A stretch of 60,897 nt of DNA, filler included. It is 5 parts of 5 records of this genome, joined end to end, with 100 filler letters (N's around TTAATTAATTAA, not from the genome) between each part and the next. Parts side by side here need not be neighbours in the genome. Positions count along the whole stretch, not along the records: positions 10,751 to 22,516 come from DRR723986_4567; 4 more parts are not named here. One strand, written 5' to 3'. The notes under the pieces were generated by a model. That model saw only the letters and a program-made list of their open reading frames with translations, ran no database searches and had not been told where the DNA came from. Positions 1 to 60,897 of the stretch are shown here, piece by piece (positions within the stretch are counted from its first letter, which is position 1; the number at the start of each line of letters is the position of its first letter). Both the position numbers and the translations under genes were made by a program.

Positions 1-1
1 C

Positions 2-70
2 TGGGATGGCACCAGCGAGATCCAGCGCCACATCATCAGCCGCGACATCTTCCGCCCGCTCGGAGCCTGA
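2..70 (+). CDS. Acyl-CoA dehydrogenase, C-terminal fragment (probably gamma-butyrobetainyl-CoA dehydrogenase)
   Basis: Frame 2 reads WDGTSEIQRHIISRDIFRPLGA*, the typical ACAD C-terminal GTSEIQR motif; directly upstream of carnitine genes. Confidence 0.8.
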   Translation, partial: WDGTSEIQRHIISRDIFRPLGA

Positions 71-73
71 TCC

Positions 74-2101
74 ATGCGCTCACTCGAACGCTTGCTCCGG
101 CCACGCACGGTCGCTGTTATCGGTGGCGGTTCCTGGTGCCGGAACGTGCTCAGGGAATGCCGCAAGGCCGGTTTTGAGGGTGATCTCTGGCCGATCCACC
201 CAAGCCGTGAAGAGATCGATGGCTGCAGGGCCTATGCCACTGTGGAAGATCTTCCCGCCGCCCCCGACGCGGTCTTTATCGGCGTCAACCGGCACGTGAC
301 GGTCGAGATTGTCCGCTCGCTTTCACGCCTCGGTGCCGGTGGTGCCATCTGCTTTGCCTCCGGTTTCAGCGAAGCAATTCGGGAGCTTGCCGACGGAGCG
401 GATCTTCAGGCCGCCCTGATCGAGGCGGCAGGCGAGATGCCGATCCTCGGTCCCAACTGCTATGGCTTTCTCAATGCGCTCGACGGCGCGGCCCTGTGGC
501 CGGATCAGCATGGCCTGACCCCGGTCGACCGCGGCGTTGCGATCATCGCGCAATCGTCCAACATCGCGCTGAACCTGACCATGCAGACACGCGGCCTGCC
601 GATTGCCTATCTGATGACCGCCGGCAACCAGGCCCAGACGGGCCTGTCCGCCATTGGCAGCGCCCTCCTGGACGATGACCGGGTCACCGCCATCGGTCTG
701 CACATCGAAGGGCTTGACGATCTTGCCGCCTTTGAGGCTTTCGCACGCAAAGCGCACGCACTCGGCAAGCCGGTTGTGGCCGTCAAGGTCGGCAGATCCG
801 AGGCCGCCCAAGCGGCAACGGTCTCCCATACGGCCGCCCTTGCCGGCAGCACGGCAGGTTCCGACGCGCTCTTCAACCGCCTTGGCATTGCCCGGGTCGG
901 CAGCTTGACAGCCCTTCTGGAAACCCTGAAGCTGGTCCACGTCGCAGGTCCTTTGCCGAGCACCAACATTGTGTCCATGTCCTGCTCGGGCGGTGAAGCC
1001 AGCCTGATTGCCGACACCGCCGTCGGCCGTCAGATCACGTTCCCGCCGCTCGTTCCCGCGCAAAGAACCGCGCTGTCAGAGGCCCTCGGGCCCAAGGTCG
1101 CTCTCGCCAATCCACTCGACTACCACACCTACATCTGGGGTGACGGCGAGGCCATGACCCGGTGCTACACTGCCATGATGCAGGCGGACATCGCCCTCGG
1201 TATCGTCATTCTCGATATTCCGAGAATGGATCGCTGTGACCCGGAAGACTGGTTGAAGGTGATCGAGCCGGTGGAAGCGGCGATGAAAGCTTCCGGCAAA
1301 CCGATGGTGATCCTGAGTTCGCTCCCCGAAACCATGCCGGAAACCTTTGCAGCCGATCTGATGAAGCGTGGTCTGGTGCCTCTCTGCGGGCTGGACGATG
1401 CACTGACGGCCATTGAGGCGGCTGCCTTTCTGGCAAGACCACTTTCGCCGGAACCGATCCGGGTTCCTCAACCTGTCGCTGATCCCCGCCTTCTTTCCGA
1501 GCACGAGGCAAAAGCCTTGCTGCAAAAGCATGGCCTCAAGGTTCCCGCGAGCGCTTTTGCAGAAGGTCCGGAAGCGGCAGCCCGGGCTGCCGAAGATATT
1601 GGATACCCGGTGGTGCTGAAGGGCACCGGCATTGCCCACAAGACCGAAGCCGGAGCAGTCGCCCTCAATCTGCAATCGGCATGCGAGGTCCACTCCGCCG
1701 CAAGCGGGATGCCGGCCTCGTCGTTTCTGGTGGAAGAGATGATCACCGCCAGCCTTGGCGAACTGCTGGTCGGCATTGTGCGGGATCCGGCTCACGGCTA
1801 CGTCCTGACGCTCGCAGCAGGCGGCATCCTGACCGAACTTCTGGAAGACAGCACCTCGCTGATCGTTCCAGCAGGCGAGGACGAGATCAAGAAGGCCCTT
1901 GAAAATCTGAAGATCGGCCGTGTCCTGACCGGATATCGCGGCAAGCCGCCTTGCGATCTGGGAGCGATTGTTGAAGCTGTGCAGGCAGTGCAGGCCTTTG
2001 TTCTGTCGGCACCGGTCGAAGAAGTAGAAATCAATCCGTTGCTCTGCGGTGCGGACTTTGCCGTCGCCGCCGATGCACTGGTAAGAATGGGAGGGAACTG
2101 A
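74..2101 (+). CDS. ADP-forming acyl-CoA synthetase (acetate-CoA ligase family), probably gamma-butyrobetaine/crotonobetaine-CoA ligase
   Basis: 675 aa; CoA-binding N-terminus, GPNCYG, SHTAALAG phospho-His motif, NPLD, C-terminal ATP-grasp (HKTEAGAV, EINPL); carnitine operon context. Confidence 0.85.
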   Translation: MRSLERLLRPRTVAVIGGGSWCRNVLRECRKAGFEGDLWPIHPSREEIDGCRAYATVEDLPAAPDAVFIGVNRHVTVEIVRSLSRLGAGGAICFASGFSEAIRELADGADLQAALIEAAGEMPILGPNCYGFLNALDGAALWPDQHGLTPVDRGVAIIAQSSNIALNLTMQTRGLPIAYLMTAGNQAQTGLSAIGSALLDDDRVTAIGLHIEGLDDLAAFEAFARKAHALGKPVVAVKVGRSEAAQAATVSHTAALAGSTAGSDALFNRLGIARVGSLTALLETLKLVHVAGPLPSTNIVSMSCSGGEASLIADTAVGRQITFPPLVPAQRTALSEALGPKVALANPLDYHTYIWGDGEAMTRCYTAMMQADIALGIVILDIPRMDRCDPEDWLKVIEPVEAAMKASGKPMVILSSLPETMPETFAADLMKRGLVPLCGLDDALTAIEAAAFLARPLSPEPIRVPQPVADPRLLSEHEAKALLQKHGLKVPASAFAEGPEAAARAAEDIGYPVVLKGTGIAHKTEAGAVALNLQSACEVHSAASGMPASSFLVEEMITASLGELLVGIVRDPAHGYVLTLAAGGILTELLEDSTSLIVPAGEDEIKKALENLKIGRVLTGYRGKPPCDLGAIVEAVQAVQAFVLSAPVEEVEINPLLCGADFAVAADALVRMGGN

Positions 2102-2883
2102 TGGAAAACCCCATCAAGACCGAAAGACGCGGCCACATACTGGCTGTCACGCTCGACCGGCCAAAGGCCAATGCCATTGACCTGATGACCAGCCGGATCA
2201 TGGGAGACGTCTTCACCGACTTCCGGGACGATCCAGACCTGCGCGTTGCCATCGTGACCGGTGCCGGAGAAAAATTCTTCTGCCCTGGCTGGGACCTGAA
2301 GGCGGCCGCCGGAGGCGATGCCGTCGACGGAGATTACGGCAAGGGTGGCTTCGGCGGCCTGCAGGAACTGCGCGGCCTGAACAAACCGGTCATAGCTGCC
2401 GTCAACGGCATCTGCTGTGGCGGCGGGCTCGAGCTTGCCCTGTCTGCCGATATTATCCTGGCGGCGGAGCACGCCTCCTTCGCCCTGCCGGAAATCCGCT
2501 CAGGCACCGTGGCCGATGCCGCCAGCATCAAGCTGCCGAAGCGCATTCCCTATCACATCGCCATGGAGATGCTGCTGACCGGCCGCTGGATCGAAGCAGA
2601 GGAAGCCGCTCGCTGGGGCCTGATCAACCACATCTATCCTGGAAAGGACCTGATGGCGGAAGCCTGGAAACTGGCCGAGCTGCTCGCTTCCGGTCCCCCG
2701 CTTGTCTATGCGGCGCTGAAGGAAATCGTGCGCGAGGCAGAAGACATGAAATTCCAGGACGCGCTCAACCGCATCACCGGAAGCCAGTTCGAAACGGTCG
2801 AAAAGCTCTATCGCTCTGAAGACCAGAAGGAAGGCGCCCGCGCCTTTGCCGAAAAACGAGACCCGGTCTGGAAGGGCCGCTAG
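2101..2883 (+). CDS. caiD: Carnitinyl-CoA dehydratase (crotonase family)
   Basis: DRPKANAID, FCPGWDLKAAA, GGGLELAL, LPKRIPYHIAMEMLLTGR; start overlaps upstream stop. Confidence 0.85.
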   Translation: MENPIKTERRGHILAVTLDRPKANAIDLMTSRIMGDVFTDFRDDPDLRVAIVTGAGEKFFCPGWDLKAAAGGDAVDGDYGKGGFGGLQELRGLNKPVIAAVNGICCGGGLELALSADIILAAEHASFALPEIRSGTVADAASIKLPKRIPYHIAMEMLLTGRWIEAEEAARWGLINHIYPGKDLMAEAWKLAELLASGPPLVYAALKEIVREAEDMKFQDALNRITGSQFETVEKLYRSEDQKEGARAFAEKRDPVWKGR

Positions 2884-2995
2884 ATCATCCTGCTTCGGCA
2901 TGAACGCCAACAAGATGACCTGACACGCTAAAAACAAACAGTTTCCGGCAGTTCAATCGGTTTCGGTTGAATTGTCGCTGATCCAGGAGAACCAA

Positions 2996-3913
2996 ATGCC
3001 ATTGACCATGAACCGCGAAGTCTTCATCACCTGCGCCGTCACCGGGTCGGGCGGTACCCAGGACAAGTCTCCACATGTGCCGCGCAGCCCGAAGCAGATC
3101 GCCGACAGCGCCATCGACGCCGCCAAGGCGGGGGCAGCCGTCGTGCATTGCCATGTGCGCGATCCGGAAACCGGCACCCCCTCCCGCCGGCTTGACCTCT
3201 ACCGGGAAGTCACGGATCTCATCCGCGCCGCCGATGTGGATGTGGTCCTGAACCTCACCGCAGGCATGGGCGGCGACATCGTGTTCGGGTCCACGGAAAG
3301 CCCGTTGCCGCTGGTTGAAAAGGGAACCGACATGGTCGGCGCAACCGAGCGCATGGCCCATATTCGCGAGTGCCTGCCTGAAATCTGCACACTGGACTGC
3401 GGCACCATGAATTTCGCCGAAGCCGACTATGTCATGACCAACACCCCCGGCATGCTGCGTGCCATGGGGGCCATGATGACCGAACTTGGCGTGAAGCCGG
3501 AAATCGAAGCCTTCGACACCGGCCACCTCTGGTTTGCAAAGCAGCTCGTCAAGGAAGGCACGCTTGCCTCTCCGGCATTGGTGCAGCTGTGCATGGGTGT
3601 GCCCTGGGGCGCGCCGAACGACCTCAACACCTTCATGGCCATGGTCAACGCCATTCCGGATGACTGGGCCTGGTCGGCCTTCAGTCTCGGCCGCGATCAG
3701 ATGCCCTATGTGGCAGCCTCCATCCTGGCCGGTGGCAACGTGCGTGTTGGCCTCGAGGACAATGTCTTCCTCGAAAAAGGCGTTCTTGCCACCAATGCAC
3801 AGCTGGTCGAGAAGGCCGTCGGCGTTGTTGAAGGCATGGGTGCCAAGATCATCGGCCCGCAGGCCGTTCGTGAAAAGCTTGGCCTGACCAAACGCGCGCC
3901 GGTGAGCGCCTGA
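2996..3913 (+). CDS. Beta-keto acid cleavage enzyme (BKACE/DUF849), 3-dehydrocarnitine cleavage enzyme
   Basis: ITCAVTG, HCHVRDP metal motif, RVGLEDN; ATG at 2996 preceded by AGGAGA. Confidence 0.85.
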   Translation: MPLTMNREVFITCAVTGSGGTQDKSPHVPRSPKQIADSAIDAAKAGAAVVHCHVRDPETGTPSRRLDLYREVTDLIRAADVDVVLNLTAGMGGDIVFGSTESPLPLVEKGTDMVGATERMAHIRECLPEICTLDCGTMNFAEADYVMTNTPGMLRAMGAMMTELGVKPEIEAFDTGHLWFAKQLVKEGTLASPALVQLCMGVPWGAPNDLNTFMAMVNAIPDDWAWSAFSLGRDQMPYVAASILAGGNVRVGLEDNVFLEKGVLATNAQLVEKAVGVVEGMGAKIIGPQAVREKLGLTKRAPVSA

Positions 3914-3914
3914 C

Positions 3915-4679
3915 ATGAGCCGCAGGGTCCTCGTCACGGCCGGGGCGTCCGGGATCGGCCGCGCCATTGCGGAACGCTTCCTGGCAGACGGAGACGAAGT
4001 CGCGATCTGTGATGCGGATCCTGTAGCCGTTTCCGCATTCTCGGAAGCAAATGGCAACACGATCGCTGCTGTTGCCGATGTCACCAGCGAAGCGGAAATG
4101 TCCGCGTTCCTGAACGACCTTGAACACCGCTGGAAAGGCATCGACGTGATCTGCGCCAATGCCGGCACTGGCGGTCCTGCAGGGGCGATCGAGACGCTGG
4201 ACTACGCGGAATGGCAACGCTGCGTCGCGACCAATCTCCACGGAGCCTTCCTGACCTGCCGCTGGGCGGCCAGAGTGCTGAAAGCTCAGGGGCACGGTCT
4301 GATCACACTCACTTCGTCAACCGCCGGACTTTACGGTTACCCGTTCCGCTCGCCCTACGCCTCCGCCAAATGGGCGATTGTCGGCCTCACCAAGACGCTC
4401 GCAATGGAGCTCGGCCCCCACGGCATTCGCGTCAATGCGGTTTGCCCGGGCGCGGTGGAAGGGGAGCGGATGGATCGGGTCGTCGCGATGGAAGCCAGGG
4501 CGCGCGGCGAGACCGAAGAGGCCATTCGAGAAAGCTACGTCAAGGGTGTTTCACTCAAGACCTGGGTCACTGCCCAGGATGTGGCAAACACCATTCACTT
4601 TCTGGCGTCCGAAGCAGGCGCCCGCATTTCAGGACAGATCCTGGCCATCGACGGCCACACGGAGACACTTGCACCATGA
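3915..4679 (+). CDS. Short-chain dehydrogenase/reductase (NAD-preferring)
   Basis: TAGASGIG, acidic residue after beta2 (CDAD), NAG, YASAK catalytic motif. Confidence 0.9.
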   Translation: MSRRVLVTAGASGIGRAIAERFLADGDEVAICDADPVAVSAFSEANGNTIAAVADVTSEAEMSAFLNDLEHRWKGIDVICANAGTGGPAGAIETLDYAEWQRCVATNLHGAFLTCRWAARVLKAQGHGLITLTSSTAGLYGYPFRSPYASAKWAIVGLTKTLAMELGPHGIRVNAVCPGAVEGERMDRVVAMEARARGETEEAIRESYVKGVSLKTWVTAQDVANTIHFLASEAGARISGQILAIDGHTETLAP

Positions 4680-6103
4680 CCCAAAAAGCATGCATCGTCG
4701 GCGGCGGCGTGATCGGTGGCGGCTGGGCCGCCCGTTTCCTTTTGAACGGTTGGGACGTTGCCGTCTTCGACCCCGACCCGGAAGCCGAACGCAAGATCGG
4801 CGAAGTCATCGACAATGCGCGCCGCAGCCTGCCCGCGCTCTATGACAAGCGACTGCCGGACGAAGGCAACCTGTCGTTCCATTCAGATCTTGCCGAGGCA
4901 GCCGCTGGTGCTGACTGGGTGCAGGAAAGCGTTCCCGAACGCCTCGACCTCAAACACAAGGTCCTGGGCAGCCTGACGGAGCTCGCGCCCAAGACCGCCG
5001 TCATCGGCTCGTCGACATCCGGCTTCAAGCCGTCCGAACTGACCAGCGAAGGCGCGCGCGCCGTCGTCGCCCACCCGTTCAACCCGGTCTATCTGCTGCC
5101 GCTGGTGGAACTTGTCGGTGATGCGGCCGAAACCGCTCGCGCGGCCGAGGTCCTGCGCAGCATCGGCATGTTCCCGCTTCATGTCCGCAAGGAGATCGAC
5201 GCCCACATTGCCGACCGGTTCCTGGAAGCTGTCTGGCGCGAGGCGCTCTGGCTGGTGAAGGACGGCATTGCCACGACCGAAGAAATTGACGAAGCAATCC
5301 GCATGGGCTTCGGTCTACGCTGGGCACAGATGGGCCTTTTTGAGACCTATCGTATCGCCGGCGGGGAAGCCGGCATGAAGCACTTCATGGCCCAGTTCGG
5401 TCCATGCCTCTCCTGGCCCTGGACCAAACTGATGGACGTGCCGGAGTTCACCGACGAGCTGGTCGACCTGATCGCCGGTCAGTCCGATGCCCAGTCCGGC
5501 CATCGCTCCATTCGCGAGCTGGAACGCCTGCGCGACGACAATCTCGTCGGCATGATGCGAGCGCTAAAGAAAAGCGGCAGCGGTGCAGGCGGCGTTCTCA
5601 ACACCCATGAACGGGCTTTGGCGGCACCGGCGGAGGCTGAACTGCCGATCACGGGAGACCGCCAGATCCCGCAGAGCTGGACCGACTACAACGGCCACAT
5701 GAACGAGGCCCACTACCTTGAAGCAGGTGCTGCCGCAACCGACCGGTTCATGGAGCTGATCGGCGCCGATGCCGACTACATCGCGTCCGGCAAGAGCTAC
5801 TTCACCGTTGAAAATCACCTGCGCTACCTGGACGAGCTTCTGGCGGGTGAACGCCTGACGGTCACGACCCAGGTGCTCCAGGGGGAAGGCAAGAAGATGC
5901 AGCTGTTCCACTTCCTGAAAAACGCTGACGGCAAACTTGCCGCGACCATGGAGACCCTTCTGCTCCATGTCGATCTCAACACCCGCGCCAGTTCCCTGCC
6001 GGGAGCGGAAGTCGGCGAGAAGCTCAAGGCCTTCGCCGATGCCCACAAGGCCCTGCCTTTTCCGGAAGGTGCCGGCCGCTTCGTCGGACAGAAAGCAGTC
6101 TGA
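4676..6103 (+). CDS. lcdH: L-carnitine 3-dehydrogenase fused to betainyl-CoA thioesterase
   Basis: GGGVIGGGWAARF, QESVPERLDLK, HPFNPVYLLPLVE; C-terminal hot-dog thioesterase WTDYNGHMNE; ATGA overlap with SDR gives real start at 4676. Confidence 0.9.
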   Translation: MTQKACIVGGGVIGGGWAARFLLNGWDVAVFDPDPEAERKIGEVIDNARRSLPALYDKRLPDEGNLSFHSDLAEAAAGADWVQESVPERLDLKHKVLGSLTELAPKTAVIGSSTSGFKPSELTSEGARAVVAHPFNPVYLLPLVELVGDAAETARAAEVLRSIGMFPLHVRKEIDAHIADRFLEAVWREALWLVKDGIATTEEIDEAIRMGFGLRWAQMGLFETYRIAGGEAGMKHFMAQFGPCLSWPWTKLMDVPEFTDELVDLIAGQSDAQSGHRSIRELERLRDDNLVGMMRALKKSGSGAGGVLNTHERALAAPAEAELPITGDRQIPQSWTDYNGHMNEAHYLEAGAAATDRFMELIGADADYIASGKSYFTVENHLRYLDELLAGERLTVTTQVLQGEGKKMQLFHFLKNADGKLAATMETLLLHVDLNTRASSLPGAEVGEKLKAFADAHKALPFPEGAGRFVGQKAV

Positions 6104-6110
6104 TCAGACA

Positions 6111-6152
6111 CCGTCCGCAGTCAAAGCAACCGCGGACGGGCCTGTTTTGTTG
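6111..6152 (+). terminator. Probable intrinsic terminator between convergent genes
   Basis: CCGTCCGC...GCGGACGG stem followed by a T-rich tract after the lcdH stop. Confidence 0.5.
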
Positions 6153-6172
6153 GGCGGTCCTATTGGGTGGTC

Positions 6173-7756
6173 CTATTGGGCCGGCTGAACCATGAACCCG
6201 GCCACGATACCTTCGGCGTCGGAATAGACACCCGGCCGCGCGAACAGATCGCATCTTCCCGATCCGGCAGACCAGTTGAACCCGAGGCAGGTGCGTTCCG
6301 TGCAGAGCGTCTCGCACTGGCCGGCCGATCCCGCCTGCAGGCTTTCATCCGGCTGTCCGGGAAAGCCCTTGTTCTGTTTGGTGAACGTCTGGACAGGCAC
6401 GCTCAGATTGGGTTTGAGAGACCCGGCGGCAGCCCGCTGCACATAGGTGTCGGCCTTGGAAAGAAGATAGAGCCTGCCATTGCTGTCACCGACGGACTTT
6501 TGAATGCAGATCCGGTTCCATCGGTCATGGGTCACGGCATCGCAGCCGCTTCTGGCGCCACAGGACGAGATACAGTCCTCCGCGCTCATGTTGCGGAGCA
6601 CGCCATCCGGCAGATCTCCGCCGTAAAGATCATAGCCGCTCAGGCGAACGAAACCGCCCTCGCCTGACGCAGCAGGCGCAGATGCGGGTGCACTTGCATT
6701 CTGTCCGGCTACGTTTCTTTCTGCCTGCTGGTCAAGCTTCAGGGAAGCCGGCAGCAGATACCAGTAAGGCGCGGAAAATTCCTCGGCCTCCCCGTCACCG
6801 AAATCGTCACCAACGGAATACTGCTCGAAACGGACGCTGAGCGGGCTGTAATCGGTATCCCAGAACCGTTTCCAGTCGTCGGATATCCGGACCGAACAGC
6901 CAAGCGCCGAAAATTTGCTCGGAGTATCATAATTGAAGACCTTGCCGACCAGGTCCTCTCCCTGCCTTGTCAGCACCACTTTCCGGTCTCCATCCGGATC
7001 GCCGATCAGGATTTCGTCGTAGTATTGTGAACTGGTCGTATATCCCGGCCGACCATCCATCAGATTGGCCGCATAGGCGTTGTCGCAGATATTTGCGATT
7101 TCCCGTTCCGTAATCGAGGCTGGCGGTGTCAGTCCGGTGACGGTGATATTGGCCAGCACCGCATCGCCGATGCTCTCTATGTGGAACATGTTTTCGGGGC
7201 GCGTGCCGAGGATCCGCTGATAGAGGAAATCCGTCATGGCCTCGACGTCGTGCTCTTCGCTCAGCTTGATATCGAAAAAGGATTCGGCAGCCTTCAGCGC
7301 AATCGCAAAGGCAGTCTGGACTTCGCTGGCAGGGTAACTGTGCTCGTTGGGCAGGTTGAGACTGGGCGAATGGAAACCGAGCTTGCCCCCTGGACGCAAA
7401 GAGCGCATCTGAAAGCGGATCACGGCTGTCCCGATCCGCATGCTGCCGCCAAGAAAAGCCAGCGAACAGGCGGATTCGCACCGTTCTCCCGAACGCACCA
7501 TGGTTGCGATATCCTGGTCCCAGATCGTGTCGAACAGCCGCTTTCCTTCGGCAAAGCTGCCGCCGGGGCTATCGAGGCACAGCGTGATGCCTTGCGAGTT
7601 GATCGGCAGAACCTTGAGCTTTTCCGCATCCCCCGAGACGATCTGACCCCGCAAATGATAGTCGCAACCTTCCGCGTTCGACGGAAACACGTCGGCCGCT
7701 TTCGCCACCGTTGCGGCAAGACAGAACAGGATAAACACCAGGCATCTCGAAATCAT
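6173..7756 (-). CDS. Secreted protein with ClpP/crotonase-like N-terminal domain and two C-terminal PAN/apple-like Cys domains
   Basis: Signal peptide; LDSPGGS, CESACSLAFLGG, LGFH motifs; C-terminal CxxxC...C...C repeats (GYDLYGGDL..CISSC; CETLC); AGGAG before ATG 7756. Confidence 0.65.
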   Translation of the reverse strand: MISRCLVFILFCLAATVAKAADVFPSNAEGCDYHLRGQIVSGDAEKLKVLPINSQGITLCLDSPGGSFAEGKRLFDTIWDQDIATMVRSGERCESACSLAFLGGSMRIGTAVIRFQMRSLRPGGKLGFHSPSLNLPNEHSYPASEVQTAFAIALKAAESFFDIKLSEEHDVEAMTDFLYQRILGTRPENMFHIESIGDAVLANITVTGLTPPASITEREIANICDNAYAANLMDGRPGYTTSSQYYDEILIGDPDGDRKVVLTRQGEDLVGKVFNYDTPSKFSALGCSVRISDDWKRFWDTDYSPLSVRFEQYSVGDDFGDGEAEEFSAPYWYLLPASLKLDQQAERNVAGQNASAPASAPAASGEGGFVRLSGYDLYGGDLPDGVLRNMSAEDCISSCGARSGCDAVTHDRWNRICIQKSVGDSNGRLYLLSKADTYVQRAAAGSLKPNLSVPVQTFTKQNKGFPGQPDESLQAGSAGQCETLCTERTCLGFNWSAGSGRCDLFARPGVYSDAEGIVAGFMVQPAQ

Positions 7757-8099
7757 GGGCACTCCTTCTCCAGGCAGTCCGTTTTAATAGTTTTGGCAGG
7801 GCTGATCGGGCACCCGAAAAAACCGGGGCCTCAGGTCGACCGGTACGGCCGGTCCGGGAATGAAATCGTCATCTCGAAATCGTTTTTCAAAACAGGCGAC
7901 GAAGCAGCAATAGACCAAATATCGAAGCGTGTCTTCAACCCGCCGGTTGCGGTGACCGGCCCGCTTTCAGGTACCTCGCCAGACGCGCGATTGGGGTATC
8001 GACCCCATACTGACACACCGCTCGTTCTGGCACCTTTCTCTCATCGAAAGATCGATACCCCCTCCGAAAGGAGATTATTCAAGAGAAAGGAATTGACCA

Positions 8100-8510
8100 A
8101 TGAAAGCCCTTGCCAAAACCGCAGCAGCCGCCACCGTTCTTGCCATTGCAGGTGTTGCCTCCCTCGGAGCCGTGACCCCGGCCGCCGCCCTGTTCGACAT
8201 CTGCAAGAAGGTCAACATCACGGTGAAGAACAACACCGGCCAGCCGATCCAGCTTTACGATCTCGATTACCGTGACCTCGGTTCCAACCGCTGGCGCTCG
8301 GAAAACATTTCCAACCGCGTCATCGCCCACGGTGGCAGCTACAAGGTCACCCGGAACCTGGAAGGCGTGAACAACGCCAGCACCTTTGTCCGGGTCCAGT
8401 TCCGCAAACTGAAGTCCAACGGCCGCTGGAACCTGCTGAAAACCTGGTACGCGGACTCCAGCACCTCGGTCTGCCGCAAGGGCGCAAGCTACCGCATCGT
8501 GTTCCGGTAA
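8100..8510 (+). CDS. Small secreted hypothetical protein
   Basis: AAGGA RBS, Ala-rich signal peptide, host-like codon usage, two Cys, followed by a hairpin. Confidence 0.75.
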   Translation: MKALAKTAAAATVLAIAGVASLGAVTPAAALFDICKKVNITVKNNTGQPIQLYDLDYRDLGSNRWRSENISNRVIAHGGSYKVTRNLEGVNNASTFVRVQFRKLKSNGRWNLLKTWYADSSTSVCRKGASYRIVFR

Positions 8511-8530
8511 CACCCGGCAAACACACCAAG

Positions 8531-8551
8531 GCCGCGCCGCAAGGGCGCGGC
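8531..8551 (+). terminator. Hairpin after small secreted protein gene
   Basis: GCCGCGCC-GCAAG-GGCGCGGC stem-loop. Confidence 0.4.
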
Positions 8552-8633
8552 TCTTGCCCGGCACATTACCCAACCTTTCCCCATCCCCCAGACACCCGGA
8601 CCTTTCCTCCGGGCGACGAAAAGGATTTGTCTC

Positions 8634-10472
8634 ATGTTTGGCAAACACATGCCCAGAACCTTGCTGATCAGCTCCGCTTCGCTGATGACAATCGCCTTCG
8701 CCGGCATCGCCTCGCAAACCATCGATTGGCAGGAGCTCGGGAAAAAGCTCACAAGCCCGGCGGAAGAAGCCGGCCGGATGACCATTGCAGGTGAGCGAGA
8801 CGATGATGCCTCGGTTTCGACAACCCAGCGCAGGAAACAGGAGGAAAGCCACTCCGTCATCGCGGACATCTCCCGTCCGGCCGTAGCCCCGCAGCCTGCC
8901 CCGGCCCCGGCCCCGGCCCCGGCTTTTCAGGACAGACTAATGATTGGCTCGGAGGCAGCCACCGGCGGCCTGATGTCGCTTTCCTCCGGCAGTGGCGGCT
9001 CTGCCCCGAGAAAGGTGGCTCAGTCCGAACCACCGGCAATGCCAGCCGTTCAGCCTGCAGACCGGGAACGGTTTGCATCCGCAGAAGTCAATCCGCTGAA
9101 ACGCACGAGCACGGAACCGGTATCGACCTTCTCCGTCGATGTCGACACCGCTTCCTATTCCTATGTCCGCAGCACGCTGTCCGGCGGCCGATTGCCGAAC
9201 CCGGATGCCGTGCGCGTGGAAGAAATGGTCAACTACTTCGATTACAGTTACCCCGTGCCTGAAAAGGGCGGTCACCCCTTCTCCACCAATGTTTCCGTGG
9301 TCGACACCCCGTGGAACGAACACACCAGACTGATGCAGGTCGGCATCCAGGGCTACAAGGTGCCGGTCGATGACCTTCCCCCGCAGAACCTGGTGTTCCT
9401 GATCGACACGTCCGGCTCCATGGCCGATGCCAACAAGCTGCCGCTGTTGCAGCAATCCTTCCGCCTGCTGCTGTCCACGCTCCGCGACGAGGACGAAGTG
9501 GCGATCGTCACATACGCCGGCAGCTCTGGCGTGCTGCTGGAACCGACCAAGGTTGCCGACAAGAGCCGGATCCTGGAAAAGATCAACGCGTTGACCTCCG
9601 GTGGCTCAACGGCAGGTCATGAAGGTCTGAAAGGAGCCTACGCCCTGGCAGAAACAATGACCGGCGACGGCGAGCAGACCAGGATCATCCTGGCCACCGA
9701 CGGCGACTTCAACGTCGGCCTGTCCGACCCGGACAGCCTGAAACGCTATGTCACTGAACAGCGGGAAAACGGCACGGCGCTTTCCGTTCTCGGCTTCGGC
9801 CGCGGCAACTACAACGATGAACTGATGCAGACCCTTGCGCAGAACGGACAGGGCGTTGCCGCCTACATCGACACGCTGTCCGAAGCCCGCAAGGTGCTGG
9901 TGGACCAGGTGGTCAGCTCCATCTCCATGATCGCCCAGGACGTCAAGATCCAGGTCGAATTCAACCCGGAGACCGTCGCCGAATACCGCCTGATCGGCTA
10001 CGAAACCCGGGCGCTCAGAACTGAGGATTTCAGGAACGACAAGGTCGATGCGGGAGATATCGGCGCGGGCCACAACGTCACGGCCCTTTATGAAATCACC
10101 CCTGTCGGCTCGCCGGCGGAAAAGTTCTCGGACCTGCGCTACGGCCCCAAGGAGAAGACCGAACCCATTCGCGCTTCCTATTCGGGTGAAATCGCCTGCG
10201 TGAAGCTGCGCTACAAGCTGCCCGGAGACAAGGAAAGTACCCTGATCGAGACACTGGTCATGGCAGATACAAGCGGCATACCGATGTCGGAAACCCTCTT
10301 TGCCGCGTCAGTTGCCGCCTTCGGGCAGAAGCTGAAAGGCACCGATCACCTGGGAGATTGGGATTTCAAGGCGATTGAAAAACTCGCCAGTGAAAACAAG
10401 GGCGCTGATCGCTTCGGCTACCGGTCTGAGTTCCTGACCCTCGTCCGTCTCGCGGACGTCGCCGAGCGCTAG
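8634..10472 (+). CDS. VWA domain protein, YfbK-like (vWF_A N-terminal + VWA + DUF3520-type C-terminus)
   Basis: STFSVDVDTASY, VRVEEMVNYFDY, MIDAS DTSGS, LATDGDFNVG, YRLIGYE, DAGDIGAGHNVTALYE. Confidence 0.9.
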   Translation: MFGKHMPRTLLISSASLMTIAFAGIASQTIDWQELGKKLTSPAEEAGRMTIAGERDDDASVSTTQRRKQEESHSVIADISRPAVAPQPAPAPAPAPAFQDRLMIGSEAATGGLMSLSSGSGGSAPRKVAQSEPPAMPAVQPADRERFASAEVNPLKRTSTEPVSTFSVDVDTASYSYVRSTLSGGRLPNPDAVRVEEMVNYFDYSYPVPEKGGHPFSTNVSVVDTPWNEHTRLMQVGIQGYKVPVDDLPPQNLVFLIDTSGSMADANKLPLLQQSFRLLLSTLRDEDEVAIVTYAGSSGVLLEPTKVADKSRILEKINALTSGGSTAGHEGLKGAYALAETMTGDGEQTRIILATDGDFNVGLSDPDSLKRYVTEQRENGTALSVLGFGRGNYNDELMQTLAQNGQGVAAYIDTLSEARKVLVDQVVSSISMIAQDVKIQVEFNPETVAEYRLIGYETRALRTEDFRNDKVDAGDIGAGHNVTALYEITPVGSPAEKFSDLRYGPKEKTEPIRASYSGEIACVKLRYKLPGDKESTLIETLVMADTSGIPMSETLFAASVAAFGQKLKGTDHLGDWDFKAIEKLASENKGADRFGYRSEFLTLVRLADVAER

Positions 10473-10492
10473 GTTCCCCCACCGCCCGCATA

Positions 10493-10520
10493 GAAACCGG
10501 CAGGCCCGCCTGCCGGTTTC
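10493..10520 (+). terminator. Probable intrinsic terminator
   Basis: Perfect 12-bp stem GAAACCGGCAGG-CCCG-CCTGCCGGTTTC followed by a T-rich stretch. Confidence 0.65.
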
Positions 10521-10578
10521 CATTTGTTATTCTCCCCCTCAATTGACCGTCGCCATGCGCCGTCACCTCACGCACCAT

Positions 10579-10650
10579 CCCTCCATTGGTCAGCCCTCCC
10601 ATGGTCACCCCTCCATTCGCCATCCCGGACGCAGCGCAGCGAAGATCCGG
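10579..10650. repeat. Three 15-bp imperfect tandem units running into a REP-like palindromic element cut by the contig end
   Basis: CCCTCCATTGGTCAG / CCCTCCCATGGTCAC / CCCTCCATTCGCCAT then CCCGGACGCAGCGCAGCGAAGATCCGG. Confidence 0.5.
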
Positions 10651-10750
10651 NNNNNNNNNNNNNNNNNNNNNNNNNNNNNNNNNNNNNNNNNNNNTTAATT
10701 AATTAANNNNNNNNNNNNNNNNNNNNNNNNNNNNNNNNNNNNNNNNNNNN
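10651..10750. other. Artificial contig-joining spacer
   Basis: N44-TTAATTAATTAA-N44 (stops in all frames). Confidence 0.98.
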
Positions 10751-11464
10751 GCCACCCCAGCCAAGTTCGTAGTAGGCCCACCAGCTACCCAGTGTGATAC
10801 CAATGGTTAAGAACAACCACGCGATATTGGTCCAGGGTCGTGACCACCGCGCCCAGCTGGCATCCATACGCCCGCTGAGTAAGGCTGCGATGGCAAAGGC
10901 GAACGCCACGGAAAAGCCCACGTAGCCGATGTAGAGCATCGGCGGGTGAATGACCATGCCAGGGTCTTGCAGCAGGGGGTTGAGGTCTTGGCCATCTGCA
11001 GGGGTATTCAGAAGGTTGCGCGCAAACGGGTTCGAGGTAAACAGGGCAAAGCCGAAGAAGCCAATGGCAACCATGCCCATGACCGACAGCACTCTCGCCA
11101 AAATATCCAAGGGGAGTTGCTTGGAAAACACCGCCACGGCAACGGTCCACAGGGTCAGAATCTCCAACCACAATAACAAGGAGCCCTCGTGCCCACCCCA
11201 CAGCGCACTGAATTTATACGCGACGGGCAATTGAGAGTTGGACTGCAGCGCCACAATATTGACGGAGAAATCATCGCTGAGAAAAGCGTAAAACAGGGCG
11301 CTTATGGCCAGCGTGGTGAACAGACACTGCCCCCACGCCAGGGTCGCGCCTGCAGCCATTGCGCGCCGGTCTCCACGCCAGACACCCAACATGGGAACAA
11401 CCGCTAATAACAGCGCAAAAGCAAAACCAAGAATGAGCGAGAAGTGCCCCAGTTCAATAATCAC
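10751..11464 (-). CDS. ccmF: Cytochrome c heme lyase CcmF, N-terminal part
   Basis: [47 protein letters not shown]; truncated by spacer. Confidence 0.95.
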
Positions 11465-11940
11465 GAGCCGTTGTACTCCTTGCCTGCTGTCGCCTCCTCG
11501 GCACGTGACTGCGCAGATTTTTCCAGGGCTTCGCTGACTTCCGGCGGCATATAATTTTCGTCGTGTTTGGCTAGCACTTCATCCGCGTAAAACACCCCGT
11601 CTTCAGCAAGCCGACCGGTAACCACCACGCCTTCGCCCTCGGCGAAGAGATCAGGCAAGATCCCTTCATAGGCCACCGCTACGCTGGCACTGTAATCCGT
11701 CACGCGAAAGCGAACTTTCAGGCTGTCAGTGGCACGCTCCACGGAGCCCTCTTCCACCATCCCGCCAGCGCGAATCTTTTTGTCGACCGGCGCTTTGCCC
11801 GCGACAATATCGGCAGGTGGGTAAAACAGGTTAATGTTCTCTCGCAAGGCGTAACCCAAGAACGCCGCCGCTGCCGCACTGGCAAGTAAAATAAACACGA
11901 CGATTCCAAGGCGCTGTTTACGCAGGGGGTGCATGGCCAT
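11461..11940 (-). CDS. ccmE: Heme chaperone CcmE
   Basis: N-terminal [19 protein letters not shown] heme-binding motif. Confidence 0.95.
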
Positions 11941-11961
11941 TACAGCCTCCGTAGCAATAAT

Positions 11962-12147
11962 TTAAAACTGATTTTCAGCCTGACGGCGGCGGGCCGCTGC
12001 CGCCGCTAGCGCCCGCGCATTGCGACCGCGACGCCGCGACTCAAATACCAGAGCACACAGCACGATCGCACTGGCGGCAAAACTGAACCACACGTAAGGG
12101 CCGTGACCATCCATTTGCCAAAGCTGTTGAAGATTTGCAAATACCAC
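11962..12147 (-). CDS. ccmD: Heme exporter protein CcmD
   Basis: MDGHGPYVW motif, single TM, basic tail, position between ccmC and ccmE. Confidence 0.9.
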   Translation of the reverse strand: MVFANLQQLWQMDGHGPYVWFSFAASAIVLCALVFESRRRGRNARALAAAAARRRQAENQF

Positions 12148-12160
12148 TATTACCTCTCCC

Positions 12161-12904
12161 TTACTTGCCGCTCACCAACGCTTGCACCCAACGGGTATTT
12201 TTCTCTCGCTCAATGATCTCGGCGCGAACGAACAGCAACAGTACCCAGCCAAAAAACAGATACATACCGCTGAGCGTTGCCATCAACGGGCGCAACATCG
12301 TCGGGTGAATCGTTGATTCACCGACAAACTTGATGCTGGCAGGCTGGTGCAGGCTATACCACCACTCCACAGACCAGTAGATGATCGGGATGTTCACCGC
12401 GCCAACAATTGCCAGCACCGCGCAAGCGCGCGCAGCGGCGTCGCGGTTTTCAAAAGCTTGATGCAGGGCGATCAGCCCCAGATACAGGAAAAACAGAATC
12501 AATACGGACGTGATGCGGGCGTCCCACACCCACCATGTTCCCCAGGTGGGCTTCCCCCACACAGCGCCAGTCAACAGCGCAAGAAACGTCAGTGCTGCGC
12601 CAATCGGCGCCGCGGATTTCATGACAATGGCCGCCAGCTTCATACGCCATATCAAATGTACTGCGGCTGCGGTTGCCATCAGCATATAGCCGCCCATCGC
12701 AACGGCGGCGGCGGGAACGTGGATGTAGATAATGCGGAAACTATTCCCCTGCTTAAAATCAGCGGGTACAAAGGCGAGCCCCCACACACAACCCCCAACA
12801 AGCAGTAGCAAGGCGGGAATCGCCAACCAAGGCAACAGGCGCCCGCTAAATTGGTAAAACCAGCGTGGGGAGCCCCATTTGTGAAACCATTGCCAATTTG
12901 CCAA
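12161..12904 (-). CDS. ccmC: Heme exporter protein CcmC
   Basis: RIIYIHVP, WGKPTWGTWWVWDAR (WWD motif), WWYSLHQ. Confidence 0.95.
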   Translation of the reverse strand: MANWQWFHKWGSPRWFYQFSGRLLPWLAIPALLLLVGGCVWGLAFVPADFKQGNSFRIIYIHVPAAAVAMGGYMLMATAAAVHLIWRMKLAAIVMKSAAPIGAALTFLALLTGAVWGKPTWGTWWVWDARITSVLILFFLYLGLIALHQAFENRDAAARACAVLAIVGAVNIPIIYWSVEWWYSLHQPASIKFVGESTIHPTMLRPLMATLSGMYLFFGWVLLLFVRAEIIEREKNTRWVQALVSGK

Positions 12905-12934
12905 AGCCTGTCTTTCCTTAATTCAAACCAATAC

Positions 12935-13621
12935 TTACTGATCCACGCTAATGCGCAGGGCGCCCCCAATGGCCAGCGGCGCCAGCGCGAGGGCTGTCAT
13001 CAACAGCGCCGCCAACACCGCCAGCGGCGGCAGATATGCCATGCCATCGATGGCGCTTTTCACCGCTGCACTGCCAAAAATCAACACCGGAATATACAGG
13101 GGTAAGACAATCAACGACAGCAATAGTCCACCCTTGCGCAAACCGACCGTCAAGGCGGCGCCAATCGCACCGATAAAACTCAATACCGCCGTGCCAAGCA
13201 ACAGGCTAACCATCAGTACAACAAGCCCCTCAGAGGGCAACTGCAGGATGGTTGCCAACAAAGGCGACAACAGGCTCAGCGGCAAACCACTGACCAGCCA
13301 GTGACCGAAGGTCTTCGCCAACACCAGTGGGTACAGCGGTAGCGGGCTCAACAACAGCTGTTCCAAAGTCGCGTCGTCGTAGTCTCCGCGGAACAGGCCA
13401 TCTGTTGCCATCATTGACGCCAGCAAGGCCACCACCCAGATAATGCCCGGTGCTAACACGGCCAGTTGCTGCCGCTCGGGGCCGATACCCAGCGGAAACA
13501 AACTGCAAACCATTAAGAAAAACAGCAGGGGGTTGCTCCACTCGCTACCGCGTCGCAGCGCAGCCTGCAAGTCGCGTCGCAACACGGCAAACATTACCGC
13601 ACCAGTGCCCATCGGGATCAC
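12935..13621 (-). CDS. ccmB: Heme exporter protein CcmB
   Basis: LFPLGIGP, DYDDATLEQL, LPLYIPVLIFG; GTG start overlapping ccmA stop (alternative ATG 13612). Confidence 0.93.
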   Translation of the reverse strand: MIPMGTGAVMFAVLRRDLQAALRRGSEWSNPLLFFLMVCSLFPLGIGPERQQLAVLAPGIIWVVALLASMMATDGLFRGDYDDATLEQLLLSPLPLYPLVLAKTFGHWLVSGLPLSLLSPLLATILQLPSEGLVVLMVSLLLGTAVLSFIGAIGAALTVGLRKGGLLLSLIVLPLYIPVLIFGSAAVKSAIDGMAYLPPLAVLAALLMTALALAPLAIGGALRISVDQ

Positions 13622-14256
13622 GACGCCTTCCCCAGCTCTATACGGCGCAATGGACGGGGCAAGGACAGTGGATGGTGGGTGGTTAACAACACCATTCCCC
13701 CGTTGTCGGCAAAGTCGCAGATCCACCGCTCTATTTCCGCGACGCCGCGCTGATCTATAGCGGTGAAAGGCTCATCCAATAACCAAAGCCGGGCCGGGCA
13801 GCAAAATAGTCGCGCCAGATTTACACGTCGCTGCTGACCCGCTGACAAGCTGTAGCAGGGCTGCTGAATAAAGTCGCCCAGCCCCACTGTCGTCAGGGCG
13901 CGATGCAAATCGGTGTCGGCAACATGCTGCCCCCGCACCGCACAACTCCAACGCAGGTTTTCCAGGGCGGTCAGCTGCGCTTTGATACCGCTGCCGTGCC
14001 CCAGGTACAAACTGTGCTGCCGAAAGTCTTCGCGCTGGGTGATCAAATTCTCACCCCGCCAGTGAATGTCGCCCTCGTAGCGTGAGGACAAACCGGCGAG
14101 AATCTTTAGCAACGTGGTCTTGCCACTGCCATTGGGGCCGGCCAGTTGCACAACGTCTCCAGCGCTAACAGACAGCGACAGGCCCGCAAACAACACGCGC
14201 TCATCTCGCTCGCTGTATAGGTTGTGTAACTTGAGGTCTGGTGGCGACAAACTCAC
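13618..14256 (-). CDS. ccmA: Heme ABC exporter ATP-binding protein CcmA
   Basis: GPNGSGKTT, LSAGQQRRV, LWLLDEPF, LTTH. Confidence 0.95.
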   Translation of the reverse strand: MSLSPPDLKLHNLYSERDERVLFAGLSLSVSAGDVVQLAGPNGSGKTTLLKILAGLSSRYEGDIHWRGENLITQREDFRQHSLYLGHGSGIKAQLTALENLRWSCAVRGQHVADTDLHRALTTVGLGDFIQQPCYSLSAGQQRRVNLARLFCCPARLWLLDEPFTAIDQRGVAEIERWICDFADNGGMVLLTTHHPLSLPRPLRRIELGKAS

Positions 14257-14420
14257 TCTCGCTGCTCAAGGCCACCGCATGGCGGCAGTCCGATTTAAAA
14301 CGCGGCTAAGTATATACGAAATAACATCGAAATCCGCGCCCGGAATCTGGCGCGGCAATTTGTCGCAGCGGCAAAAGCCTCGCTGACAGGCTGGTGAGTG
14401 CACCCACTACGAGATGGCGG

Positions 14421-15236
14421 TTACTGACCGCCAGATTGATGGCGCTGTAGCCAGCGCTCCATATCCTGGGTCACGAGGTCGAGGTAGGCTAACGCCTTAT
14501 TCAGCTTGTCGCCCTCACTCTCACCCCGGAATCCCATCAAGCGATTGCGCACCCAGGCCAATTCGCTGACGAGGTCACTGATTTGCGGCTCGCTGACACG
14601 CGCCGCCGCGGGTGCCGATTTCAATTCCTTGTCCACCACCGAAGTCGCTGGGCTATACAGGCTATCCAGCAAGGTGTTCAATTTTGCATCGGATTGCGGC
14701 GCGCGACCGGAGGTGGCGGCAGGCCGTGGGTTCGCAGCCGATGACCGCCCCCCTGCTGCCGCGTCGAAAAATACATCCAGTAAGGCATCGCCACTACGCG
14801 GCGCGGGCGCGTCAGGCTTCGCTTTCGACTCGTCACCAGCCTGCCCTGCAGCCTTCAGCAGGCGTCCTCTGAGTTCATCGGGAATACGATTAACGGTTTG
14901 GTGATTAATCAGCCGGCTCAACATCACTTCAATCGCGCTTGTCGCGCCGATAATCAGCGAAACCAGACTCGGGCTGAGGGCAATACGCCGCGTTCTGAGC
15001 CTATCCATTACGCGTTCACTTAAACGCGCACACTCGGTTAGCTCGGCCAGTTCCAGGACCGCAGCACCGCCATAGAGGGTGTGAAAGCCGCGGTGGATAT
15101 CATCCAGTATTCGCTGACCATCATAGCCGTACTGCAGCTCTTCCAGCTGCGCAAACAAGCCCTTAACAATATCTTCGGCTTCCGCCAAAAATATCGCCAG
15201 GATACCTTCGTGTTCGTTTGCGTCCACAGTATGCAC
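14421..15236 (-). CDS. Truncated CheA-derived protein: P1 (Hpt) + linker + dimerization-like helices, no ATP-binding or CheW-like domain
   Basis: FLAEAEDIV...IHRGFHTLYGGAAVL matches the CheA P1 pattern IFRGFHTVKGGAGFL; C-terminal LVSELAWVRNRL...LDLVTQDM matches the CheA P3 pattern; stop follows directly. Confidence 0.75.
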   Translation of the reverse strand: MHTVDANEHEGILAIFLAEAEDIVKGLFAQLEELQYGYDGQRILDDIHRGFHTLYGGAAVLELAELTECARLSERVMDRLRTRRIALSPSLVSLIIGATSAIEVMLSRLINHQTVNRIPDELRGRLLKAAGQAGDESKAKPDAPAPRSGDALLDVFFDAAAGGRSSAANPRPAATSGRAPQSDAKLNTLLDSLYSPATSVVDKELKSAPAAARVSEPQISDLVSELAWVRNRLMGFRGESEGDKLNKALAYLDLVTQDMERWLQRHQSGGQ

Positions 15237-15364
15237 TCTATTGTTATTGATCTCAGGCCAGCTGGATCAGCGAATCCGGGTTCGTAATGGCTGGCAATTA
15301 TGCGCAAAGTCTTGCAGTAACACTGTTGGCCCGGTCACAAAGGGCCGATTTTGTAATCAAATGG

Positions 15365-15832
15365 TCATGTTTTCGACGTATTCGTGCAAAACAGCTCACG
15401 AATTTTGCTTTCCAGCATTGCCGCCGTAAACGGCTTAACGATGTAGGCATCCACCCCAGCCTGCGCAGCGGCGAGGATTTTTTCCCGCTGCGCGTCAGCC
15501 GTGACGATCATCACCGGTATATGCCTCAGGGCACTATCGGCGCGAATAACCCGCAACAGCTCCAACCCTCCCATTTCAGGCATCAACAGATCGGTAATCA
15601 CTAAGTCGAAGTGTTGGTTGTGAAGCATGGGCAATGCCACGCTGCCATCATCAGCTTCACTAATGCGCGCATAACCCAGATCGTTAAGCAAATTGCGCAT
15701 CACACGACGCATGGTGGCGAAATCCTCGACCACCAGAATTCTGATATCGCGCAAGGACGACGCCCCCCGGGCGGGCGAGTCGCTGGCGACATCACTGCTG
15801 GCAAAAGGATCGGGGGAGCGCTCATCACTCAT
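15365..15832 (-). CDS. cheY: Chemotaxis response regulator CheY (with ~25-aa N-terminal extension)
   Basis: ILVVEDFATMRR, VITD phosphoacceptor, VTA, YIVKPFTA; start overlaps fleN end. Confidence 0.88.
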   Translation of the reverse strand: MSDERSPDPFASSDVASDSPARGASSLRDIRILVVEDFATMRRVMRNLLNDLGYARISEADDGSVALPMLHNQHFDLVITDLLMPEMGGLELLRVIRADSALRHIPVMIVTADAQREKILAAAQAGVDAYIVKPFTAAMLESKIRELFCTNTSKT

Positions 15833-16652
15833 GCGGCGCCTCCATTCCAACGGGCTGCTGAATCAGGTTCTCTAGGAAAAACGCAAGCTGGCCCGACGGC
15901 TTGCGCGGCAGAGGCCAATCGCTCACCCGCGTTGCCAAGTCCCGGAACGCCCGCGAGGCCGGTGCACTCGGGGCATAATCGACCACTGGCTGTTGCTTTT
16001 TCACCGCCTCTCTCAATGCCGGGTCAAATGGAATGCTGCCGCTGTAGATGAGACTGACTGTTAAAAACTGCTCGCAGACACCTGCCAGCTTTTGAACCAA
16101 GCGGCGCCCCTCATCTTCGTCGCTAACCATATTGGCCAGAATGCGGAAACGTTGGCGGCCAAAATCACGATTCAATAATTTGATCAGCGCATAGGCGTCG
16201 GTCAGTGACGAGGGCTCATTACAAACCACCACCAGCACCTCCTGGCAGGCGTTGGTAAAGGTTAAAACGGTGTCGGTGATCCCCGCTGCCGTGTCGACGA
16301 TCAATACGTCCAGCTGCGCGGCCAGGTCACTGAATGCCCGGATCACGCCGGCATGCTGTAACTCACTCAGGCGAGTCAGCTGCCGTGCGCCGGAGGATGC
16401 CGGGATAATGCGCACACCAGACGGCCCGCTAATCATTGCTTCTTCCAGTGAGCACTCGCCGCTAAGGACCTGCTCAATAGTCTGCGGGGCCGACAGCGAC
16501 AACAAAACATCAACGTTAGCCAAGCCAAAGTCGGCGTCGAGAATCGCCACGCGCTTACCCTGGTGCGCCAGCGCCACAGCGGTATTGATAGCGACATTGG
16601 TTTTTCCTACACCGCCTTTGCCGCCGCTTACCCCAATAACCTGAACCGTCAT
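15825..16652 (-). CDS. fleN: MinD-like ATPase FleN/FlhG
   Basis: GGKGGVGKTN deviant Walker A, DADFGLANVD, DTAAGI, EPSSLTDAYALIK, C-terminal amphipathic FFLENLI. Confidence 0.9.
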   Translation of the reverse strand: MTVQVIGVSGGKGGVGKTNVAINTAVALAHQGKRVAILDADFGLANVDVLLSLSAPQTIEQVLSGECSLEEAMISGPSGVRIIPASSGARQLTRLSELQHAGVIRAFSDLAAQLDVLIVDTAAGITDTVLTFTNACQEVLVVVCNEPSSLTDAYALIKLLNRDFGRQRFRILANMVSDEDEGRRLVQKLAGVCEQFLTVSLIYSGSIPFDPALREAVKKQQPVVDYAPSAPASRAFRDLATRVSDWPLPRKPSGQLAFFLENLIQQPVGMEAPHE

Positions 16653-17206
16653 AAAGCGCGTCTCCCGGCAAGGGTGTTTTGTGGGTATCGATAGCTACCA
16701 AGATAGCGGTGCCGGGTATCGAGGTATCGCAATCCGATTTGGGCCAGCTCGCGCCTAAGCAGCCGCTGATGCAATGTGGGGCAATCAACAAATACCAGCC
16801 CGCTGGCGGTCGACCACGCTTCCCGGTATGCCTCATACACGGGGTTTACGCGCATGGTGCCGAGTAAGCCGCCCAGCCAAAGCCCAAAGAAAATCAACGC
16901 GCTGGGCAGGGCGTAGCGAACCACTGCCTGCATCGCCTCGGAGAGCTCGCGGCTGTATGGCCAGAGCACGGTAATCAACACCGCTGACATGACGGCGGCC
17001 CAGACTGCACCACGCCAGCTGAGCCCAGGAATATCACTCAGCTGCAGCTCATTGAGATGTGGCAACGACGCTGCCGGAGAACGCGCCTCGTCCCTCGCCC
17101 ACAATCGCAGGCGCCAGTGCGTGCCCTGCTCACGCTGCATCTGCGCCCAACATTCCAGCGCAGACAATGCGGATGCATCGGGAATAACAAATACCAGTTT
17201 ATTCAT
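16649..17206 (-). CDS. Hypothetical two-TM membrane protein
   Basis: 185 aa, two hydrophobic segments (WRGAVWAAVMSAVLITVLWPY; ALPSALIFFGLWLGGLLG); 3 nt after fliN stop, ATGA overlap with fleN. Confidence 0.7.
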   Translation of the reverse strand: MNKLVFVIPDASALSALECWAQMQREQGTHWRLRLWARDEARSPAASLPHLNELQLSDIPGLSWRGAVWAAVMSAVLITVLWPYSRELSEAMQAVVRYALPSALIFFGLWLGGLLGTMRVNPVYEAYREAWSTASGLVFVDCPTLHQRLLRRELAQIGLRYLDTRHRYLGSYRYPQNTLAGRRAL

Positions 17207-17209
17207 AAG

Positions 17210-17599
17210 CTATCGCAGCGACTGCAAACGTTCGGTGGCACTCACAACCTCGGTCAGCCGAATACCAAGTTTGTCATCAACCACCACCACCTCTCCCCGC
17301 GCAATCAGTCGGCCATTGACGAGGACATCCAGCGGTTCACCTGCTTGGCGGTCCAGCTCCACCACTGCGCCCTGCTGTAACTGCAGCAGGTCGCGGATGG
17401 CCATGTCACTGCCACCCACCTCTAGCGTGACGCGGACGGGAATGTCCATCACCATATCGAGGTCCGGCGCCGCCGCTGTGCGCTCTCGAAGCCGGGCCTG
17501 CCCCAACAGGTCAGACGCTCCAGACGACTCTCCCTCTTCCGCTTCTATTTGTTGGCGCAGCATCTCACGCTCTCGCCGCAGGTTTTCTGGCTCTGTCAT
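17210..17599 (-). CDS. fliN: Flagellar switch protein FliN
   Basis: LDMVMDIPVRVTLEVG, GEPLDVLVNGRLIARGEVVVV SpoA domain. Confidence 0.93.
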   Translation of the reverse strand: MTEPENLRREREMLRQQIEAEEGESSGASDLLGQARLRERTAAAPDLDMVMDIPVRVTLEVGGSDMAIRDLLQLQQGAVVELDRQAGEPLDVLVNGRLIARGEVVVVDDKLGIRLTEVVSATERLQSLR

Positions 17600-17617
17600 T
17601 GCCTCACTCCTTATACG

Positions 17618-18571
17618 CTATGCGCGCCCTTTTATTTTTAACGCCAACTGCCCCTTGCTCATACCGACACTGGCCTTGAGCAGCGATACGCCGGATGCCC
17701 GAATTTCCGCTTGCTGACAACTCCCCAAGCTCAGCACATCCCCCACTTTTAAATTGGCGACCTGCCCCAGTGTCATCGCCTTATCTGCCAACACGCAGCG
17801 GGTAGGCAGTGGCGTATCCAGCACGGCGCGCTGCATGGCGCCTTGCCACTGCGGGTCGGGTGCCCGGCTCTGCGCCAGCTCACTCTGAGAGAGACTCTCA
17901 CGCAAGGGCTCGAGCATTGCCAGAGGAAAACACATATGTAGCTCGCCACCGCCGCCGCCCTCGGCATCCAATTGAAAACGGCAAACCACAACGGTGTCCG
18001 CCGCGCCAACGATATTGGCCAGCGAGGGATTCAACTCGGTGCCCATCGGCTTACATTGCAGTGCGGCAACAGGCTTGCACGCTTCTTCAAAGTCAGCGTG
18101 AGCGCGGCTGAGGAGCTTGCCGATCAAACGTCGCTCGGAGGGGCTAAAATCGCGACCATCCGGCACACCCTGGGCCTCGCTGCCGCCGAAGTAGATTTCC
18201 ACTAAGCGAAAGACCAAGCGCGCATCAAAGACCATCATCGCCGTACCCAGTAGCGGCTCGACGCGCATTAAATTCATACTTGAGGGGATATACAGCGAAT
18301 GAAGATATTCCGCGTAGGGCGAGAATTGTAGCTCCAGCAGGCTGACATCAACGTCCTGCCCCAGCACGTCGAGCAAACTACTGCGAAAATGTTCGGCAAA
18401 GCGCTTACTCAGTTGCTCTAAACCCGGCAGGCGACGTGCCTTCGGTTGCTGCCGAGTCGCCAGATCAAACTGGGCATAGCTGGGCTTGGGCTCGATGCCG
18501 GGAACTGCTGGCTCGTCCTTCACGGCGGCCAGTAGCGCGTCTATCTCTGCTTGAGAAAGCAAATCCTTCAT
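17618..18571 (-). CDS. fliM: Flagellar switch protein FliM
   Basis: N-terminal DLLSQAEIDALL CheY-binding peptide, FGG motif, RDFSPSE, C-terminal SpoA (LKVGDVL). Confidence 0.9.
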   Translation of the reverse strand: MKDLLSQAEIDALLAAVKDEPAVPGIEPKPSYAQFDLATRQQPKARRLPGLEQLSKRFAEHFRSSLLDVLGQDVDVSLLELQFSPYAEYLHSLYIPSSMNLMRVEPLLGTAMMVFDARLVFRLVEIYFGGSEAQGVPDGRDFSPSERRLIGKLLSRAHADFEEACKPVAALQCKPMGTELNPSLANIVGAADTVVVCRFQLDAEGGGGGELHMCFPLAMLEPLRESLSQSELAQSRAPDPQWQGAMQRAVLDTPLPTRCVLADKAMTLGQVANLKVGDVLSLGSCQQAEIRASGVSLLKASVGMSKGQLALKIKGRA

Positions 18572-18610
18572 CGCTGCTTCTGCCCCCTCGGCCACCACCA
18601 GCCTGTGTTA

Positions 18611-18624
18611 GTCAAAAAAATGAC
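18611..18624. promoter_or_regulatory. FleQ-type binding site upstream of fliM
   Basis: GTCAAAAAAATGAC, the exact reverse complement of the box at 20295-20308; fits the GTCA-A/T-rich-TGAC FleQ consensus. Confidence 0.6.
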
Positions 18625-18630
18625 GCGCAC

Positions 18631-18963
18631 TTAACAACGCTCCCTGAGTACCCGAAGTGTTATTGCCAAATGTTCCTCAACACGCCGAAGCGCCAGGTTT
18701 GCCGCCGCGGAATCTGTGTCCTTTGCAGCACCCTCCAGGCACTTGCACTCCTCAGCCAAAGCCAATGCAGCCATCCCTAATGCCCCCCCTTTTAAGGTGT
18801 GCGCAATGCGTCGTAGCCGCTCAAAGTCGCTGGCGGCGAAGGCGTCTTGCGCATCAGCGATACGCTGCTGACAATCGCGCTCAAAACTCGCGACCAACAC
18901 ACCGATATCACTGCCCATAACCCGCCGAAGTTCGTCGTATTGTTGCTGGTCAATTGTTGTCAT
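18631..18963 (-). CDS. Stand-alone Hpt phosphotransfer protein (HptB-like)
   Basis: AHTLKGGA motif with the phosphorylatable His; ~110 aa helical; position between fliG and fliM. Confidence 0.85.
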   Translation of the reverse strand: MTTIDQQQYDELRRVMGSDIGVLVASFERDCQQRIADAQDAFAASDFERLRRIAHTLKGGALGMAALALAEECKCLEGAAKDTDSAAANLALRRVEEHLAITLRVLRERC

Positions 18964-18992
18964 AGCTATCCCTGCAAAAGCCAATAAGCGGG

Positions 18993-20273
18993 TTAGTTTC
19001 CAAGTGATAATTTGCGACTGTCGAGCACGATCTCGCCAACACCTGCCAGCCGTTTAGCGGCGGCAACAAGCTCCTGTTTGGCGAGCTCTACTTCGCCATT
19101 AGAGGGCTGCCCAAGCAGACGCTCTTCAGGGTGCTGACTCTGCAGCGCGTTTTGCAATGCCGCACGTAATTCACCGGTGGCGCCTTCAAGCGCACGCAGG
19201 GCGGTCTGCGGGTTGAGCTGAGACACCAGATTTTTCATATCGGCCTCCGTCAAGCGCTGCAACTGATCAAACCCAAACATCTGGTCTTCAACACGCTCGG
19301 CCAGGCCTGGGCGATGCTCCCTCAAGCCCTCCAACAACGCACTTTCATCGGCAACATCCAGCTCATTAAGCAACGCGGCTGCCAGGCTTTCCCCGGTTAA
19401 ACGGCGGCCACTGTGGCCACGCGCGTTCAAGTATTCTTCAATCAACCAATCCAATTCCGCCAACGCAGCGGTCGACAGGGACTCCAACGACGCCAAACGG
19501 CTGAGTAACTCCCTGCGTCGCTGGGGGTCAAAACAGGTAATAACGGCCGCCCCCTGCGCTGGTTCCAAACAGGCGATCAGTACGGCCTGTATTTGCGGAT
19601 GCTCCCTGCGAAGCATGTCCGCTATGGTATCTGCCGCCAACCATTTCAATTTAGCGATCTGCTGCGACTGCCCCTGCAGCGCCAGGTTGCTTTTCACCAG
19701 GGCCGCCCGCTCTTCACCGAGGGCCTCCTCAAGCAAATCGCGAATATCTTCTGCCTGGCTGGGCCGCACCAGGGAAAACTGCAGCATATCGTCGTTAAAG
19801 CGTGCCAGTAATTGCGCTAGCTGCCCGGCATCCGGCGTTGCCAGGGTGGCCATGTAGCCGGTCAATGCTTGAATTCGTTCCGGGCTGAATTCACGCATCA
19901 CGCTTGCGGCAACTTTCGCCTCCAGGGCCATTAGCACCATGGCGGCTTGCTCGGGGGAGCACTGTGAGGTTTGCCCGTCCAGCCAGTGATCAATCACCGC
20001 CGCGACACGCGCTGGTTCACCCTCAGCGGTGGTGCGCAGCAAACGCAAATGAACACCGTAGTCGACCCGTTTATGTTTTTTGACTCGGGGTTTGGTCGCT
20101 GGCTGCGACATAAGTTGTATAAATAGCGCTACGGAGAGGCTTGCGCCGCCGGACAACAGGCTCACACTGAGCCACTCCGCCTGCCTGAGCAGCGCCGCGA
20201 CCGCTGCACCGCCGAGCAATGCGACCAGCAGGAAAAACTGGAATGTAATCAGCACGCGCGGGGCTATTGCCAT
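18993..20273 (-). CDS. fliG: FliG with N-terminal TM anchor and FliF C-terminal motif (FliF'-FliG fusion)
   Basis: Two N-terminal hydrophobic segments; YGVHLRLLRTTAEGEPARVAAVIDHWL (FliF C-tail pattern); then FliG motifs ALGEERA, EHPQ, MFGF, GEIVL. Confidence 0.8.
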   Translation of the reverse strand: MAIAPRVLITFQFFLLVALLGGAAVAALLRQAEWLSVSLLSGGASLSVALFIQLMSQPATKPRVKKHKRVDYGVHLRLLRTTAEGEPARVAAVIDHWLDGQTSQCSPEQAAMVLMALEAKVAASVMREFSPERIQALTGYMATLATPDAGQLAQLLARFNDDMLQFSLVRPSQAEDIRDLLEEALGEERAALVKSNLALQGQSQQIAKLKWLAADTIADMLRREHPQIQAVLIACLEPAQGAAVITCFDPQRRRELLSRLASLESLSTAALAELDWLIEEYLNARGHSGRRLTGESLAAALLNELDVADESALLEGLREHRPGLAERVEDQMFGFDQLQRLTEADMKNLVSQLNPQTALRALEGATGELRAALQNALQSQHPEERLLGQPSNGEVELAKQELVAAAKRLAGVGEIVLDSRKLSLGN

Positions 20274-20294
20274 TGGCTAGCCCCTCCACTAATA

Positions 20295-20356
20295 GTCATT
20301 TTTTTGACAGCGCTGATTTTCAAAGCCACTCAAACCCGTTTCGTCAAATTATTGAC
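20295..20356. promoter_or_regulatory. Pair of FleQ-type boxes in the leader of the fliFG operon
   Basis: GTCATTTTTTTGAC (20295-20308) and GTCAAATTATTGAC (20343-20356). Confidence 0.65.
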
Positions 20357-20426
20357 AGTAGCACCTGCGCATATACATTGGTTATCAATGACTTACGCGA
20401 CTAGTTACTGCCTACACTGACTGTAA

Positions 20427-20442
20427 TGCAGGTTTTAGGCCA
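20427..20442 (-). promoter_or_regulatory. Putative sigma54 (-24/-12) promoter of the switch operon
   Basis: Minus strand TGGCCTAAAACCTGCA = GG-N10-GC, pointing toward fliFG. Confidence 0.55.
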
Positions 20443-20449
20443 GCTGAGC

Positions 20450-21364
20450 TTACAGCCGCACTTCGACAAAAGGCAGAGACTGAGGGCCACCCGCATCAAT
20501 GCTCTGGGCGGCGTCAAAGGGGTGAGCCTCGCGCTCGGCAGAGCGGTCAATATTGAGGTTGGCAAAGTCAAACAAGTCGCGATCTGCGAGCTGTGAGGGA
20601 GCAATGTTTTGCATTGCCGAGAAAATTTTCTCTATACGGCTACCATCCTGCTTTTCCCACTCCAGAAGCATCTTGCGGATATTCTGGCGCTGCAGATTTT
20701 CTTGCGAACCACAGAGGTTGCAGGGAATGATGGGGAACGCTTTATAGGCTGAAAAGCGTTCGATATCCGCCTCCCGGCAATACGCCAGCGGACGAATAAT
20801 GACGTTGCGCTTGTCGTCAGACAGCAGCTTTGGCGGCATCGCAGCCATCCTGGAGCCATAGAACATATTCAAAAACAGCGTCTGTACGATATCGTCTTTG
20901 TGGTGTCCGAGCGCGATTTTCGTGGCGCCAATTTGCTCGGCAAAGCCGTACAGCGTTCCCCGCCGGAGTCGCGAACACAACCCACAGGTGGTCTTGCCCT
21001 CGGGGATTTTCTCTTTGACGATTGAGTAGGTGTCTTTGTTAACAATGTAGTACTCGATACCCAGCGTCTCGAGGTATTCGGGAAGAACATGCTCAGGGAA
21101 GCCCGGCTGCTTCTGGTCCATATTCACCGCGATCAACTCGAAGGAGACCGGTGCGCTCTTTTGCAGGTTCATCAGGATATCGAGCATGGTGTAACTGTCT
21201 TTACCACCGGACAGGCAAACCATTACCCGGTCGCCCTCTTCGATCATCTGAAAATCCTCTATCGCCTGCCCGGTGTGGCGGCGAAGGCGCTTCTGCAACT
21301 TGTTAAATTCCAGCTTAGACATTGCCGGCGTCGCAGAACTCGGGGTTTCAGAAGCGGAAAACAT
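20450..21364 (-). CDS. ttcA: tRNA 2-thiocytidine(32) synthetase TtcA
   Basis: SGGKDS PP-loop, [24 protein letters not shown]; start chosen at MFSASE. Confidence 0.95.
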
Positions 21365-21658
21365 AGCTATTGCCTGTGTATCGGTGAACGAAGACGAGCG
21401 GCGCATTATATAGAGTTGGCTAAATATCAGCCACAAAGGCTTGAAAAATTCCCCTTCCGGCGTTGGAAACGCCGCTGCGACTGGTAATCTTTGCCTTAGG
21501 TGTCTATTATTAGCGCGCCAAAATCTGCTGGCATGAGGTGTTATTTTTACACGGCCAGACCCCGGCACGGGTGCATGCCGGATTGTGTAATCCACGTCCG
21601 GTCGCACCCGCTCACAACCGGCTTAAGACCAGATCACTTACCAGAAAGGGAACGCTCC

Positions 21659-22516
21659 ATGAAACAACCCGTTCGTGTCACCGTTACCGGTGCAGCAGGC
21701 CAGATTGGCTATGCACTGCTTTTCCGTATCGCTTCCGGCGCTATGCTGGGCGACGATCAGCCCGTCATTCTGCAACTGCTGGACATCACTCCTGCTCTGG
21801 ACGCGCTGGAAGGCGTAAAAATGGAGCTTGAAGACTGTGCCTTCCCACTGCTGAGCGGTGTTGTCTGCACTGACGACCCCAATGTTGGCTTCAAGGACAG
21901 CGATTACGCCCTGCTTGTTGGCGCTCGCCCACGTGGCCCCGGCATGGAGCGCAAGGACCTGCTGGAAGCAAATGCCGCGATCTTCTCTGTTCAGGGTAAA
22001 GCGATCGACGAAAATGCCAGCAAAGATATCAAAGTACTGGTAGTCGGCAACCCTGCCAACACCAACGCTCTGATCACTCAGCGCAATGCGCCTTCTATCA
22101 ACCCGCGCAACTTCACAGCAATGACTCGCCTGGACCACAACCGCGCGATGACGCAGATTGCTCAGAAAACCGGCAAAACCGTTAACGACGTAACGAACAT
22201 GACCATCTGGGGCAACCACTCTGCCACTCAGTACCCGGATCTGTTCAACGCAAAAGTTGCGGGTGAAACGGCCTCTGACCTGGTTGATCAAGAATGGCTG
22301 GAGAACGACTTCATCCCAACGGTTCAGCAGCGTGGCGCAGCCATCATCAAGGCACGCGGTGCGTCTTCTGCAGCGTCAGCAGCCAATGCGGCTATCGACC
22401 ACATGCGCAGCTGGGCACTGGGTACTGAAGGCGACGACTGGGTATCTATGGGCGTATACAGCGACGGTAGCTACGGCATTCAAGAAGGCCTGATCTACTC
22501 CTTCCCCTGCCGCTGC
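21659..22516 (+). CDS. mdh: Malate dehydrogenase (type 2), 3'-truncated
   Basis: [46 protein letters not shown]. Confidence 0.96.
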
Positions 22517-22616
22517 NNNNNNNNNNNNNNNNNNNNNNNNNNNNNNNNNNNNNNNNNNNNTTAATTAATTAANNNNNNNNNNNNNNNNNNNNNNNNNNNN
22601 NNNNNNNNNNNNNNNN
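22517..22616. other. Artificial contig-joining spacer
   Basis: N44-TTAATTAATTAA-N44. Confidence 0.98.
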
Positions 22617-22670
22617 TTTCCGGGGCGGTTGCTCCTTCGGCACCGGATGAACCGGTTCTCCCACGTTGTG
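22617..22670 (-). ncRNA. Glycine riboswitch, 5' part (truncated by contig end)
   Basis: Minus strand CACAACGTGGGAGAACCGGTTCATCCGGTGCCGAAGGAGCAACCGCCCCGGAAA: GGAGA, hairpin, CCGAAGGAGCAA...GGAAA core of alphaproteobacterial glycine aptamers. Confidence 0.75.
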
Positions 22671-22751
22671 CCCCAGCATTAGCGCAGTCGCTTGCTGTAG
22701 ACAAGAGGTCGTTTTTCGCCACTCAGGTCGCAAGCAGCCGCAGGGGCCGCC

Positions 22752-23216
22752 TTAATGGGTGGCTTGCGGGTGCATGTGGCAGGCGGATGTGCCCAGCAGG
22801 CTGGCCAGCGGGTCATTGTCACAGACCAACCCCGCCAAAGATACATCTTCAAGCTGGGCATAAAACGCCTCGGCGGCATCGGCGATGGCCACACGCAGCC
22901 GGCAGGCCGCAACCAGCGGGCAGGTGTTTTCCGCATCTGCGAAACATTCGGTCAGGGGCACGGTTGATTCCAGGCGGCGAAACACATCGCCAATGTTGAT
23001 ATCGGCCATATCACGGGCCAGGGCGATGCCCCCGTTGCGCCCGCGATGGGTGCTTAAAAAGCCCATTTGCCCCAGTTGGTTGATCACCTGCGCCAGATGG
23101 TTTTCCGAGGTGTTGCAGCGTTCGGCGATCTCGGCTTTGGTGACAAGCCGCCCTTGGTTCACACCGCAAAACATCAATACCCGGATGGCAAGGTTTGTGC
23201 GTTTGGTGATGCGCAA
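22752..23216 (-). CDS. Rrf2-family Fe-S transcriptional regulator (NsrR-like)
   Basis: RGRNGGIALA wHTH wing, three-Cys ECF...CPL..AC motif; TTG start assumed. Confidence 0.88.
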   Translation of the reverse strand: MRITKRTNLAIRVLMFCGVNQGRLVTKAEIAERCNTSENHLAQVINQLGQMGFLSTHRGRNGGIALARDMADINIGDVFRRLESTVPLTECFADAENTCPLVAACRLRVAIADAAEAFYAQLEDVSLAGLVCDNDPLASLLGTSACHMHPQATH

Positions 23217-23276
23217 TGCTCTGTCCTTTGATCGAATCACTGGCTAAGATCATGGCAATTGCGCTGTGGGGGCGGA

Positions 23277-23290
23277 TTGACCTATGTCAA
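23277..23290. promoter_or_regulatory. FNR/CRP-family (FnrL-type) box
   Basis: Palindrome TTGAC-CTAT-GTCAA in the divergent intergenic region. Confidence 0.55.
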
Positions 23291-23309
23291 TCAACGGGGG
23301 GTTTGTTGC

Positions 23310-23918
23310 ATGCAAGATGCATTTTTCTTTGGCTATGGGTCGCTGGTAAACCGAAAAACCCATGTTTTCCAAGATGCCCACCGCGCCACCGCCAAGGGCT
23401 GGCGCCGGGCCTGGCGCGCAACCGCCGCGCGCCCCATTGCCTATCTTACCGCATTGCCCCACCCAACGGCAGAAATCGAGGGGCTGATCGCCCCGGTGCC
23501 CCAAGGCAGCTGGCACGCGCTGGACCAGCGCGAACATGCCTATGCCCGCGTGCCCGTATCCGAGCACATCACCCACCCCCTGCCCCACCGCCCGGAAATT
23601 GCCATCTATGCCATTCCCGCAGGCGCCCATCACGCACCCACGGTGGAAAACCCCATTTTGCTAAGCTATGTGGATGTGGTTTTGCAGGGCTATCTGGCCG
23701 AATTTGGCGCAGATGGCGTGGCGCGGTTTCTGGCCAGCACCGATGGCTGGGATGCCCCGGTGCTGGATGATCGCAAGGCGCCGATCTACCCCCGCCACCA
23801 AAGATTGCAGGCCGCAGAACGGCGCATGGTTGATTGCGCTTTGGCCGATTTGGGCGCGCAAGTTATTCCCGCCACCCCAGAGATGGCGCAGCGGATCGTG
23901 CAAAGCCGGGTGGTTTAG
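23310..23918 (+). CDS. Gamma-glutamylcyclotransferase family protein
   Basis: FFGYGSLVN, LDQREHAY motifs. Confidence 0.8.
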   Translation: MQDAFFFGYGSLVNRKTHVFQDAHRATAKGWRRAWRATAARPIAYLTALPHPTAEIEGLIAPVPQGSWHALDQREHAYARVPVSEHITHPLPHRPEIAIYAIPAGAHHAPTVENPILLSYVDVVLQGYLAEFGADGVARFLASTDGWDAPVLDDRKAPIYPRHQRLQAAERRMVDCALADLGAQVIPATPEMAQRIVQSRVV

Positions 23919-25240
23919 CCCCGCCCCGGGATCTTTTGCAGCAAGGGCATCAGATCGCCCATATTCGGGCCGCTTGCCTGCCCCGTCAGCGCCAGGCGCA
24001 GCGGCATGAACAGCGCCTTGCCCTTGCGCCCTGTCGCCTCTTTCACCGCTGCGGTCCAAGCGCCCCATGTGCCCGCGTCAAACGGGCCTTCGGGCAACAG
24101 GGCCATGGCCTGGGCCACGAATGCGCGGTCGTCTTCGGCGATAACGGGCTGGGCCCCATCGCGGCACAGCGCCCACCACGGCGCCAGATCTGCGCGGGTG
24201 GTGATATTGTCGCGCATCACTTGCCAAAACTGCGCGGCCAGATCTGCCGGCACGCCCAATGCGGCAATCTCGTCGGCCATCGTGGCGAAATCGAGGCCCT
24301 GCAGATAGGTGGCGGTCAGCGGATACAGGTCTTTTTCGTCAAATTTGGTGGGGGCCGCACCAAAGCGGGTGATGTCAAACCCTGCGGCCAGATCTTCCAG
24401 GCTGGTTTGCATCTCGACCGGATCAGCCGAGCCTAGCCGCGCCATCAGCGACAGCAGCGCCCATGGTTCGATCCCTTGGGCACGCAGATCCTTGATCGAA
24501 AGCGCGCCCAGCCGTTTCGATAGCGCCTCGCCCTGCGGGCCGGTCAACAGCGAATGGTGGGCAAAGGCGGGCACCGTGCCGCCCAGCGCCTGAATGATCT
24601 GAATTTGGGTGGCGGTGTTGGTCACGTGATCCGAGCCACGCACAACATTGCTGACACCCATTTCCGTGTCATCCACCACCGATGCCAGCGTGTATAGAAC
24701 CTGCCCATCGGCCCGGATCAATACCGGGTCAGATACGCTGGCCGCATCGATCGAGATATCGCCCAAAATACCATCGCGCCAGTCGATGCGCTGCTGATCC
24801 AGCATAAAGCGCCACACGCCGGGGCCACGCTGATCGCGCAATGCGGCTTTTTCATCTGCGCTCAGCGCCAGGGCCGCGCGGTCATAAACCGGGGGTTTGC
24901 CCATATTCAGCTGTTTTTTGCGTTTCAAATCCAGCTCGGTCGGGGTTTCGAATGCCTCGTAAAACCGGCCCATCTGGCGCAGTTTCTCGGCCGCATCTGC
25001 ATAGCGATCCAGGCGTTTGGACTGGTATTCAATGCGATCCCACGTCAGGCCCAACCATTCCAGATCGCGCTGGATCTGGTCGATATATTCCTGTTTCGAG
25101 CGCTCTTGGTCGGTGTCGTCGATGCGCAGAATAAACGTGCCACCCGCCTTGCGGGCAATCAGGTAATTCATCAGCGCGGTGCGCAGATTGCCCACATGGA
25201 TATAGCCTGTAGGCGACGGGGCGAAACGGGTGGTGGTCAT
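23915..25240 (-). CDS. gltX: Glutamate--tRNA ligase
   Basis: TRFAPSPTGYIHVGN, LRIDDTD, VRGSDH, LSKR, LFMPLRLALTG. Confidence 0.93.
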   Translation of the reverse strand: MTTTRFAPSPTGYIHVGNLRTALMNYLIARKAGGTFILRIDDTDQERSKQEYIDQIQRDLEWLGLTWDRIEYQSKRLDRYADAAEKLRQMGRFYEAFETPTELDLKRKKQLNMGKPPVYDRAALALSADEKAALRDQRGPGVWRFMLDQQRIDWRDGILGDISIDAASVSDPVLIRADGQVLYTLASVVDDTEMGVSNVVRGSDHVTNTATQIQIIQALGGTVPAFAHHSLLTGPQGEALSKRLGALSIKDLRAQGIEPWALLSLMARLGSADPVEMQTSLEDLAAGFDITRFGAAPTKFDEKDLYPLTATYLQGLDFATMADEIAALGVPADLAAQFWQVMRDNITTRADLAPWWALCRDGAQPVIAEDDRAFVAQAMALLPEGPFDAGTWGAWTAAVKEATGRKGKALFMPLRLALTGQASGPNMGDLMPLLQKIPGRG

Positions 25241-25411
25241 GGGATGCTCCTTAGTCCAGCGCCATGTGTCACATGGGCGGGGATTTGTCCAGAAAGCGCA
25301 GGCCCATCAACTGCGCGTGAAAGTGAAAAAACTTCGTGGACAGGTTGTAATTTTGCCCTACCACACCCTTATGGCGCTGGTGTTTCGCGCCACCCCAGAT
25401 GGAGAGCACGC

Positions 25412-26338
25412 ATGACCACCCCCACCCTGAACCGCCGCAGCCTGTTGGCAGGTGCCGCCAGCCTGCCCCTGGGGGCCGCCCTGGCCAGCCCGGCTCTGGC
25501 CGCAGCCGAAATGATGGGCGCCAAAACCGCCCCCTTTAACCGCATCAAACTGGGCAGCTTCGAAGTAACGACGCTGCTGGCAGGCACCCGCACCGTGCCC
25601 GACCCGCAAACCATCTTTGGCATGAATGTCAGCGCCGAAGACTTCGCCAATGCCTCGGCCAGCGCGATGATCCCCACCGACCGGGCGCAGTTTTTCTTTA
25701 CGCCCACAGTGGTGAACACCGGCAGCCAGCTGATCTTGTTTGATACCGGCCTAAACGGCGCGGGCACCAGCGCCGCGCTGCAGGCCGCGGGCTATAGCCC
25801 CGAGCAGATTGATACCGTGGTGATCACCCATATGCATGGCGATCACATCGGCGGGCTGATGAGCGATGGCACCCCCACCTTTGCCAATGCCAGCTATGCC
25901 ACAGGCGCCATCGAATTTGACACATGGGATATGGCCGGCAACGAGGGGTTCGAGAAAAACGTGCGCCCCTTGGCCGAGCGGATGCAAATGCTCGATGACA
26001 ACGCCAGCGTCGCCAGCGGCGTGACTGCCATGCTGGCCGCCGGCCACACCCCCGGGCACATGACCTATATGATCGAAAGCGATGGCCAGCAGCTGGTGCT
26101 GGGCGCAGATTTTGCCAACCATTATGTCTGGTCGCTGGCCTATCCCGACTGGGAGGTGAAATTCGACCGCGACAAGGCACAAGCAGCCGCCACCCGCCGC
26201 CGCCTGTTAGATATGATGGCCGCCGATAAAATACCCTTTATCGGATACCACATGCCCTTCCCGGGCATTGGGTTTGTGCAAACCCGCGGCGATGGTTTTC
26301 ACTATGTGCCGGCAAGCTATCAATTCATGATGGGCTAA
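25412..26338 (+). CDS. Tat-exported metallo-beta-lactamase-fold hydrolase
   Basis: NRRSLL twin-arginine signal, THMHGDHIGG, GHTPGH, YHMPFPG. Confidence 0.88.
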   Translation: MTTPTLNRRSLLAGAASLPLGAALASPALAAAEMMGAKTAPFNRIKLGSFEVTTLLAGTRTVPDPQTIFGMNVSAEDFANASASAMIPTDRAQFFFTPTVVNTGSQLILFDTGLNGAGTSAALQAAGYSPEQIDTVVITHMHGDHIGGLMSDGTPTFANASYATGAIEFDTWDMAGNEGFEKNVRPLAERMQMLDDNASVASGVTAMLAAGHTPGHMTYMIESDGQQLVLGADFANHYVWSLAYPDWEVKFDRDKAQAAATRRRLLDMMAADKIPFIGYHMPFPGIGFVQTRGDGFHYVPASYQFMMG

Positions 26339-26345
26339 CCCCACC

Positions 26346-26382
26346 TTTGGGCTGCAAGAAAACACTTGCCTTGCAGCCCAAA
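26346..26382. terminator. Stem-loop after MBL gene
   Basis: TTTGGGCTGCAAG...CTTGCAGCCCAAA 13-bp inverted repeat. Confidence 0.45.
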
Positions 26383-26420
26383 CCAAGGCGTTCTTGAGGC
26401 CTGTGCAACAAGGATGCCCC

Positions 26421-27044
26421 ATGCCCGGCACCCCCGATTTTGGCCCCGGTTTTGGCCCCGATTTTGGTATTGGCCATAACAGCCAAACCCAGCCAGATCT
26501 GGCCTGGCGCAGCTATGCCTGGCGCCAGGCCAAGCAGCAGGCGGGGCGCCAACCCTCGGTGCAGATGGTGCGCTATCATATGGCGCGGGCGGGCGAGCTG
26601 GGCATGCCCTATGCCACCTATGCCGCGCTGCACCGCATCGCCGGGCGCGACCCGGCCGGGCTGATCTTTACCCCCGATGGGCTGGGGCTGCGGCTGAAGC
26701 GGCGGCTAGAGCTGCCGCGCCCCTTGCGCCAATATCTGGCACCGTTGCGCGGATGCGCGTTATTGGCGCTGGCCCCCTGCGGCGAGGATAGCGCCGCGTT
26801 TTTGGATGAATTGCGCCACGAAACCGCCCTGCCCTTTGCCGCAGCGGGCCAAATGCCCGCCGATACCGCGCCCTGGCACGCCAAAGCACAGGCCGTGCGC
26901 GCGGCCCTGGCCCCGCAGCGCCTGCCCGGCGCCGCGGTTGTCTTGATCGGCACAAGGCCGCAGGATCTGGCGATGATGACCGCGGCTGGTTTGGCCGGGT
27001 TTATGGACCATGCCAGCTTTTTCGGCCCGGCCGCGGCCGCCTGA
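26421..27044 (+). CDS. Hypothetical protein
   Basis: ORF filling the gap with host-like codon usage; GIGHN and LGMPYATYA segments; function unknown. Confidence 0.6.
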   Translation: MPGTPDFGPGFGPDFGIGHNSQTQPDLAWRSYAWRQAKQQAGRQPSVQMVRYHMARAGELGMPYATYAALHRIAGRDPAGLIFTPDGLGLRLKRRLELPRPLRQYLAPLRGCALLALAPCGEDSAAFLDELRHETALPFAAAGQMPADTAPWHAKAQAVRAALAPQRLPGAAVVLIGTRPQDLAMMTAAGLAGFMDHASFFGPAAAA

Positions 27045-27055
27045 AATGGCGGGGC

Positions 27056-28939
27056 CTATTCGGCCCAGTCCCACGGGCGGGTGAAGGCGCCCAGCACATG
27101 GCCCACCTCATCGTCATGCAACACGCCGGTGCGGCCGATTTGGGCCACAAGCCCGCGTTTTTTGTCATCGATCACCGAAACCACCTGCGCATTCAGCCCC
27201 GCCTCGGCCAGGGCGGCATTGTAGATGCGGGTGATGGCGCGCTTGCGCAGATCGGGTTTGAACACTTTGCCCACGGCGGTTTTGGGCAGCTCGCCCAGCA
27301 CCTCGATATATTTGGGCTGGGCTGCGCGCTCGTGCACATTGGTGCGGCAATGCGCCTCGAGCTCGGCTGCGGTGACGGTGCCACCTGCCACCAGCTCGAC
27401 ATAGGCGCAGGGAATTTCGCCGGCATGGGCATCGGGCTGGCCGATGGCGCCGGCAAAGGCCACATCGGGGTGCATCAACAACGCCTCTTCAATCTCGGCA
27501 GGGTCGATATTGTGCCCGCCCCGGATGATCAAATCTTTGGCGCGGCCCGTGATCCACAGGTATTGATCGGCATCGATACGCCCCAGATCGCCGGTGCGCA
27601 GATATTTGCCATGGTGATACAGTTTGGCGTTTTTATCGGCCTCGGTATAGGTGTTGCCGGCGAATACACCGGGGCTAGAGATGCAGATCTCGCCAATCTC
27701 GTCGGTGCCGCATTCCACCGGCGCGCCATCTACCTCTTTGAACACACGCACATCCGTATAGGGAAAGCGAATGCCAACCGAGCCCACTTTTTTCTGCCCC
27801 TCCACCGGGTTCACGGTGACAAGGCAGGTTGCCTCGGTCAGGCCATAGCCCTCGACGATGGTGACATCTGTGGCGCTTTCAAAGCGCTTGAACAATTCCA
27901 AAGGCAGCGGCGCCGAGCCGGAAAACGAGGTTTTCACGGTAGACACATCCGCATCAACCGGGCGCTGCATCAGCGCGGAAATGGCGGTGGGCACGGTGAT
28001 GATAAAGCTGATTTTCCAGCGCTCGACCAGCTTCCAGAAATTGTCAAAAACCCCCTCGCCGCGATAGCCCGCAGGCGTTGGAAACACCACATGCGCGCCC
28101 GAATAGATACAGGCCATCAAGATCACATGGCAGGCAAACACATGAAACAGCGGCAGCGGGCAAATCACGTTATCTTCGGGGGTGTAAAGCAGCGTGCCCC
28201 CCAGCCAGCCATTATAGATAATACCCGAATAGCGGTGTTGGGCCACCTTGGGCATGCCGGTGGTGCCGCCGGTGTGGAAATAGGCCGCCACCCGATCTTC
28301 GGTGCTGTCGGCAAAGGCCAGCTCGCGCGGGTGGCGGCGCAGCTCTTTGTTGAAATCCAGATAGGTGGCATGGGCCGCGCCATCGTTTTTGGGGCGCACA
28401 AGGGGCACAATCCACGATTTCGGCGGTGTTAGGTAGCGGTTTAAATCCACCTCTAACACATGGGTCACACCGGGGGCGTGGCGCACGGCCTCTTTGGTTT
28501 TTTGGCCCACATCGGTTTTTGGAAAGGCCTTGAGCGTGACCACCACCTTGGCTTTTGTTTCGCGCAAGATTGCGGCGATTTGTTCCGGCTCGAGCAGCGG
28601 GTTAATGGGGTTTACAATGCCCGCAATCGCCCCGCCCAAAAGCGTCAGCGCGGTTTCATTGCAATTGGGCATGACCATGGCCACAACATCGCCCTCGCCC
28701 ACACCAAGGCTGCGAAACAGGTTAGCCGCCTGGCAGGTGCGGGCGTAAAGCTCGGCCCAAGTTAGGGTTTCGGCCTTGTCGGTGGGGCCAGAGAGCAGCT
28801 GAAAGCTGATCGCATTGCGCGCGCCATGCTGGTGCGCTGTGCGCGCCAGCATCTGGTTCAGCGTCACCGGCACCTCGCGGGCCGACCATGGCATTTCGTT
28901 TTCGATGGCAACCGTATCTGCGATAGATGCAAAGCCCAT
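27056..28939 (-). CDS. AMP-dependent acyl-CoA synthetase
   Basis: FHTGGTTGMPK, EGYGLTE, RTGDLG, GRAKDLIIRGGHN, PKTAVGK. Confidence 0.92.
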   Translation of the reverse strand: MGFASIADTVAIENEMPWSAREVPVTLNQMLARTAHQHGARNAISFQLLSGPTDKAETLTWAELYARTCQAANLFRSLGVGEGDVVAMVMPNCNETALTLLGGAIAGIVNPINPLLEPEQIAAILRETKAKVVVTLKAFPKTDVGQKTKEAVRHAPGVTHVLEVDLNRYLTPPKSWIVPLVRPKNDGAAHATYLDFNKELRRHPRELAFADSTEDRVAAYFHTGGTTGMPKVAQHRYSGIIYNGWLGGTLLYTPEDNVICPLPLFHVFACHVILMACIYSGAHVVFPTPAGYRGEGVFDNFWKLVERWKISFIITVPTAISALMQRPVDADVSTVKTSFSGSAPLPLELFKRFESATDVTIVEGYGLTEATCLVTVNPVEGQKKVGSVGIRFPYTDVRVFKEVDGAPVECGTDEIGEICISSPGVFAGNTYTEADKNAKLYHHGKYLRTGDLGRIDADQYLWITGRAKDLIIRGGHNIDPAEIEEALLMHPDVAFAGAIGQPDAHAGEIPCAYVELVAGGTVTAAELEAHCRTNVHERAAQPKYIEVLGELPKTAVGKVFKPDLRKRAITRIYNAALAEAGLNAQVVSVIDDKKRGLVAQIGRTGVLHDDEVGHVLGAFTRPWDWAE

Positions 28940-29043
28940 GTCGTTCCTCCCCTGAAACGGCGGGCGCGCCCACCATAATCCCTGCATCACTTTGGCCTGT
29001 AACCCCCCGCCGCGCAAGATCGGGGAAGCGACGTCAGCTTGCC

Positions 29044-29069
29044 AAAAGGGGCGCAAAAGCGCCCCTTTT
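29044..29069 (-). terminator. Intrinsic terminator downstream of LysM gene
   Basis: AAAAGGGGCGC-AAAA-GCGCCCCTTTT. Confidence 0.65.
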
Positions 29070-29092
29070 TACGTCAGTCACCCAATTTCGGG

Positions 29093-29521
29093 TTATTTGC
29101 CCGCATCCGTTGGGATGCGTAGCACCTGACCGGGGTAGATTTTATCTGGATGGCTTAGCATGGGGCGGTTTGCCTCGAAGATCTCGGGGTAGCGATTGGC
29201 GTTGCCCAAGGTCTTTTTTGCAATCGCCGACAGGGTATCGCCCTTTTCGACGGTGTGAAACACAGCCTCGTCAGCCTCGGCCGCCTCGACCGTGGCCACG
29301 CCCTCGACATTGCCCACCGCCAAAATCAGCTTTTCGCGCTCTTCCGCGCTGAGGCTGCCGCCAGATACCGTTACCTTATCGCCTTCAACGGTAATTTCCG
29401 CGCCTTTGGCATCGAGGCCCAGATCGGCCACTTCCTTTTGCAGCATTTCCGGTGTTGGCGCCTCGTCTGCGCCCAGCCCCAGGCTTTTGCCTGCGCGTTT
29501 TAGAAAATTAAACAGCCCCAT
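29093..29521 (-). CDS. BON + LysM domain protein (YgaU/Kbp-like)
   Basis: MGLFNFLKRAG start, EKLILAVGNVEGV, HTVEKGDTLSAIA...IYPGQVLRIP. Confidence 0.9.
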   Translation of the reverse strand: MGLFNFLKRAGKSLGLGADEAPTPEMLQKEVADLGLDAKGAEITVEGDKVTVSGGSLSAEEREKLILAVGNVEGVATVEAAEADEAVFHTVEKGDTLSAIAKKTLGNANRYPEIFEANRPMLSHPDKIYPGQVLRIPTDAGK

Positions 29522-29609
29522 GTCGGCCTCCCTCGTTACATATCACACAAGGCCCAGGTTTGCCCAAGTTGCCCGCCACCACAAGGGGAAAACCCAAAGG
29601 CCCCGCCCC

Positions 29610-30404
29610 CTAGCTGCGCCAGATCAACAGGCGTTTTTCCAATTGCGCAATCAGCCAGCTGACCACCACACCAAGGCTGGACAAAATCACCACCCCGGCA
29701 AAGAGCCGCTCGAGATCGTAAAGCGATCCTGCCTCCAGAATATAGGCGCCAATGCCATATTGTGCGCCCAACATTTCCGCCGCCACCAGCAAGATAATAC
29801 CAATCGACAAAGAAATGCGCAGCCCCGACAAAATGCCAGGCAAGGCCCCCGGCAACACGATTTTGCGCACGATCGACCACCATTTCAGCCCGAAACTTTG
29901 CCCCATGCGCACCAAGGTGCGATCCACATTATCCACCGCGCCAAAGGTGGCCACCACCGTAGGGGTAAAGGTGCCCAGCGCGATCAGCGCGTATTTCGAG
30001 CCCTCGTCGATGCCAAACCAGATCACAAACAGCGGCAAAAGCGCGATTTTCGGAATGGGGAACAGCGCCGCCACCAAGGGCACCAGCCCCGCGCGCGCAA
30101 GGCTGAAAAGCCCGATCATCACCCCCACGGCCACGCCTGCCAGCACCCCCATGGCACTGCCCACCGCAAGCCGGGTCAGCGAGGGCGCGACATGCTGGAA
30201 AAACAGCCCCGATTTCCACAGTTGCACCAAGGTGGCCACCACATCGCTGGGGCGCGGCAGGGTAAGGCTGGAAATCCAGCCGGCGCGCGTGCCCCATTCA
30301 ACAAGCAAAATCAGCACAACAAAAACCGCCACCCCCACACCGCGTATCCGCTGGGGGCGAAACCCACCCCCACGAAAGGGCACCGGGCGCGGCATATCAT
30401 GCAT
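29610..30404 (-). CDS. ABC transporter permease (NitT/TauT type)
   Basis: LPRPSDV, PIPKIALLPL, LVAAEM; multiple TMs. Confidence 0.9.
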   Translation of the reverse strand: MHDMPRPVPFRGGGFRPQRIRGVGVAVFVVLILLVEWGTRAGWISSLTLPRPSDVVATLVQLWKSGLFFQHVAPSLTRLAVGSAMGVLAGVAVGVMIGLFSLARAGLVPLVAALFPIPKIALLPLFVIWFGIDEGSKYALIALGTFTPTVVATFGAVDNVDRTLVRMGQSFGLKWWSIVRKIVLPGALPGILSGLRISLSIGIILLVAAEMLGAQYGIGAYILEAGSLYDLERLFAGVVILSSLGVVVSWLIAQLEKRLLIWRS

Positions 30405-31164
30405 GGGCCAGTTCCTTGTCTGCGGCCAGCGCCTCGTCGCGCATCAGGGCCCACAGCCGCTCTTGTGCGGCTTGCAGGCCCGGGTCGGCCATGCTGCGCT
30501 GATCCAGCGGGGTGCTGAGATGCATCACCTCGCGCACCCGCCCCGGGCGGCGCGACAGCACCACGATTTGATGGCCCAGCCGCACCGCTTCGGCCAGGTT
30601 GTGGGTGACATAGACCGCGGTAAAGGGCGCGCGCATCCACAGGCCCACCAGATCGTCGATCAACAGCTCGCGGGTTTGCGCATCGAGCGCCGATAGCGGC
30701 TCGTCCATCAACATCACGGCCGGGTGCACCACCATGGCGCGCGCGATGGCCACGCGCTGTTTCATGCCGCCCGACAATTGCCGCGGCAGGGCCTTGGCAA
30801 AAGCGCTGAGGCCGGTGCGCGCCAAAACATCGGCCACCCGGGCCGCACGCGCCGCGCCATCAAGCGGGTGATCTTCGAGCACCAGTTCAATATTGCCCGC
30901 AACGCTGCGCCAGGGCAGCAAGGCGAAATCTTGAAACACAAATGTCAGCGGGTTCAGGCAATCGGGCGGCACCTCACCGCTTTGCAGCACGTGGCCTGCG
31001 CTGGGGCGTTCCAGCCCGCCGATCATGCGCAAAAGCGTGGATTTCCCGCAGCCCGATGGCCCAACCACACACATGATCTGCCCCGATGGCACCTGCAGCG
31101 AGATATCCGACAGCACGTTGACCGTATCGTAGCTGTGGCTTAGCTGCTCTATCTTTAGATCCAT
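30397..31164 (-). CDS. ABC transporter ATP-binding protein (NitT/TauT type)
   Basis: GPSGCGKST, LSGGMKQR, LMDEPLSALD, VTHN. Confidence 0.92.
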   Translation of the reverse strand: MDLKIEQLSHSYDTVNVLSDISLQVPSGQIMCVVGPSGCGKSTLLRMIGGLERPSAGHVLQSGEVPPDCLNPLTFVFQDFALLPWRSVAGNIELVLEDHPLDGAARAARVADVLARTGLSAFAKALPRQLSGGMKQRVAIARAMVVHPAVMLMDEPLSALDAQTRELLIDDLVGLWMRAPFTAVYVTHNLAEAVRLGHQIVVLSRRPGRVREVMHLSTPLDQRSMADPGLQAAQERLWALMRDEALAADKELAHA

Positions 31165-31226
31165 ACCCGCGCCCAATATGATGGGGTGCGCCAATGGCAC
31201 ACCCCCGGTTTACCCAATGGGCAAGG

Positions 31227-32243
31227 TTACATGGTGCTGACGTATGAGCCATCGACCAGCATATCCATGCTGATGCTATCTTTCACCAAACCTTCAGATT
31301 TGAACCAGCTCAGCTGATCGTTAACCGAGCTCATGTTCAGCGCCGCGCCTTTGTTAATGCGCATGGCGCCGTTCACGATACTGGGCTTGGCCTTTTCATA
31401 TTCGCGGTCTGTATAGACGTATTTATGGATCAGCTTCACCATCGCCTCGGCCTCGTCGGCCGATGTGGTTTTATCCACCAGGGCGGCGTTGAAATCATCG
31501 GCGCCCTTGGAAAATGCGGCCAGGAAAGCCTGGGTTTTCGCCCGCTCGTTTGCCGCATTGGCGGCCGAGGTGAAAACCGTGGTGACCTGATAGTTGGGGA
31601 TATAATCGGCCACATCACCGATGATATGCACCGCCCCCGATTTGGCCAGGGGTTTTGCGATATGTGGCACGATCGACCAGCCATCGATCTGGCCAGATTT
31701 CAGCGCGCCAATCACCGCACCGGTTTTTTGCAGCGGCGTGTATTTCAGCGAAATACCTTCGGCTGCGGCAATTTTTGCCCCCATATAATGGAAAGACGAC
31801 CCTGCCTGCGTGACGCCCCATGCCTTGCCATCCAGCGCCTTTGGCGTGGTAACGCCGGCCTTGAACGCCGCGTCAGACACCAAAATTTTCTGCCCATCAA
31901 TGCCCTTTTCCTCGGACAGGGCGCCCCCAATCACCTTGGTTGCGCCCTTTTCGGCAAGGCTGATCAAGCCGCCTGAAATGGCGGTTACGGCATAATCTGC
32001 ATCACCGCTGGCAATGGCCACAGCCATAGGCTGGGCGGCTTGGAAGAATTTGAATTCCACATCCAGCCCGGCCTCGGCGAAATAGCCCCTCTCGAAGGCC
32101 ACGAAACTGGCCGCGTGGCTGGTAAATGCCAGTGCACCCACGGTAATTTTGGAATTGGCCGCCAGTGCAGGCGCGCCCAACACAGGCAATGTGGCCGCCC
32201 CGGCCAGCAGGCCCATGGCGTGACGCCGCGAAAATTGGTTCAT
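31227..32243 (-). CDS. ABC transporter substrate-binding protein (SsuA/NMT1-like), Tat signal
   Basis: SRRHAM twin-arginine leader, GYFAEAGLDV; first gene of the ABC operon. Confidence 0.88.
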   Translation of the reverse strand: MNQFSRRHAMGLLAGAATLPVLGAPALAANSKITVGALAFTSHAASFVAFERGYFAEAGLDVEFKFFQAAQPMAVAIASGDADYAVTAISGGLISLAEKGATKVIGGALSEEKGIDGQKILVSDAAFKAGVTTPKALDGKAWGVTQAGSSFHYMGAKIAAAEGISLKYTPLQKTGAVIGALKSGQIDGWSIVPHIAKPLAKSGAVHIIGDVADYIPNYQVTTVFTSAANAANERAKTQAFLAAFSKGADDFNAALVDKTTSADEAEAMVKLIHKYVYTDREYEKAKPSIVNGAMRINKGAALNMSSVNDQLSWFKSEGLVKDSISMDMLVDGSYVSTM

Positions 32244-32370
32244 TTTACATCCTCCCTTTTGGGTGATGTTTGACCAGCGGGTCAATAAAATCAAGCCGCG
32301 ACATGCAGCCCGCTTGCCCGAAGCGGCCGAAGCGCTTAAACCAACGCCCGCGAGACAGGAAGGAAAACAC

Positions 32371-34167
32371 ATGGCCAGAACCGACGCATCCGCCGCCGCC
32401 GAGCGTGAAAAATCGAAGCGCGTCGGCGCTTTAACCAGGCTGTGGCCGTTTCTCAGCCCCTATCGCACACTGGTGGGGGGGGCTGCGCTGGCGCTGGTGC
32501 TGACCGCCTGTGTGTCACTGGTTTTGCCAATGGCCGTGCGCCGCGTGGTTGATAATTTCGGCACAGCCGATGCGGCCTTGCTGAATTTGTATTTTGGCGC
32601 GGCCATGGCTTTGGCCGGGCTTTTGGCACTGGGCACGGGCCTGCGCTATGCGCTGGTGACGCGCCTGGGCGAGCGCGTTGTGGCCGATATCCGCATGGCG
32701 GTGTTTGACCGCATCATCGGCATGAGCCCGGCCTTTTTCGAACGCATCATGACGGGCGAGGTGCTGAGCCGCATCACCACCGATACCACGCTGATTTTAT
32801 CTGTCATCGGCTCGTCTATTTCGGTGGCACTACGCAATGTGTTGATTTTCTTTGGCGGCATGGCGCTGATGCTGCTGACATCGGCCAAACTGACCGGGCT
32901 GGTGCTGTTGATCGTGCCGGCAGTGATTGTGCCCATTTTGACATTGGGGCGCAAATTGCGCGCGCTGAGCCGCGAAAACCAGGATTGGATTGCGGCCTCA
33001 TCGGGCAGCGCCTCTGAGGCGCTTTTGTCGGTGCAGGCGGTGCAGGCCTTTACCCACGAAAAAGAAACCCGCGATACATTTGCCGTTGTCACGGAAAAAA
33101 GCTTTGACGCGGCGCGCCGCCGCATCACCACCCGCGCGGTGATGACCGTGATTGTGATCTTTTTGGTCTTTTCAGGCGTGGTGGGTGTGCTGTGGATCGG
33201 CGCCAATGACGTGCGCCAAGGCAGCATGAGTGCGGGTGCCTTGGTGCAATTTGTTATCTATTCGGTGATGGTGGCCGGCGCCGTGGCGGCATTATCGGAG
33301 ATCTGGGGCGAATTGCAGCGTGCAGCCGGCGCAACAGAGCGGCTGGTGGAATTGCTAGATACCGAAGACGCGGTGCAAGACCCCGCACAGCCCGCGCAAT
33401 TGCCCAGCCCTGTGCGCGGGCAAATCACCTTTGACGGCGTCAGCTTTCAATACCCTGCGCGGCCGCAGCAATCGGCGCTGGATGGTATCAACCTGGTGAT
33501 CGAGCCGGGGGAAACCGTGGCCTTTGTTGGCCCCTCGGGGGCGGGCAAAACCACCATCATCCAGATGATCCAACGCTTTTACGATCCGCAATCGGGGCGT
33601 ATTTTGCTGGATGGCGTGGCGCTAAACGCCATGGCGCGCGAGGATTTTCGCCGCCATATCGCGCTGGTGCCGCAAGACCCGGTGATTTTTGCCAGCACCG
33701 CCCGTGAAAACATTCGCTTTGGCCGCCCCGGCGCCAGCGATGCCGAGGTGGAAGATGCAGCCATTGCCGCTGCTGCGCATGATTTCATCAAGGCCCTGCC
33801 AGATGGCTATGACAGCCAAGTGGGCGAGCGTGGCGTGATGCTATCGGGCGGGCAAAAGCAGCGCATCGCCATTGCGCGGGCCATTTTGCGCGACGCCCCC
33901 GTGCTGCTGCTAGACGAGGCCACCAGCGCGCTGGATGCCGAAAGCGAATTGGCCGTGCAGCGCGCGGTTGATGTGCTGGCGCGTGGGCGCACCACGCTGA
34001 TTGTGGCGCATCGTTTGGCAACCGTGAAAAAGGCCGACCGTATCGTGGTGATGGATCAGGGCCGTATCGTGGCCCAGGGCACGCATGATGCCCTGGTGGC
34101 CGAAGGCGGGCTATATGCCCGGCTGGCGCGGCTGCAATTCACCGATGGGCAAAGCACTGCCGCCTAA
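32371..34167 (+). CDS. Fused ABC exporter (ABCB type, TMD + NBD)
   Basis: TM domain followed by GPSGAGKT, LSGGQKQR, LLDEATSALD. Confidence 0.92.
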   Translation: MARTDASAAAEREKSKRVGALTRLWPFLSPYRTLVGGAALALVLTACVSLVLPMAVRRVVDNFGTADAALLNLYFGAAMALAGLLALGTGLRYALVTRLGERVVADIRMAVFDRIIGMSPAFFERIMTGEVLSRITTDTTLILSVIGSSISVALRNVLIFFGGMALMLLTSAKLTGLVLLIVPAVIVPILTLGRKLRALSRENQDWIAASSGSASEALLSVQAVQAFTHEKETRDTFAVVTEKSFDAARRRITTRAVMTVIVIFLVFSGVVGVLWIGANDVRQGSMSAGALVQFVIYSVMVAGAVAALSEIWGELQRAAGATERLVELLDTEDAVQDPAQPAQLPSPVRGQITFDGVSFQYPARPQQSALDGINLVIEPGETVAFVGPSGAGKTTIIQMIQRFYDPQSGRILLDGVALNAMAREDFRRHIALVPQDPVIFASTARENIRFGRPGASDAEVEDAAIAAAAHDFIKALPDGYDSQVGERGVMLSGGQKQRIAIARAILRDAPVLLLDEATSALDAESELAVQRAVDVLARGRTTLIVAHRLATVKKADRIVVMDQGRIVAQGTHDALVAEGGLYARLARLQFTDGQSTAA

Positions 34168-35012
34168 TCAAACCCCAGATAGCTGGGGCGCAACACCACC
34201 ACTGTGGGCCGGCCTGGCAAATTGCGCAGCGATACCGTCAGGGCGTTTTCGCCCTGATCGATAATATCAAACCCTTGCGGCACGCCATCTAGAAACTCTT
34301 GCAAGCTCCAGTCGCTGAACCAATGCATCGGTATGATGACCGAGCTGCGCAAGCGCGCGATCACCTTTAGCATGGTGGGCAAATCCAGCGTCATACCGCC
34401 ATCGACGGCTGCCATCACCACATCGAGCCGCCCAAGCGCTGCGTAATCTTCCGGGTCTGGCTCGTGGTGCAAATGGCCCAAATGCCCCACGCACAGGCCC
34501 CCCACCTCGAATATAAAGATCGAATTGCCGTTGGGTTCCGGCCCCTCGCCAAAGGCGCTGCGAATATCGGTGGGCACATTGCGCACCAAAACCTCGCCCA
34601 GATCCAGCCAATGTTCTGCCGCCTCGCCATAGCCATCGCCCCAGCCCCGCAGCACATGGGCAATGGCCGGATCTGGGCTGGGGGTCCAATGGGTGGTGTG
34701 GGCGTGGTTCATCGTGACCACATCGGGGATCAGATCAACATTGCCAATGAAGCCTGTGTAATCTGTCACCATGTTCAGCCCGCCGGCTGTTTGCAGCAAA
34801 AACTGCGCGTGGCCGACATAGCTGATGCGCAAACTATCGCTTGGCACGGGTGCGTCATAGCTGGCCTTGTGCAGATATTGCAGGCCCGGCGCGCTGTCGG
34901 CGATGGCGATGCAATGGCTGGCACGGCGGGTTTGCGCATCAGACGGGGCGGGCAGCAGCATGGCGCACAGGCCCAAAAGCAGCGCAGGCATGACAAGGGG
35001 TTTGATCAACAT
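34164..35012 (-). CDS. MBL-fold metallohydrolase, secreted
   Basis: Signal peptide, YVGHAQF, NHAHTTH, HLGHLHH, IPMHW. Confidence 0.8.
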   Translation of the reverse strand: MLIKPLVMPALLLGLCAMLLPAPSDAQTRRASHCIAIADSAPGLQYLHKASYDAPVPSDSLRISYVGHAQFLLQTAGGLNMVTDYTGFIGNVDLIPDVVTMNHAHTTHWTPSPDPAIAHVLRGWGDGYGEAAEHWLDLGEVLVRNVPTDIRSAFGEGPEPNGNSIFIFEVGGLCVGHLGHLHHEPDPEDYAALGRLDVVMAAVDGGMTLDLPTMLKVIARLRSSVIIPMHWFSDWSLQEFLDGVPQGFDIIDQGENALTVSLRNLPGRPTVVVLRPSYLGFD

Positions 35013-35083
35013 CGCGGGCACCTCCTGCCAGAGAGGATAGCGCAATTTGCGCCCAGCCAAACTAACAGCGGCGTGATCAGCGC

Positions 35084-35668
35084 CTAGACCACATCGGTGC
35101 GCCCGCGCCGATCTGTGCGCAGCATGGCGTATAGAACATGGGTGCGCCAGCGCCCGTTGATCTGCAAATAGCTTTGCGCCACGCCTTCGTATTTAAAGCC
35201 GCATTTCTCGAGCACCCCGCGCGAGGCTGCGTTTTCCGGCAGGCAGGCCGCCTCGAGCCGGGAAAGCCCCAGCTGCTGAAAGGCATAATGGGCCATCGCC
35301 GCCAAGGTTTCGCGCATATAGCCCGCCCGCGCATAGCGCTGGCCCACCCAATAGCCCAAGGTGCCCGCCTGCGCCGGGCCACGGCGGATATTATCCAAGG
35401 TGATAGCGCCCAGCAGCGCCTGATCCTCGCGCCGGATCAAAAACAACGGCACCGCCGATCCGTTGGCGATAGAGCGCTGCGCCCAATACACGCGGTTGGT
35501 AAAGCCCTTGCGCGTCAGGTGATCATCGGCCCAGGTGGGCTCCCAAGGCGTCAGGAAATCGGCGCTTTCGCGGCGCAGCGCAGCCCAATCGCGAAAATCG
35601 CCATGCTGCGGGGCACGCAGTGTCAAACGCTCGGTCTCGATGCGGACCTTACGGCGCCCCAGCAGCAT
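35084..35668 (-). CDS. RimJ/RimL-family N-acetyltransferase
   Basis: TERLTLR, FLTPWEP, LGYWVG, ENAASRGVLEKCGF. Confidence 0.88.
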   Translation of the reverse strand: MLLGRRKVRIETERLTLRAPQHGDFRDWAALRRESADFLTPWEPTWADDHLTRKGFTNRVYWAQRSIANGSAVPLFLIRREDQALLGAITLDNIRRGPAQAGTLGYWVGQRYARAGYMRETLAAMAHYAFQQLGLSRLEAACLPENAASRGVLEKCGFKYEGVAQSYLQINGRWRTHVLYAMLRTDRRGRTDVV

Positions 35669-36525
35669 CAGGCAGCGCGCCGCGCCTTTAGCGCGTCCCA
35701 ATCAGGCGCCCCGCTGACCGGGCCATAAAGCGCCAAAGCCATGGGGGCTGCACAGGCCATTTGGGCCGCCATCGCACGCACATCGGCCAGGGTGATGGCA
35801 TCAACCCGCGCAACCACCTCATCTAGATCGGGCACGCGCCCCCAGATTTGCAGCATGCGCGCCATACGTTCGGCCCGCGACGAGGGGCTTTCAAGCCCCA
35901 TCAGCATGCCGGCTTTCATCTGCGCCCGCGCGCGTGCGATTTCAGCCTCGCTCAGCGTATCGGCGGCGCGCTTGATCTCGTCTAGCGTCAGCAGCGCCAG
36001 ATCCCCCAGATCCTCGGCCGAGGTGCCGGCATAGATCGTCATCATGCCGGTATCGGAATAGGCGCCGGCCTGCGCAAAAATCGTGTAGCACAGCCCGCGC
36101 TTTTCGCGAATTTCCTGGAACAAACGGCTCGACATGCCGCCCCCCAGCGCACTGCCCAGAATTTGCGCGGTATAGATCGCGCTATCCGTCACCCCCGGCC
36201 CTTCAAAGGCCAGGGCAAAATGCGCCTGCTCTAGCGCCTTTTCCACGCGCATTTCCCCGCCCTGAAAGCGGGCGGGCACAAAGCTGGTGGGCGCCACGGG
36301 CGCCAAGGCGCCAAAAATATCTTCGGCCATGCGCACGATGGCATCGTGATCCACCGCGCCCGAGGCAGACAGCACCATTTGCCCCGGCGCATAATGCTGC
36401 GCCACAAAGGCCTGAAAATCGGCCTTGCCAAAGGCGCGCACACGTTCGGCCGGGCCCAAAATGGTGCGCCCGATGGGCTGATCTGGGTAGGCCTGTTCTT
36501 GCAGCCAGTCAAAGATCACATCATC
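35668..36525 (-). CDS. M16 family zinc peptidase, C-terminal part
   Basis: GRTILG, LEQAH, LGGGMSSRLFQEIREKRGLCY; 5' end lost at spacer. Confidence 0.9.
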   Translation of the reverse strand, partial: DDVIFDWLQEQAYPDQPIGRTILGPAERVRAFGKADFQAFVAQHYAPGQMVLSASGAVDHDAIVRMAEDIFGALAPVAPTSFVPARFQGGEMRVEKALEQAHFALAFEGPGVTDSAIYTAQILGSALGGGMSSRLFQEIREKRGLCYTIFAQAGAYSDTGMMTIYAGTSAEDLGDLALLTLDEIKRAADTLSEAEIARARAQMKAGMLMGLESPSSRAERMARMLQIWGRVPDLDEVVARVDAITLADVRAMAAQMACAAPMALALYGPVSGAPDWDALKARRAA

Positions 36526-36625
36526 NNNNNNNNNNNNNNNNNNNNNNNNNNNNNNNNNNNNNNNNNNNNTTAATTAATTAANNNNNNNNNNNNNNNNNNN
36601 NNNNNNNNNNNNNNNNNNNNNNNNN
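36526..36625. other. Artificial contig-joining spacer
   Basis: N44-TTAATTAATTAA-N44. Confidence 0.98.
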
Positions 36626-37885
36626 GACGCTTCAGCCTTTAACGAATTTGACGTTGTTCTGGGCACAACCGGCGCGCTGATTGGTCTGCCGGGGCTAAAC
36701 GCCAATACACTGGGTGATGTAAAAACAGAAACATGGTCCCTATTCGGTGATTTCAGTATCGACCTAGATGCCGCATTCGGCATGGATAGTAACCTGGAGC
36801 TGAACATCGGCGGTCGTTACACAGAAGATGAGCGTACATCAACCATTCTGCGGCGCACCTTCATTGGCGGCAATTCGGCAACCTTCGGCGGCAACGCCAC
36901 CCTGATTGCCACCACATCGGACTTTACCGGGAACGCAAAATATACAGACTTCTCGCCGCGCGCCAGTTTGTCATGGCAGCCTAATGATGACCAAACGCTG
37001 TATCTTTCTTATAGCCAAGGCTTCAAAGGCGGCAGTTTTGACCCGCGCGCTCAAAGCACGGCTGCGCCTGACCTCAACAATGACGGCGTAACGTCTGACG
37101 CAGAGATATTCCAGTTCATTAACTTTGATCCGGAACAGATCACCACCTATGAAGCCGGTGCCAAGTCAACTTGGGCAGAAGGTCGAGTTACAACAAACTT
37201 GGCTGTATTTTACAGTGACTACACCGATGTTCAGATACCGGGCTCTATCGGCGTTGACACCAACGGTGACGGCATCAATGACAGCTTCTCTGGTATCACG
37301 ACCAATGCTGGCGCAGCCGACTTCTTCGGTGTGGAATTTGAAGGCCGAGCCATATTGGCACAAGACGCCGGGGTGCAAGGCGATAGCATTGTGGCTGACT
37401 TCTCCCTTGGTTGGATTGATGCGGAGTATGACGAATTTATCGTTGCTGTAACAGACCCTGTTTCAGGCGTAACCACCCTTGAAGATGTTTCTAATCAGCG
37501 TGTTATCCAAAATACGCCGGAGTGGAGCACCAACCTGCGCATGACATACAACCGCCCCGCTGAATTGTTTGGCAGCGAGGGTACATTGTCTATTCTTGGT
37601 GGTTGGTCATACAAAAGCCTGACGCACCAGTTTGAGGTTTCAAACCAATTTTTGGATCAGCCGGGATACTCCCTGTTTGACGCCAGTATCGTTTGGACAT
37701 CAGATGATGGTCGTTATGAGTTCGGTGTGCACGGCAAAAACCTGACAGACACGGAATATAAGGTCGCTGGCTATAACTTTGCCACGGCAGACGGCACAGC
37801 GTCAACACTGGGCTTAGAGGGCATTGCATCCGCATTCTACGGCCCTCCCCTTACTGTTACTGCCGTACTTGGCATTCGGTTCTAA
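36626..37885 (+). CDS. TonB-dependent receptor, C-terminal part
   Basis: Frame open from contig start; GGRYTEDE, YSQGFKGG, YEAGAK, GKNLTD, terminal F. Confidence 0.9.
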   Translation, partial: DASAFNEFDVVLGTTGALIGLPGLNANTLGDVKTETWSLFGDFSIDLDAAFGMDSNLELNIGGRYTEDERTSTILRRTFIGGNSATFGGNATLIATTSDFTGNAKYTDFSPRASLSWQPNDDQTLYLSYSQGFKGGSFDPRAQSTAAPDLNNDGVTSDAEIFQFINFDPEQITTYEAGAKSTWAEGRVTTNLAVFYSDYTDVQIPGSIGVDTNGDGINDSFSGITTNAGAADFFGVEFEGRAILAQDAGVQGDSIVADFSLGWIDAEYDEFIVAVTDPVSGVTTLEDVSNQRVIQNTPEWSTNLRMTYNRPAELFGSEGTLSILGGWSYKSLTHQFEVSNQFLDQPGYSLFDASIVWTSDDGRYEFGVHGKNLTDTEYKVAGYNFATADGTASTLGLEGIASAFYGPPLTVTAVLGIRF

Positions 37886-38000
37886 CCATTAAAAACTGCG
37901 CCATTGGCGCATGTGGTCGGAGGTTTCCCCAGCAAATTTACTGCTTCCTCCGACCACCTGATAAGCCACAAAGTTATGCCACTTTTCAAAGGATCATCAA

Positions 38001-39536
38001 ATGACTGCATTTGATAGCCATGCTCCTTTATTGCCGGAAATCCTGTCATTGCACGGCAAATGGAAAGGCAAAAAGCCTGCGCTGGTCTGCGGCGAAGAAA
38101 CCCTTTCATGGGCCAATTTTGACAAAGCCACAAACCAAATTGCCAATGGGTTAATCGCAAACGGCATTGGTAACGGCAAAACTGTTGGCGTGCTTATGAA
38201 CAATAGCCGAGAAATGGTTGAGGCTCTTGTCGGCATTATGAAATCAGGCGCATGTTCTGTGCCGCTGAATACGTCTGTCTCAAATGAGGCTATAGGTGCA
38301 ATGCTAGACGACGCCGGTGTTGCAGCGATTTTTTTAAGCACCGACCAGCATGACCGCATTTCTGACTATTTAGCTGGTAAACCAAACTTGCTTGCAGTGG
38401 TTGAAGGCGCAGAATTTGAAACTTTCAAAGCAAATGTAAGTGGTACTGATCCCGCTATCATAATTAAAGCAAACGACCCCCTTAATATTATCTATAGCTC
38501 TGGTACCACTGGCGCACCAAAGGGCATTGTCCAAACCCATGGTGGCCGGCGCGATTGGGCCTATGACCTGTGTATTGCGCTCAGGTACACCAGTGCATCT
38601 CGCACCCTGTTCACTATTGGTCTATACTCAAACATCAGCTGGGTGGGTATGCTGTGCACTCTGCTCGCTGGCGGGACAATGATTGTGCAGCCAAGTTTTG
38701 ATGCGGTTTCGGCGTTAACCGACATTCAAAAACAGAAAATTACCAACTTTGCCATGGTGCCCATTCAGCTTCAGCGCTTGCTTGAAGCCCCCGACAGCGA
38801 TAGCTTTGACCTACGCAGTGTTCAGGCAATAATGAGCTGCGGATCCCCTTTGTTTGCGGACCTAAAAGAAAAGCTATTTCAAAGATTTGGCGATACAACA
38901 GTGATCGAGTTATTTGGTTTAACCGAAGGCATCATCACTACATTAGACCCTGAAGAAGCCACTGGCAGAATGGCGTCTGTCGGAAAGCCACTGATCGGCA
39001 CGGACATTAAAATAATCGGTGATGATGACCAAGAAGTACCTAACGGCCAATCCGGCGAAATTGTTGGCATTGGCCGCATTATCATGCCCGCCTACCTCAA
39101 CCGCCCTGATGCCACCAAAGAGGCCACTTGGACCGCCCCTGACGGCAAAGGATGGCTGCGCACTGGCGACATTGGTCAACTGGACGAAGATGGTTACCTA
39201 TATGTAGTTGACCGCAAGAAAGACATGATTTTGTCCGGCGGGCAAAATATCTACCCACAGGATATTGAAGCGGTTTTGATAACCCACCCGCAGGTTAACG
39301 ACGTTGCGGTTATTGGTATACCCAGCGAAAAGTGGGGCGAAACACCGCTTGCTATCGTTGTGCTGGAACAAGGATGCAACCCGGACTGTGACGAAATACG
39401 CAGTTGGACCAACGCCAAAGTTGGTAAACAACAAAGACTGGCGGGGCTTATTTTCGCAGAAAGCTTGCCAAGAAACCCAAATGGCAAAATACTGAAGCGC
39501 GAACTTAGAGAGAAATATCGCGGCTGGGAAAACTAA
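38001..39536 (+). CDS. AMP-dependent acyl-CoA ligase
   Basis: YSSGTTGAPKG, FGLTE, RTGDIG, DRKKDMILSGG, PRNPNGK. Confidence 0.92.
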   Translation: MTAFDSHAPLLPEILSLHGKWKGKKPALVCGEETLSWANFDKATNQIANGLIANGIGNGKTVGVLMNNSREMVEALVGIMKSGACSVPLNTSVSNEAIGAMLDDAGVAAIFLSTDQHDRISDYLAGKPNLLAVVEGAEFETFKANVSGTDPAIIIKANDPLNIIYSSGTTGAPKGIVQTHGGRRDWAYDLCIALRYTSASRTLFTIGLYSNISWVGMLCTLLAGGTMIVQPSFDAVSALTDIQKQKITNFAMVPIQLQRLLEAPDSDSFDLRSVQAIMSCGSPLFADLKEKLFQRFGDTTVIELFGLTEGIITTLDPEEATGRMASVGKPLIGTDIKIIGDDDQEVPNGQSGEIVGIGRIIMPAYLNRPDATKEATWTAPDGKGWLRTGDIGQLDEDGYLYVVDRKKDMILSGGQNIYPQDIEAVLITHPQVNDVAVIGIPSEKWGETPLAIVVLEQGCNPDCDEIRSWTNAKVGKQQRLAGLIFAESLPRNPNGKILKRELREKYRGWEN

Positions 39537-39563
39537 AAGTCGCCCAAATTAAGGAATCGGCAT

Positions 39564-40424
39564 ATGGCTGACTATACCAGTGAGTTTTTCACCAATACAG
39601 ATGGCCTTAGGCAGCATTACCGCGACTATAACACCGCCCCGGAGGGCGCGCCCACAGTACTGTGCATGGCAGGGTTAACCCGCAATTCCAATGACTTCCA
39701 GTATATTGCGGACCACTTAGCAGACCGATGCAGGCTCATTTGTGTGGAACAGCGCGGTCGCGGTCAATCTGACTGGGACCCCGAGCCCACCCGGTATTCG
39801 CCGGTAACGTATGTGGGGGACATGATGACGCTTCTTGAGCATCTGGGGCTAAAATCCGTCATTACCGTTGGTACCTCGCTGGGCGGTTTGATGACAATTA
39901 TGATGAATGCCATGCACCCCGGTGTGATCAAAGCCGCGGTCATCAATGACATTGGGCCGGAGATTGATCCAGCCGGTATCGCGCGGATCAAATCTTATGT
40001 GGGTGTTGGCACCCCGCCGGCCACCTGGCCAGAAGCCTTTGCCGCCGTGAAAGCCGCCAACCCGAATGTTTACCCCAATTTTGACGATGAAGACTGGGAG
40101 CATTTTACCAAGCTTTTATTCGCCGACGAGAACGGCAAACCCGTCGCGCAATACGACCCCGCTATTCGGCAAAATTTCGATAGCGAAGACGACCAGTCAG
40201 CCCCCGATTTATGGCCTTTTTTCGCACTGATGCATACAGTGCCCACGGTGGTTCTCAGGGGTGCTTTGTCGGATATTCTGGCGGCGGATACGCTGGAGCG
40301 AATGGCACGAGAGCACCCCGACCTTGTTGCTGTCACCGTGCCAGATGTAGGCCATGTGCCGCTTATGAAAGAAGCGATTGTGCACAACGCAATTGATGAT
40401 TTGATCGGGCGCTTTCTCCCATAA
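39564..40424 (+). CDS. Alpha/beta hydrolase
   Basis: GLTRNS, RGRGQSD, GTSLGG nucleophile elbow, GHVP. Confidence 0.9.
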   Translation: MADYTSEFFTNTDGLRQHYRDYNTAPEGAPTVLCMAGLTRNSNDFQYIADHLADRCRLICVEQRGRGQSDWDPEPTRYSPVTYVGDMMTLLEHLGLKSVITVGTSLGGLMTIMMNAMHPGVIKAAVINDIGPEIDPAGIARIKSYVGVGTPPATWPEAFAAVKAANPNVYPNFDDEDWEHFTKLLFADENGKPVAQYDPAIRQNFDSEDDQSAPDLWPFFALMHTVPTVVLRGALSDILAADTLERMAREHPDLVAVTVPDVGHVPLMKEAIVHNAIDDLIGRFLP

Positions 40425-40604
40425 AGCCCGCATATTTAAGAAAATACCCGCAAAAATTAGAGATAAACTCGGTAAAATCAGAACCAAACTGACTATTTTC
40501 AGAAAAAGCTGATCAATTTCATCGCAGCATTCTCCTTTTTTCTGGACAGTTTCATTTGCCTGTGGCATCGCTTTCGCTTGAAATATAGTTACTAAGGCAG
40601 CGCC

Positions 40605-41843
40605 GTGAACGAAATTAAATTACCCAAATCTGAAACACTCCCCATTTCAGCCGATGATGTTTATGCAGCCGAAAAAGCGATTGCGAATTCTGTTATTCGC
40701 ACGCCGTTAAACCATTCAATCACCCTGTCAGCTATCACGGGGGCGAAATGCTACCTGAAGTTCGAGATTTTTCAGTTTACCGCTGCTTATAAAGAACGCG
40801 GCGCGCTCAACCGCCTATTATCGCTGCCCAAAAATACCAAGGGTGTGATAGCAGCCTCTGCTGGCAATCATGCACAGGGCATCAGCTATCATGCAGGACG
40901 CCTGGGCATACCAGCCACCATTGTCATGCCCGAAGGTACACCGTTTAATAAGGTCAAGCGCACTGAGGAACTGGGAGCAAATGTGGTGCTTACCGGCGCT
41001 GATTTTGAGGCGGCAACCCAAGCGGCCTACACATTGGCGGACGCTGAAAACCTCACCTATGTTCACCCTTTCGATGACCCACTGGTGATGGCAGGCCAAG
41101 GAACCGTGGGCCTTGAGATGATGGAGGACCAACCTGATCTGGAAACACTCGTGGTACCCATTGGTGGTGGCGGGTTAATTTCAGGCATTGCAACCATCGC
41201 CAAACATATCAACCCAAACATTCGCATCGTTGGGGTGCAAACTGAAGCCTTCCCGGCCATGAAAGAGCGGGTGGATGGCACCCAGTTGGCTGGCGACAAC
41301 ATTTCGATCGCCGAAGGCATCGCAGTGAATAAGCCGGGCGATCGCACCCAAATGGTTGTCGAACAGCTGGTTGATGAAATTGTCACCGTGTCCGAGCGCC
41401 AAATTGAAAAGGCACTGGTCACATTAATGGAAATTGAAAAGGTCATCGTTGAGGGCGCAGGCGCAATCAGTCTAGCGGCCGTCATGCAATATCCTGACCT
41501 TTTCAAAGGCCAAAAGGTGGGCATGGTGCTGTCGGGCGGTAACATTGACAGCCGAATGCTGGCCAGTGCAATCATGCGCGGCATGGCGCGGGATGGTCGT
41601 TTGGGGCGCCTTCGCATCACCATGATGGATCAACCGGGTGCACTAGCAACCGTTACAGAGATTGTTGCCAAAATCGGCACCAACATCATCGAAATGCGCC
41701 ACCACCGGGAGTTTGGGGCGATCTCACTGAAGCAAACTGAAATGGAATTGGTGATCGAAGCCAAGGACGGAGACCATGCCCAAAGCCTTGTTAATGCACT
41801 AGAAGACGCAGGCTTTAAAGTGGATTACGCCAAGACAGTTTAA
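40605..41843 (+). CDS. ilvA: Threonine ammonia-lyase with C-terminal ACT domain
   Basis: YKERGA PLP lysine, ASAGNHAQG, PIGGGGLISG, LSGGNID, DQPGAL. Confidence 0.88.
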   Translation: MNEIKLPKSETLPISADDVYAAEKAIANSVIRTPLNHSITLSAITGAKCYLKFEIFQFTAAYKERGALNRLLSLPKNTKGVIAASAGNHAQGISYHAGRLGIPATIVMPEGTPFNKVKRTEELGANVVLTGADFEAATQAAYTLADAENLTYVHPFDDPLVMAGQGTVGLEMMEDQPDLETLVVPIGGGGLISGIATIAKHINPNIRIVGVQTEAFPAMKERVDGTQLAGDNISIAEGIAVNKPGDRTQMVVEQLVDEIVTVSERQIEKALVTLMEIEKVIVEGAGAISLAAVMQYPDLFKGQKVGMVLSGGNIDSRMLASAIMRGMARDGRLGRLRITMMDQPGALATVTEIVAKIGTNIIEMRHHREFGAISLKQTEMELVIEAKDGDHAQSLVNALEDAGFKVDYAKTV

Positions 41844-41963
41844 ACGAAAAAGTCAGTTCCCCCTTGCGTCTTAGGCGCTTCACGCTGTATAGGGAGGCAC
41901 GCGCAACCTCCAAGCCACAATGGCTTGACCTTTTTTTTTAACACGCGCACAAGGATTTATATA

Positions 41964-42173
41964 ATGGCTAACGGCACAGTAAAATGGTTTAATTCCGCAA
42001 AAGGTTATGGCTTCATTCAGCCTGAAGACGGCGGCAACGATGTATTTGTACACATCTCAGCAGTAGAAGCAGCGGGCCTTTCTGGCTTGAACGACGATCA
42101 GAAAGTTTCTTACGAACTTGAAACTGGCCGTAACGGCAAGACATCAGCATGCGACCTTAAGCTGGCTGACTAA
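41964..42173 (+). CDS. cspA: Cold-shock protein
   Basis: GTVKWFNSAKGYGFI, DVFVHISA. Confidence 0.93.
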   Translation: MANGTVKWFNSAKGYGFIQPEDGGNDVFVHISAVEAAGLSGLNDDQKVSYELETGRNGKTSACDLKLAD

Positions 42174-42196
42174 AAGTTCAATTTCATGACTTTTGG

Positions 42197-42225
42197 AAAG
42201 GCTCGGTTTTACCGAGCCTTTTTTT
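42197..42225 (+). terminator. Intrinsic terminator
   Basis: AAAGGCTCGGT-TTT-ACCGAGCCTTT followed by a T run. Confidence 0.8.
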
Positions 42226-42282
42226 ATGGCAAGCTTGCAAAGGCCTCAAAAACATATGCTGGCCCATAGTCGTCTCTTTTTC

Positions 42283-44379
42283 CTACCAAATCCTTACACG
42301 GTCCTCTGGGGCGAGCCACATCTGGTCGCCCTCTTTCACATCAAAGGCAGCGTAAAACTCGTCCATGTTGCGGGCCATACCGTTCACCCGCAGGTACATA
42401 GGGCTGTGCGGTGCCGAAAGCAGGCGTTGACGCAGGCTTTCTTCCGTACGCTTATACCGCCGCCCTTGCGACCGTCCCAGGAAGAAGCGCTGCGCACCAG
42501 TGAAACCGTCTAAAACAGGCGCTTCCTCACCGCCGAGTGAGCGCTCCCAAGCATGATAGGCCACAATCATGCCTGCAAGGTCGCCGATGTTCTCGCCCAG
42601 TGTCTGCCTGCCATTAACATTCAGGCCCGGTAACGGCTCGTACTGATCAAACTGTGCGGCAAAACCATCACCCAGCACATTAAAGGCCGCCCTGTCTTCT
42701 TCAGACCACCATGCCTGCAACACGCCGTCCCCGTCATATTTAGAGCCTTGATCATCAAAACCGTGACCAATTTCATGGCCGATAATGCTACCCAGTGCAC
42801 CGTAGTTCAGCGCCGAGTCAGCGTTCGGGTCAAACAAGGGAGACTGAATATATCCCGCCGGAATAAAGGCTTCATTGCGCGCTGGGCTATAGAAAGCATT
42901 CACGGTTTGCGGGCCCGTGAACCATTCTTGCTTGTCAACCGGCTTGCCAAGGCGTGCCAAATCTTGCGCATGGTCAAACTGGCGGTAGGCAACCACATTG
43001 TCCATCAGGCTTTCGCGGCCAATATTCAGCGCGGTATAGTCCCGCCATTTATCCGGGTAGGCAATTTTGGCGTTAATTTTAGCCAGTTTGGTGCGTGCTG
43101 CCACTTTGGTTTCAGCGCTCATCCAGGTAAGGGTATCAATGCGTTCGCCCAATTCAGCACGGATATTTTCAAACATCTCGCCCACCAGGCGCTTGGACTC
43201 AGCGGGAAAAAAGCGGTCGATATATATTTCACCAACAGCTTGGTCCAGCGTGCGGTTTACATAGTTAATCGCCCGGTCTTCACGGCTGCGCTGTTCTTTC
43301 TGGCCGCGTAGTACAGTGCCAAAAAAGGCAAAGCGTTCCTCGGCAATATCATCAGATAAAAACGGCGCATGGGCAGCCACCACATGAAAAGTTAAATAGT
43401 CTTTCCATGTAGCAACTGACGTGTCAGCAAACAGTTTCGCCATGCCAGGAAAGGCCTCTTTTTCGCGGACAATAATTTGCTCCACACCGTCAACACCGTA
43501 TGAAGCCAGCGCCTCGCCCCACGGAAAACCCGGGGCATAGTTCGCAAGTTCAGCCACTGTCATGGCATTATAGGTACGATCTGCATTGCGGCGCTCCGCG
43601 CGCGACCAATGATTTGATGCAATGGCCTTTTCCAGTGCAAATACAGCTTCAGCACGCACACGTGCTTCATCGTAGGCCAAGCGGTTAAAAACAGTTTCCA
43701 TATAGTCGGTGTAAGCAGCGCGCAATGTGGCCAATCGTTCACTATCGCGCTCGTAATAGCTTTTGTCTGGCAAGGCTGTGCCTGCGTGGGTTGCATACAC
43801 CGCATAGTCTGTGGGTTTCTTGGAATCGATATTGATGAACAAGCCAAACAGTGACCGCGCCCCTAAATCATCTGCCATCATGGCTTCGGCGACGCCTGTA
43901 TGCGTACTGATGGCGCTCACACGGGCCAACATTGGCTGCAATGGGTCCATCCCTGCAGCATTAATTGCCTCTAGGTTCATATAAGCGGCATAAAGGTCAC
44001 TTATTTTTTGGTCATTACTGCCAGCCGTGACTTTTTTGGCCTGAAGGTCAGCAATAATGGTTTTGATACGATCATCGTTACGATCGAGCATAATTTGCGA
44101 AAAGCCAACACCGCTTCTGTCTCCCGGTATTTCTGTGGCTGCGAGCCAACCACCATTGGCAAATTGAAATAGATCGTCCTGCGGGCGGGTTGTCCGGTCC
44201 AGCGCATCCAGAGGATAGCCCCAAGGTTCAATCACCGGCTTTGCAGTTTCTGCCAATACAGTTGCGCCTTCTTGTGTAGTGTCTGCTGTATTATCTGCGC
44301 TGCAGGCTGAAAGCACGGTCGCCAAGCCCCCCGCCATTGCAATTGCTTTAACCACTTTCATAGATTTACTGTATGCCAT
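42283..44379 (-). CDS. M13 family metallopeptidase (PepO/neprilysin-like), lipoprotein
   Basis: LSAC lipobox, VNAFY, HEIGHGFDD, GENIGD. Confidence 0.92.
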   Translation of the reverse strand: MAYSKSMKVVKAIAMAGGLATVLSACSADNTADTTQEGATVLAETAKPVIEPWGYPLDALDRTTRPQDDLFQFANGGWLAATEIPGDRSGVGFSQIMLDRNDDRIKTIIADLQAKKVTAGSNDQKISDLYAAYMNLEAINAAGMDPLQPMLARVSAISTHTGVAEAMMADDLGARSLFGLFINIDSKKPTDYAVYATHAGTALPDKSYYERDSERLATLRAAYTDYMETVFNRLAYDEARVRAEAVFALEKAIASNHWSRAERRNADRTYNAMTVAELANYAPGFPWGEALASYGVDGVEQIIVREKEAFPGMAKLFADTSVATWKDYLTFHVVAAHAPFLSDDIAEERFAFFGTVLRGQKEQRSREDRAINYVNRTLDQAVGEIYIDRFFPAESKRLVGEMFENIRAELGERIDTLTWMSAETKVAARTKLAKINAKIAYPDKWRDYTALNIGRESLMDNVVAYRQFDHAQDLARLGKPVDKQEWFTGPQTVNAFYSPARNEAFIPAGYIQSPLFDPNADSALNYGALGSIIGHEIGHGFDDQGSKYDGDGVLQAWWSEEDRAAFNVLGDGFAAQFDQYEPLPGLNVNGRQTLGENIGDLAGMIVAYHAWERSLGGEEAPVLDGFTGAQRFFLGRSQGRRYKRTEESLRQRLLSAPHSPMYLRVNGMARNMDEFYAAFDVKEGDQMWLAPEDRVRIW

Positions 44380-44562
44380 TTTGCCCTGCTCCCCGTATAA
44401 CATTCTCAAAAGACTATAACCGCACAATTGCCTAGCATAAAGCGAGGATATGCGGTGCGATATTAAACTGAAATTATAGTGTGCTGCGCGTGAAAAGTAA
44501 GATATTGGTCGCCGAAAGGTTCGACACCCGCGGTTAATGGAATGAACAAGAAAAAAAGTGCG

Positions 44563-45246
44563 TTAATTCACCGATGTTTGCGAATGAACGGTTTGTAACT
44601 GCGAGAACCGAGTGTTCAAATCATCACAATCACCGGCAGATTCATCTTTACAGTTTTTCAGAAGTTTCCTTATGCGCTTCATTTGCTTTTCCGCTTTACG
44701 CAAATTGCCGCTTTGCAACTCAAGCATCGAATAATCAACGCGCGCATCCACATTTTTTGGGTTAATTTTTATCGCCTTACGCATAGACACTTTCGCGCTT
44801 TTCGTTTTGCCTTGGCGCGATTGCGATATACCCCGCATATAATATATCGCTGAAAGGCGTTTTCGTTCGATAAGTGTCCGATATGAGAATATAGGCCTGT
44901 TGGCACCTAAAATATCATCACCAAATATTTTTAAGTTCTGAGTATCCAGAAGTTCATTATTGGCAGTTTGTTTCAGGGCGCTAGAAAATTTTAACTCGGC
45001 TAATTCATAATCACCCTTCATGTAGGCAGAGAAACCTTCATCAAGAACTTTGCTCAGCTGCCTCAAGAGGCGATGACCGTGTACCTCAATTTCAGTTTCG
45101 ACATTCGTATCTAACTCTTGTGCCGCTATGTCAGTTGGATTAGCTGACATTGCATGGGCCATCACCGCCGAAAGAGATAGTGCACCAGCGAAAAGGAGGC
45201 TCACCAATTTTCTAGAATGCCTTATAGCCTTACTCCTAGTCTTCAA
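44563..45246 (-). CDS. Secreted TPR-like protein
   Basis: Signal peptide; YYMRG..., AIKINPKNVDA TPR-like helices; AT-richer than neighbours. Confidence 0.6.
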   Translation of the reverse strand: MKTRSKAIRHSRKLVSLLFAGALSLSAVMAHAMSANPTDIAAQELDTNVETEIEVHGHRLLRQLSKVLDEGFSAYMKGDYELAELKFSSALKQTANNELLDTQNLKIFGDDILGANRPIFSYRTLIERKRLSAIYYMRGISQSRQGKTKSAKVSMRKAIKINPKNVDARVDYSMLELQSGNLRKAEKQMKRIRKLLKNCKDESAGDCDDLNTRFSQLQTVHSQTSVN

Positions 45247-45312
45247 TAGATCAAGGATAGCGACAACATCACACTATTTCAAGATTCCTACATTTAGCCA
45301 GGCAGTTCCCTA

Positions 45313-48300
45313 CTACTCCGCCGGTACACCCGTGGTATCATTCGTGCCTTTAGCTTTCTCGTTTTCCTTCTTTTCATAGTCTTCCAGTTCACCTGCCAGC
45401 GCGCCCGGCGAGCGGGTAAACTTAGCAAGGGCATCATAAAACACCGGAACAATGAACAATGTGAAGAAGGTAGCGATCAACACGCCAGAGAATACCGTTA
45501 CACCAATGGTGCCGCGGCTATTAGCGCCCGCCCCTGTTGCAATCATGAGCGGCACAGCCCCCATAGCGGTAGACAAACCAGTCATCATGATGGGCCGCAA
45601 GCGGGTTTTTGATGAATTTATCAGGGCATTGCGCACGCTTTGGCCCTCGTCGCGCAATTGATTTGCGAACTCAACGATCAGGATGCCGTTTTTGGCCGCG
45701 AGTCCGATGAGCATAATAAGCCCCAACTGGCTATATATGTTGAGCGTACTGCCCGCCATATAAAGCCCAAACAGACCGCCGAGCACCGCAAGCGGCACCG
45801 TAAGCATGATTACAAACGGGTGGATGAAGCTTTCAAACTGTGCTGCAAGTACCAAAAACACCACCACAAGAGCCAAGATGAAGATGAAAATGACATCATC
45901 GCCTGCTTCCTTGAACTCCCGCGTGGCACCTTTGTAGTCAATACTGGTGACATCGGGCAGCACTTCACGCACTTTGTCTTCCATCCAGACGGTTACGTCA
46001 CCGATGGTGTAGCCCGGTGCCAAGTTACCCGTGATGGTGAGCGCACGCACACGGTTAAAACGCCGCAAATCACCTGAGCCTGAGTCTTCCCGCACAGACA
46101 CAAGGTTTGAAAGAGGTATAAGGTCGCCGGTGCGCCCGGATGCCACATGAATATTTTCCATGTCCAAAGGCTGCCGTCGGTCGCTATCACGTGCCTGCAG
46201 AATAACGTCATATTCTTCGCCGTCCTGCACGAAGGTGGTCACACGCCGCCCACCCATCATGGTTTCCAGCGTACGACCAATGCTTTGGATGGAAACACCG
46301 ATATCCGCCGCACGGGACCGATCAATTTGCACTTTGAATTGAGGCTGGGTTTCTCGGTAATCCGCATCCACATTCACAAGGCCGGGATACTCTCTTAGTT
46401 CTTCAAACATTACCTGTTTGAAGCGGCCAAGGTCTTCGTATGTATCACCGCCAATAACAAACTGAAAAGCTTCAGAGCCACCACCGCGCCTTGAAAGGCC
46501 AGAGGTTTCAATCGGGATAGCAAGCGCGCCGGTTACGTTGGAAAGCAACTTCGGTCTTAGCTCCCGCAATATTTCGGTTGAGCTACGTTCGCGTTCATCC
46601 CAGGGGGTGAGGATTAAGAAGCCAAAGCCACCGTTACCGTCAACCCGCACCAATATGCGCTCAAGTTCACCTTTTTCAATATACGGCATGACCTGCTCTT
46701 CAATCTTGCTAGCCTGGTTTTGCATGAAGGCATGACTTGCCCCTTCAGGGCCACGCACCCGCATGAACAATGAGCCTCGGTCTTCCACCGGCGCAAGCTC
46801 GGTTGGCACCTTTTCAAACAGCGCGAAGATTAGCAGGAAACAAGTCAAAAAACTCGCTGTAACCAGCATTTTATTATTGATGCAAATCAGCAAAAACCTG
46901 CCGTAGCCATCCTGTATTTTGGTGAAAACACGGTCAATGAATCTTGCAAAAGCAGGCTTTTTATTGCGCCGTCGCACCAAAATTGAGCACATCATCGGCG
47001 TTAATGTCAGCGCGATCAGGCTTGAGAAGACAACCGCTGCCGTCATAGTAATCGCGAGTTCACCAAATAAACGCCCCACATTACCAGAAAGGAAGAAAAT
47101 CGGTACAAATACGCCAATCAACACCAATGTAGTTGCGATAACCGCAAAACCCACTTGTCGGGCGCCACGGTATGCTGCGACCAAACCTGGCTCGCCCTCT
47201 TCCACCCGGCGATATATATTTTCCAGCACAACGATGGCGTCATCAACCACAAGGCCGATGGCCAGAACCAGCCCCAGCAATGTGATAAGATTGATACTAA
47301 CACCGGTTAGCGAAAGAACCCAAAAACTGGCAATGATGCATACAGGCACTGTCACAGCAGGAACAATTACTGTTTTGATGTTGCCCAAAAACAGATACAG
47401 CACCAGCACAACCAGTGACATAGAAACCGCCAGCGTGAAATACACTTCAGAAATGGCTTTTTCGATGAAGACAGAGGTATCAAACGCCACTAGCAATTCC
47501 ATGCTTTCCGGCAGCGTTTCACGAATGCGTTCCATCTCGGCTTTGGCACCTAATGCAACAGCAAGTGTATTTCCCTTGGACTGTTTGATAACGCCCAGCC
47601 CAATAACCGGCACACCGTTACCGCGGAACGTACGTTCTTCGCGCTCAGCGCCCAGTTCAACCGATGCCACGTCACCGAGACGCACAAAGCCGCCGTCTGC
47701 TCCTTCCCGAATAACCATGGTTTCAAAGTCTTCTGCGCGAGCATATTCTCGGTTCAACCGAACAATTGTGTCGCGCTGTAACGATTCTACCGTTCCTGCC
47801 GGCAGTTCAACATTTTCCGAGCGCATAACGGCTTCGATGTCTGCTACAGTAATACCGCGCGCGGCCATGGCCTGCCGGTCTAGGTCTACCCGTATAGCAT
47901 AGCGCTTTTGCCCGCCTATACGGACGCCAGAAACACCGTCTACAACCGACAAGCGGTCAACAATGTTGCGTTCTGCATAGTCTGTGAGTTGAAGAACATC
48001 CATTACAGGGCTGGTCAGGTTAAACCACATGATTGGCTGAGTATCGTTGTCTGCCTTCGCCACCTCTGGCGGCTCAACCTCTTCCGGAAGGTTATTTAAA
48101 ACCCTGCTGACGCGGTCCCGCACGTCATTGGCACCGCTATCAATATCGCGGTCCAAGTTAAATTCAACGGTGATATTAGACTGGCCATCACGACTAGTGC
48201 TTTCAATGGTCTTAATGCCTTGAACACCAGCGATTGCGCTCTCAATAATTTGAGTGACCCGGGTTTCTACGACTGCAGCGTTAGCGCCAGGATAATTGGT

Positions 48301-48444
48301 GCGCACACTTACAATAGGTGGATCAACATCAGGCAACTCCCTCACGGGAATATCGCCGAAGGAAATGATACCGAAGGCCACCAGCATCAAACTGATTACG
48401 GTGGCAAAAACAGGTCGCTTAACTGATATATCTGAAAGGATCAT
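45313..48444 (-). CDS. RND efflux transporter permease (AcrB family)
   Basis: 1043 aa; KRPVFA, GLVVDDAIVVLENI, AKNGILIVEFA, RLRPIMMT. Confidence 0.95.
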   Translation of the reverse strand: MILSDISVKRPVFATVISLMLVAFGIISFGDIPVRELPDVDPPIVSVRTNYPGANAAVVETRVTQIIESAIAGVQGIKTIESTSRDGQSNITVEFNLDRDIDSGANDVRDRVSRVLNNLPEEVEPPEVAKADNDTQPIMWFNLTSPVMDVLQLTDYAERNIVDRLSVVDGVSGVRIGGQKRYAIRVDLDRQAMAARGITVADIEAVMRSENVELPAGTVESLQRDTIVRLNREYARAEDFETMVIREGADGGFVRLGDVASVELGAEREERTFRGNGVPVIGLGVIKQSKGNTLAVALGAKAEMERIRETLPESMELLVAFDTSVFIEKAISEVYFTLAVSMSLVVLVLYLFLGNIKTVIVPAVTVPVCIIASFWVLSLTGVSINLITLLGLVLAIGLVVDDAIVVLENIYRRVEEGEPGLVAAYRGARQVGFAVIATTLVLIGVFVPIFFLSGNVGRLFGELAITMTAAVVFSSLIALTLTPMMCSILVRRRNKKPAFARFIDRVFTKIQDGYGRFLLICINNKMLVTASFLTCFLLIFALFEKVPTELAPVEDRGSLFMRVRGPEGASHAFMQNQASKIEEQVMPYIEKGELERILVRVDGNGGFGFLILTPWDERERSSTEILRELRPKLLSNVTGALAIPIETSGLSRRGGGSEAFQFVIGGDTYEDLGRFKQVMFEELREYPGLVNVDADYRETQPQFKVQIDRSRAADIGVSIQSIGRTLETMMGGRRVTTFVQDGEEYDVILQARDSDRRQPLDMENIHVASGRTGDLIPLSNLVSVREDSGSGDLRRFNRVRALTITGNLAPGYTIGDVTVWMEDKVREVLPDVTSIDYKGATREFKEAGDDVIFIFILALVVVFLVLAAQFESFIHPFVIMLTVPLAVLGGLFGLYMAGSTLNIYSQLGLIMLIGLAAKNGILIVEFANQLRDEGQSVRNALINSSKTRLRPIMMTGLSTAMGAVPLMIATGAGANSRGTIGVTVFSGVLIATFFTLFIVPVFYDALAKFTRSPGALAGELEDYEKKENEKAKGTNDTTGVPAE

Positions 48445-49529
48445 GACGCTGCTCCTTGCCGCTGTGGCCTGCCGCCGCCTTCATTACCCTCGCGCACACG
48501 CATGCCCGCACGCCCTAACCGCATGGTACCTTCAACGACAACACGCTCACCTTCAGAAAGTCCTTCTGTCACCTCGACGTATCCGGGCCGGCGAATACCG
48601 AGCGTGACTTCCCGTCGGTCTGCAACGTCTTCGTTAACAACAAATACATATGCCCGCCCGCCAGACGGCACCACCGCTTCTTCAGGCACAGAAAGCCCTT
48701 GCCATGTGCGGCTGATCACCTCAACCCGCATTAACAGGCCGGGGCGTAAAACATTATCATCATTAGGGAACGTAGCGCGCACAATCACCGTTCTCGTAAT
48801 GGGATCAACGCGGTTGTCTACAGTGCTGATCACGCCTTGAAAGATGCGATCAGGAAAAGCCTCAACCCGCGCATTCACCGTCTGACCTTTGGCCAAGGTG
48901 GCAATGAAGCGTTCTGGCACGGAGAAATCCAGGTTGATAATGTCAATAGAGTCGATGGTGGTAATAGGGTTGTTTTGCGTGACCAAAGACCCTTCGCTTA
49001 CTTGTCGCAAACCAAGCACGCCGTCAAACGGCGCTACAATTCTACGGTCAGCCATGCGGGCTTCTGCAGCCGCAAGTCTGAACCGGGCTTCCGCCAAACT
49101 GCGGCGCTGAGCGTCCAATGTTGCCGTTGACGCATTGCCGCGCGTCACCAGGTCTTCAGTGCGGTCGAATTGGTTTTGTGCCTCACGCAGATTAGCCTGG
49201 GCTTCGCTAAGCTGAGCCTGCTCCTCGGCGTCTTGTAGCGCCACCAGCAGGTCGCCCTTCTTGACGATCTGACCGTCCTCAAACGCAACCAGACGTACTG
49301 TGTCAGATACGCGCGGTGTTAACACCACCGATTCGCGCGCGCGGGTTGTGCCCAAGGCTTCAACAATATCGCTGAACTCTCTCAACTCAATCGCCCTGGT
49401 CACCACACTGACTGCGCCGAAGCCACGGCGGCCACGCTCACTGCCAGTATCATCCTGCATTAACAGCCAACCTGCAGAGGCAGCCAGAGCAACAAAAACA
49501 ATCAGTAAAACAATACGGCCAGACCCCAT
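48441..49529 (-). CDS. RND periplasmic adaptor (MFP) subunit
   Basis: N-terminal TM, VKKGDLL, IVAPFDG, LRPG; coupled to the RND gene. Confidence 0.92.
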   Translation of the reverse strand: MGSGRIVLLIVFVALAASAGWLLMQDDTGSERGRRGFGAVSVVTRAIELREFSDIVEALGTTRARESVVLTPRVSDTVRLVAFEDGQIVKKGDLLVALQDAEEQAQLSEAQANLREAQNQFDRTEDLVTRGNASTATLDAQRRSLAEARFRLAAAEARMADRRIVAPFDGVLGLRQVSEGSLVTQNNPITTIDSIDIINLDFSVPERFIATLAKGQTVNARVEAFPDRIFQGVISTVDNRVDPITRTVIVRATFPNDDNVLRPGLLMRVEVISRTWQGLSVPEEAVVPSGGRAYVFVVNEDVADRREVTLGIRRPGYVEVTEGLSEGERVVVEGTMRLGRAGMRVREGNEGGGRPQRQGAAS

Positions 49530-49694
49530 GGCACAATCCCCTAAAAAGTAAACTAAACTATGTTTTCAATGTATACGGCTAAAACACTGGCCAGATCATT
49601 AAAACATTCAACTATCATACGGTCCATGCCTTGTGTAACCTTTGCAGTCAATTTTATGTGTTCTCTAGGCCAGCAAAACTATAGGAAGTATGAG

Positions 49695-50561
49695 CTAACA
49701 CCATTGTTGTTTGACATGCTCGGTGAACGCTGCGGCCATGTGAACTGTTTGTTCGGGCAAGTCAGAGCGCGGTAAAAACAAGCCCAAGCGGCGTTCATGG
49801 TCAAACCCGTTCAAACGTACCTGCGCCACCCGTTCGTCGACCAGGCTTTGCGGTACAACTGTTCCGCCCAAACCCGCAGCCACCATGGCAACTGCACGGC
49901 TATCATTTGGTGTTCGGTAGGCTAATCGGGGCCTAATATTACGGTCCGTGAAATACCGGCTGGTTTCGCTCAATACCTCGCAGCGGCTGCGAACAATCAT
50001 ATAATCTTCCGACAGGTCAGACGCGGAAACCCGAGTTCGACCAGCCAGCTTATGAGAACTAGCTACAATAAAAACATAAGGCTCAGACCGAAGGGCAATA
50101 GAAACATCGGCCGGTTCACCGCGATGCACAGACAATGCAAAATCAAGGCTACGGTCTTCTAGACGGTTCTCAAGCTCTTGCTCAGTACCGTCAATGATTT
50201 CAATAGCGGCAGCAGGCATTTTTTTTCGAAAAGTTGCTAACAATTCGCCCACCATTCTATTTGACAAAGTTGACAAAACCCCAACGCGCAACAACGGCAT
50301 ATTCCCCGCCTCATCCAACACTTGTTGGGCCATGTTGCATTCATGTAAAATCGTTTTGGCGCGGGGCAATAAACGCGCACCGGCATCTGTCAGAAAAACA
50401 CGACGATTTGTACGCTCAAACAGGCTATGACCAACCTGTTGCTCCAGTTTCTTGATGCCCGCAGACAGCGTTGGCTGAGTAACGAAAGCACGGTCAGCAG
50501 CGCGCGTGAAGTTACCGGTTTCAACAACCGCAAGAAAATAGCGTAGCAGATAAATATCCAT
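49695..50561 (-). CDS. LysR-family transcriptional regulator
   Basis: LRYFLAVVETGNFTRAA...TQPTLSAGIKKLE...LFER HTH (alternative start 50573). Confidence 0.93.
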   Translation of the reverse strand: MDIYLLRYFLAVVETGNFTRAADRAFVTQPTLSAGIKKLEQQVGHSLFERTNRRVFLTDAGARLLPRAKTILHECNMAQQVLDEAGNMPLLRVGVLSTLSNRMVGELLATFRKKMPAAAIEIIDGTEQELENRLEDRSLDFALSVHRGEPADVSIALRSEPYVFIVASSHKLAGRTRVSASDLSEDYMIVRSRCEVLSETSRYFTDRNIRPRLAYRTPNDSRAVAMVAAGLGGTVVPQSLVDERVAQVRLNGFDHERRLGLFLPRSDLPEQTVHMAAAFTEHVKQQWC

Positions 50562-50579
50562 AATAGACACCATCTATTA
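50561..50579. promoter_or_regulatory. LysR-type recognition site
   Basis: TAATAGA-CACCA-TCTATTA containing ATAG-N7-CTAT (T-N11-A) at the lysR start, divergent from liuB. Confidence 0.55.
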
Positions 50580-50704
50580 ATAGCATTGCATTATTCGATT
50601 ATACCAATAGCAAACTTACCGCTATTATTCTATAAATTTTTGACACCACTGGTAATGATACTGGTTGCAGATATTTCTCTGCGACAACGACAGGAGAGAC
50701 GTTT

Positions 50705-52312
50705 ATGTCTGTGCTGCAATCTGCATTGAACACAAAGTCTGATAGTTTCCAAGAAAATGCTGACCACATGGCAGAGCAAATCGATGATTTGAATGCTAAG
50801 ATCAGCCAAATTTCCGCTGGAGGCTCAGAGCGTGCGCGTGAAAAACACCTTTCGCGCGGTAAACTATTGCCTCGCGAGCGCATCAACGGCCTTCTTGATC
50901 CCGGCTCACCTTTTCTGGAGCTGTCTCAATTGGCAGGCTACGGCATGTATGATGCCGATATCGCGTCTGGAGGCATTATAACGGGTATTGGGCGCGTATC
51001 CGGTGTTGAGTGCATGATTGTATGCAACGATGCCACTGTTAAAGGCGGCACTTACTACCCTGTCACCGTTAAAAAACATCTCCGCGCGCAGGAAATTGCC
51101 GGTGAAAACCGCCTTCCTTGCATCTATTTGGTCGATAGCGGCGGCGCGAATCTGCCAAACCAAGATGAAGTTTTCCCTGACCGTGATCATTTTGGCCGGA
51201 TTTTCTATAATCAGGCCCAATTGTCCGCTGCGGGCATTCCACAAATCGCAGTTGTAATGGGCAGCTGTACAGCAGGTGGTGCTTACGTACCTGCAATGGC
51301 AGACGAAAGCATTATCGTTCAAAACCAAGGCACCATTTTCCTCGGCGGTCCTCCACTGGTAAAAGCAGCAACCGGCGAAGTTGTTAGTGCGGAAGACTTG
51401 GGCGGCGGCGACGTTCACGCTCGCACATCAGGTGTTGTAGACCATCTGGCCAAAGACGATGAGCACGCGCTCAGCATTGCCCGGCGCATCGTCGGCAAAC
51501 TTAACCACCGGAAAAACCCAAGTGTGTTGATGCAACAGCCTGAAGCCCCGCTGTATGACCCGAAAGAGATTTTCGGGATCATCCCGAAAGACGTGCGCCA
51601 ACCATACGACATTCGCGAAGTTATTGCCCGAACCGTCGATGGCAGCGAATTTGACGAATTCAAAAAGTTATATGGAGAAACGCTGGTTTGCGGTTTTGCC
51701 CACATTCACGGCTACCCGGTCGGCATAGTCGCTAATAACGGTGTTTTGTTCGCTGAAAGCGCCAGAAAAGGTGCTCATTTTGTAGAACTATGTGCCCAGC
51801 GTGGCATCCCTCTGGTATTCCTGCAAAACATCACTGGCTTTATGGTCGGGCAAAAATACGAGAACAACGGCATCGCCCGGGATGGGGCCAAAATGGTAAC
51901 TGCTGTTGCCTGCGCCAATGTACCAAAATTCACCGTTATTATCGGCGGCAGCTTCGGTGCAGGAAACTACGGCATGTGCGGACGGTCTTACCAACCGCGT
52001 TTCTTATGGATGTGGCCAAACGCGCGCATTTCGGTAATGGGCGGCGAGCAAGCCGCAGGCGTATTGTCCACTGTTAAGCGAGACAGCCTTGAACTGCGCG
52101 GTGAAGATTGGTCCACCGAAGACGAAGAAGCCTTCAAGGCCCCCATCCGCGAAATGTACGAGCTGCAAGGCCACCCGTACTACGCCAGTGCGCGTTTGTG
52201 GGACGACGGGGTGATCAACCCCGCCGACACGCGCCGGGTTTTGGGCCTTGGCTTGTCTGCCACTATGAACGCGCCAATCGAGCCGACCAAGTTCGGCATA
52301 TTTAGAATGTAA
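50705..52312 (+). CDS. liuB: 3-methylcrotonyl-CoA carboxylase beta (carboxyltransferase) subunit
   Basis: [38 protein letters not shown]. Confidence 0.92.
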
Positions 52313-52322
52313 TGGGTGTAAA

Positions 52323-53120
52323 GTGACCGTGTATAAAGACTTGATCATTGATACCGACAGCCGCGGCGTTGCCACGATTACGCTTAACCGCCCTGACGTA
52401 CATAATGCTTTTAATAATGAATTGATTGCCGAATTACGGGCAGCCTTTCTGGCGCTTGATGCTGATGCGGCGGTGCGTGTAATATTGCTTACCGGTGCAG
52501 GCAAAAGCTTTTCAGCAGGCGCGGACCTGAACTGGATGAAACGATCAGCAACTTTCAGTGCCGAAGAAAATCAGGAAGATGCCATGCGCCTTTCGGATAT
52601 GCTTTCCACCATCAATAATTGCTCGAAACCCACATTGGCGTTTGTCAACGGCACCGCTTTTGGCGGCGGCGTGGGCCTCGCGGCCTGCTGCGACATCGTT
52701 GTAGCACTTTCATCGGCGGTCTTCTCTTTGTCGGAAGTCAAACTGGGGCTGACCCCTGCAACCATTTCGCCTTATGTGGTTCGTGCCATCGGCGAGCGCG
52801 CAGCCCGGCGCTACTTCCTCACGGCTGAGCGCTTTGATGGCGTTGAAGCGCGGCGCATTGGCCTTGTGCATGAAATTGCCCAAACTGTAGATGAGGCCCA
52901 GATGATTGCTGACGGGCTGGTCGACTATCTCCTGTCAGGCGGCCCCATGGCACAAACGGATGCCAAATCGTTGATACGGATGGTTGGCGGCACACAAATT
53001 ACTGACGACATGCGCGAAAAAACAGCTCAACAAATTGCTGAGCGCCGCACCAGCACCGAGGGGCAAGAGGGCCTGAGCGCGTTTCTTGAAAAACGAAAAC
53101 CGAATTGGAGCGCTGACTAA
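52323..53120 (+). CDS. liuC: Methylglutaconyl-CoA hydratase (crotonase family)
   Basis: NRPDVHNAF, FSAGADLNWM, SEVKLGLTPATISPY; between the two MCC subunits. Confidence 0.82.
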   Translation: MTVYKDLIIDTDSRGVATITLNRPDVHNAFNNELIAELRAAFLALDADAAVRVILLTGAGKSFSAGADLNWMKRSATFSAEENQEDAMRLSDMLSTINNCSKPTLAFVNGTAFGGGVGLAACCDIVVALSSAVFSLSEVKLGLTPATISPYVVRAIGERAARRYFLTAERFDGVEARRIGLVHEIAQTVDEAQMIADGLVDYLLSGGPMAQTDAKSLIRMVGGTQITDDMREKTAQQIAERRTSTEGQEGLSAFLEKRKPNWSAD

Positions 53121-54043
53121 TGACTGAAGCACCCAAAAAAATTCGCAAACTACTCGTAGCTAATCGCGGCGAGATTGCTTGCCGTGTTATGGCCACCTGC
53201 CAAACATTAGGCATAAAAACAGTGGCTGTTCACTCCAGCGTGGATAGCGCCGCACTTCATGTGCAAATGGCTGACCAGGCCGTGAATATTGGCGGCACAG
53301 CAGCCAGCGAAAGCTACTTGGTTATCGACAAAATTATAGCTGCCGCAAAGGCCACTGGGGCTGATGCCATTCACCCCGGTTATGGTTTTCTGTCTGAAAA
53401 CCCTACTTTCGCCAATCGCTGCGTTGAAGAAGACATTATTTTCATCGGCCCCAGCGCCGCCTCTATGGAGGCTATGGCACTAAAGGGTGCTGCTAAAAAA
53501 ATCATGACAGACGCGGGTGTGCCGGTGGTTCCCGGTTATCACGGCGATGAGCAGTCTGATGAATTTTTAGCTGCTGAAGCTGAAAAAATTGGCTTCCCCG
53601 TCCTTATTAAAGCAGTTGCAGGCGGCGGCGGCAAAGGCATGCGCATTGTGCATAAAGCATCTGAAGCCAAGGCCGCCATTGAAGCGGCACGGCGCGAAGG
53701 AGAAAACTCCTTCAGTAACGGCAAGCTATTGATTGAAAAGCTTATCCAGAAACCACGTCATGTGGAACTTCAGGTTTTCGGCGACCAAGACGGAAACACA
53801 GTTCATTTATTTGAACGCGACTGTTCGTTGCAGCGCAGGTACCAAAAAGTTGTTGAAGAAGCCCCTGCCCCCGGCATGAGTTCAGAGATGCGCCGTGCCA
53901 TGGGTGAGGCCGCTGTAAAAGCCGCACAAGCGATTAACTATGTTGGTGCTGGCACGGTGGAATTTATTGTTGATGTAGCCGACGGCCTTGAGGGTGCACC
54001 CTTTTATTTCATGGAAATGAACACCCGTCTGCAGGTTGAACAC
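53120..54043 (+). CDS. liuD: 3-methylcrotonyl-CoA carboxylase alpha (biotin carboxylase) subunit, 3'-truncated
   Basis: ANRGEIACR, HPGYGFLSEN, GGGGKGMR, EMNTRLQVEH. Confidence 0.88.
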
Positions 54044-54143
54044 NNNNNNNNNNNNNNNNNNNNNNNNNNNNNNNNNNNNNNNNNNNNTTAATTAATTAAN
54101 NNNNNNNNNNNNNNNNNNNNNNNNNNNNNNNNNNNNNNNNNNN
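54044..54143. other. Artificial contig-joining spacer
   Basis: N44-TTAATTAATTAA-N44. Confidence 0.98.
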
Positions 54144-54144
54144 C

Positions 54145-54384
54145 GCGAAAGAGGCCTGCTCCAAGGCGCTGGGCACCGGGCTGCGCATGGGCATTTCGTG
54201 GAAAGATATGGCTGTCTCAAACCTGCCCACCGGCCAGCCCGTGATGGAGCTTAGCGGCTGGGCCAAAGAGCGGCTCGATGCCATCACCCCACCGGGCCAC
54301 AGCGCGGTGGTGCATGTGACCCTGACCGATGACCACCCTTGGGCGCAGGCCTTTGTTGTGATCGAGGCGCGCCCCTTACCTTGA
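54145..54384 (+). CDS. acpS: Holo-ACP synthase, C-terminal part
   Basis: [12 protein letters not shown]...[14 protein letters not shown]; upstream of lepB. Confidence 0.9.
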
Positions 54385-54438
54385 CACCTTACCCCGTGGG
54401 CCGCATGTAGCGGCAAGCATGAAAAACAGGAGCCCGTT

Positions 54439-55275
54439 ATGGCATCAGATGACAAAAAGCGCGGCGGTATTGTCGAGACCATTAAAACAGTGGTCTATGC
54501 GCTGCTGATTGCCGGCGTCTTTCGCACGCTGTTTTTCCAGCCCTTCTGGATCCCGTCGGGCAGTATGAAAGACACGCTGCTGATTGGTGATTTCTTGTTC
54601 GTCAATAAAATGGCCTATGGCTATTCTTACGCCTCGTGTCCCTCGGTGCGTATCCCGGCCATTGGCATCAATATCGATGCCAAAGATATCTGCGGGTTTT
54701 TTGATGGTGAAAACACCCGTTTGTTGGCAGGCGCGCCGCAGCAAGGGGATGTGGTGGTGTTTCGCCACCCTGTCAGCGGGGCAGATTATATCAAACGCCT
54801 GATCGGCCTGCCCGGCGATACGGTGCAGGTGGTGGGCGGCGTGTTGCACATCAACGGCGCGCCCATGGCGCTGCGCGATGGTGGGCAATTCGAGGAAGAA
54901 TTCGGGCCCCAAGGCCCCTATCGCCACCGCCCGCGCTGTGAAAACGGCCCGGTGGGCAATGGCGGTATCTGCGCGAAATCGCGCCAGATCGAAACCCTGC
55001 CCAATGGCACCGAACATGCCATTTTGAACATCACGACCCAAGGCTCGGATAATACGCCCGTCTATACCGTGCCGGCGGGGCATTATTTCTTTATGGGCGA
55101 TAACCGCGACAATTCTACTGACAGCCGCGTGCCGCAGGCCGCGGGCGGTGTGGGGTTTGTGCCCTTTGAAAACCTGATCGGCCGCGCTGATCGTGTGCTG
55201 CTGTCGTCTGGGGGCAGCTCGATGCTGGCGTTCTGGACATGGCGCGCAGACCGTTTCTTTAAGGCAATCGAGTGA
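54439..55275 (+). CDS. lepB: Signal peptidase I
   Basis: [30 protein letters not shown]. Confidence 0.95.
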
Positions 55276-55958
55276 AGCTATCGGCAGAATTGCAGGCGCT
55301 AGAGGCGCGCATCGGGCACCGGTTTTCCCGGCCAGAACTGCTGGCGCGGGCTGTCACCCATTCCTCGATGTCCTCGCCCACGCGCCAAGATAACCAGCGG
55401 CTGGAATTTTTGGGCGATCGGGTGCTGGGCCTGGTGATGGCCGAGGCGTTGCTAGCCCATGACAAAAAGGCAAGCGAGGGGCAATTGGCCCCCCGCTACA
55501 ACGCCCTGGTGCGCAAGGAAACCTGTGCCGATGTTGCCCGCCAGCTGGGCCTGGGCGATGCGCTGAAACTGGGGCGCTCGGAGATGCTGTCGGGCGGGCG
55601 GCGCAAGCAGGCGCTTTTGGGCGATGCGATGGAGGCGGTGATTGCCGCGGTCTATCTGGATGCCGGGTTTGTCGTGGCCAAAGAGATGGTTTTGCGCCTT
55701 TGGGGGCCGCGCATTGGCACCGTGGATGCAGATGCACGCGATGCCAAAACCACGTTGCAAGAATGGGCGCAAGCGCGCGCCATGCCGCCGCCGGTCTATG
55801 CATTGGCCGGGCGCAGCGGGCCTGACCACGCGCCGCAATTTACCATTACCGTGACCTTGCGCGATGGGCGCAGCGCGCAGGCTTCGGCCGGCTCGAAACG
55901 GCAGGCAGAACAGGCGGCCGCCCAAAGCCTGCTTGCGGAACTGGACAGCGCAGGGTGA
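55272..55958 (+). CDS. rnc: Ribonuclease III
   Basis: [14 protein letters not shown] signature; C-terminal dsRBD. Confidence 0.96.
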
Positions 55959-56836
55959 GCGGGCACGCCGCCGGCAATCTGCGCGGCAGCCTGTTTATGG
56001 TGCTGGCCATGGCGGCCTTTGCCCTAGAGGACATGCTTTACAAATCCGTCACGCTGGCGCTGCCGATGGGGCAGGGCTTGGTGCTGTTTGGGGTCTTGGG
56101 CATGGCGCTTTTCACGCTGTTATGCCTGCTGCGCGGCCAGCCGCCCTTGGTGGTGCAGATGTGGCGCCCGGGGCTTTTGCTGCGCTCTGGCTTCGAGGTG
56201 CTGGGCCGGCTCTTTTTTGCGCTGGCGCTGGCCTTTGGCGATCTATCCACCACCGCGGCCATTTTGCAGGCGCTGCCACTGGCGGTGACGCTGGGGGCGG
56301 TGCTGTTTCTGCGCGAGGCGGTGGGCTGGCGGCGCTGGCTGGCCATTTGGGTGGGGTTTTGCGGTGTGTTGCTGGTGATACGCCCCACCACCCAAGGTGT
56401 GGCGCCCGAGGCGATTTTTGCGCTGTTGGGCATGGTGGGCTTTGCCGGGCGCGATTTGGCCACGCGCGCGGCACCCCCCAGCATTGGCAATCTGCAATTG
56501 GGTGTCTTGGGCTTTGGCATGGTTATTCTGGCCGGTCTGGTGCTGATGCTGGCCTTTGGTGAGGCGCCAAGCCTGCCATCGGGGCGGGTTTGGGGGCTGC
56601 TGATTGGGGCGGCGCTGTTTGGCGTGCTGGCCTATCACGCGGTAACGGTGGCCATGCGGGTGGGGCAGGTGGCGGTTGTGGCGCCTTTTCGCTATAGCCG
56701 GCTGGTTTTTGCCATGGGCCTGGGCGCGCTGGTTTTTGGCGAGCGGCCCGATCTGCAGACATGGCTGGGGGCTGTGCTGATTGTGGGCAGCGGGCTGTTC
56801 ACTTTGCTGGCCAGCGCGCGCGGCCCGCGCAAATGA
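55955..56836 (+). CDS. DMT/EamA family transporter
   Basis: About 10 TMs, [21 protein letters not shown]. Confidence 0.88.
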
Positions 56837-56905
56837 TACGCAGATACTGGCCCCGGCCTGCGAATTGGCGTAGGAGTGGGGAAATTTTCACAGGATTGGC
56901 CTGAT

Positions 56906-57817
56906 ATGAGCACACGCTGCGGCTTTGTCGCCCTGATTGGAGAGCCGAACGCCGGCAAATCCACCCTTACCAACCGTATGGTTGGCGCCAAAGTGTCGAT
57001 TGTGACGCATAAGGTGCAAACCACCCGCGCGCGTATTCGCGGTGTGGCGCTAGAGGGTGAGGCGCAGCTGGTGTTTGTCGATACGCCCGGCCTGTTCAAG
57101 CCGCGCCGCCGGCTAGACCGGGCGATGGTGGCGGCTGCATGGGGCGGCGCAGCCGATGCCGATATTGTGGTGCTGCTGGTCGAGGCGCATCGCGGCATCA
57201 CCGATGGGGTATCGAGCATTCTGGATACTTTGGCCGAACAAATGCCCCCCGATCGCCTGGTGGCGCTGGCCATCAACAAAATCGACCGGGTCGAGGCGCC
57301 AGTGCTGCTGGCCCTGACCCAAGAGCTGAACCAACGCTTTCGCTTTGCCGAAACCTTTATGATCTCGGCTGAAAAGGGCTATGGGGTGGATGACCTGCGC
57401 AAATGGCTGGCCGGGCGCCTGCCTGCGGGCCCGTGGCTTTACCCCGAAGATCAGATCGCCGATCTGCCCATGCGCATGATTGCCGCTGAAATGACCCGCG
57501 AAAAGCTAACGCTGCGCCTGCATCAGGAATTGCCCTATCAGCTGACGGTGGAAACCGAACATTGGCAAGAGCGCAAAGATGGCTCGGCCCGTATTGATCA
57601 GATCATCTACGTGGCCCGCGATGGGCACAAGGGCATTTTGCTGGGCAAAAAAGGCGAAACCATCAAAGGCGTCAGCCAAGCCGCGCGCGCCGAGCTGGAA
57701 GAGTTTTTGGGCCGCAAAGTGCATTTATTCTTGCAGGTCAAAGTGCGCGAAAACTGGCTGGAAGAGGCGGCACGCTATTCCGAGATGGGGCTAGATTTCC
57801 GCGATGGTAACGCCTGA
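56906..57817 (+). CDS. era: GTPase Era
   Basis: GEPNAGKST, QTTR, DTPG, NKID, KH domain. Confidence 0.96.
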   Translation: MSTRCGFVALIGEPNAGKSTLTNRMVGAKVSIVTHKVQTTRARIRGVALEGEAQLVFVDTPGLFKPRRRLDRAMVAAAWGGAADADIVVLLVEAHRGITDGVSSILDTLAEQMPPDRLVALAINKIDRVEAPVLLALTQELNQRFRFAETFMISAEKGYGVDDLRKWLAGRLPAGPWLYPEDQIADLPMRMIAAEMTREKLTLRLHQELPYQLTVETEHWQERKDGSARIDQIIYVARDGHKGILLGKKGETIKGVSQAARAELEEFLGRKVHLFLQVKVRENWLEEAARYSEMGLDFRDGNA

Positions 57818-57837
57818 TTGGCAGTGCGGGGGGCGGT

Positions 57838-58173
57838 TTGGGGGCACGTCTGACAACGCGTTTTTGGGCCGATGCCTATCTGGCGCGGCTGCGGCTGCAC
57901 GATATTGCGGCCTATGTTGTGGCGCATGGTGACGATCACGCAGGCGATGTTGTGGTGAAATTGGCCACGTTAGATGGCCAGGCCCAGCTGTTTCAGCGCA
58001 GCTACGATTTGCAGGCCGATAGGCGTATCTGGGCGCCGCTGGCCGCGGGCCCCGAGCGTGAGATCGATGAAACACTGGCCCGCCATCGCGGCCGCGACCC
58101 CGATTTATGGGTGATCGAGGTAGAAGACCGGCAGGGCCGGCACCTGCTGGATGATCCCAGCTTGGCGGGCTAG
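57838..58173 (+). CDS. DUF1491 family protein
   Basis: [22 protein letters not shown]; position between era and recO. Confidence 0.75.
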
Positions 58174-58177
58174 CACG

Positions 58178-58906
58178 ATGCAATGGCGTGGGCAGGGCAT
58201 TTTGCTGTCAGTGCGCCGCCATGGCGAAACCTCCGCCATAATCGAGGTATTCACCCCCGAACAGGGCCGCCATGCCGGGGTGGTGCGGGGGGGCACCAGC
58301 CGCAAAATTGCCCCCATTTTGCAGCCCGGCGCGCAGCTAGACGTGGCATGGTGGGCGCGGCTGGATAACCATATTGGCACCTTCACCGTAGAACCGCTGC
58401 ACAGCCGTGCCGCACAGGTGATGAACGACAGGCTGGCCTTGGCGGGCATGTTATCGGTGCTGGCCTTGCTGCGCTTTGCCCTGCCCGAACGCGCCCCGCA
58501 GCCCGGCTTATATGCCCGCAGCCTGGCCTTGCTGGATATGTTGGGGCAAAGCGATCTGTGGCCATTGGCCTATCTGCGCTGGGAACAGGCGCTGCTGGAT
58601 GATATGGGGTTTGGGCTGGATCTGGGGGCCTGTGCCGTAACCGGGGCAACAACAGATTTGGCCTATGTCTCGCCCAAATCCGGGCGTGCGGTATCGCGCG
58701 CTGGGGCAGGGGAATGGGCCAGCCGGCTTTTGCCCCTGCCTGCGTGTTTGCTGGGCCAAGGGGTGGGTGATCTGGATGATGTGATGCAGGGCCTGCAGGT
58801 GACAGGCCATTTTCTGCTGCATCATTTGGCACCGGGCCTGGGCGCCAGCGCCCTGCCTGACGCGCGCTTGCGATTTGTCGATGCCTTGGCGCGGCGGCGG
58901 GCCTAG
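58178..58906 (+). CDS. recO: DNA repair protein RecO
   Basis: [35 protein letters not shown]. Confidence 0.93.
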
Positions 58907-59430
58907 CGTAGGGCCAAAACCAAATCCACCAATGTGCCCATCGGGTCGCCACTGGCATCCTTGGGCATGCCCTGCGCTGCGGCCAAAATCAGCGTGGCGA
59001 TTTCCGGGTTAGACACGCCAATATCGGCCAAAAGCACAGAAATGCTGGCCAGGCGCGCGTGGTCAACCTGCGCCACAGCTTGGGCTGCTTGGGTATCTGA
59101 CAGGGCCATGGCGCGAATGGCGCGTTCGGCCCTTTCGGCGGGGCTGTTGCCTGCGGGGGCTGCCAGCGCTTGGGCCAGCGCCCGCAAGGCTGTGGTGGGC
59201 GCGGTGGTGTTTTCGGCGGGCAGGCGGGCGATCTGCGCCTCGGCCCAAGCGGCCAAAACGGCGCCCTGAAAGGCGGGCACATCCTGAAAATGCCAGTAGA
59301 ACGAGCCTTTGGTGGTGCCCAGCTGCCGTGCCAGCGCCTCGGCCCGCAGGGCAGCAGGCCCTTCGGCTGCCAAAGCGGCCAGGCCAGCGTTTAGCCAATC
59401 GGCTTTTCCAAGGCGTGTTGCGCGAGTCAT
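58903..59430 (-). CDS. TetR-family transcriptional regulator
   Basis: [19 protein letters not shown]. Confidence 0.88.
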
Positions 59431-59513
59431 GCGATCACCTTATGCGTGTTTCTGCGCCTGCACAATCGTGGTTTTGCAGATGCCTGGGCGATGGTGCAAC
59501 CGGACTGTGGCGT

Positions 59514-60896
59514 TCATAGCGCGATGTCAAGCACGCCCCCCGGCTCGGCGGCGCGCGAGCAACACAAGATCATGCGGGTTTCGCGCTGGGCTTGCGACAA
59601 AACGAAATCGCGGTGCTGCACCGCACCTGCGCGCAGCGTGCATTGGCACACGCCACATATGCCATCGGCGCATTTCACATCCACCGCAATGCCTGCGCGT
59701 TCCAGCGCGTCGGCCGCGCTTTCATCGGCGCTGACCGCAATTTCACGCCCATCCGCCAGCCGCAGGGTAAAGGGGTGGTTTTCCTGGGGGGGCTGTTCAG
59801 GCACGCTGAAATATTCCAAATGTAGCGCTTCATCCGGCCAGCCCGCCTGCCGCGCGGCCTGCATCACCGCCTGCATGTAGCGATCCGACCCACAGGTATA
59901 CACATGCGCCCCCGGCTGATATTTGGCCAAAATCGCCGCCAAATCTGCGCGCGCGCCCTGGCTGCTAAAGTGAAACTGCACCTGCGCGGCCCAGGGTTGG
60001 GCCTGCAATTCGGCCAAGAAGCCTGCCTCTTCGGGGCTGGCACAGGAATAATGCAGCACAAAACTGCGCCCCAATGCATGCAGCCTGTGGGCAAAGGCGA
60101 TCATTGGCGTCACCCCGATGCCACCGGCCATCAGCAGGCTGTGGCTGGCCTCTTCGTGCAGCGGAAAATGGTTCACCGGGCGCGAGGCAAACACCCGCCG
60201 CCCCGGCGTAAAGATGCGCTGCAGCATCTTCGACCCACCCCGCCCCGCATCTTCGCGCAGCACCGCGATTTCATAGATATCACGGTTGGCCGGATCGCCT
60301 GACATCGAATATTGGCGCAGAAATTCGGGGGTAATCACCACATCCAGATGCGCGCCCGCCTGCCATTCGGGCAGGGCTGTGCCATCGGGGCTGGTGAAAG
60401 TGTATTTGGTGATTTTGGGCGTCATCTGCTGCACATCGGCCAAGGCCAGCTGCACCACGGGCGCCGCGCCCGGCACCTGGTAGCGGTGAATATGTGCGGT
60501 TTCACCCGCGGCAGATTTGGCGCGGTATTCATCGGCGCTGATCAGGCTTTCAAAGGCTTTGATGCCCGCCTCGCGATCCATCGGAAAGGGGTAGGGCCAG
60601 GGCCAGGGGGCCAAGGGGGCGGGGTAGACGGCCATGGTTTGCTGATCGGCCGTGATGGCCAGGTCTTTTTGCAGCCCGCGCCGGTTGACCGGCGCGCTGG
60701 CCGGGGCATAGGCGCCATTGTCTTGCAGCGCGATATCCCACCACCATTTCTTGGTGTCATTCAGCCCGCCATTGCCCAGCGCATCGTCCAGCCGCGCCAG
60801 CAAGGGGGCGGCTTTGGGCACATGCATCGCGGCCCAGCGAAAGGGGCGTTCGGCAAACAGCCCCTCTAGGTTCCATGGGCAGGTTTTCATGCAGCG
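59514..60896 (-). CDS. Probable catabolic reductive dehalogenase C-terminus fused to a PDR/VanB-like flavin/NAD(P)H/2Fe-2S reductase (5' end outside window)
   Basis: RCMKTCPWNLEG Fe-S motif end and KKWWWD segment, then RQYS, GGS, AGGIGVTP, YTCG, LEYF and CADGICGVC...C. Confidence 0.75.
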   Translation of the reverse strand, partial: RCMKTCPWNLEGLFAERPFRWAAMHVPKAAPLLARLDDALGNGGLNDTKKWWWDIALQDNGAYAPASAPVNRRGLQKDLAITADQQTMAVYPAPLAPWPWPYPFPMDREAGIKAFESLISADEYRAKSAAGETAHIHRYQVPGAAPVVQLALADVQQMTPKITKYTFTSPDGTALPEWQAGAHLDVVITPEFLRQYSMSGDPANRDIYEIAVLREDAGRGGSKMLQRIFTPGRRVFASRPVNHFPLHEEASHSLLMAGGIGVTPMIAFAHRLHALGRSFVLHYSCASPEEAGFLAELQAQPWAAQVQFHFSSQGARADLAAILAKYQPGAHVYTCGSDRYMQAVMQAARQAGWPDEALHLEYFSVPEQPPQENHPFTLRLADGREIAVSADESAADALERAGIAVDVKCADGICGVCQCTLRAGAVQHRDFVLSQAQRETRMILCCSRAAEPGGVLDIAL

Positions 60897-60897
60897 C

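Follow-up and report, generated by a model that had tools for sequence, protein, structure and literature searches.

The eight co-oriented genes that lie between ttcA and ccmA in this stretch of DNA (60,897 nucleotides, filler included, referred to as the window), which stems from Spongiibacter marinus or a close strain, probably represent what is left, in situ, of an ancestral polar flagellar cluster that is reused as a non-rotating, membrane-tethered switch reading phosphorylated CheY2. We assign a probability of roughly 0.55 to this reading, whose functional part is predicted from the genes. More tentatively, and at somewhat worse than even odds, a C-ring would serve on its own as a signalling device in a marine bacterium that still swims, with the ancestral motor CheY as its private input, the motor having moved to another CheY/FliM pair.

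The genes occupy positions 14421-20273 on the minus strand and encode a FliF stub-FliG fusion, Hpt, FliM, FliN, a 2-TM protein, FlhG/FleN, CheY and, of CheA, the P1 domain alone. ORF calls and Pfam confirm the eight open and co-oriented ORFs, several of them tightly coupled, of a preliminary description of this DNA: gaps calculated from the coordinates are 8 nt between fliG2 and hpt and 3 nt between fliN2 and orf185, orf185 and flhG2 overlap by 4 nt (ATGA), pointing to translational coupling, and flhG2 and cheY2 overlap by 26 nt with a TTG start or by 8 nt with the next ATG. Both flanks scored well above their cut-offs (TtcA 478.5 bits against 272, CcmA 255.4 against 195). An ORF and Pfam scan between ttcA and ccmA found no genes for export, rod/hook, stator, sigma-28 or adaptation, and the absence of such genes from the locus, noted before, was thus borne out. 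The collinearity with a Pseudomonas-type cluster that had been pointed out is matched by the outgroup loci L019 and L020, with the order ttcA-fliE-F-G-H-I-hpt-fliK-L-M-N-P-Q-R. There fliI and fliK flank an hpt-like hit, and hpt of the module keeps its ancestral position between fliJ and fliK. Since outgroups possess the full fliE-to-fliR cluster at ttcA, repeated deletions seem to have spared exactly the module genes. Outgroup genomes contain a single FliM (5/5). The module FliMs form one clade (SH-aLRT 99) within the gammaproteobacterial polar-type FliMs, and the FliM of the present flagellar cluster (FliM1) falls outside them on a branch of 2.73. The locus is probably what remains in place of a Pseudomonas-type cluster for the polar flagellum and chemotaxis that was ancestral in the Spongiibacteraceae. 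Several separate deletions would have stripped all export, axial, stator, sigma-28 and kinase-core genes from the locus and spared mutually binding proteins, which have stayed under purifying selection across the family, and a different, divergent flagellar cluster would now build the flagellum.

The locus had been described as flagellum-less, which does not apply to the organism. In the type strain S. marinus DSM 17750 (G001), FlhA, flagellin, FliF, FliG, FliM, FliN, FlhF, FleN and FliA are encoded in a separate cluster on contig 8 (FliF 541 aa, FliG 342 aa, FliM 317 aa, FliN 89 aa), which terminates at fliA-DUF2802 and contains no che genes. Moreover, Zhongshania species carry the same module, and a single polar flagellum was seen in them by cryo-TEM (PMC12216289). 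In 5/5 genomes FlhA was found once and FliM and FliG twice each, with FlhA away from the ttcA-ccmA locus, and at least two FliM matches were present in 35 of 40 family genomes. The missing genes are therefore located elsewhere, as had been considered, but they do not depend on the module as their only switch genes, having their own. Because a complete flagellar cluster with its own switch genes exists elsewhere, the module represents an additional, orphan set of switch genes. It is also accessory and can be lost, as G007 and G017 are without it and yet have flagellar genes: in G007 ttcA adjoins ccmA, in G017 a cheY2 fragment and the P1 of cheA' remain, and both genomes keep FlhA.

FliF'-FliG2 (18993-20273, minus strand, 426 aa) contains FliG_N, FliG_M and FliG_C after ~105 extra residues (PF14842 71.6, PF14841 76.4 and PF01706 55.9 bits, all over the cut-offs). 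Two hydrophobic segments at its N-terminus (residues 7-25 and ~34-55) are followed at ~70-102 by the FliG-binding tail of the FliF C-terminus. A Zhongshania mini-FliF profile aligns at its positions 164-228 with residues 39-102 (E = 5e-7), so that the earlier label fliF holds. In full-length FliF proteins this profile covers the last 150-210 residues, and residues 79-98 are 40% identical to residues 517-536 of FliF1, a match that taken alone has an E-value of 0.063. The ring-building YscJ_FliF domains (PF01514/PF08345) gave no hit in the 426-aa protein, the match being confined to the tail and TM segment 2; the Zhongshania mini-FliF, a separate protein of 232-238 aa, has no Pfam FliF hit either. 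A FliF stub devoid of ring-building domains is predicted to anchor FliG2 in the membrane. Different FliF remnants are fused to FliG in Spongiibacter and in the L085 lineage, and natural FliF-FliG fusions appear to have arisen at least twice, from different remnants. For fusions of both proteins engineered in Salmonella and Vibrio, assembly is reported to tolerate the covalent link (PMC11481574 and related work); the natural fusions differ from these in lacking RBM1 and RBM2 as well as RBM3, the latter entirely or for the most part.

FliG2 stays below the cut-off of TIGR00207 (151.2 against 226.7 bits), a model that gives 300.3 bits for the flagellar-cluster FliG1. The torque-helix block SKRA..L.DD..GP.R is absent or deleted in all 16 FliG2 sequences, and its charges (SKRA..DD) are kept in 3/3 FliG1 and 6/6 canonical FliG sequences. 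In FliG, these charged residues contact the stator protein MotA. The EHPQ motif of the middle domain, which contacts FliM, is invariant (E224 H225 P226 Q227, 18 sequences), as is the longer FliG2 motif EHPQIQA. Loss of the torque-helix charges in 16/16 sequences together with the FliF stub tether argues for the non-rotating FliG/M/N platform that had been suggested initially, in which FliF'-FliG2, FliM2 and FliN2 would form a complex at the inner membrane. The module shares with the Pseudomonas/Vibrio-type polar C-ring homologous proteins, ancestral gene order and site, the FliG EHPQ motif, the CheY-binding peptide of FliM, the SpoA domain of FliN, the FliG-binding tail of FliF and FleQ-type boxes. 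In contrast to it, the module is without ring-building FliF domains and stator-contacting charges in FliG2, its locus is without export gate, rod, hook and stator genes, and the genome has a separate, complete switch set besides it.

Non-rotating assemblies of FliM/FliN homologues are known from the sorting platform of injectisomes, where SctQ pods are tethered to SctD. The likeness to the predicted membrane-tethered module is one of analogy: the module proteins derive from flagellar FliM, FliN and FliG and not from Sct proteins, a CheY input is present, and an ATPase or export apparatus is missing. Spirochetes possess extra FliG paralogues (FliG1 vs FliG2), one of which does not generate torque. 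A second FliG beside the torque-generating one is common to both cases; however, here a whole set was retained (FliF stub, FliG, FliM, FliN, FlhG, CheY and Hpt proteins) and FliG is predicted to be membrane-anchored.

FliM2 (17618-18598, minus strand, 326 aa; Pfam FliM and FliMN_C) passes TIGR01397 with 230.2 bits (cut-off 219.6) over the full length of the model (positions 1-317). FliM1 fails it with 173.0 bits, its match beginning at model position 29. Here the cut-off of the FliM model thus picks out a FliM other than that of the flagellar cluster, which is a warning for annotation. The N-terminal peptide of FliM2, LSQAEIDALL, has the canonical CheY-P-binding form in 16/16 sequences (S15, Q16, E18, D20, A21, L22 and L23 invariant) and is predicted to bind CheY-P. 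The N-terminus of FliM1 diverges (ILDPEELEALM), this motif being conserved among FliM1 proteins. FliN2 (17210-17599, minus strand, 129 aa; Pfam FliMN_C), a SpoA/FliN domain protein, passes TIGR02480 (112.7 bits, cut-off 84.05) and shows 45 invariant columns in 15 sequences; SctQ models match it weakly.

CheY2 (15365-15850, minus strand, 161 aa) consists of a receiver domain with an N-terminal extension of ~35 aa. Its nearest solved structure is V. cholerae CheY3 (3TO5, E = 2.4e-42), with enteric CheY also among the best matches. NF007901 is its top family, although below the cut-off (152.6 against 189 bits). In G001 CheY2 is the only match at E <= 1e-15, and it is the only CheY of the genome predicted to be of the canonical motor type. 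The CheY encoded in the only complete chemotaxis cluster of the genome, which lies on contig 2 and contains CheY, CheA, CheW, CheD and CheR, is nearest to V. cholerae CheY4 (4H60, E = 9.6e-38). PMC3774744 describes CheY4 as not binding FliM, unlike the motor-binding CheY3. The CheY3/CheY4 split is mirrored here, and the content of the contig-2 cluster resembles V. cholerae cluster III; CheY3, however, belongs to a complete cluster II with CheA, CheZ, CheB and CheW, whereas the module has only a CheY and a CheA P1. Potentially, CheY2-P binds FliM2, and the two are insulated from a motor pair composed of the CheY4-like CheY and FliM1 with its divergent N-terminus. If true, each cell would harbor two orthogonal CheY-switch circuits, one mechanical and one regulatory.

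Alternatively, FliM2, FliN2 and CheY2 might exchange into the real C-ring to provide CheY-dependent switching, with FliM1 as a structural variant. An EIDAL-like peptide is present in FliM1 too, and the working motor may therefore respond to CheY2. The model scores of the two FliMs, the flagellar cluster without che genes and the single canonical CheY of G001 fit such a division of labor. However, the flagellar genes of G007 and G017 persist without fliG2, fliM2 and fliN2, and in G007 no CheY2-like protein was found either. Strong purifying selection acts on FliM1 and FliN1 (dN/dS 0.033 and 0.0), the N-terminal motif of FliM1 is conserved, and a FliG2 that is conserved without its torque residues and has a membrane stub of its own would be left unexplained. 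We regard this exchange as unlikely.

For the stand-alone switch, phosphate would reach CheY2 via Hpt and the orphan CheA P1. Hpt (18631-18984, minus strand, 117 aa) is a single-domain histidine phosphotransfer protein (Pfam Hpt, E = 8.7e-11), and Hpt histidines are invariant across orthologues. CheA' (14421-15236, minus strand, 271 aa) is composed of a P1/Hpt domain and, after a variable linker, a conserved module of two helices at the C-terminus. Hpt is its sole Pfam family, as in 13/13 orthologues, where neither the P4 kinase domain (HATPase_c) nor the CheW-like P5 domain was detected. It matches the P1 structure of CheA (1TQG) with an E-value of 6.9e-6. The contig-2 CheA of G001 has all four domains and is the one complete CheA of the genome. 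Either this CheA acting in trans or a hybrid kinase might serve as phosphate source for Hpt and CheA P1. In Rhodobacter sphaeroides, the P1 domain of CheA3 is phosphorylated in trans by CheA4. CheA' could likewise receive phosphate in trans as a P1 protein without kinase domain; unlike the split CheA it has no P5 domain.

The output of the module would be regulatory and not mechanical. Its likeliest route would lead through FlhG2 to flagellar number, flagellar placement or a FleQ-type regulon; buffering of CheY-P is another option. FlhG2 (flhG2/fleN2, 15825-16652, minus strand, 275 aa; Pfam ParA/CbiA/AAA_31) is a MinD/ParA-type ATPase with a putative deviant Walker A motif (GKGGVGKT) and shares 49.8% identity over 263 aa with FleN1 of the flagellar cluster (BLASTP). 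Its putatively amphipathic C-terminal end (QLAFFLENLIQ) resembles that of FleN1 (NLEFFVDRMMQ; LxFF) on reading both sequences. In Campylobacter, FlhG and MS/C-ring proteins have been reported to participate in division-site control. FlhG2 together with tethered FliG, FliM and FliN might similarly be a polar landmark or block division at the pole. The MinD-type ATPase with its FleN-like end, the translational coupling of flhG2 to orf185 and the conservation of FlhG2 (58-69% identity to the window protein in other family loci having flhG2, 97% in L001 and L002) are in line with this. We nevertheless consider it improbable, as another FleN is already present in the flagellar cluster. Furthermore, the division-site idea of the preliminary description is weakened by MinE, found in four of the five genomes searched, where the Min system is thus not missing, and by the L085/L091 lineage, which keeps FliG2, FliM2, FliN2 and CheY2 but is missing hpt and flhG2. 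An FlhG-mediated output can therefore not be universal.

The remaining protein, orf185 (16649-17206, minus strand, 185 aa), has hydrophobic segments at 66-84 and 100-118, and no Pfam or NCBIfam family was found for it. Its AF2 model (mean pLDDT 83.5) depicts a split cytoplasmic alpha/beta domain beside a 2-TM hairpin, with a weak structural match to an ActD-like fold (E = 0.018). The wider family has 582 representatives. orf185 is present in 26 loci, every one at the ttcA-ccmA site, and gave no hit against canonical flagellar ORFs; it was recruited into the module and is not of flagellar origin.

Rotor proteins in the absence of a flagellum are commonly dismissed as remnants. A slowly decaying relic without function would agree with the outright loss in G007, the fragments in G017 and the dN/dS of FliG2, Hpt and orf185, which evolve faster than the flagellar genes. 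However, of the 28 distinct loci in the family, which span several genera, 22 have all eight genes intact, in the same order and at the same site. The first set contained 13 complete loci among 16, the other three being interrupted by contig ends, and a further set 11 among 14, of which L096 and L098 repeat L012 and L016. Between the window and L002, dN/dS ranged from 0.025 to 0.21 (fliG2 0.097, hpt 0.19, fliM2 0.025, fliN2 0.035, orf185 0.21, flhG2 0.046, cheY2 0.047, cheA' 0.088), compared with 0.033 and 0.105 for the flanking genes. Together with the family-wide order, these values uphold the initial proposal of selective retention over decay. The invariant FliM2 peptide, FliG2 EHPQIQA motif and Hpt histidines and the conserved boxes of the promoter region likewise speak against a relic, a reading that the selection estimates already contradict and that we consider very improbable. 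The family provides a clean natural case in which a switch and phosphorelay set outlasted several deletions, the torque interface being lost and the CheY interface kept. It could reveal roles of the C-ring without rotation and how two CheY-FliM pairs are separated within one cell; gene deletions were previously made in Spongiibacter nanhainus (PMC8805636).

RNA-library contigs from four studies span the whole locus, a weak hint at expression because DNA in RNA libraries is not excluded. Directly past the ttcA stop, a -24/-12 element (TGGCC-N7-CTGC, approximately 20428-20442, minus strand) represents a putative sigma-54 promoter. Two palindromic FleQ-type boxes (GTCA-W6-TGAC) are located in the leader upstream of fliF'-fliG2 (20295-20356) and a third between hpt and fliM2 (18611-18624), at the position of the ancestral fliL/fliM promoter. 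These boxes match the published FleQ consensus (PMC6120874), and FleQ is the presumed binding protein. Three boxes were observed in the window against 0.01 expected, and they are conserved in other family loci, with a GG-N10-GC element upstream in 16 of 19. The strict box is absent from the flagellar cluster; G001 and G002 contain three copies each, every one of them within the module locus.

The eight genes of the module are all encoded on the minus strand and follow one another head to tail between 20273 and 14421, flanked by ttcA (20450-21607) and ccmA (13618-14256). The first gene, fliF'-fliG2 (18993-20273), encodes a protein of 426 aa in which about 105 extra residues precede the FliG_N, FliG_M and FliG_C domains (Pfam, as for the following genes). 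Downstream follow hpt (18631-18984; 117 aa, Hpt domain), fliM2 (17618-18598; 326 aa, FliM and FliMN_C), fliN2 (17210-17599; 129 aa, FliMN_C), orf185 (16649-17206; 185 aa, no Pfam domain), flhG2 (15825-16652; 275 aa, MinD/ParA ATPase), cheY2 (15365-15850; 161 aa, receiver domain) and cheA' (14421-15236; 271 aa, Hpt only). All eight reading frames are open, and together with the assigned domains they bear out the co-oriented run proposed in the preliminary description. The tight coupling that it reported is also real: fliN2 and orf185 are separated by 3 nt, orf185 and flhG2 share an ATGA overlap, and flhG2 and cheY2 overlap by 8 nt if the first ATG of cheY2 is taken as start. The gap between fliG2 and hpt is 8 nt.

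Statements on the whole genome rest on Spongiibacter marinus DSM 17750 (G001), a near-identical stand-in for the genome of the window: its locus matches the window at 99%, and the FliG-like protein of the window shares 98-99% identity with proteins that bear the name of S. marinus. Contig 8 of this genome carries an ordinary flagellar cluster, comprising flg genes, flagellin, FliD, FliS, FliT, two receiver-less sigma-54 activators, FliE (assigned by position and homology), FliF (541 aa), FliG (342 aa), FliM (317 aa), FliN (89 aa), FlhA, FlhF, FleN, FliA and a DUF2802 protein. No cheY, cheZ, cheA, cheB or mot block follows fliA in this cluster; the fliA-DUF2802 pair (L083:2027-3193) marks its end, with unrelated genes beyond. 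The locus had been called flagellum-less, which is wrong: in addition to the complete separate cluster, Zhongshania species that have the same second locus possess a single polar flagellum according to cryo-TEM (PMC12216289), and S. nanhainus, for whose strain CSC3.9 a gene deletion method exists, is described as motile (PMC8805636). A case considered earlier, that the missing genes reside elsewhere and use the module as their only switch genes, holds in its first part, but the cluster found elsewhere has its own switch genes. Because of these genes, the locus in the window constitutes a second set of switch genes, an orphan one. DSM 17750 and four relatives each encode one FlhA and two copies each of FliM and FliG. 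The two switch sets are old paralogues, with identities of 25% (FliG2/FliG1), 27% (FliM2/FliM1), 61% (FliN) and 50% (FlhG).

The N-terminal extension of FliG2 contains hydrophobic segments at residues 7-25 and ~34-55; residues 79-98 resemble the C-terminal tail of FliF1 (517-536), and a mini-FliF profile, which for its part aligns with the C-terminus of full-length FliF, is matched by residues 39-102. In Zhongshania a separate mini-FliF of 232-238 aa consists of a transmembrane segment, a partial periplasmic domain, a second transmembrane segment and the tail. In the lineage of locus L085 a remnant of this type is fused to FliG (545 aa), and in Spongiibacter the periplasmic part is gone entirely, leaving hairpin and tail fused to FliG. 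Thus, the FliF remnants form a reduction series, and the module retains a membrane tether without ring-building domains. FliG2 possesses the EHPQ motif, but the charged torque-helix block is absent in 16/16 FliG2 proteins, while it is kept in 3/3 FliG1 and 6/6 canonical FliG; the switch set of the module has no torque interface. FliG2 also fails the FliG equivalog cut-off of 226.7 (score 151), which FliG1 passes (300).

For FliM the situation is reversed. FliM2 passes the NCBIfam equivalog cut-off of 219.6 (230.2) and FliM1 fails it (173); the canonical LSQxEIDALL peptide is kept in 16/16 FliM2 proteins, whereas the N-terminus of FliM1 reads ILDPEELEALM. The CheY interface of the module therefore appears intact as judged from sequence. 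Among solved structures, CheY2 is closest to V. cholerae CheY3 (3TO5, E 2.4e-42) and next closest to enteric CheY; in DSM 17750 it is the only match at E<=1e-15. The CheY of the only complete che cluster of this genome (CheY, CheA of 688 aa, CheW, STAS, CheD, HDOD, CheR and MCPs) is nearest to V. cholerae CheY4 (4H60, E 9.6e-38), a protein that reportedly accepts phosphate but does not bind FliM (PMC3774744). CheY2 is thus a canonical CheY private to the module. FliM2, FliN2 and CheY2 might instead serve the real motor, a rival reading that we regard as unlikely.

In the product of cheA', a P1 domain (1TQG, E 6.9e-6) is followed by a variable linker and, at the C-terminus, by a conserved module of two helices. 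Neither a kinase or CheW domain nor H-kinase_dim was found in 13/13 orthologues. That the C-terminal module is a P3 remnant is no more than a guess, for only a local alignment without significance (E 5.5) to the P3 start of the contig-2 CheA of DSM 17750 speaks for it. FlhG2 combines a MinD-type P-loop with an amphipathic C-terminus resembling that of FleN. Through FlhG2, a role as landmark or in division, as suggested in the preliminary description, would fit into this picture, but the division idea is weakened by the presence of MinE in 4/5 genomes and by one lineage (L085/L091) without flhG2, and we consider either role distinctly improbable.

In the most probable mechanism, FliF'-FliG2 would assemble with FliM2 and FliN2 into a membrane complex that does not rotate. 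CheY2 might be phosphorylated via Hpt and/or the orphan P1 domain, and CheY2-P would dock onto FliM2. The CheY2/FliM2 pair would be insulated from the motor pair, potentially the CheY4-like CheY with FliM1, and the complex would have a regulatory output, perhaps via FlhG2. We assign a probability of roughly 0.55 to this whole package. The closest working analogue is the sorting platform of injectisomes, which does not rotate either. The module would represent a paralogous set of the flagellar switch complex that was stripped of rotation and yet retained. No description of it was found in the articles, supplementary tables apart, on Spongiibacter flagella, FliG/FliM paralogues and flagellar remnants; the proteome tables of PMC8805636 might list its proteins.

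The outgroup loci indicate how the module arose. In L019 and L020, from other gammaproteobacteria, the ttcA site is occupied by ttcA-fliE-F-G-H-I-hpt-fliK-L-M-N-P-Q-R, with a similar order in L027 and L044, and genomes with the full cluster by ttcA have a single FliM (5/5). In the FliM tree, a quick search to which long-branch warnings apply, the sequences from the module are joined in a single clade (SH-aLRT 99) nested among polar-type FliMs of gammaproteobacteria, and FliM1 lies outside these on a branch of 2.73. Therefore, the mini cluster is the ancestral cluster after several separate deletions. These removed fliE and most of fliF, fliHIJ, fliK-L, fliO through flhF, fliA and cheZ, and the stretch from the cheA kinase core onward; every deletion left a switch or phosphorelay gene standing. 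In the FliG tree both paralogue clades are recovered, but their branches are long and the tree does not settle where the contig 8 cluster comes from. FliM1 (L082:13141-14094) is an unusually divergent motor FliM, with only 45 detectable relatives, mostly unnamed, in a search of 5.8 billion proteins. In some outgroup clusters a CheY2-like receiver gene (47-50% identity) is located between fliI and fliK (L027:13674-14024, L040:13677-14030, L051:4421-4774), where others have hpt.

Conservation of the module is high. Among the 16 loci found with the FliG2 alignment, ttcA, the eight genes and ccmA occur in identical order in 13, the other three being cut by contig ends. The full set is also present in 11 of 14 further loci, fetched around high-scoring FliM of other genomes of the family; L097 is without orf185, and L085 and L091 are without hpt and flhG2. 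With L096 and L098 being duplicates of L012 and L016, the full order is found in 22 of 28 distinct loci. At least two FliM matches were obtained in 35 of 40 genomes of the family, one in four and none in one. Between the window and Neomelitea salexigens (L002), dN/dS (Nei-Gojobori) is 0.025-0.21 for the eight genes, compared with 0.033 and 0.105 for the flanking genes; flagellar genes of G001 and G002 show 0.00-0.047. Retention instead of decay, as proposed initially, is thus supported: the second switch set is conserved and under selection. The conserved order and low dN/dS lead us to reject a decaying relic for this lineage, and we regard a relic as highly improbable. Loss does occur, in two genomes of the family. 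In G007 ttcA directly abuts ccmA, and in G017 nothing is left between them but a cheY2 fragment and the P1 domain of cheA'; FlhA is kept in both. The flagellar genes can thus do without the module, which is accessory. The G017 remnant (L121, G017:C16:14000-30000, at ~10478-11024), whose C-terminal cheY2 fragment corresponds to query residues 95-154, is a late stage of module loss.

Three copies of the palindrome GTCA-W6-TGAC are present in the window (0.01 expected), two in the fliF'G2 leader and one between hpt and fliM2, and copies are conserved there in other loci of the family. The palindrome corresponds to the FleQ consensus proposed for P. aeruginosa and P. putida, present at fliE, fliL, flhA and fleS (PMC6120874); the same source warns against relying on the motif for genome-wide prediction in P. 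fluorescens. Strict boxes amount to three in G001, three in G002, seven in G004 and five in G005, with three, three, three and two of them in this locus and one, two, four and three hits for the reversed-pattern control, respectively. None lies in the flagellar cluster itself, where degenerate boxes were not convincing either (six 2-mismatch matches in L082, mostly intragenic; none in L081). These promoter boxes appear dedicated to the module. In Zhongshania aliphaticivorans, a strict FleQ-type pair 59 bp apart, distant from the module (G004:C1:402832-402904), could indicate that the same regulator has a further target. An element of sigma-54 form, TGGCC-N7-CTGC, is located upstream of the boxes in 16/19 loci; when the locus was scanned with strict sigma-28 and sigma-54 consensus patterns, no other convincing site emerged. 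Searching for the FleQ domain (PF06490) gave only weak matches: in G001 a 213-aa protein, and in Zhongshania proteins of 460-467 aa. The window itself seems to encode no sigma-54 activator, as far as the sizes and N-termini of its ORFs show. Two are encoded between fliT and fliE on contig 8 of G001 (L082:2781-3857 and L082:4274-5290; 358 and 338 aa). Both contain only AAA+ and HTH domains, without receiver or FleQ N-domain, and are candidates for binding the module boxes. In RNA libraries of four studies, contigs at ~98-99% identity span the entire locus, but they extend over genes, spacers and flanks alike and thus give only a weak hint of expression.

Orf185 is confidently modelled (pLDDT 83.5) as a two-transmembrane hairpin with a split alpha/beta domain. 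It belongs to no Pfam or NCBIfam family, the Atlas clusters matched are all unnamed, and the fold search yielded only a weak ActD-like match (E 0.018, TM ~0.3). Its family is wide and unnamed (582 representatives), and of 300 gammaproteobacterial genomes sampled, 65 have a match, a tally including three flagged as unpublished (G084, G341, G186). At 13 loci of Orf185 relatives in other gammaproteobacteria, no flagellar neighbours were found within 1.5 kb. An origin as fliO-flhF remnant was rejected, as Orf185 has no profile match to those ORFs. Complex predictions with FliM2, FliN2 and FliG2(100-426) scored 0.00, without controls, and say nothing either way. A second paralogue of this family is encoded outside the module in S. 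marinus (G001:C5:202231-202692, 189-aa frame, E 3.2e-21).

The window contains N letters at ~22561-22572. From ttcA to fliN2 its proteins are 99-100% identical to those of the S. marinus type strain, while from orf185 to ccmA identity is 92-97% (dS 0.13-0.34), as distant as from Neomelitea salexigens; this mosaic suggests a recombination breakpoint near 17.2 kb.

Follow-up and report, generated by a model that had tools for sequence, protein, structure and literature searches.

Gene organization of the module

The window, i.e. the whole stretch of marine bacterial DNA analysed (60,897 nucleotides, filler included, joined from five records), contains a module of 8 genes encoding FliF'-FliG', Hpt, FliM', FliN', a membrane protein, an FlhG paralog, CheY and a CheA-P1-like Hpt protein. 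These genes, and all features described within them, lie on the (-) strand. The gene for FliF'-FliG' (18993..20273, 426 aa) is followed by those for a small Hpt phosphotransfer protein of 117 aa (18631..18984; Pfam Hpt, 8.7e-11), a FliM paralog (FliM') with an N-terminal LSQAEIDALL and a GGGG motif (17618..18598; TIGR01397, 230 bits, cut-off 219.6), and a FliN paralog (FliN'; 17210..17599; 112.7 bits, cut-off 84). The 185-aa protein encoded at 16649..17206 has central hydrophobic stretches and belongs to no family, a protein-atlas search retrieving only unnamed clusters with scores <=0.90, and it is syntenic in most versions of the module. The remaining three genes encode the FlhG paralog, a MinD-type ATPase with a C-terminal GxLxFF helix and 50% identity to the FlhG of the flagellar cluster (15825..16652), a CheY-like single-domain response regulator (15365..15850; PRK10610 CheY, 152.6 bits, cut-off 189), and a 271-aa protein (14421..15236) without a kinase domain, in which a domain scan detected a CheA-P1-like Hpt domain. 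The C-terminal part of the last protein had no Pfam match and may resemble a CheA P3 dimerisation helix. None of the 8 genes encodes an export gate component (FlhA, FliPQR, FlhB), a rod protein or a stator protein. Our literature searches retrieved no description of the module or of a hairpin-only FliF-FliG protein, and the only text matches to FliG in the Zhongshania paper were to the word "flight".

FliF'-FliG' is a natural in-frame fusion

FliF'-FliG' is encoded in one open frame starting with an ATG at 20273. Upstream of this ATG the frame is closed within one codon, and a Shine-Dalgarno sequence, GGAGG (20283..20287, (-)), is located 9 nt 5' of it. Inspection by eye of positions 20274-20450 revealed nothing convincing as a sigma-54 or sigma-28 promoter consensus. 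The region 19974-20273 corresponds to aa 1-100 of the protein. Two hydrophobic segments are present at aa 5-29 (TM helix 1; 20187..20261; Kyte-Doolittle 19-residue maximum of 2.36, AF2 helix 5-29) and aa 33-56 (TM helix 2; 20106..20177; supported by hydropathy, with a 19-residue maximum slightly >1.6, an AF2 helix and hhalign), connected by ~3-4 residues in the RQAE region. The second helix can be aligned by hhalign with TM2 of both FliF and the mini-FliF described below. It is followed by a basic linker of aa 57-70 (20064..20105), which contains 6 K/R and 0 D/E (AF2 pLDDT 61 for residues 61-70) and is expected to lie on the cytoplasmic side. Hydropathy, the 6 K/R after TM2 and the AF2 helices thus agree with the FliF arrangement of two TM helices with cytoplasmic ends, as a predicted topology. 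The next segment, aa 71-100 (19974..20063), has the sequence DYGVHLRLLRTTAEGEPARVAAVIDHWLDG and was identified as a FliF-type C-terminal tail by hhalign, an order-wide profile search and AF2, in which it forms two helices (73-85 and 87-98) with pLDDT 93-96. The rest of the protein comprises FliG_N (aa 107-203; 19665..19955; PF14842, 9.7e-20), FliG_M (aa 215-285; 19419..19631; PF14841, 2.1e-21), in which the alignment places an EHPQ motif, and FliG_C (aa 316-417; 19023..19328; PF01706, 6.1e-15). Neither periplasmic ring-building domain, PF01514 (YscJ_FliF) or PF08345, was found in aa 1-106 at E <= 10, and Pfam and NCBIfam scans of the same residues gave no family match even at this threshold. 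The ORF naturally joins a minimal FliF remnant (TM1, a loop of ~3-4 residues, TM2 and the FliG-binding tail) in frame to a divergent FliG paralog.

The same fused frame was present in all 5 Spongiibacter-type loci read; the family search found this fusion in 6 genomes, and the sixth locus, L045, was also read. In 4 public runs, which came from 4 studies, contigs spanned the region 18600-20450 and were free of indels and joints there. An assembly artefact as the source of the fusion is ruled out by the repeated fused loci together with these contigs. Contigs from RNA libraries also cover the fusion gene, although their presence there does not prove transcription. A sequence-only reading of this region had proposed two hydrophobic segments with a short gap and a basic linker, running through a FliF-like segment in frame into FliG, and all of these elements are borne out by the single 426-aa frame with FliG_N/M/C from aa 107. 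The checks that it named also came out in its favour: the junction is not a misassembly, homologs of the same architecture exist, and the start lies upstream of the TM region, as indicated by the ribosome-binding site and the frame closed next to it as well as by sequence conservation under purifying selection.

The tail motif DYxxxLxxLxxxAxEEPxRVAAVxxxWL was kept among relatives with only 44-62% overall identity. Compared with the closest species, dN/dS was 0.07 for the FliG part and 0.17 for aa 1-106, the latter value being based on only ~10 nonsynonymous and ~19 synonymous changes. Judged from these ratios, both the N-terminal extension and the FliG part are under purifying selection. Since the motif is conserved at such identities and dN/dS is this low, the tail is more than a chance resemblance.

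Relationship of the tail to the C-terminus of FliF

When aligned by hhalign with 19 canonical FliFs, the tail matched columns 514-552 of 554 (prob 91.6, E 8.4e-7, score 44.1), compared with scores of 8.1 for reversed FliF and 19.3 for the best of 60 column shuffles. The complete N-terminal extension matched FliF columns 441-552 of 554 (prob 90.8, E 1.2e-6), only TM2 and the tail being covered, with TM1 outside the alignment; with the Zhongshania mini-FliF it gave prob 97.7 and E 2.5e-12. A profile carrying the tail (A4) had matches in 139 of 401 genomes of the order, and by our own count the match in ~117 of the 139 involved profile positions ~190-228 and fell on the end of a frame of 552-621 codons. 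Six of these FliF-sized frames were checked, and all were the PF01514 frame. Among the best 150 matches of an hmmsearch covering 1.84e9 proteins, 15 aligned from the tail positions contiguously into FliG; 5 of the 15 were 809-895 aa in length, and the two scanned contained PF01514, PF08345 and FliG N/M/C.

Searches of structural data gave less. A tail-only HMM (A6) run against all PDB chain sequences produced 9 weak, unrelated matches and no FliF chain, and when phmmer aligned aa 76-118 with the FliF tail in 8z4d, a Vibrio FliF-FliG fusion, the score of -0.3 bits was without significance. Foldseek with the whole-protein model returned only FliG chains (best 4.9e-13) and is uninformative on the tail, because PDB entries have FliF-C as a chain of its own. 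In the comparison of aa 1-105 with FliF families that the sequence-only reading had suggested as a check, hhalign aligned TM2 and the tail to FliF, and Pfam and NCBIfam had nothing in aa 1-106; its proposal that aa 71-100 follow the FliF C-terminal pattern was confirmed by the hhalign E-value and by the A4 matches at FliF ends. By these profile comparisons, we regard the tail as homologous to the FliG-binding C-terminus of FliF. Its binding to FliG is predicted, and its pLDDT in AF2 suggests that it may pack on FliG_N within the fusion.

Mini-FliF intermediates

In Zhongshania, the tail belongs to a mini-FliF of 230 aa, which is encoded apart from FliG' and still has one RBM3-like periplasmic domain, an arrangement found in 8/8 loci of this genus; in other relatives, the mini-FliF is fused to FliG, and the 5 long frames read all had the order TM/signal, domain, TM, tail and FliG. 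Neither Pfam nor NCBIfam assigned the Zhongshania mini-FliFs to a meaningful family. By hhalign, the mini-FliF matched FliF over 336-552 (prob 96.4, E 1.1e-9). In its AF2 model the domain is alpha-beta-beta-alpha-beta (pLDDT ~90), and its best PDB matches were the Salmonella FliF S-ring/RBM3 chains 7d84_A (5.3e-4) and 8zdt_A (5.6e-4). Because both split and fused mini-FliF relatives keep an RBM3-like domain, the Spongiibacter form appears to be a derived state in which the periplasmic domain has been deleted, and these intermediates lend support to the sequence-only reading, in which periplasmic domains had been removed. A FliF paralog may have lost RBM1, RBM2 and the beta-collar to give a mini-FliF with a single RBM3-like domain; this stage would persist as a separate gene in Zhongshania and as a FliG' fusion in other genera, and the remaining periplasmic domain would then have been deleted in the Spongiibacter lineage. 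The family thus holds a graded series (split mini-FliF with one RBM3-like domain, mini-FliF-FliG fusion and hairpin-only fusion), which keeps the FliF-FliG junction and the FliM/FliN/CheY interface and removes everything for secretion and rotation.

Distribution and coexisting flagellar genes

Of 22 family loci, 21 have the module between ttcA and ccmA, as far as the flank lay within the stretch fetched; L043 stops at a contig end before ttcA, and L014-L017, being other FliG loci, were left out of the count. By our own count, ~36 of 40 Spongiibacteraceae genomes have a paralog-type match, and 34 of 40 have two FliG matches. Divergence of the module is deep, reaching ~30% identity, with the motifs retained. 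Each of the 5 genomes checked has one canonical FliF, one FlhA and two FliMs, and related genomes, including that of S. marinus DSM 17750 (99% identical protein), carry a complete flagellar cluster elsewhere. By this gene content, FliF'-FliG' is a paralog beside canonical FliF and FliG and not the sole copy of either in the cell.

Features of FliG' and the switch proteins

FliG_N, FliG_M and FliG_C are present in FliG' in the expected order, all with Pfam scores over the cut-off, whereas the score with the NCBIfam equivalog TIGR00207 (151.2 bits) is below the cut-off of 226.7. The EHPQ(R) motif of FliG_M faces FliM, and E224, H225, P226 and Q227 are invariant in our alignments A1 and A2. The torque helix, in which we take R281 and D288/D289 (E. 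coli numbering) to be the stator-contact residues, is shortened and lacks the conserved charges: the R281-like column has R in 88/93 canonical rows and in 0/20 paralog rows, and the D289-like column has D/E in 88/93 canonical rows and, among the paralogs, a gap in 14/20 and E in 1/20. These differences suggest that FliG' makes no stator contact. In FliM', the N-terminal CheY-binding motif LSQxEIDALL occurs in 18/18 sequences (MSQ in two) and GGxG in 17/18, suggesting that it could bind CheY'. Identities to the flagellar copies are 25% for FliG', 28% for FliM' and 60% for FliN'. At the level of genes and motifs, a FliG-FliM-FliN switch complex with CheY input is present, and its assembly is predicted.

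Proposed function and alternative explanations

FliF is regarded as the template for the C-ring, export gate and rod, and FliG as the torque-receiving part of the rotor. The explanation that we consider best, and hold with good confidence, is that the fusion of the FliF remnant with FliG' belongs to a switch complex that is anchored in the membrane and responds to CheY, and that serves neither rotation nor secretion. It takes as its starting point the established architecture, homologies, conservation, loss of the motor signature and coexistence with a canonical flagellar set. The tail would fold back on the FliG_N to which it is joined, in the manner of FliF-C and FliG-N in motors, and the TM hairpin, whose sole job may be this anchoring, would hold FliG' in the inner membrane. 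FliG' would then recruit FliM' and FliN' to form a C-ring-like switch complex. An export gate or rod could not be housed in the absence of a periplasmic ring, and stator contact would be lost along with the torque-helix charges; hence the complex would be neither a motor nor a secretion device. Such a platform could answer CheY~P, fed by a phosphorelay from Hpt to CheY' and serviced by the FlhG paralog, and would operate alongside the ordinary flagellum without replacing it.

An unlikely alternative is that the module proteins form no structure of their own but influence, or become part of, the canonical flagellum, for example as additional or substitute switch subunits or through an FlhG'-based control of flagellar number or placement, with the TM-anchored FliG' beside a real MS ring. 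A full flagellar set in every genome checked, the identities of the FlhG paralog (50%) and FliN' (60%) to their flagellar counterparts and the CheY-binding motif retained in FliM' are consistent with such a role. It agrees poorly with the low identities of FliG' (25%) and FliM' (28%), the missing torque-helix charges and the retention across the family of a complete FliG/FliM/FliN trio of its own; moreover, FliG' brings along a FliF-type tail in cis, which presumably fills its FliG_N groove, so that it would not dock on canonical FliF.

It is highly improbable that the cluster is a decaying, functionless relic of a second flagellar system, given its intact frames at the same locus in 21/22 family loci (flank within the stretch fetched), a paralog-type match in ~36/40 family genomes, motifs retained despite divergence to ~30% identity and dN/dS of 0.07-0.17, even though this view gains from the survival of only switch and regulator genes, the stepwise loss of the periplasmic domain, a torque helix that varies and has degenerated, and the lack of Hpt1, FlhG' and HptX in some genera by tblastn. 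Still less weight can be given to convergence, in which the N-terminal extension would be an unrelated membrane anchor with amphipathic helices that merely look like the tail. The tail is short (~30 aa), no family model matches aa 1-106 and the tail HMM finds no FliF chain among PDB sequences, but the profile-profile matches fall exactly on the FliF C-terminus and far over the shuffle controls, the order-wide profile matches almost exclusively FliF ends, the same profile positions run contiguously into FliG in natural full-length FliF-FliG fusions, and the Zhongshania intermediate has an RBM3-like fold between its two TMs.

A stronger form of the preferred explanation is possible but rather doubtful, namely that Spongiibacteraceae have a self-standing C-ring organelle of FliG', FliM' and FliN', with no MS ring, rod, export gate or stators, that is a purely CheY~P-driven conformational or signalling device. 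It might be, for example, a polar hub with the FlhG paralog or a CheY~P sink tuning the real motor, and the Spongiibacter form would show that a C-ring can assemble on a mere TM hairpin and FliF tail. Two testable questions follow: what minimum of FliF is needed to nucleate FliG/FliM/FliN assembly, and whether a switch complex can have a cellular role besides driving a motor. For annotators, there is reason not to count such "FliG C-terminal domain-containing proteins" as motility genes.

Comparison with known systems

Like the canonical FliF tail on FliG-N in the Salmonella C-ring (8umd, 8vib, 9n49), the N-terminal part of FliF'-FliG' has two TMs followed by a two-helix cytoplasmic tail with the same sequence pattern; the tail functionally precedes FliG_N, and FliG N/M/C are present. 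It differs from canonical FliF in having no RBM1, RBM2, RBM3 or beta-collar and a periplasmic loop of ~3-4 residues, in the covalent joining of the tail to FliG, and in being a paralog beside a normal FliF.

The FliF tail is also continuous in frame with FliG_N in the laboratory fusions of Salmonella (Francis et al. 1992, cited in PMC4768692) and Vibrio alginolyticus (PDB 8z4d/8z4g), and a chain of the Vibrio fusion is the best PDB match of the whole protein by phmmer (3.6e-34). Unlike FliF'-FliG', which has neither the periplasmic region nor the torque-helix charges, the laboratory fusions retain the whole periplasmic part of the MS ring and function in real motors.

The natural FliF-FliG fusion of Chlamydiaceae, according to Bergeron (2016, PeerJ, PMC4768692), retains part of the SctJ-like region and has only a FliG-M-like domain, in a non-flagellated host with very few flagellar genes. 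The two proteins share a reduced periplasmic region and a setting outside an ordinary flagellum, but FliF'-FliG' has no periplasmic domain, a full-length FliG, a module with FliM, FliN, FlhG and CheY paralogs, and a full flagellar set in the genome.

Other natural FliF-FliG fusions from metagenomes and Spongiibacteraceae (P0027, P0036, P0060, P0084, P0094; P0023, P0046; L039-L042, L046) have the same junction between tail and FliG_N, and P0023, P0046 and L039-L046 fall into one paralog clade with the window protein. These full-length and mini-FliF-FliG fusions keep all or one of the periplasmic ring-building domains, in contrast to the window protein, which is the most reduced form.

Architecture and authenticity of the FliF'-FliG' ORF

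FliF'-FliG' is encoded by a single ORF of 426 aa (18993..20273, minus strand), with GGAGG 9 nt 5' of the ATG and the frame closed after one codon upstream. Pfam assigns FliG_N to aa 107–203, FliG_M to aa 215–285 and FliG_C to aa 316–417, and neither Pfam nor NCBIfam has a model for the first 106 residues, even at E <= 10. This N-extension consists of two hydrophobic helices (aa 5–29 and 33–56, with Kyte-Doolittle 19-residue maxima of 2.36 and just over 1.6, respectively) separated by a loop of about 3–4 residues, a basic linker (aa 57–70, with 6 K/R and no acidic residues) and a tail (aa 71–100, DYGVHLRLLRTTAEGEPARVAAVIDHWLDG). The AlphaFold2 model, built from a 113-sequence alignment, has helices at aa 5–29, 33–56, 73–85 and 87–98 and a mean pLDDT of 87.2 (93–96 across aa 71–100 and 61 across aa 61–70). 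The sequence-only reading had described two closely spaced hydrophobic segments and a basic linker running in frame into FliG; each of these features was recovered, and the tail it quoted is identical to aa 71–100.

The fused frame was present in 5/5 Spongiibacter-type genome loci read. Near-identical proteins (98–99% identity) were found in Spongiibacter marinus records, and homologues of 431–460 aa with the same N-extension share identity down to 44%. Contigs of four public runs from four studies, one of them 34.6 kb long, cover 18600–20450 with no indel and no joint. The fusion proposed from the sequence is thus real and not an assembly error.

Relationship of the N-extension to FliF

The claim that the tail resembles the FliF C-terminus was borne out by hhalign comparison with 19 aligned canonical FliFs, taken from related genomes and a class sample. 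The N-extension matched FliF columns 441–552 of 554, comprising TM2 and the tail (probability 90.8, E = 1.2e-6), and the cytoplasmic tail alone matched columns 514–552 (probability 91.6, E = 8.4e-7) with a score of 44.1, compared with 8.1 for reversed FliF and a maximum of 19.3 (median 11.2) for 60 column-shuffled tails. TM1 of the N-extension is assumed to be homologous to FliF TM1.

As an independent test, A4, a profile of related short FliF-like ORFs (mini-FliFs), was used in a six-frame search of 401 genomes of the order, and matches were obtained in 139. Nine were strong (E <= 1e-56), all from Spongiibacteraceae, with no strong match outside this family among the 401 genomes. Four weaker tail-region matches (E ~1e-7) also came from Spongiibacteraceae, three in hairpin-size frames and one in a 362-codon frame. 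Of the remaining matches, about 117, as counted from the table, lay only at profile positions ~190–228, at the ends of frames of 552–621 codons; all 6 A4 frames checked (genomes G013, G109, G333, G389, G464 and G439) carry a PF01514 FliF match.

An exhaustive hmmsearch of 1.84 billion representative proteins gave, among its best 150, 15 with an alignment passing from tail positions directly into FliG; five of these are 809–895 aa long. The two scanned (P0027 and P0036) contain PF01514, PF08345 and FliG N/M/C, and represent naturally occurring full-length FliF-FliG fusions. Besides these two, P0060, P0084 and P0094 are public proteins of this kind from metagenomes and genomes (809–895 aa), and P0044 and P0066 were grouped with them.

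Intermediate forms and loss of the periplasmic domain

In 8/8 Zhongshania loci, a distinct ORF of about 226–250 aa, the mini-FliF, lies ahead of the FliG paralog (331–341 aa). Its product runs from TM1 through a ~110-aa domain to TM2, and then through a run of basic residues to DYxDQLxRFKxIAxEEPxRVASVLSEWLNG. The mini-FliF matched FliF columns 336–552 (probability 96.4, E = 1.1e-9) as well as the N-extension of FliF'-FliG' (probability 97.7, E = 2.5e-12). Its AF2 model (pLDDT 80, about 90 in the domain) has an alpha-beta-beta-alpha-beta fold, and the closest PDB structures are Salmonella FliF S-ring/RBM3 chains (7d84_A, 5.3e-4; 8zdt_A, 5.6e-4; 6sd3_Q, 9.6e-4). Other Spongiibacteraceae genera have frames of about 540–575 aa, and the 5/5 read contain an N-terminal hydrophobic segment, a mini-FliF-type domain, a TM, the tail and then FliG. 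In fused forms L040:6712–8346, L041:7040–8647, L042:7025–8647 and L046:958–2571, this segment ends in an A-x-A-like sequence followed by QP (e.g. ...AVAQP, ...SLAQP) and looks like a cleavable signal peptide rather than TM1.

In a quick maximum-likelihood tree built from the FliG portions (35 rows, including 11 canonical FliGs), the paralogs formed one clade separate from the canonical proteins (SH-aLRT 99). The Spongiibacter hairpin forms and the Zhongshania split forms each constituted one subclade (support 89 and 99, respectively), forms with a periplasmic domain were spread over several other branches, and a second hairpin form (L043/P0026) lay on a different branch from the Spongiibacter hairpins. 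Since the Spongiibacter hairpins form one subclade and domain-bearing forms occupy several other branches, loss of the periplasmic domain in Spongiibacter is a derived state. With an RBM3-like domain kept in mini-FliF and the same domain type in the long fused frames, the earlier suggestion that periplasmic domains had been removed is supported.

Two further arrangements were observed. In L044:7233–8372 (genome G067) and database protein P0037, the FliG' frame begins at the FliF-type tail with no in-frame TM segment, being either a soluble variant or one anchored by a separate small ORF within the ~340-nt gap after ttcA. Database protein P0145 (489 aa), with two TM helices, a short loop, the tail and a FliG with a canonical-looking torque helix, is a fusion of the hairpin type that falls outside the paralog clade.

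The module and its genomic location

FliF'-FliG' is the first gene of a module flanked by ttcA and ccmA in all 21 family loci, of 22, that have a flank inside the fetched stretch (L043 stops at a contig end before ttcA; L014–L017, which are other FliG loci, were excluded). It is followed by a 117-aa Hpt protein (Hpt1), FliM' (17618–18598, minus strand; TIGR01397, 230 bits, above cut-off), FliN', a 185-aa protein (16649–17206, minus strand), a MinD-type ATPase (FlhG') with 50% identity to the flagellar-cluster FlhG, C-terminal GxLxFF helix included, a CheY-like receiver (CheY') and a 271-aa protein (HptX; 14421–15236, minus strand) with a CheA-P1-like Hpt domain. The module includes no gene for an export gate, rod or stator. 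By tblastn, Hpt1 and FlhG' are absent from four loci of other genera (L040, L041, L042 and L046), and HptX from three of these.

The 185-aa protein is hydrophobic in stretches near its centre, which by eye may be two TM helices; it belongs to no Pfam or NCBIfam family and has uninformative Atlas neighbours; it is 22–44% identical between module versions, in most of which it lies between FliN' and FlhG'. HptX, syntenic in most versions, has a low-complexity linker after its Hpt domain, a conserved C-terminal ~55 aa and no kinase domain; the C-terminal part matched no Pfam model and may resemble the CheA dimerisation helix.

The chromosomal address is fixed across the family, between the ttcA-like tRNA-thiolation gene (20450–21607, minus strand) and the ccmABCE genes for cytochrome c maturation (11461–14256, minus strand), and the stretches read showed no mobile-element genes at the module borders. 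ORF translations 10703..11464 (minus strand) and 21500..22564 (plus strand) end in X runs, at about 10703 and about 22520–22564, which are therefore masked or N stretches inside ccmF-like and malate-dehydrogenase-like genes.

Motor and switch signatures

In FliG alignment A3, the R281-like arginine occurs in 88/93 canonical rows vs 0/20 paralog rows, and the D289-like column has D/E in 88/93 canonical rows, with a gap in 14/20 and E in 1/20 paralogs (E. coli numbering). The paralog torque helix is 3–5 residues shorter and varies between genera, and FliG' scored 151 bits against the FliG equivalog cut-off of 226.7. EHPQ is invariant in the FliG' alignment, LSQxEIDALL is found in 18/18 module FliM' proteins (two as MSQ) and GGxG in 17/18; the Pfam FliM score is 143–167 bits for FliM' and 100–111 bits for the flagellar-cluster FliM (G001–G005). 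At the sequence level, the module has lost the motor signatures and kept the switch signatures. The FliM' N-terminus is the textbook LSQAEIDALL; the flagellar-cluster FliM of S. marinus (L038:13142–14095) begins MSGVLDPEELEALM.

Interpretation and comparison with known systems

In FliF'-FliG', what is left of FliF (the hairpin and the tail) is joined to a FliG paralog of full length, and nothing of the periplasmic ring-building region is retained. The tail would bind FliG_N in cis, the hairpin would tether a FliG'/FliM'/FliN' assembly to the membrane, and an Hpt-to-CheY' relay may act upon FliM'; such an assembly would probably neither rotate nor secrete.

Two results count against a FliF origin of the N-extension: a tail-only HMM retrieved no FliF chain from PDB sequences, and phmmer gave -0.3 bits for aa 76–118 against the FliF tail of the Vibrio fusion 8z4d. 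Weighed with the hhalign matches and their controls, a non-FliF origin is scarcely credible. It is also very improbable that the module is a relic; it is kept under purifying selection alongside a normal flagellar set, with dN/dS vs the closest species of 0.07 for the FliG part and 0.17 for aa 1–106, the latter from a small number of changes (about 10 nonsynonymous and 19 synonymous). That the module plays an accessory part at the real motor is conceivable though unlikely. A FliG search of the family matched 38/40 genomes, with two matches in 34/40 and a paralog-type match in about 36 of 40 (classified on identity and frame length). In each of the five genomes checked, canonical FliF and FlhA are single-copy and FliM is present exactly twice, and S. 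marinus carries elsewhere in its genome a full cluster, fliE-to-flhB and flhA-flhF-flhG-fliA. The FliF remnant serving as a membrane tether for a non-rotating assembly is the reading we prefer.

Searches of the main texts of full-text articles turned up neither a hairpin-only FliF-FliG nor this module, which would offer flagellar biologists a natural minimal FliF and possibly a non-motor C-ring. The laboratory FliF-FliG fusions of Salmonella (in the passages of PMC4768692 describing it) and Vibrio (PDB 8z4d) retain the whole MS-ring region, whereas FliF'-FliG' lacks the periplasmic ring-building region. The natural fusion of Chlamydiaceae, as portrayed in the same passages of PMC4768692, combines part of an SctJ-like region with only a FliG-M-like domain, whereas FliF'-FliG' has no periplasmic domain and a full-length FliG.

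Follow-up and report, generated by a model that had tools for sequence, protein, structure and literature searches.

In this study, we show that the open reading frame at 18993..20273 (minus strand) of the window, by which we mean the whole stretch of DNA analysed (60,897 nucleotides, filler included), encodes a FliG paralog of 426 amino acids, referred to here as FliG', in a marine bacterium. The protein is composed of a membrane hairpin, a FliF-tail-like peptide and the domains FliG_N, FliG_M and FliG_C, which all scored above the Pfam cut-offs (E 9.7e-20, 2.1e-21, and 6.1e-15, respectively). FliG chains were its top matches in the PDB both by sequence and by fold (best Foldseek E 1.8e-13), and FliG_C is matched over profile positions 2-108 of 108 (Pfam), indicating that this domain is intact and could bear a new interface. 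With its three domains, its FliM-binding motif and its hinge motif, FliG' is, judged by its sequence, a true FliG homolog. It shares only 25-26% identity with canonical FliG, however, and it falls under the equivalog cut-off of TIGR00207 (151.2 vs 226.7 bits, NCBIfam), whereas the canonical FliG of the same genus scores 300.3 bits. A GGAGG lies about 9 nt upstream of the ATG; a scan for promoters and terminators returned nothing exceeding shuffled expectation, and the sigma-28/sigma-54 boxes picked out upstream by eye were unconvincing. The genome-wide searches reported below were done in the near-identical Spongiibacter marinus genome G001, whose copy is 99% identical for FliG'.

The motifs associated with ring assembly are present in FliG'. 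The EHPQ motif, which we take to be the FliM-binding site, lies at residues 224-227 (19593..19604, minus strand), and MFGF can be read directly as the MFxF hinge at residues 332-335 (19269..19280, minus strand). In a MAFFT alignment of 70 rows, 49 of canonical FliG and 21 of the paralog group, E224, P226, Q227, R259, and G294 were invariant throughout (70/70) and H225, F333, and F335 nearly so; among the paralogs the M and both F residues of MFxF were each conserved at 0.90. Paralog conservation reached 0.58 in FliG_N, 0.66 in FliG_M and 0.65 in the last helix, which, compared with orthologs sharing 95% and 75% overall identity, differed at 0/23 and 1/23 positions.

Few features of the bacterial flagellar motor are as highly conserved as the torque helix of FliG, and in E. 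coli the charges that contact MotA are K264, R281, D288, D289, and R297. In FliG' the corresponding stretch (19074..19202, minus strand; residues 358-400) contains ALEGATGELRAALQNALQSQHPEERLLGQPSNGEVE (residues 361-396), which alignments and conservation delimit as a degenerate torque region running from ALEGA to VE (19086..19193, minus strand). When aligned by phmmer to Salmonella FliG (8umd_B), K264 falls on E363, R281 on H381 and R297 on S391, and D288 and D289 fall in a 6-residue gap of FliG'; MAFFT places the R281 counterpart at Q380, and neither this residue nor H381 is basic. From ALxGA to VE, FliG' has a net 36 residues, compared with 41 in Salmonella FliG, so that the replacement of the Lys by Glu and the shortening by about 5 residues claimed in the original prediction were both recovered. 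Across the 49 canonical rows the five positions carried their charges in 46 (K/R), 49 (R), 47 (D/E), 48 (D/E), and 47 (K/R) rows, and 45 rows had all five. In the 21 paralog-group rows, by contrast, the same positions kept these charges in 0, 1, 1, 1, and 3 rows; 16 retained no charge, four retained one and a single row retained two, FliG' itself having 0/5. The span between the flanking conserved alanines was 43 residues in 49/49 canonical rows vs 36-55 in the paralogs and 38 in FliG'. Moreover, this segment is the least conserved FliG region of the paralogs (0.41) and the most conserved one of canonical FliG (0.67), and its rate of change among orthologs was 1.6 to 4.7 times that of residues 105-360 (14-78% vs 3-45%).

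In this region the AlphaFold2 model of FliG' has, at a pLDDT of about 95, helix H367-380, an 11-residue coil HPEERLLGQPS at residues 381-391 (19101..19133, minus strand) and helix H392-412, whereas a control model of the canonical FliG of the same genus, made with the same 70 sequences, has H279-287, the torque helix H291-304 and H309-328. By this one prediction method, the torque helix appears to be absent as a helix from FliG_C of FliG'. In a quick, unrooted tree the paralog clade comprised 19 of the 21 rows with an SH-aLRT of 99, and, as the alignment reads, the charged torque helix is lost throughout the FliG' clade; that this is a loss and not an ancestral absence is argued only from the near-universal charges of canonical FliG, because the tree is unrooted and a quick version. 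The original prediction had held that EHPQ and MFGF are intact while the torque region is lost, and had read this as selection keeping the assembly surfaces and dropping torque generation. It agrees with the motifs found, with 0/5 charges and with the reversed conservation (0.58-0.66 vs 0.41), and the multiple alignment and per-site ortholog conservation that it had proposed as a check gave the same outcome, namely charges gone, assembly columns conserved and the torque segment lowest. The rescue it had allowed for, with the EER charges standing in on an intact helix, fails: these charges showed no conservation across orthologs, and the model shows coil at this place.

In the model, the N-terminal hairpin of FliG' (residues 5-56; 20106..20261, minus strand) consists of helices H5-29 and H33-56 with a 3-residue connection; the sequence is hydrophobic and then reads KPRVKKHKR, from which we infer that the hairpin spans the membrane. 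Between the hairpin and FliG_N lies the peptide resembling the FliF C-terminal tail (residues 70-99; 19977..20066, minus strand), identified by BLASTP and in the model, where it forms helices H72-85 and H87-99 (pLDDT about 95). Its similarity to the C-terminal end of FliF from the same genus is weak (9/29 identical, E 0.001, in a single BLASTP comparison), phmmer aligned it only weakly and without significance to the FliF portion of the 8z4d fusion, and Foldseek returned 5tdy_B, a complex of the FliF C-terminus with FliG_N, with a probability of 0.94 but an E of 2.2. The FliF-tail identity is supported by L022, in which a separate 230-aa mini-FliF gene ends in the same tail peptide. In FliG', a pair of N-terminal helices, the FliF-tail-like peptide and the FliG domains share one chain, as in a FliF-FliG fusion. 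Pfam gave no YscJ_FliF match in the 426-aa FliG', that is, no periplasmic ring-building domain, and in the relative P0023 the YscJ_FliF_C match was sub-threshold (E 0.0022). The family also holds intermediates, namely fusions about 550 aa long and the unfused 230-aa mini-FliF, and the series from mini-FliF through the ~550-aa fusion to the bare hairpin fusion gives a stepwise view of which FliF parts are dispensable.

FliG' heads a cluster encoded entirely on the minus strand, and it always comes with a FliM', a FliN', a MinD/FlhG-like ATPase, a CheY' and Hpt proteins of its own. It is followed by a 117-aa Hpt phosphotransfer protein (18631..18984; Pfam Hpt E 8.7e-11), found in 5/6 related loci, and by FliM' (17618..18598), which matches Pfam FliM (E 2.9e-41) and FliMN_C and exceeds the TIGR01397 cut-off (230.2 vs 219.6 bits). 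FliM' is 28% identical to canonical FliM and is probably translated from the ATG at 18571, and its N-terminal peptide LSQAEIDALL is of the classical CheY-binding type. FliN' (17210..17599) also exceeds its cut-off (TIGR02480, 112.7 vs 84.05 bits). Next comes a predicted membrane protein of 185 aa (16649..17206), syntenic and fast-evolving (21-45% identity), for which no Pfam or NCBIfam match and only unnamed ESM Atlas clusters were found. The MinD/FlhG-like P-loop ATPase (15825..16652) matches Pfam ParA and CbiA, is below the cut-offs of the NCBIfam MinD models and is 50% identical to the MinD-like gene product of the canonical flagellar locus. The CheY-like response regulator CheY' (15365..15850; Response_reg E 5.8e-29) is 53-57% identical to CheY of outgroup flagellar loci and under the cut-off of the CheY model NF007901 (152.6 vs 189 bits). 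The last gene (14421..15236) encodes a 271-aa protein with Hpt as its only Pfam match and weak NCBIfam matches to the P1 part of CheA only; its residues 10-247 align with the beginning of a 739-aa ORF located after cheY and a 262-aa ORF in the outgroup G196, and it appears to be a CheA N-terminal remnant lacking the kinase domains. Within the cluster there are no stator, export, rod, hook, filament, or kinase genes, nor genes for a full FliF MS ring or export apparatus.

This gene content bears on whether FliG' might still be a rotor, receiving force through a rewired surface from some stator and driving a non-flagellar object. Candidate stators would be the lone PomAB/MotAB-like unit, a motor of the ExbB/TolQ type and the 185-aa membrane protein, which is conserved in the operon and belongs to no known family. 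The genome has 7 MotA_ExbB matches; of the two examined, one is MotA/PomA-like (the one such gene seen, adjoining a MotB-like gene) and the other is TolQ, which leaves five more of this family. The whole FliG_C domain and the charged positions conserved in paralogs only, R370 (0.90) and R420 (0.81), together with E414 (0.90), would also suit such a rotor. However, the five canonical contacts are lost, and the length and sequence of the segment vary even among close orthologs, unlike a working interface; the cluster has no stator gene, the 185-aa protein evolves fast, and the Spongiibacter anchor lacks a periplasmic domain that could couple rotation beyond the cytoplasm. We therefore consider a rewired rotor to be quite improbable.

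The cluster is widespread in the family, named Spongiibacteraceae in PMC12216289. FliG' was matched at E <= 1e-49 in 26/40 family genomes, in nine further genomes the FliG' matches were weaker but took in the FliF-tail part, in open frames of 391-574 aa, and two FliG matches were listed in 34/40 genomes. All eight genes lie between ttcA and ccmA in 5/6 loci. In metatranscriptomes, contigs over 14400-20300 came from four runs, representing no more than 3 samples and 3 studies, in whose libraries DNA may be present; their identity was mostly 95-99%, with one contig at least 99% and one 90-95%, and a single contig of 5,461 nt spans 14957-20300. One could suppose that the cluster is a decaying, functionless leftover of a lost flagellar system, as it has no export, rod, hook, filament, stator, or kinase genes left and the torque segment drifts freely. 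Yet nearly all genomes of the family have intact frames, with an internal stop in only one paralog-type match (G036), the order of the eight genes is conserved, conservation beyond the torque segment is strong, the last helix is nearly unchanged between orthologs, and the contigs of four RNA libraries cover the cluster, albeit with possible DNA carry-over. A pseudogene reading was rejected on the intact frames, the gene order and the conservation outside the torque segment, and decay is in our view very improbable indeed.

These genomes also carry a separate, complete canonical flagellar locus from flgB to fliA, with a canonical FliG, its own MinD-like copy and the only FliF-family match of the genome. 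A single flagellum is described for Spongiibacter nanhainus (PMC8805636) and for Zhongshania strains (PMC12216289). It is conceivable that FliG', FliM', and FliN' act in or on this real motor, as torque-dead subunits or decoys that brake or tune the C-ring by mixing or titration. The retained ring-contact surfaces (EHPQ and MFxF), the CheY-binding-type peptide on FliM' and the presence of one flagellum only would fit such a role, and a second FliG has a precedent in FliG1/FliG2 of Borrelia (PMC7225975). Against it, the FliF-tail-like peptide of FliG' should fill its own FliG_N pocket, FliG' has its own partners in FliM' and FliN', the low identity of both FliG' and FliM' to the canonical proteins makes mixed rings doubtful, and a hairpin without ring-building domains cannot enter the MS ring. 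We regard an action on the swimming motor as unlikely.

As to its history, the cluster is collinear with a polar flagellar/che locus of outgroups, where FliG, FliM, FliN, CheY, and the CheA N-terminus are followed by ccmA in two of three outgroups; a MinD-like match with 52% identity between FliN and CheY occurs in the third outgroup only. FliG' scored 153-167 bits against the outgroup polar-locus proteins and 97.8 against the same-genus canonical FliG, and FliM' scored 210-224 and 105 bits, respectively. Given this collinearity upstream of ccmA, the cluster may be an ancestral polar flagellar/che locus that was cut down in place once another flagellar set had taken over swimming. The MinD-like ATPase gives no help to this history, as its score against the outgroup protein (251 bits) does not exceed that against the canonical copy of the same genus (268 bits).

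With the assembly motifs kept and the stator-contacting helix gone, FliG' probably forms a non-turning switch complex, and we find it reasonably probable that it serves a second, motor-less switch complex as its rotor-type subunit. The cluster is most likely a non-rotating, CheY-responsive membrane platform. FliG and FliM are a textbook pair, here represented by FliG' and FliM'. FliG' would be tethered to the inner membrane by the hairpin and the FliF tail, and its FliG_M would recruit FliM' and FliN'; the MinD-like ATPase may direct how or where the complex is assembled, a role that FlhG has for C-rings and for which the review PMC12826062 refers to Schuhmacher 2015. CheY' could receive phosphoryl groups by way of the Hpt protein and the CheA remnant that lacks a kinase, and CheY'-P would bind the LSQAEIDALL peptide of FliM', giving a static signalling or scaffolding platform operated by CheY'-P. 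Without a stator interface, an export gate or a rod, such a complex could not deliver rotation, and candidate outputs are control over how many flagella form or where, the identity of the pole and the buffering of chemotaxis phosphoryl flow. Ring formation by FliG' without the periplasmic FliF ring as a template is putative. A fuller version, which we put forward tentatively and with less confidence than the switch complex itself, is that the polar locus was cut down and then retained throughout the history of the family, its C-ring turned into a stand-alone, non-rotating signalling device in which CheY'-P still flips the FliM'/FliG' switch and a new partner of FliG_C replaces the stators as the reader. 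Its parts would be the FliG' tether with the FliF tail, FliM', FliN', the FlhG-like ATPase, CheY' and the two phosphotransfer proteins.

A FliG maintained family-wide by selection without a torque helix, and with FliM binding, hinge, tether, and CheY input, separates switching from torque. If assembled, it would be a minimal switch complex free of MS ring, export gate, and stators, in which C-ring assembly and its CheY-driven change could be studied alone, and a case in which part of a motor has been put to use in signalling. In a search of a limited literature collection, we found neither a torque-helix-less FliG nor such a cluster described, although the proteomics tables of PMC8805636 might list the proteins. 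That paper describes gene deletion in S. nanhainus, a related species, which makes the question of FliG' directly testable in this organism.

FliG' shares with canonical FliG (Salmonella 8umd/8wo5, Thermotoga 1lkv/1qc7, Aquifex 3hjl) the three domains, EHPQ, MFxF, and the conserved last helix; it differs by its score below TIGR00207, the loss of five charges, a segment 5 residues shorter, a predicted coil in place of the torque helix, the fusion to a hairpin and a FliF-tail-like peptide, and a gene neighbourhood without FliF, FliH, FliI, or further export genes. On its sequence, FliG' would accordingly be described as having the domains and the EHPQ and MFxF motifs of a canonical FliG and lacking its equivalog score, its charges and, by prediction, its torque helix. 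Like the Chlamydiaceae protein, in which the periplasmic FliF region is shortened and a non-flagellar role is suspected (Bergeron 2016, PMC4768692), FliG' is a natural FliF-FliG fusion. The chlamydial fusion, in the account given there, keeps part of the periplasmic region, has a FliG_M-like part only and belongs to a host without flagella, in contrast to FliG', which has a 3-residue loop for the periplasmic part, three FliG domains, the company of FliM', FliN', and CheY', and a flagellated host. Borrelia burgdorferi has two fliG genes, one kind of flagellum and one specialised copy (PMC7225975); its paralog, as that review presents it, is tied to the flagellar motor and torque, whereas FliG' lacks the torque residues and has a FliM, FliN, and CheY of its own. 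Finally, the cluster resembles the systems of FlhG/FleN-guided C-ring assembly, as treated in the review PMC12826062, in that a MinD-like ATPase is encoded with FliM and FliN and FliM' has an EIDAL-type peptide, and differs from them in that its ATPase is a second copy and that it comes without FlhF, FliA, export, or axial genes.

The alignments confirm the original prediction's observation that FliG' (the prime marks products of a second, paralogous cluster, as distinct from the canonical flagellar set) has lost the stator-contacting torque segment while keeping its ring-assembly motifs. FliG' is encoded by a 426-aa ORF at 18993-20273 (-), with a GGAGG sequence 5' of the ATG at 20273, and the flagged stretch at 19074-19202 (-) corresponds to residues 358-400, within which the torque segment runs from ALEGA to VE (residues 361-396). 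Pfam places FliG_N at residues 107-203, FliG_M at 215-285 and FliG_C at 316-417, the last covering profile positions 2-108 of 108. A sequence search of solved structures gives FliG chains as its top matches, among them Salmonella 8umd_B (E 5.8e-33), and FliG' scores 151.2 bits against the NCBIfam FliG equivalog TIGR00207, under the cut-off of 226.7. Both EHPQ (residues 224-227) and MFGF (residues 332-335) are intact, as had been claimed.

Position assignment by phmmer relied on Salmonella FliG, whose numbering equals that of E. coli. K264 pairs with E363 of FliG', which agrees with the proposed replacement of Lys by Glu, R281 with H381 and R297 with S391, while D288 and D289 fall inside a 6-residue gap. 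The predicted shortening by about 5 residues also holds, since ALxGA to VE takes 36 residues in FliG' versus 41 in Salmonella FliG. We aligned 70 proteins, namely FliG' with 20 relatives from its group, the same-genus canonical FliG (L003:820-1848) and 48 canonical representatives. K264 (as K/R) is kept in 46/49 canonical rows and 0/21 paralog-group rows, R281 (R) in 49/49 and 1/21, D288 (D/E) in 47/49 and 1/21, D289 (D/E) in 48/49 and 1/21, and R297 (K/R) in 47/49 and 3/21. All five charges are present in 45 of the 49 canonical rows, with fewer in the representative proteins P0047 (3), P0064 (4), P0081 (4) and P0068 (1); among the paralogs, 16/21 rows have none, 4/21 have one and 1/21 has two. 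In 49/49 canonical rows the two conserved alanines that flank the segment are separated by 43 residues, compared with 36-55 residues in the paralog group. It had been considered that the EER of FliG' might supply equivalent charges, but these are not conserved among orthologs, which have SGAIL, PSLAD, PAVAP or DYRAV in its place. Separately, P0068, which groups with the canonical FliGs and retains just 1/5 torque charges, may be another independent torque-less FliG.

The AlphaFold2 model of FliG', built on the 70-row alignment (mean pLDDT 86.5), has past MFGF helices at 335-340, 343-351, 355-364 and 367-380, a coil at 381-391 (pLDDT about 95) with Pro382 at the helix break, and a helix at 392-412. 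As a control, the same-genus canonical FliG was folded with the same 70 sequences (pLDDT 87.9), giving helices at 247-252, 255-264, 269-274, 279-287, 291-304 and 309-328, of which 291-304 is the torque helix and holds R292, D299 and D300. Judged by these models, FliG' is one helix short, and the absent one is the torque helix. Foldseek assigns the model to the FliG fold (8wo5_B5, E 1.8e-13; 1qc7, FliG_C, target TM-score 0.70-0.77).

Mean column conservation in the paralog group versus the canonical rows of the same alignment is 0.58 versus 0.45 for FliG_N, 0.66 versus 0.51 for FliG_M, 0.66 versus 0.46 for the linker/ARM_C, 0.41 versus 0.67 for residues 361-396 and 0.65 versus 0.61 for the last helix, so that the torque segment is the most conserved region of canonical FliG and, the membrane part aside, the least conserved of the paralogs. 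Against single orthologs, FliG' differs at 14-78% of torque-segment positions and at 3-45% of residues 105-360; against a 95%-identical ortholog the changes number 5/36 in the torque segment, 8/256 in residues 105-360 and 0/23 in the last helix. These regional and ortholog differences indicate, at the level of sequence, that FliG' is under purifying selection save where stator contact would be. The reading that the assembly surfaces were kept and the torque part dropped is thus borne out by alignment and per-site conservation, and supported by the model. Past the last helix, the paralogs share an ending, GEI(V/I)LD.R.L (R420 at 0.81; 18993-19070 (-), residues 401-426), where canonical FliGs have a glycine-rich tail, and this ending could be a candidate paralog-specific contact site.

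At the other end of the protein, sequence and model agree on two hydrophobic helices (residues 5-29 and 33-56) with a 3-residue joint, followed by KPRVKKHKR. Residues 70-98, two confident helices in the model, are similar to the tail with which FliF of the same genus binds FliG at its C-terminus (9/29 identical; E 0.001, from one pairwise comparison). In a Zhongshania-type genome, FliG' is unfused (331 aa), and immediately upstream of it lies a separate gene of 230 aa (L022 10614-11306 (-)); the product of this gene has two membrane segments some 130 residues apart and ends in a FliF-tail-like peptide (ENDYRDQLLRFKSIAQEEPARVASVL...), the same as in FliG', so that the arrangement appears to be an intermediate stage of the fusion. 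The fused relatives P0023, P0031 and that of locus L024 (about 537-557 aa) have a short stretch between the membrane segments, and the bare hairpin fusion of Spongiibacter stands at the end of this series. No YscJ_FliF ring domain was detected in the L022 gene, the longer fusions or the hairpin fusion, P0023 giving only a sub-threshold YscJ_FliF_C match.

Seven further genes lie downstream of FliG' in the same orientation, each separated from the next by a short gap or overlapping it: those for an Hpt protein (18631-18984 (-)), FliM' (17618-18598 (-)), FliN' (17210-17599 (-)), a 185-aa predicted membrane protein without family match (16649-17206 (-)), a MinD/FlhG-like ATPase (15825-16652 (-)), CheY' (15365-15850 (-)) and an Hpt-domain protein of 271 aa (14421-15236 (-)). 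The cluster is flanked by ttcA upstream and by ccmA, ccmB, ccmC and ccmE downstream, and lacks genes for export, rod, hook, filament and stator components and for kinase domains. The 185-aa protein, between FliN' and the ATPase, is conserved yet fast-evolving and occurs in 5/6 related loci. FliM' scores 230.2 bits against TIGR01397, above the cut-off of 219.6, and has the classical LSQAEIDALL near its N-terminus, whereas the working-locus FliM (L036 8241-9194 (+)) scores 173 bits, below it, and has the variant LDPEELEALM. Four marine metatranscriptome libraries contain contigs covering 14400-20300 at 95-99% identity, with DNA carry-over possible. At 22518-22616, within an apparent malate dehydrogenase gene (ORF 21500-22564), an all-frame stop linker, TTAATTAATTAA, lies between two N runs; this marks the window as a scaffold with a join at this point, and the sequence right of 22616 may be non-adjacent in the genome.

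FliG' is 99% identical to a protein of Spongiibacter marinus DSM 17750 and 95% to one of Neomelitea salexigens. In the S. marinus genome, FliG_C and FliM each have two matches and the FliF family has one, and the other FliG (342 aa; TIGR00207, 300.3 bits) lies inside a complete flagellar locus with flgB through flgI, flgK, flgL, flagellin, fliD, fliE through fliM, fliN, a fliO-like gene, fliP, fliQ, fliR, flhB, flhA, flhF, a MinD-like gene and fliA. Two of seven MotA_ExbB matches were examined, one being a PomA/MotA-like gene with a MotB-like neighbour and the other TolQ. Spongiibacter nanhainus is reported to have a single flagellum and swimming cells, and this species has been mutated by gene deletion (PMC8805636); Zhongshania strains are reported to have one polar flagellum by cryo-TEM (PMC12216289).

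Of 40 family genomes searched, 39 have a match at E <= 1e-10; 34 have two matches, one of the paralog type and one of the canonical type, the latter at 24-29% identity. The paralog type is found at E <= 1e-49 in 26/40, and 9 further genomes have weaker matches that start between query residues 39 and 74 and lie in open frames 391-574 aa long. In an order-wide sample of 201 genomes, 108 match at E <= 1e-35 and five, all family members, at E <= 1e-75, the next best being 5.2e-46 at 33% identity with canonical-size frames. An exhaustive representative search gave 24 clusters at E <= 1e-30, only about seven of the paralog kind. In a quick, unrooted maximum-likelihood tree, a single clade (SH-aLRT 99, stem 0.67) unites 19/21 paralog-group rows, and the 49 canonical rows make up the opposite clade (99), with P0026 and P0031 in between.

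The ttcA-to-ccmA order of eight genes is kept in 5/6 family loci, the sixth (L024) having FliG', FliM', FliN' and CheY' only. In three outgroup genomes of the order, the canonical flagellar locus runs FliG, about 11-22 kb, FliM, FliN, about 8 kb, CheY and a match to the 271-aa protein, with ccmA about 9-10 kb beyond that match in 2/3 and a MinD-like match (52% identity) between FliN and CheY in 1/3. Because of this gene order, the FliG' cluster is collinear with a polar flagellar/che locus adjoining ccmA. In outgroup genome G196, residues 10-247 of the 271-aa protein align to the N-terminus of a 739-aa ORF (L040 12325-14544), preceded by a 141-aa and a 262-aa ORF, which we read as a cheY, cheZ, cheA layout; by sequence, the 271-aa Hpt protein looks like a CheA trimmed to its phosphotransfer and linker part, without the kinase. 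FliG' scores 153-167 bits against the outgroup locus and 97.8 against the same-genus canonical locus, FliM' 210-224 and 105, and FliN' 112-121 and 93. We lean slightly towards the FliG' cluster being the ancestral locus cut down in place, with the working flagellum coming from another gene set; the tree, though, is unrooted, and MinD' is off the pattern (251 and 268 bits).

We propose that the hairpin would tether FliG' to the membrane, where it would hold its own FliF tail, and that EHPQ would recruit FliM' and FliN'. The MinD-like ATPase may act on assembly or placement, by analogy with FlhG, which is reviewed as acting on FliM and FliN (PMC12826062). A kinase encoded elsewhere could supply CheY' with phosphoryl groups by way of the Hpt protein and the CheA remnant, which lacks a kinase part, and phosphorylated CheY' would then bind the N-terminal peptide of FliM'. 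With no stator interface, export gate or axial part, the output would not be rotation of a filament, and the complex is rather probably a static, CheY'-operated platform. Our literature search found no description of a torque-helix-less FliG or of the FliG' cluster. Canonical FliG is one of the nearest known cases; the others are the FliF-FliG fusion of Chlamydiaceae (PMC4768692) and the FliG1/FliG2 pair of Borrelia (PMC7225975). In none of these, as described in the cited sources, does a flagellated host encode a full three-domain FliG that lacks the torque helix and is fused to a FliF tail, together with dedicated FliM, FliN, CheY, Hpt and FlhG-like proteins.
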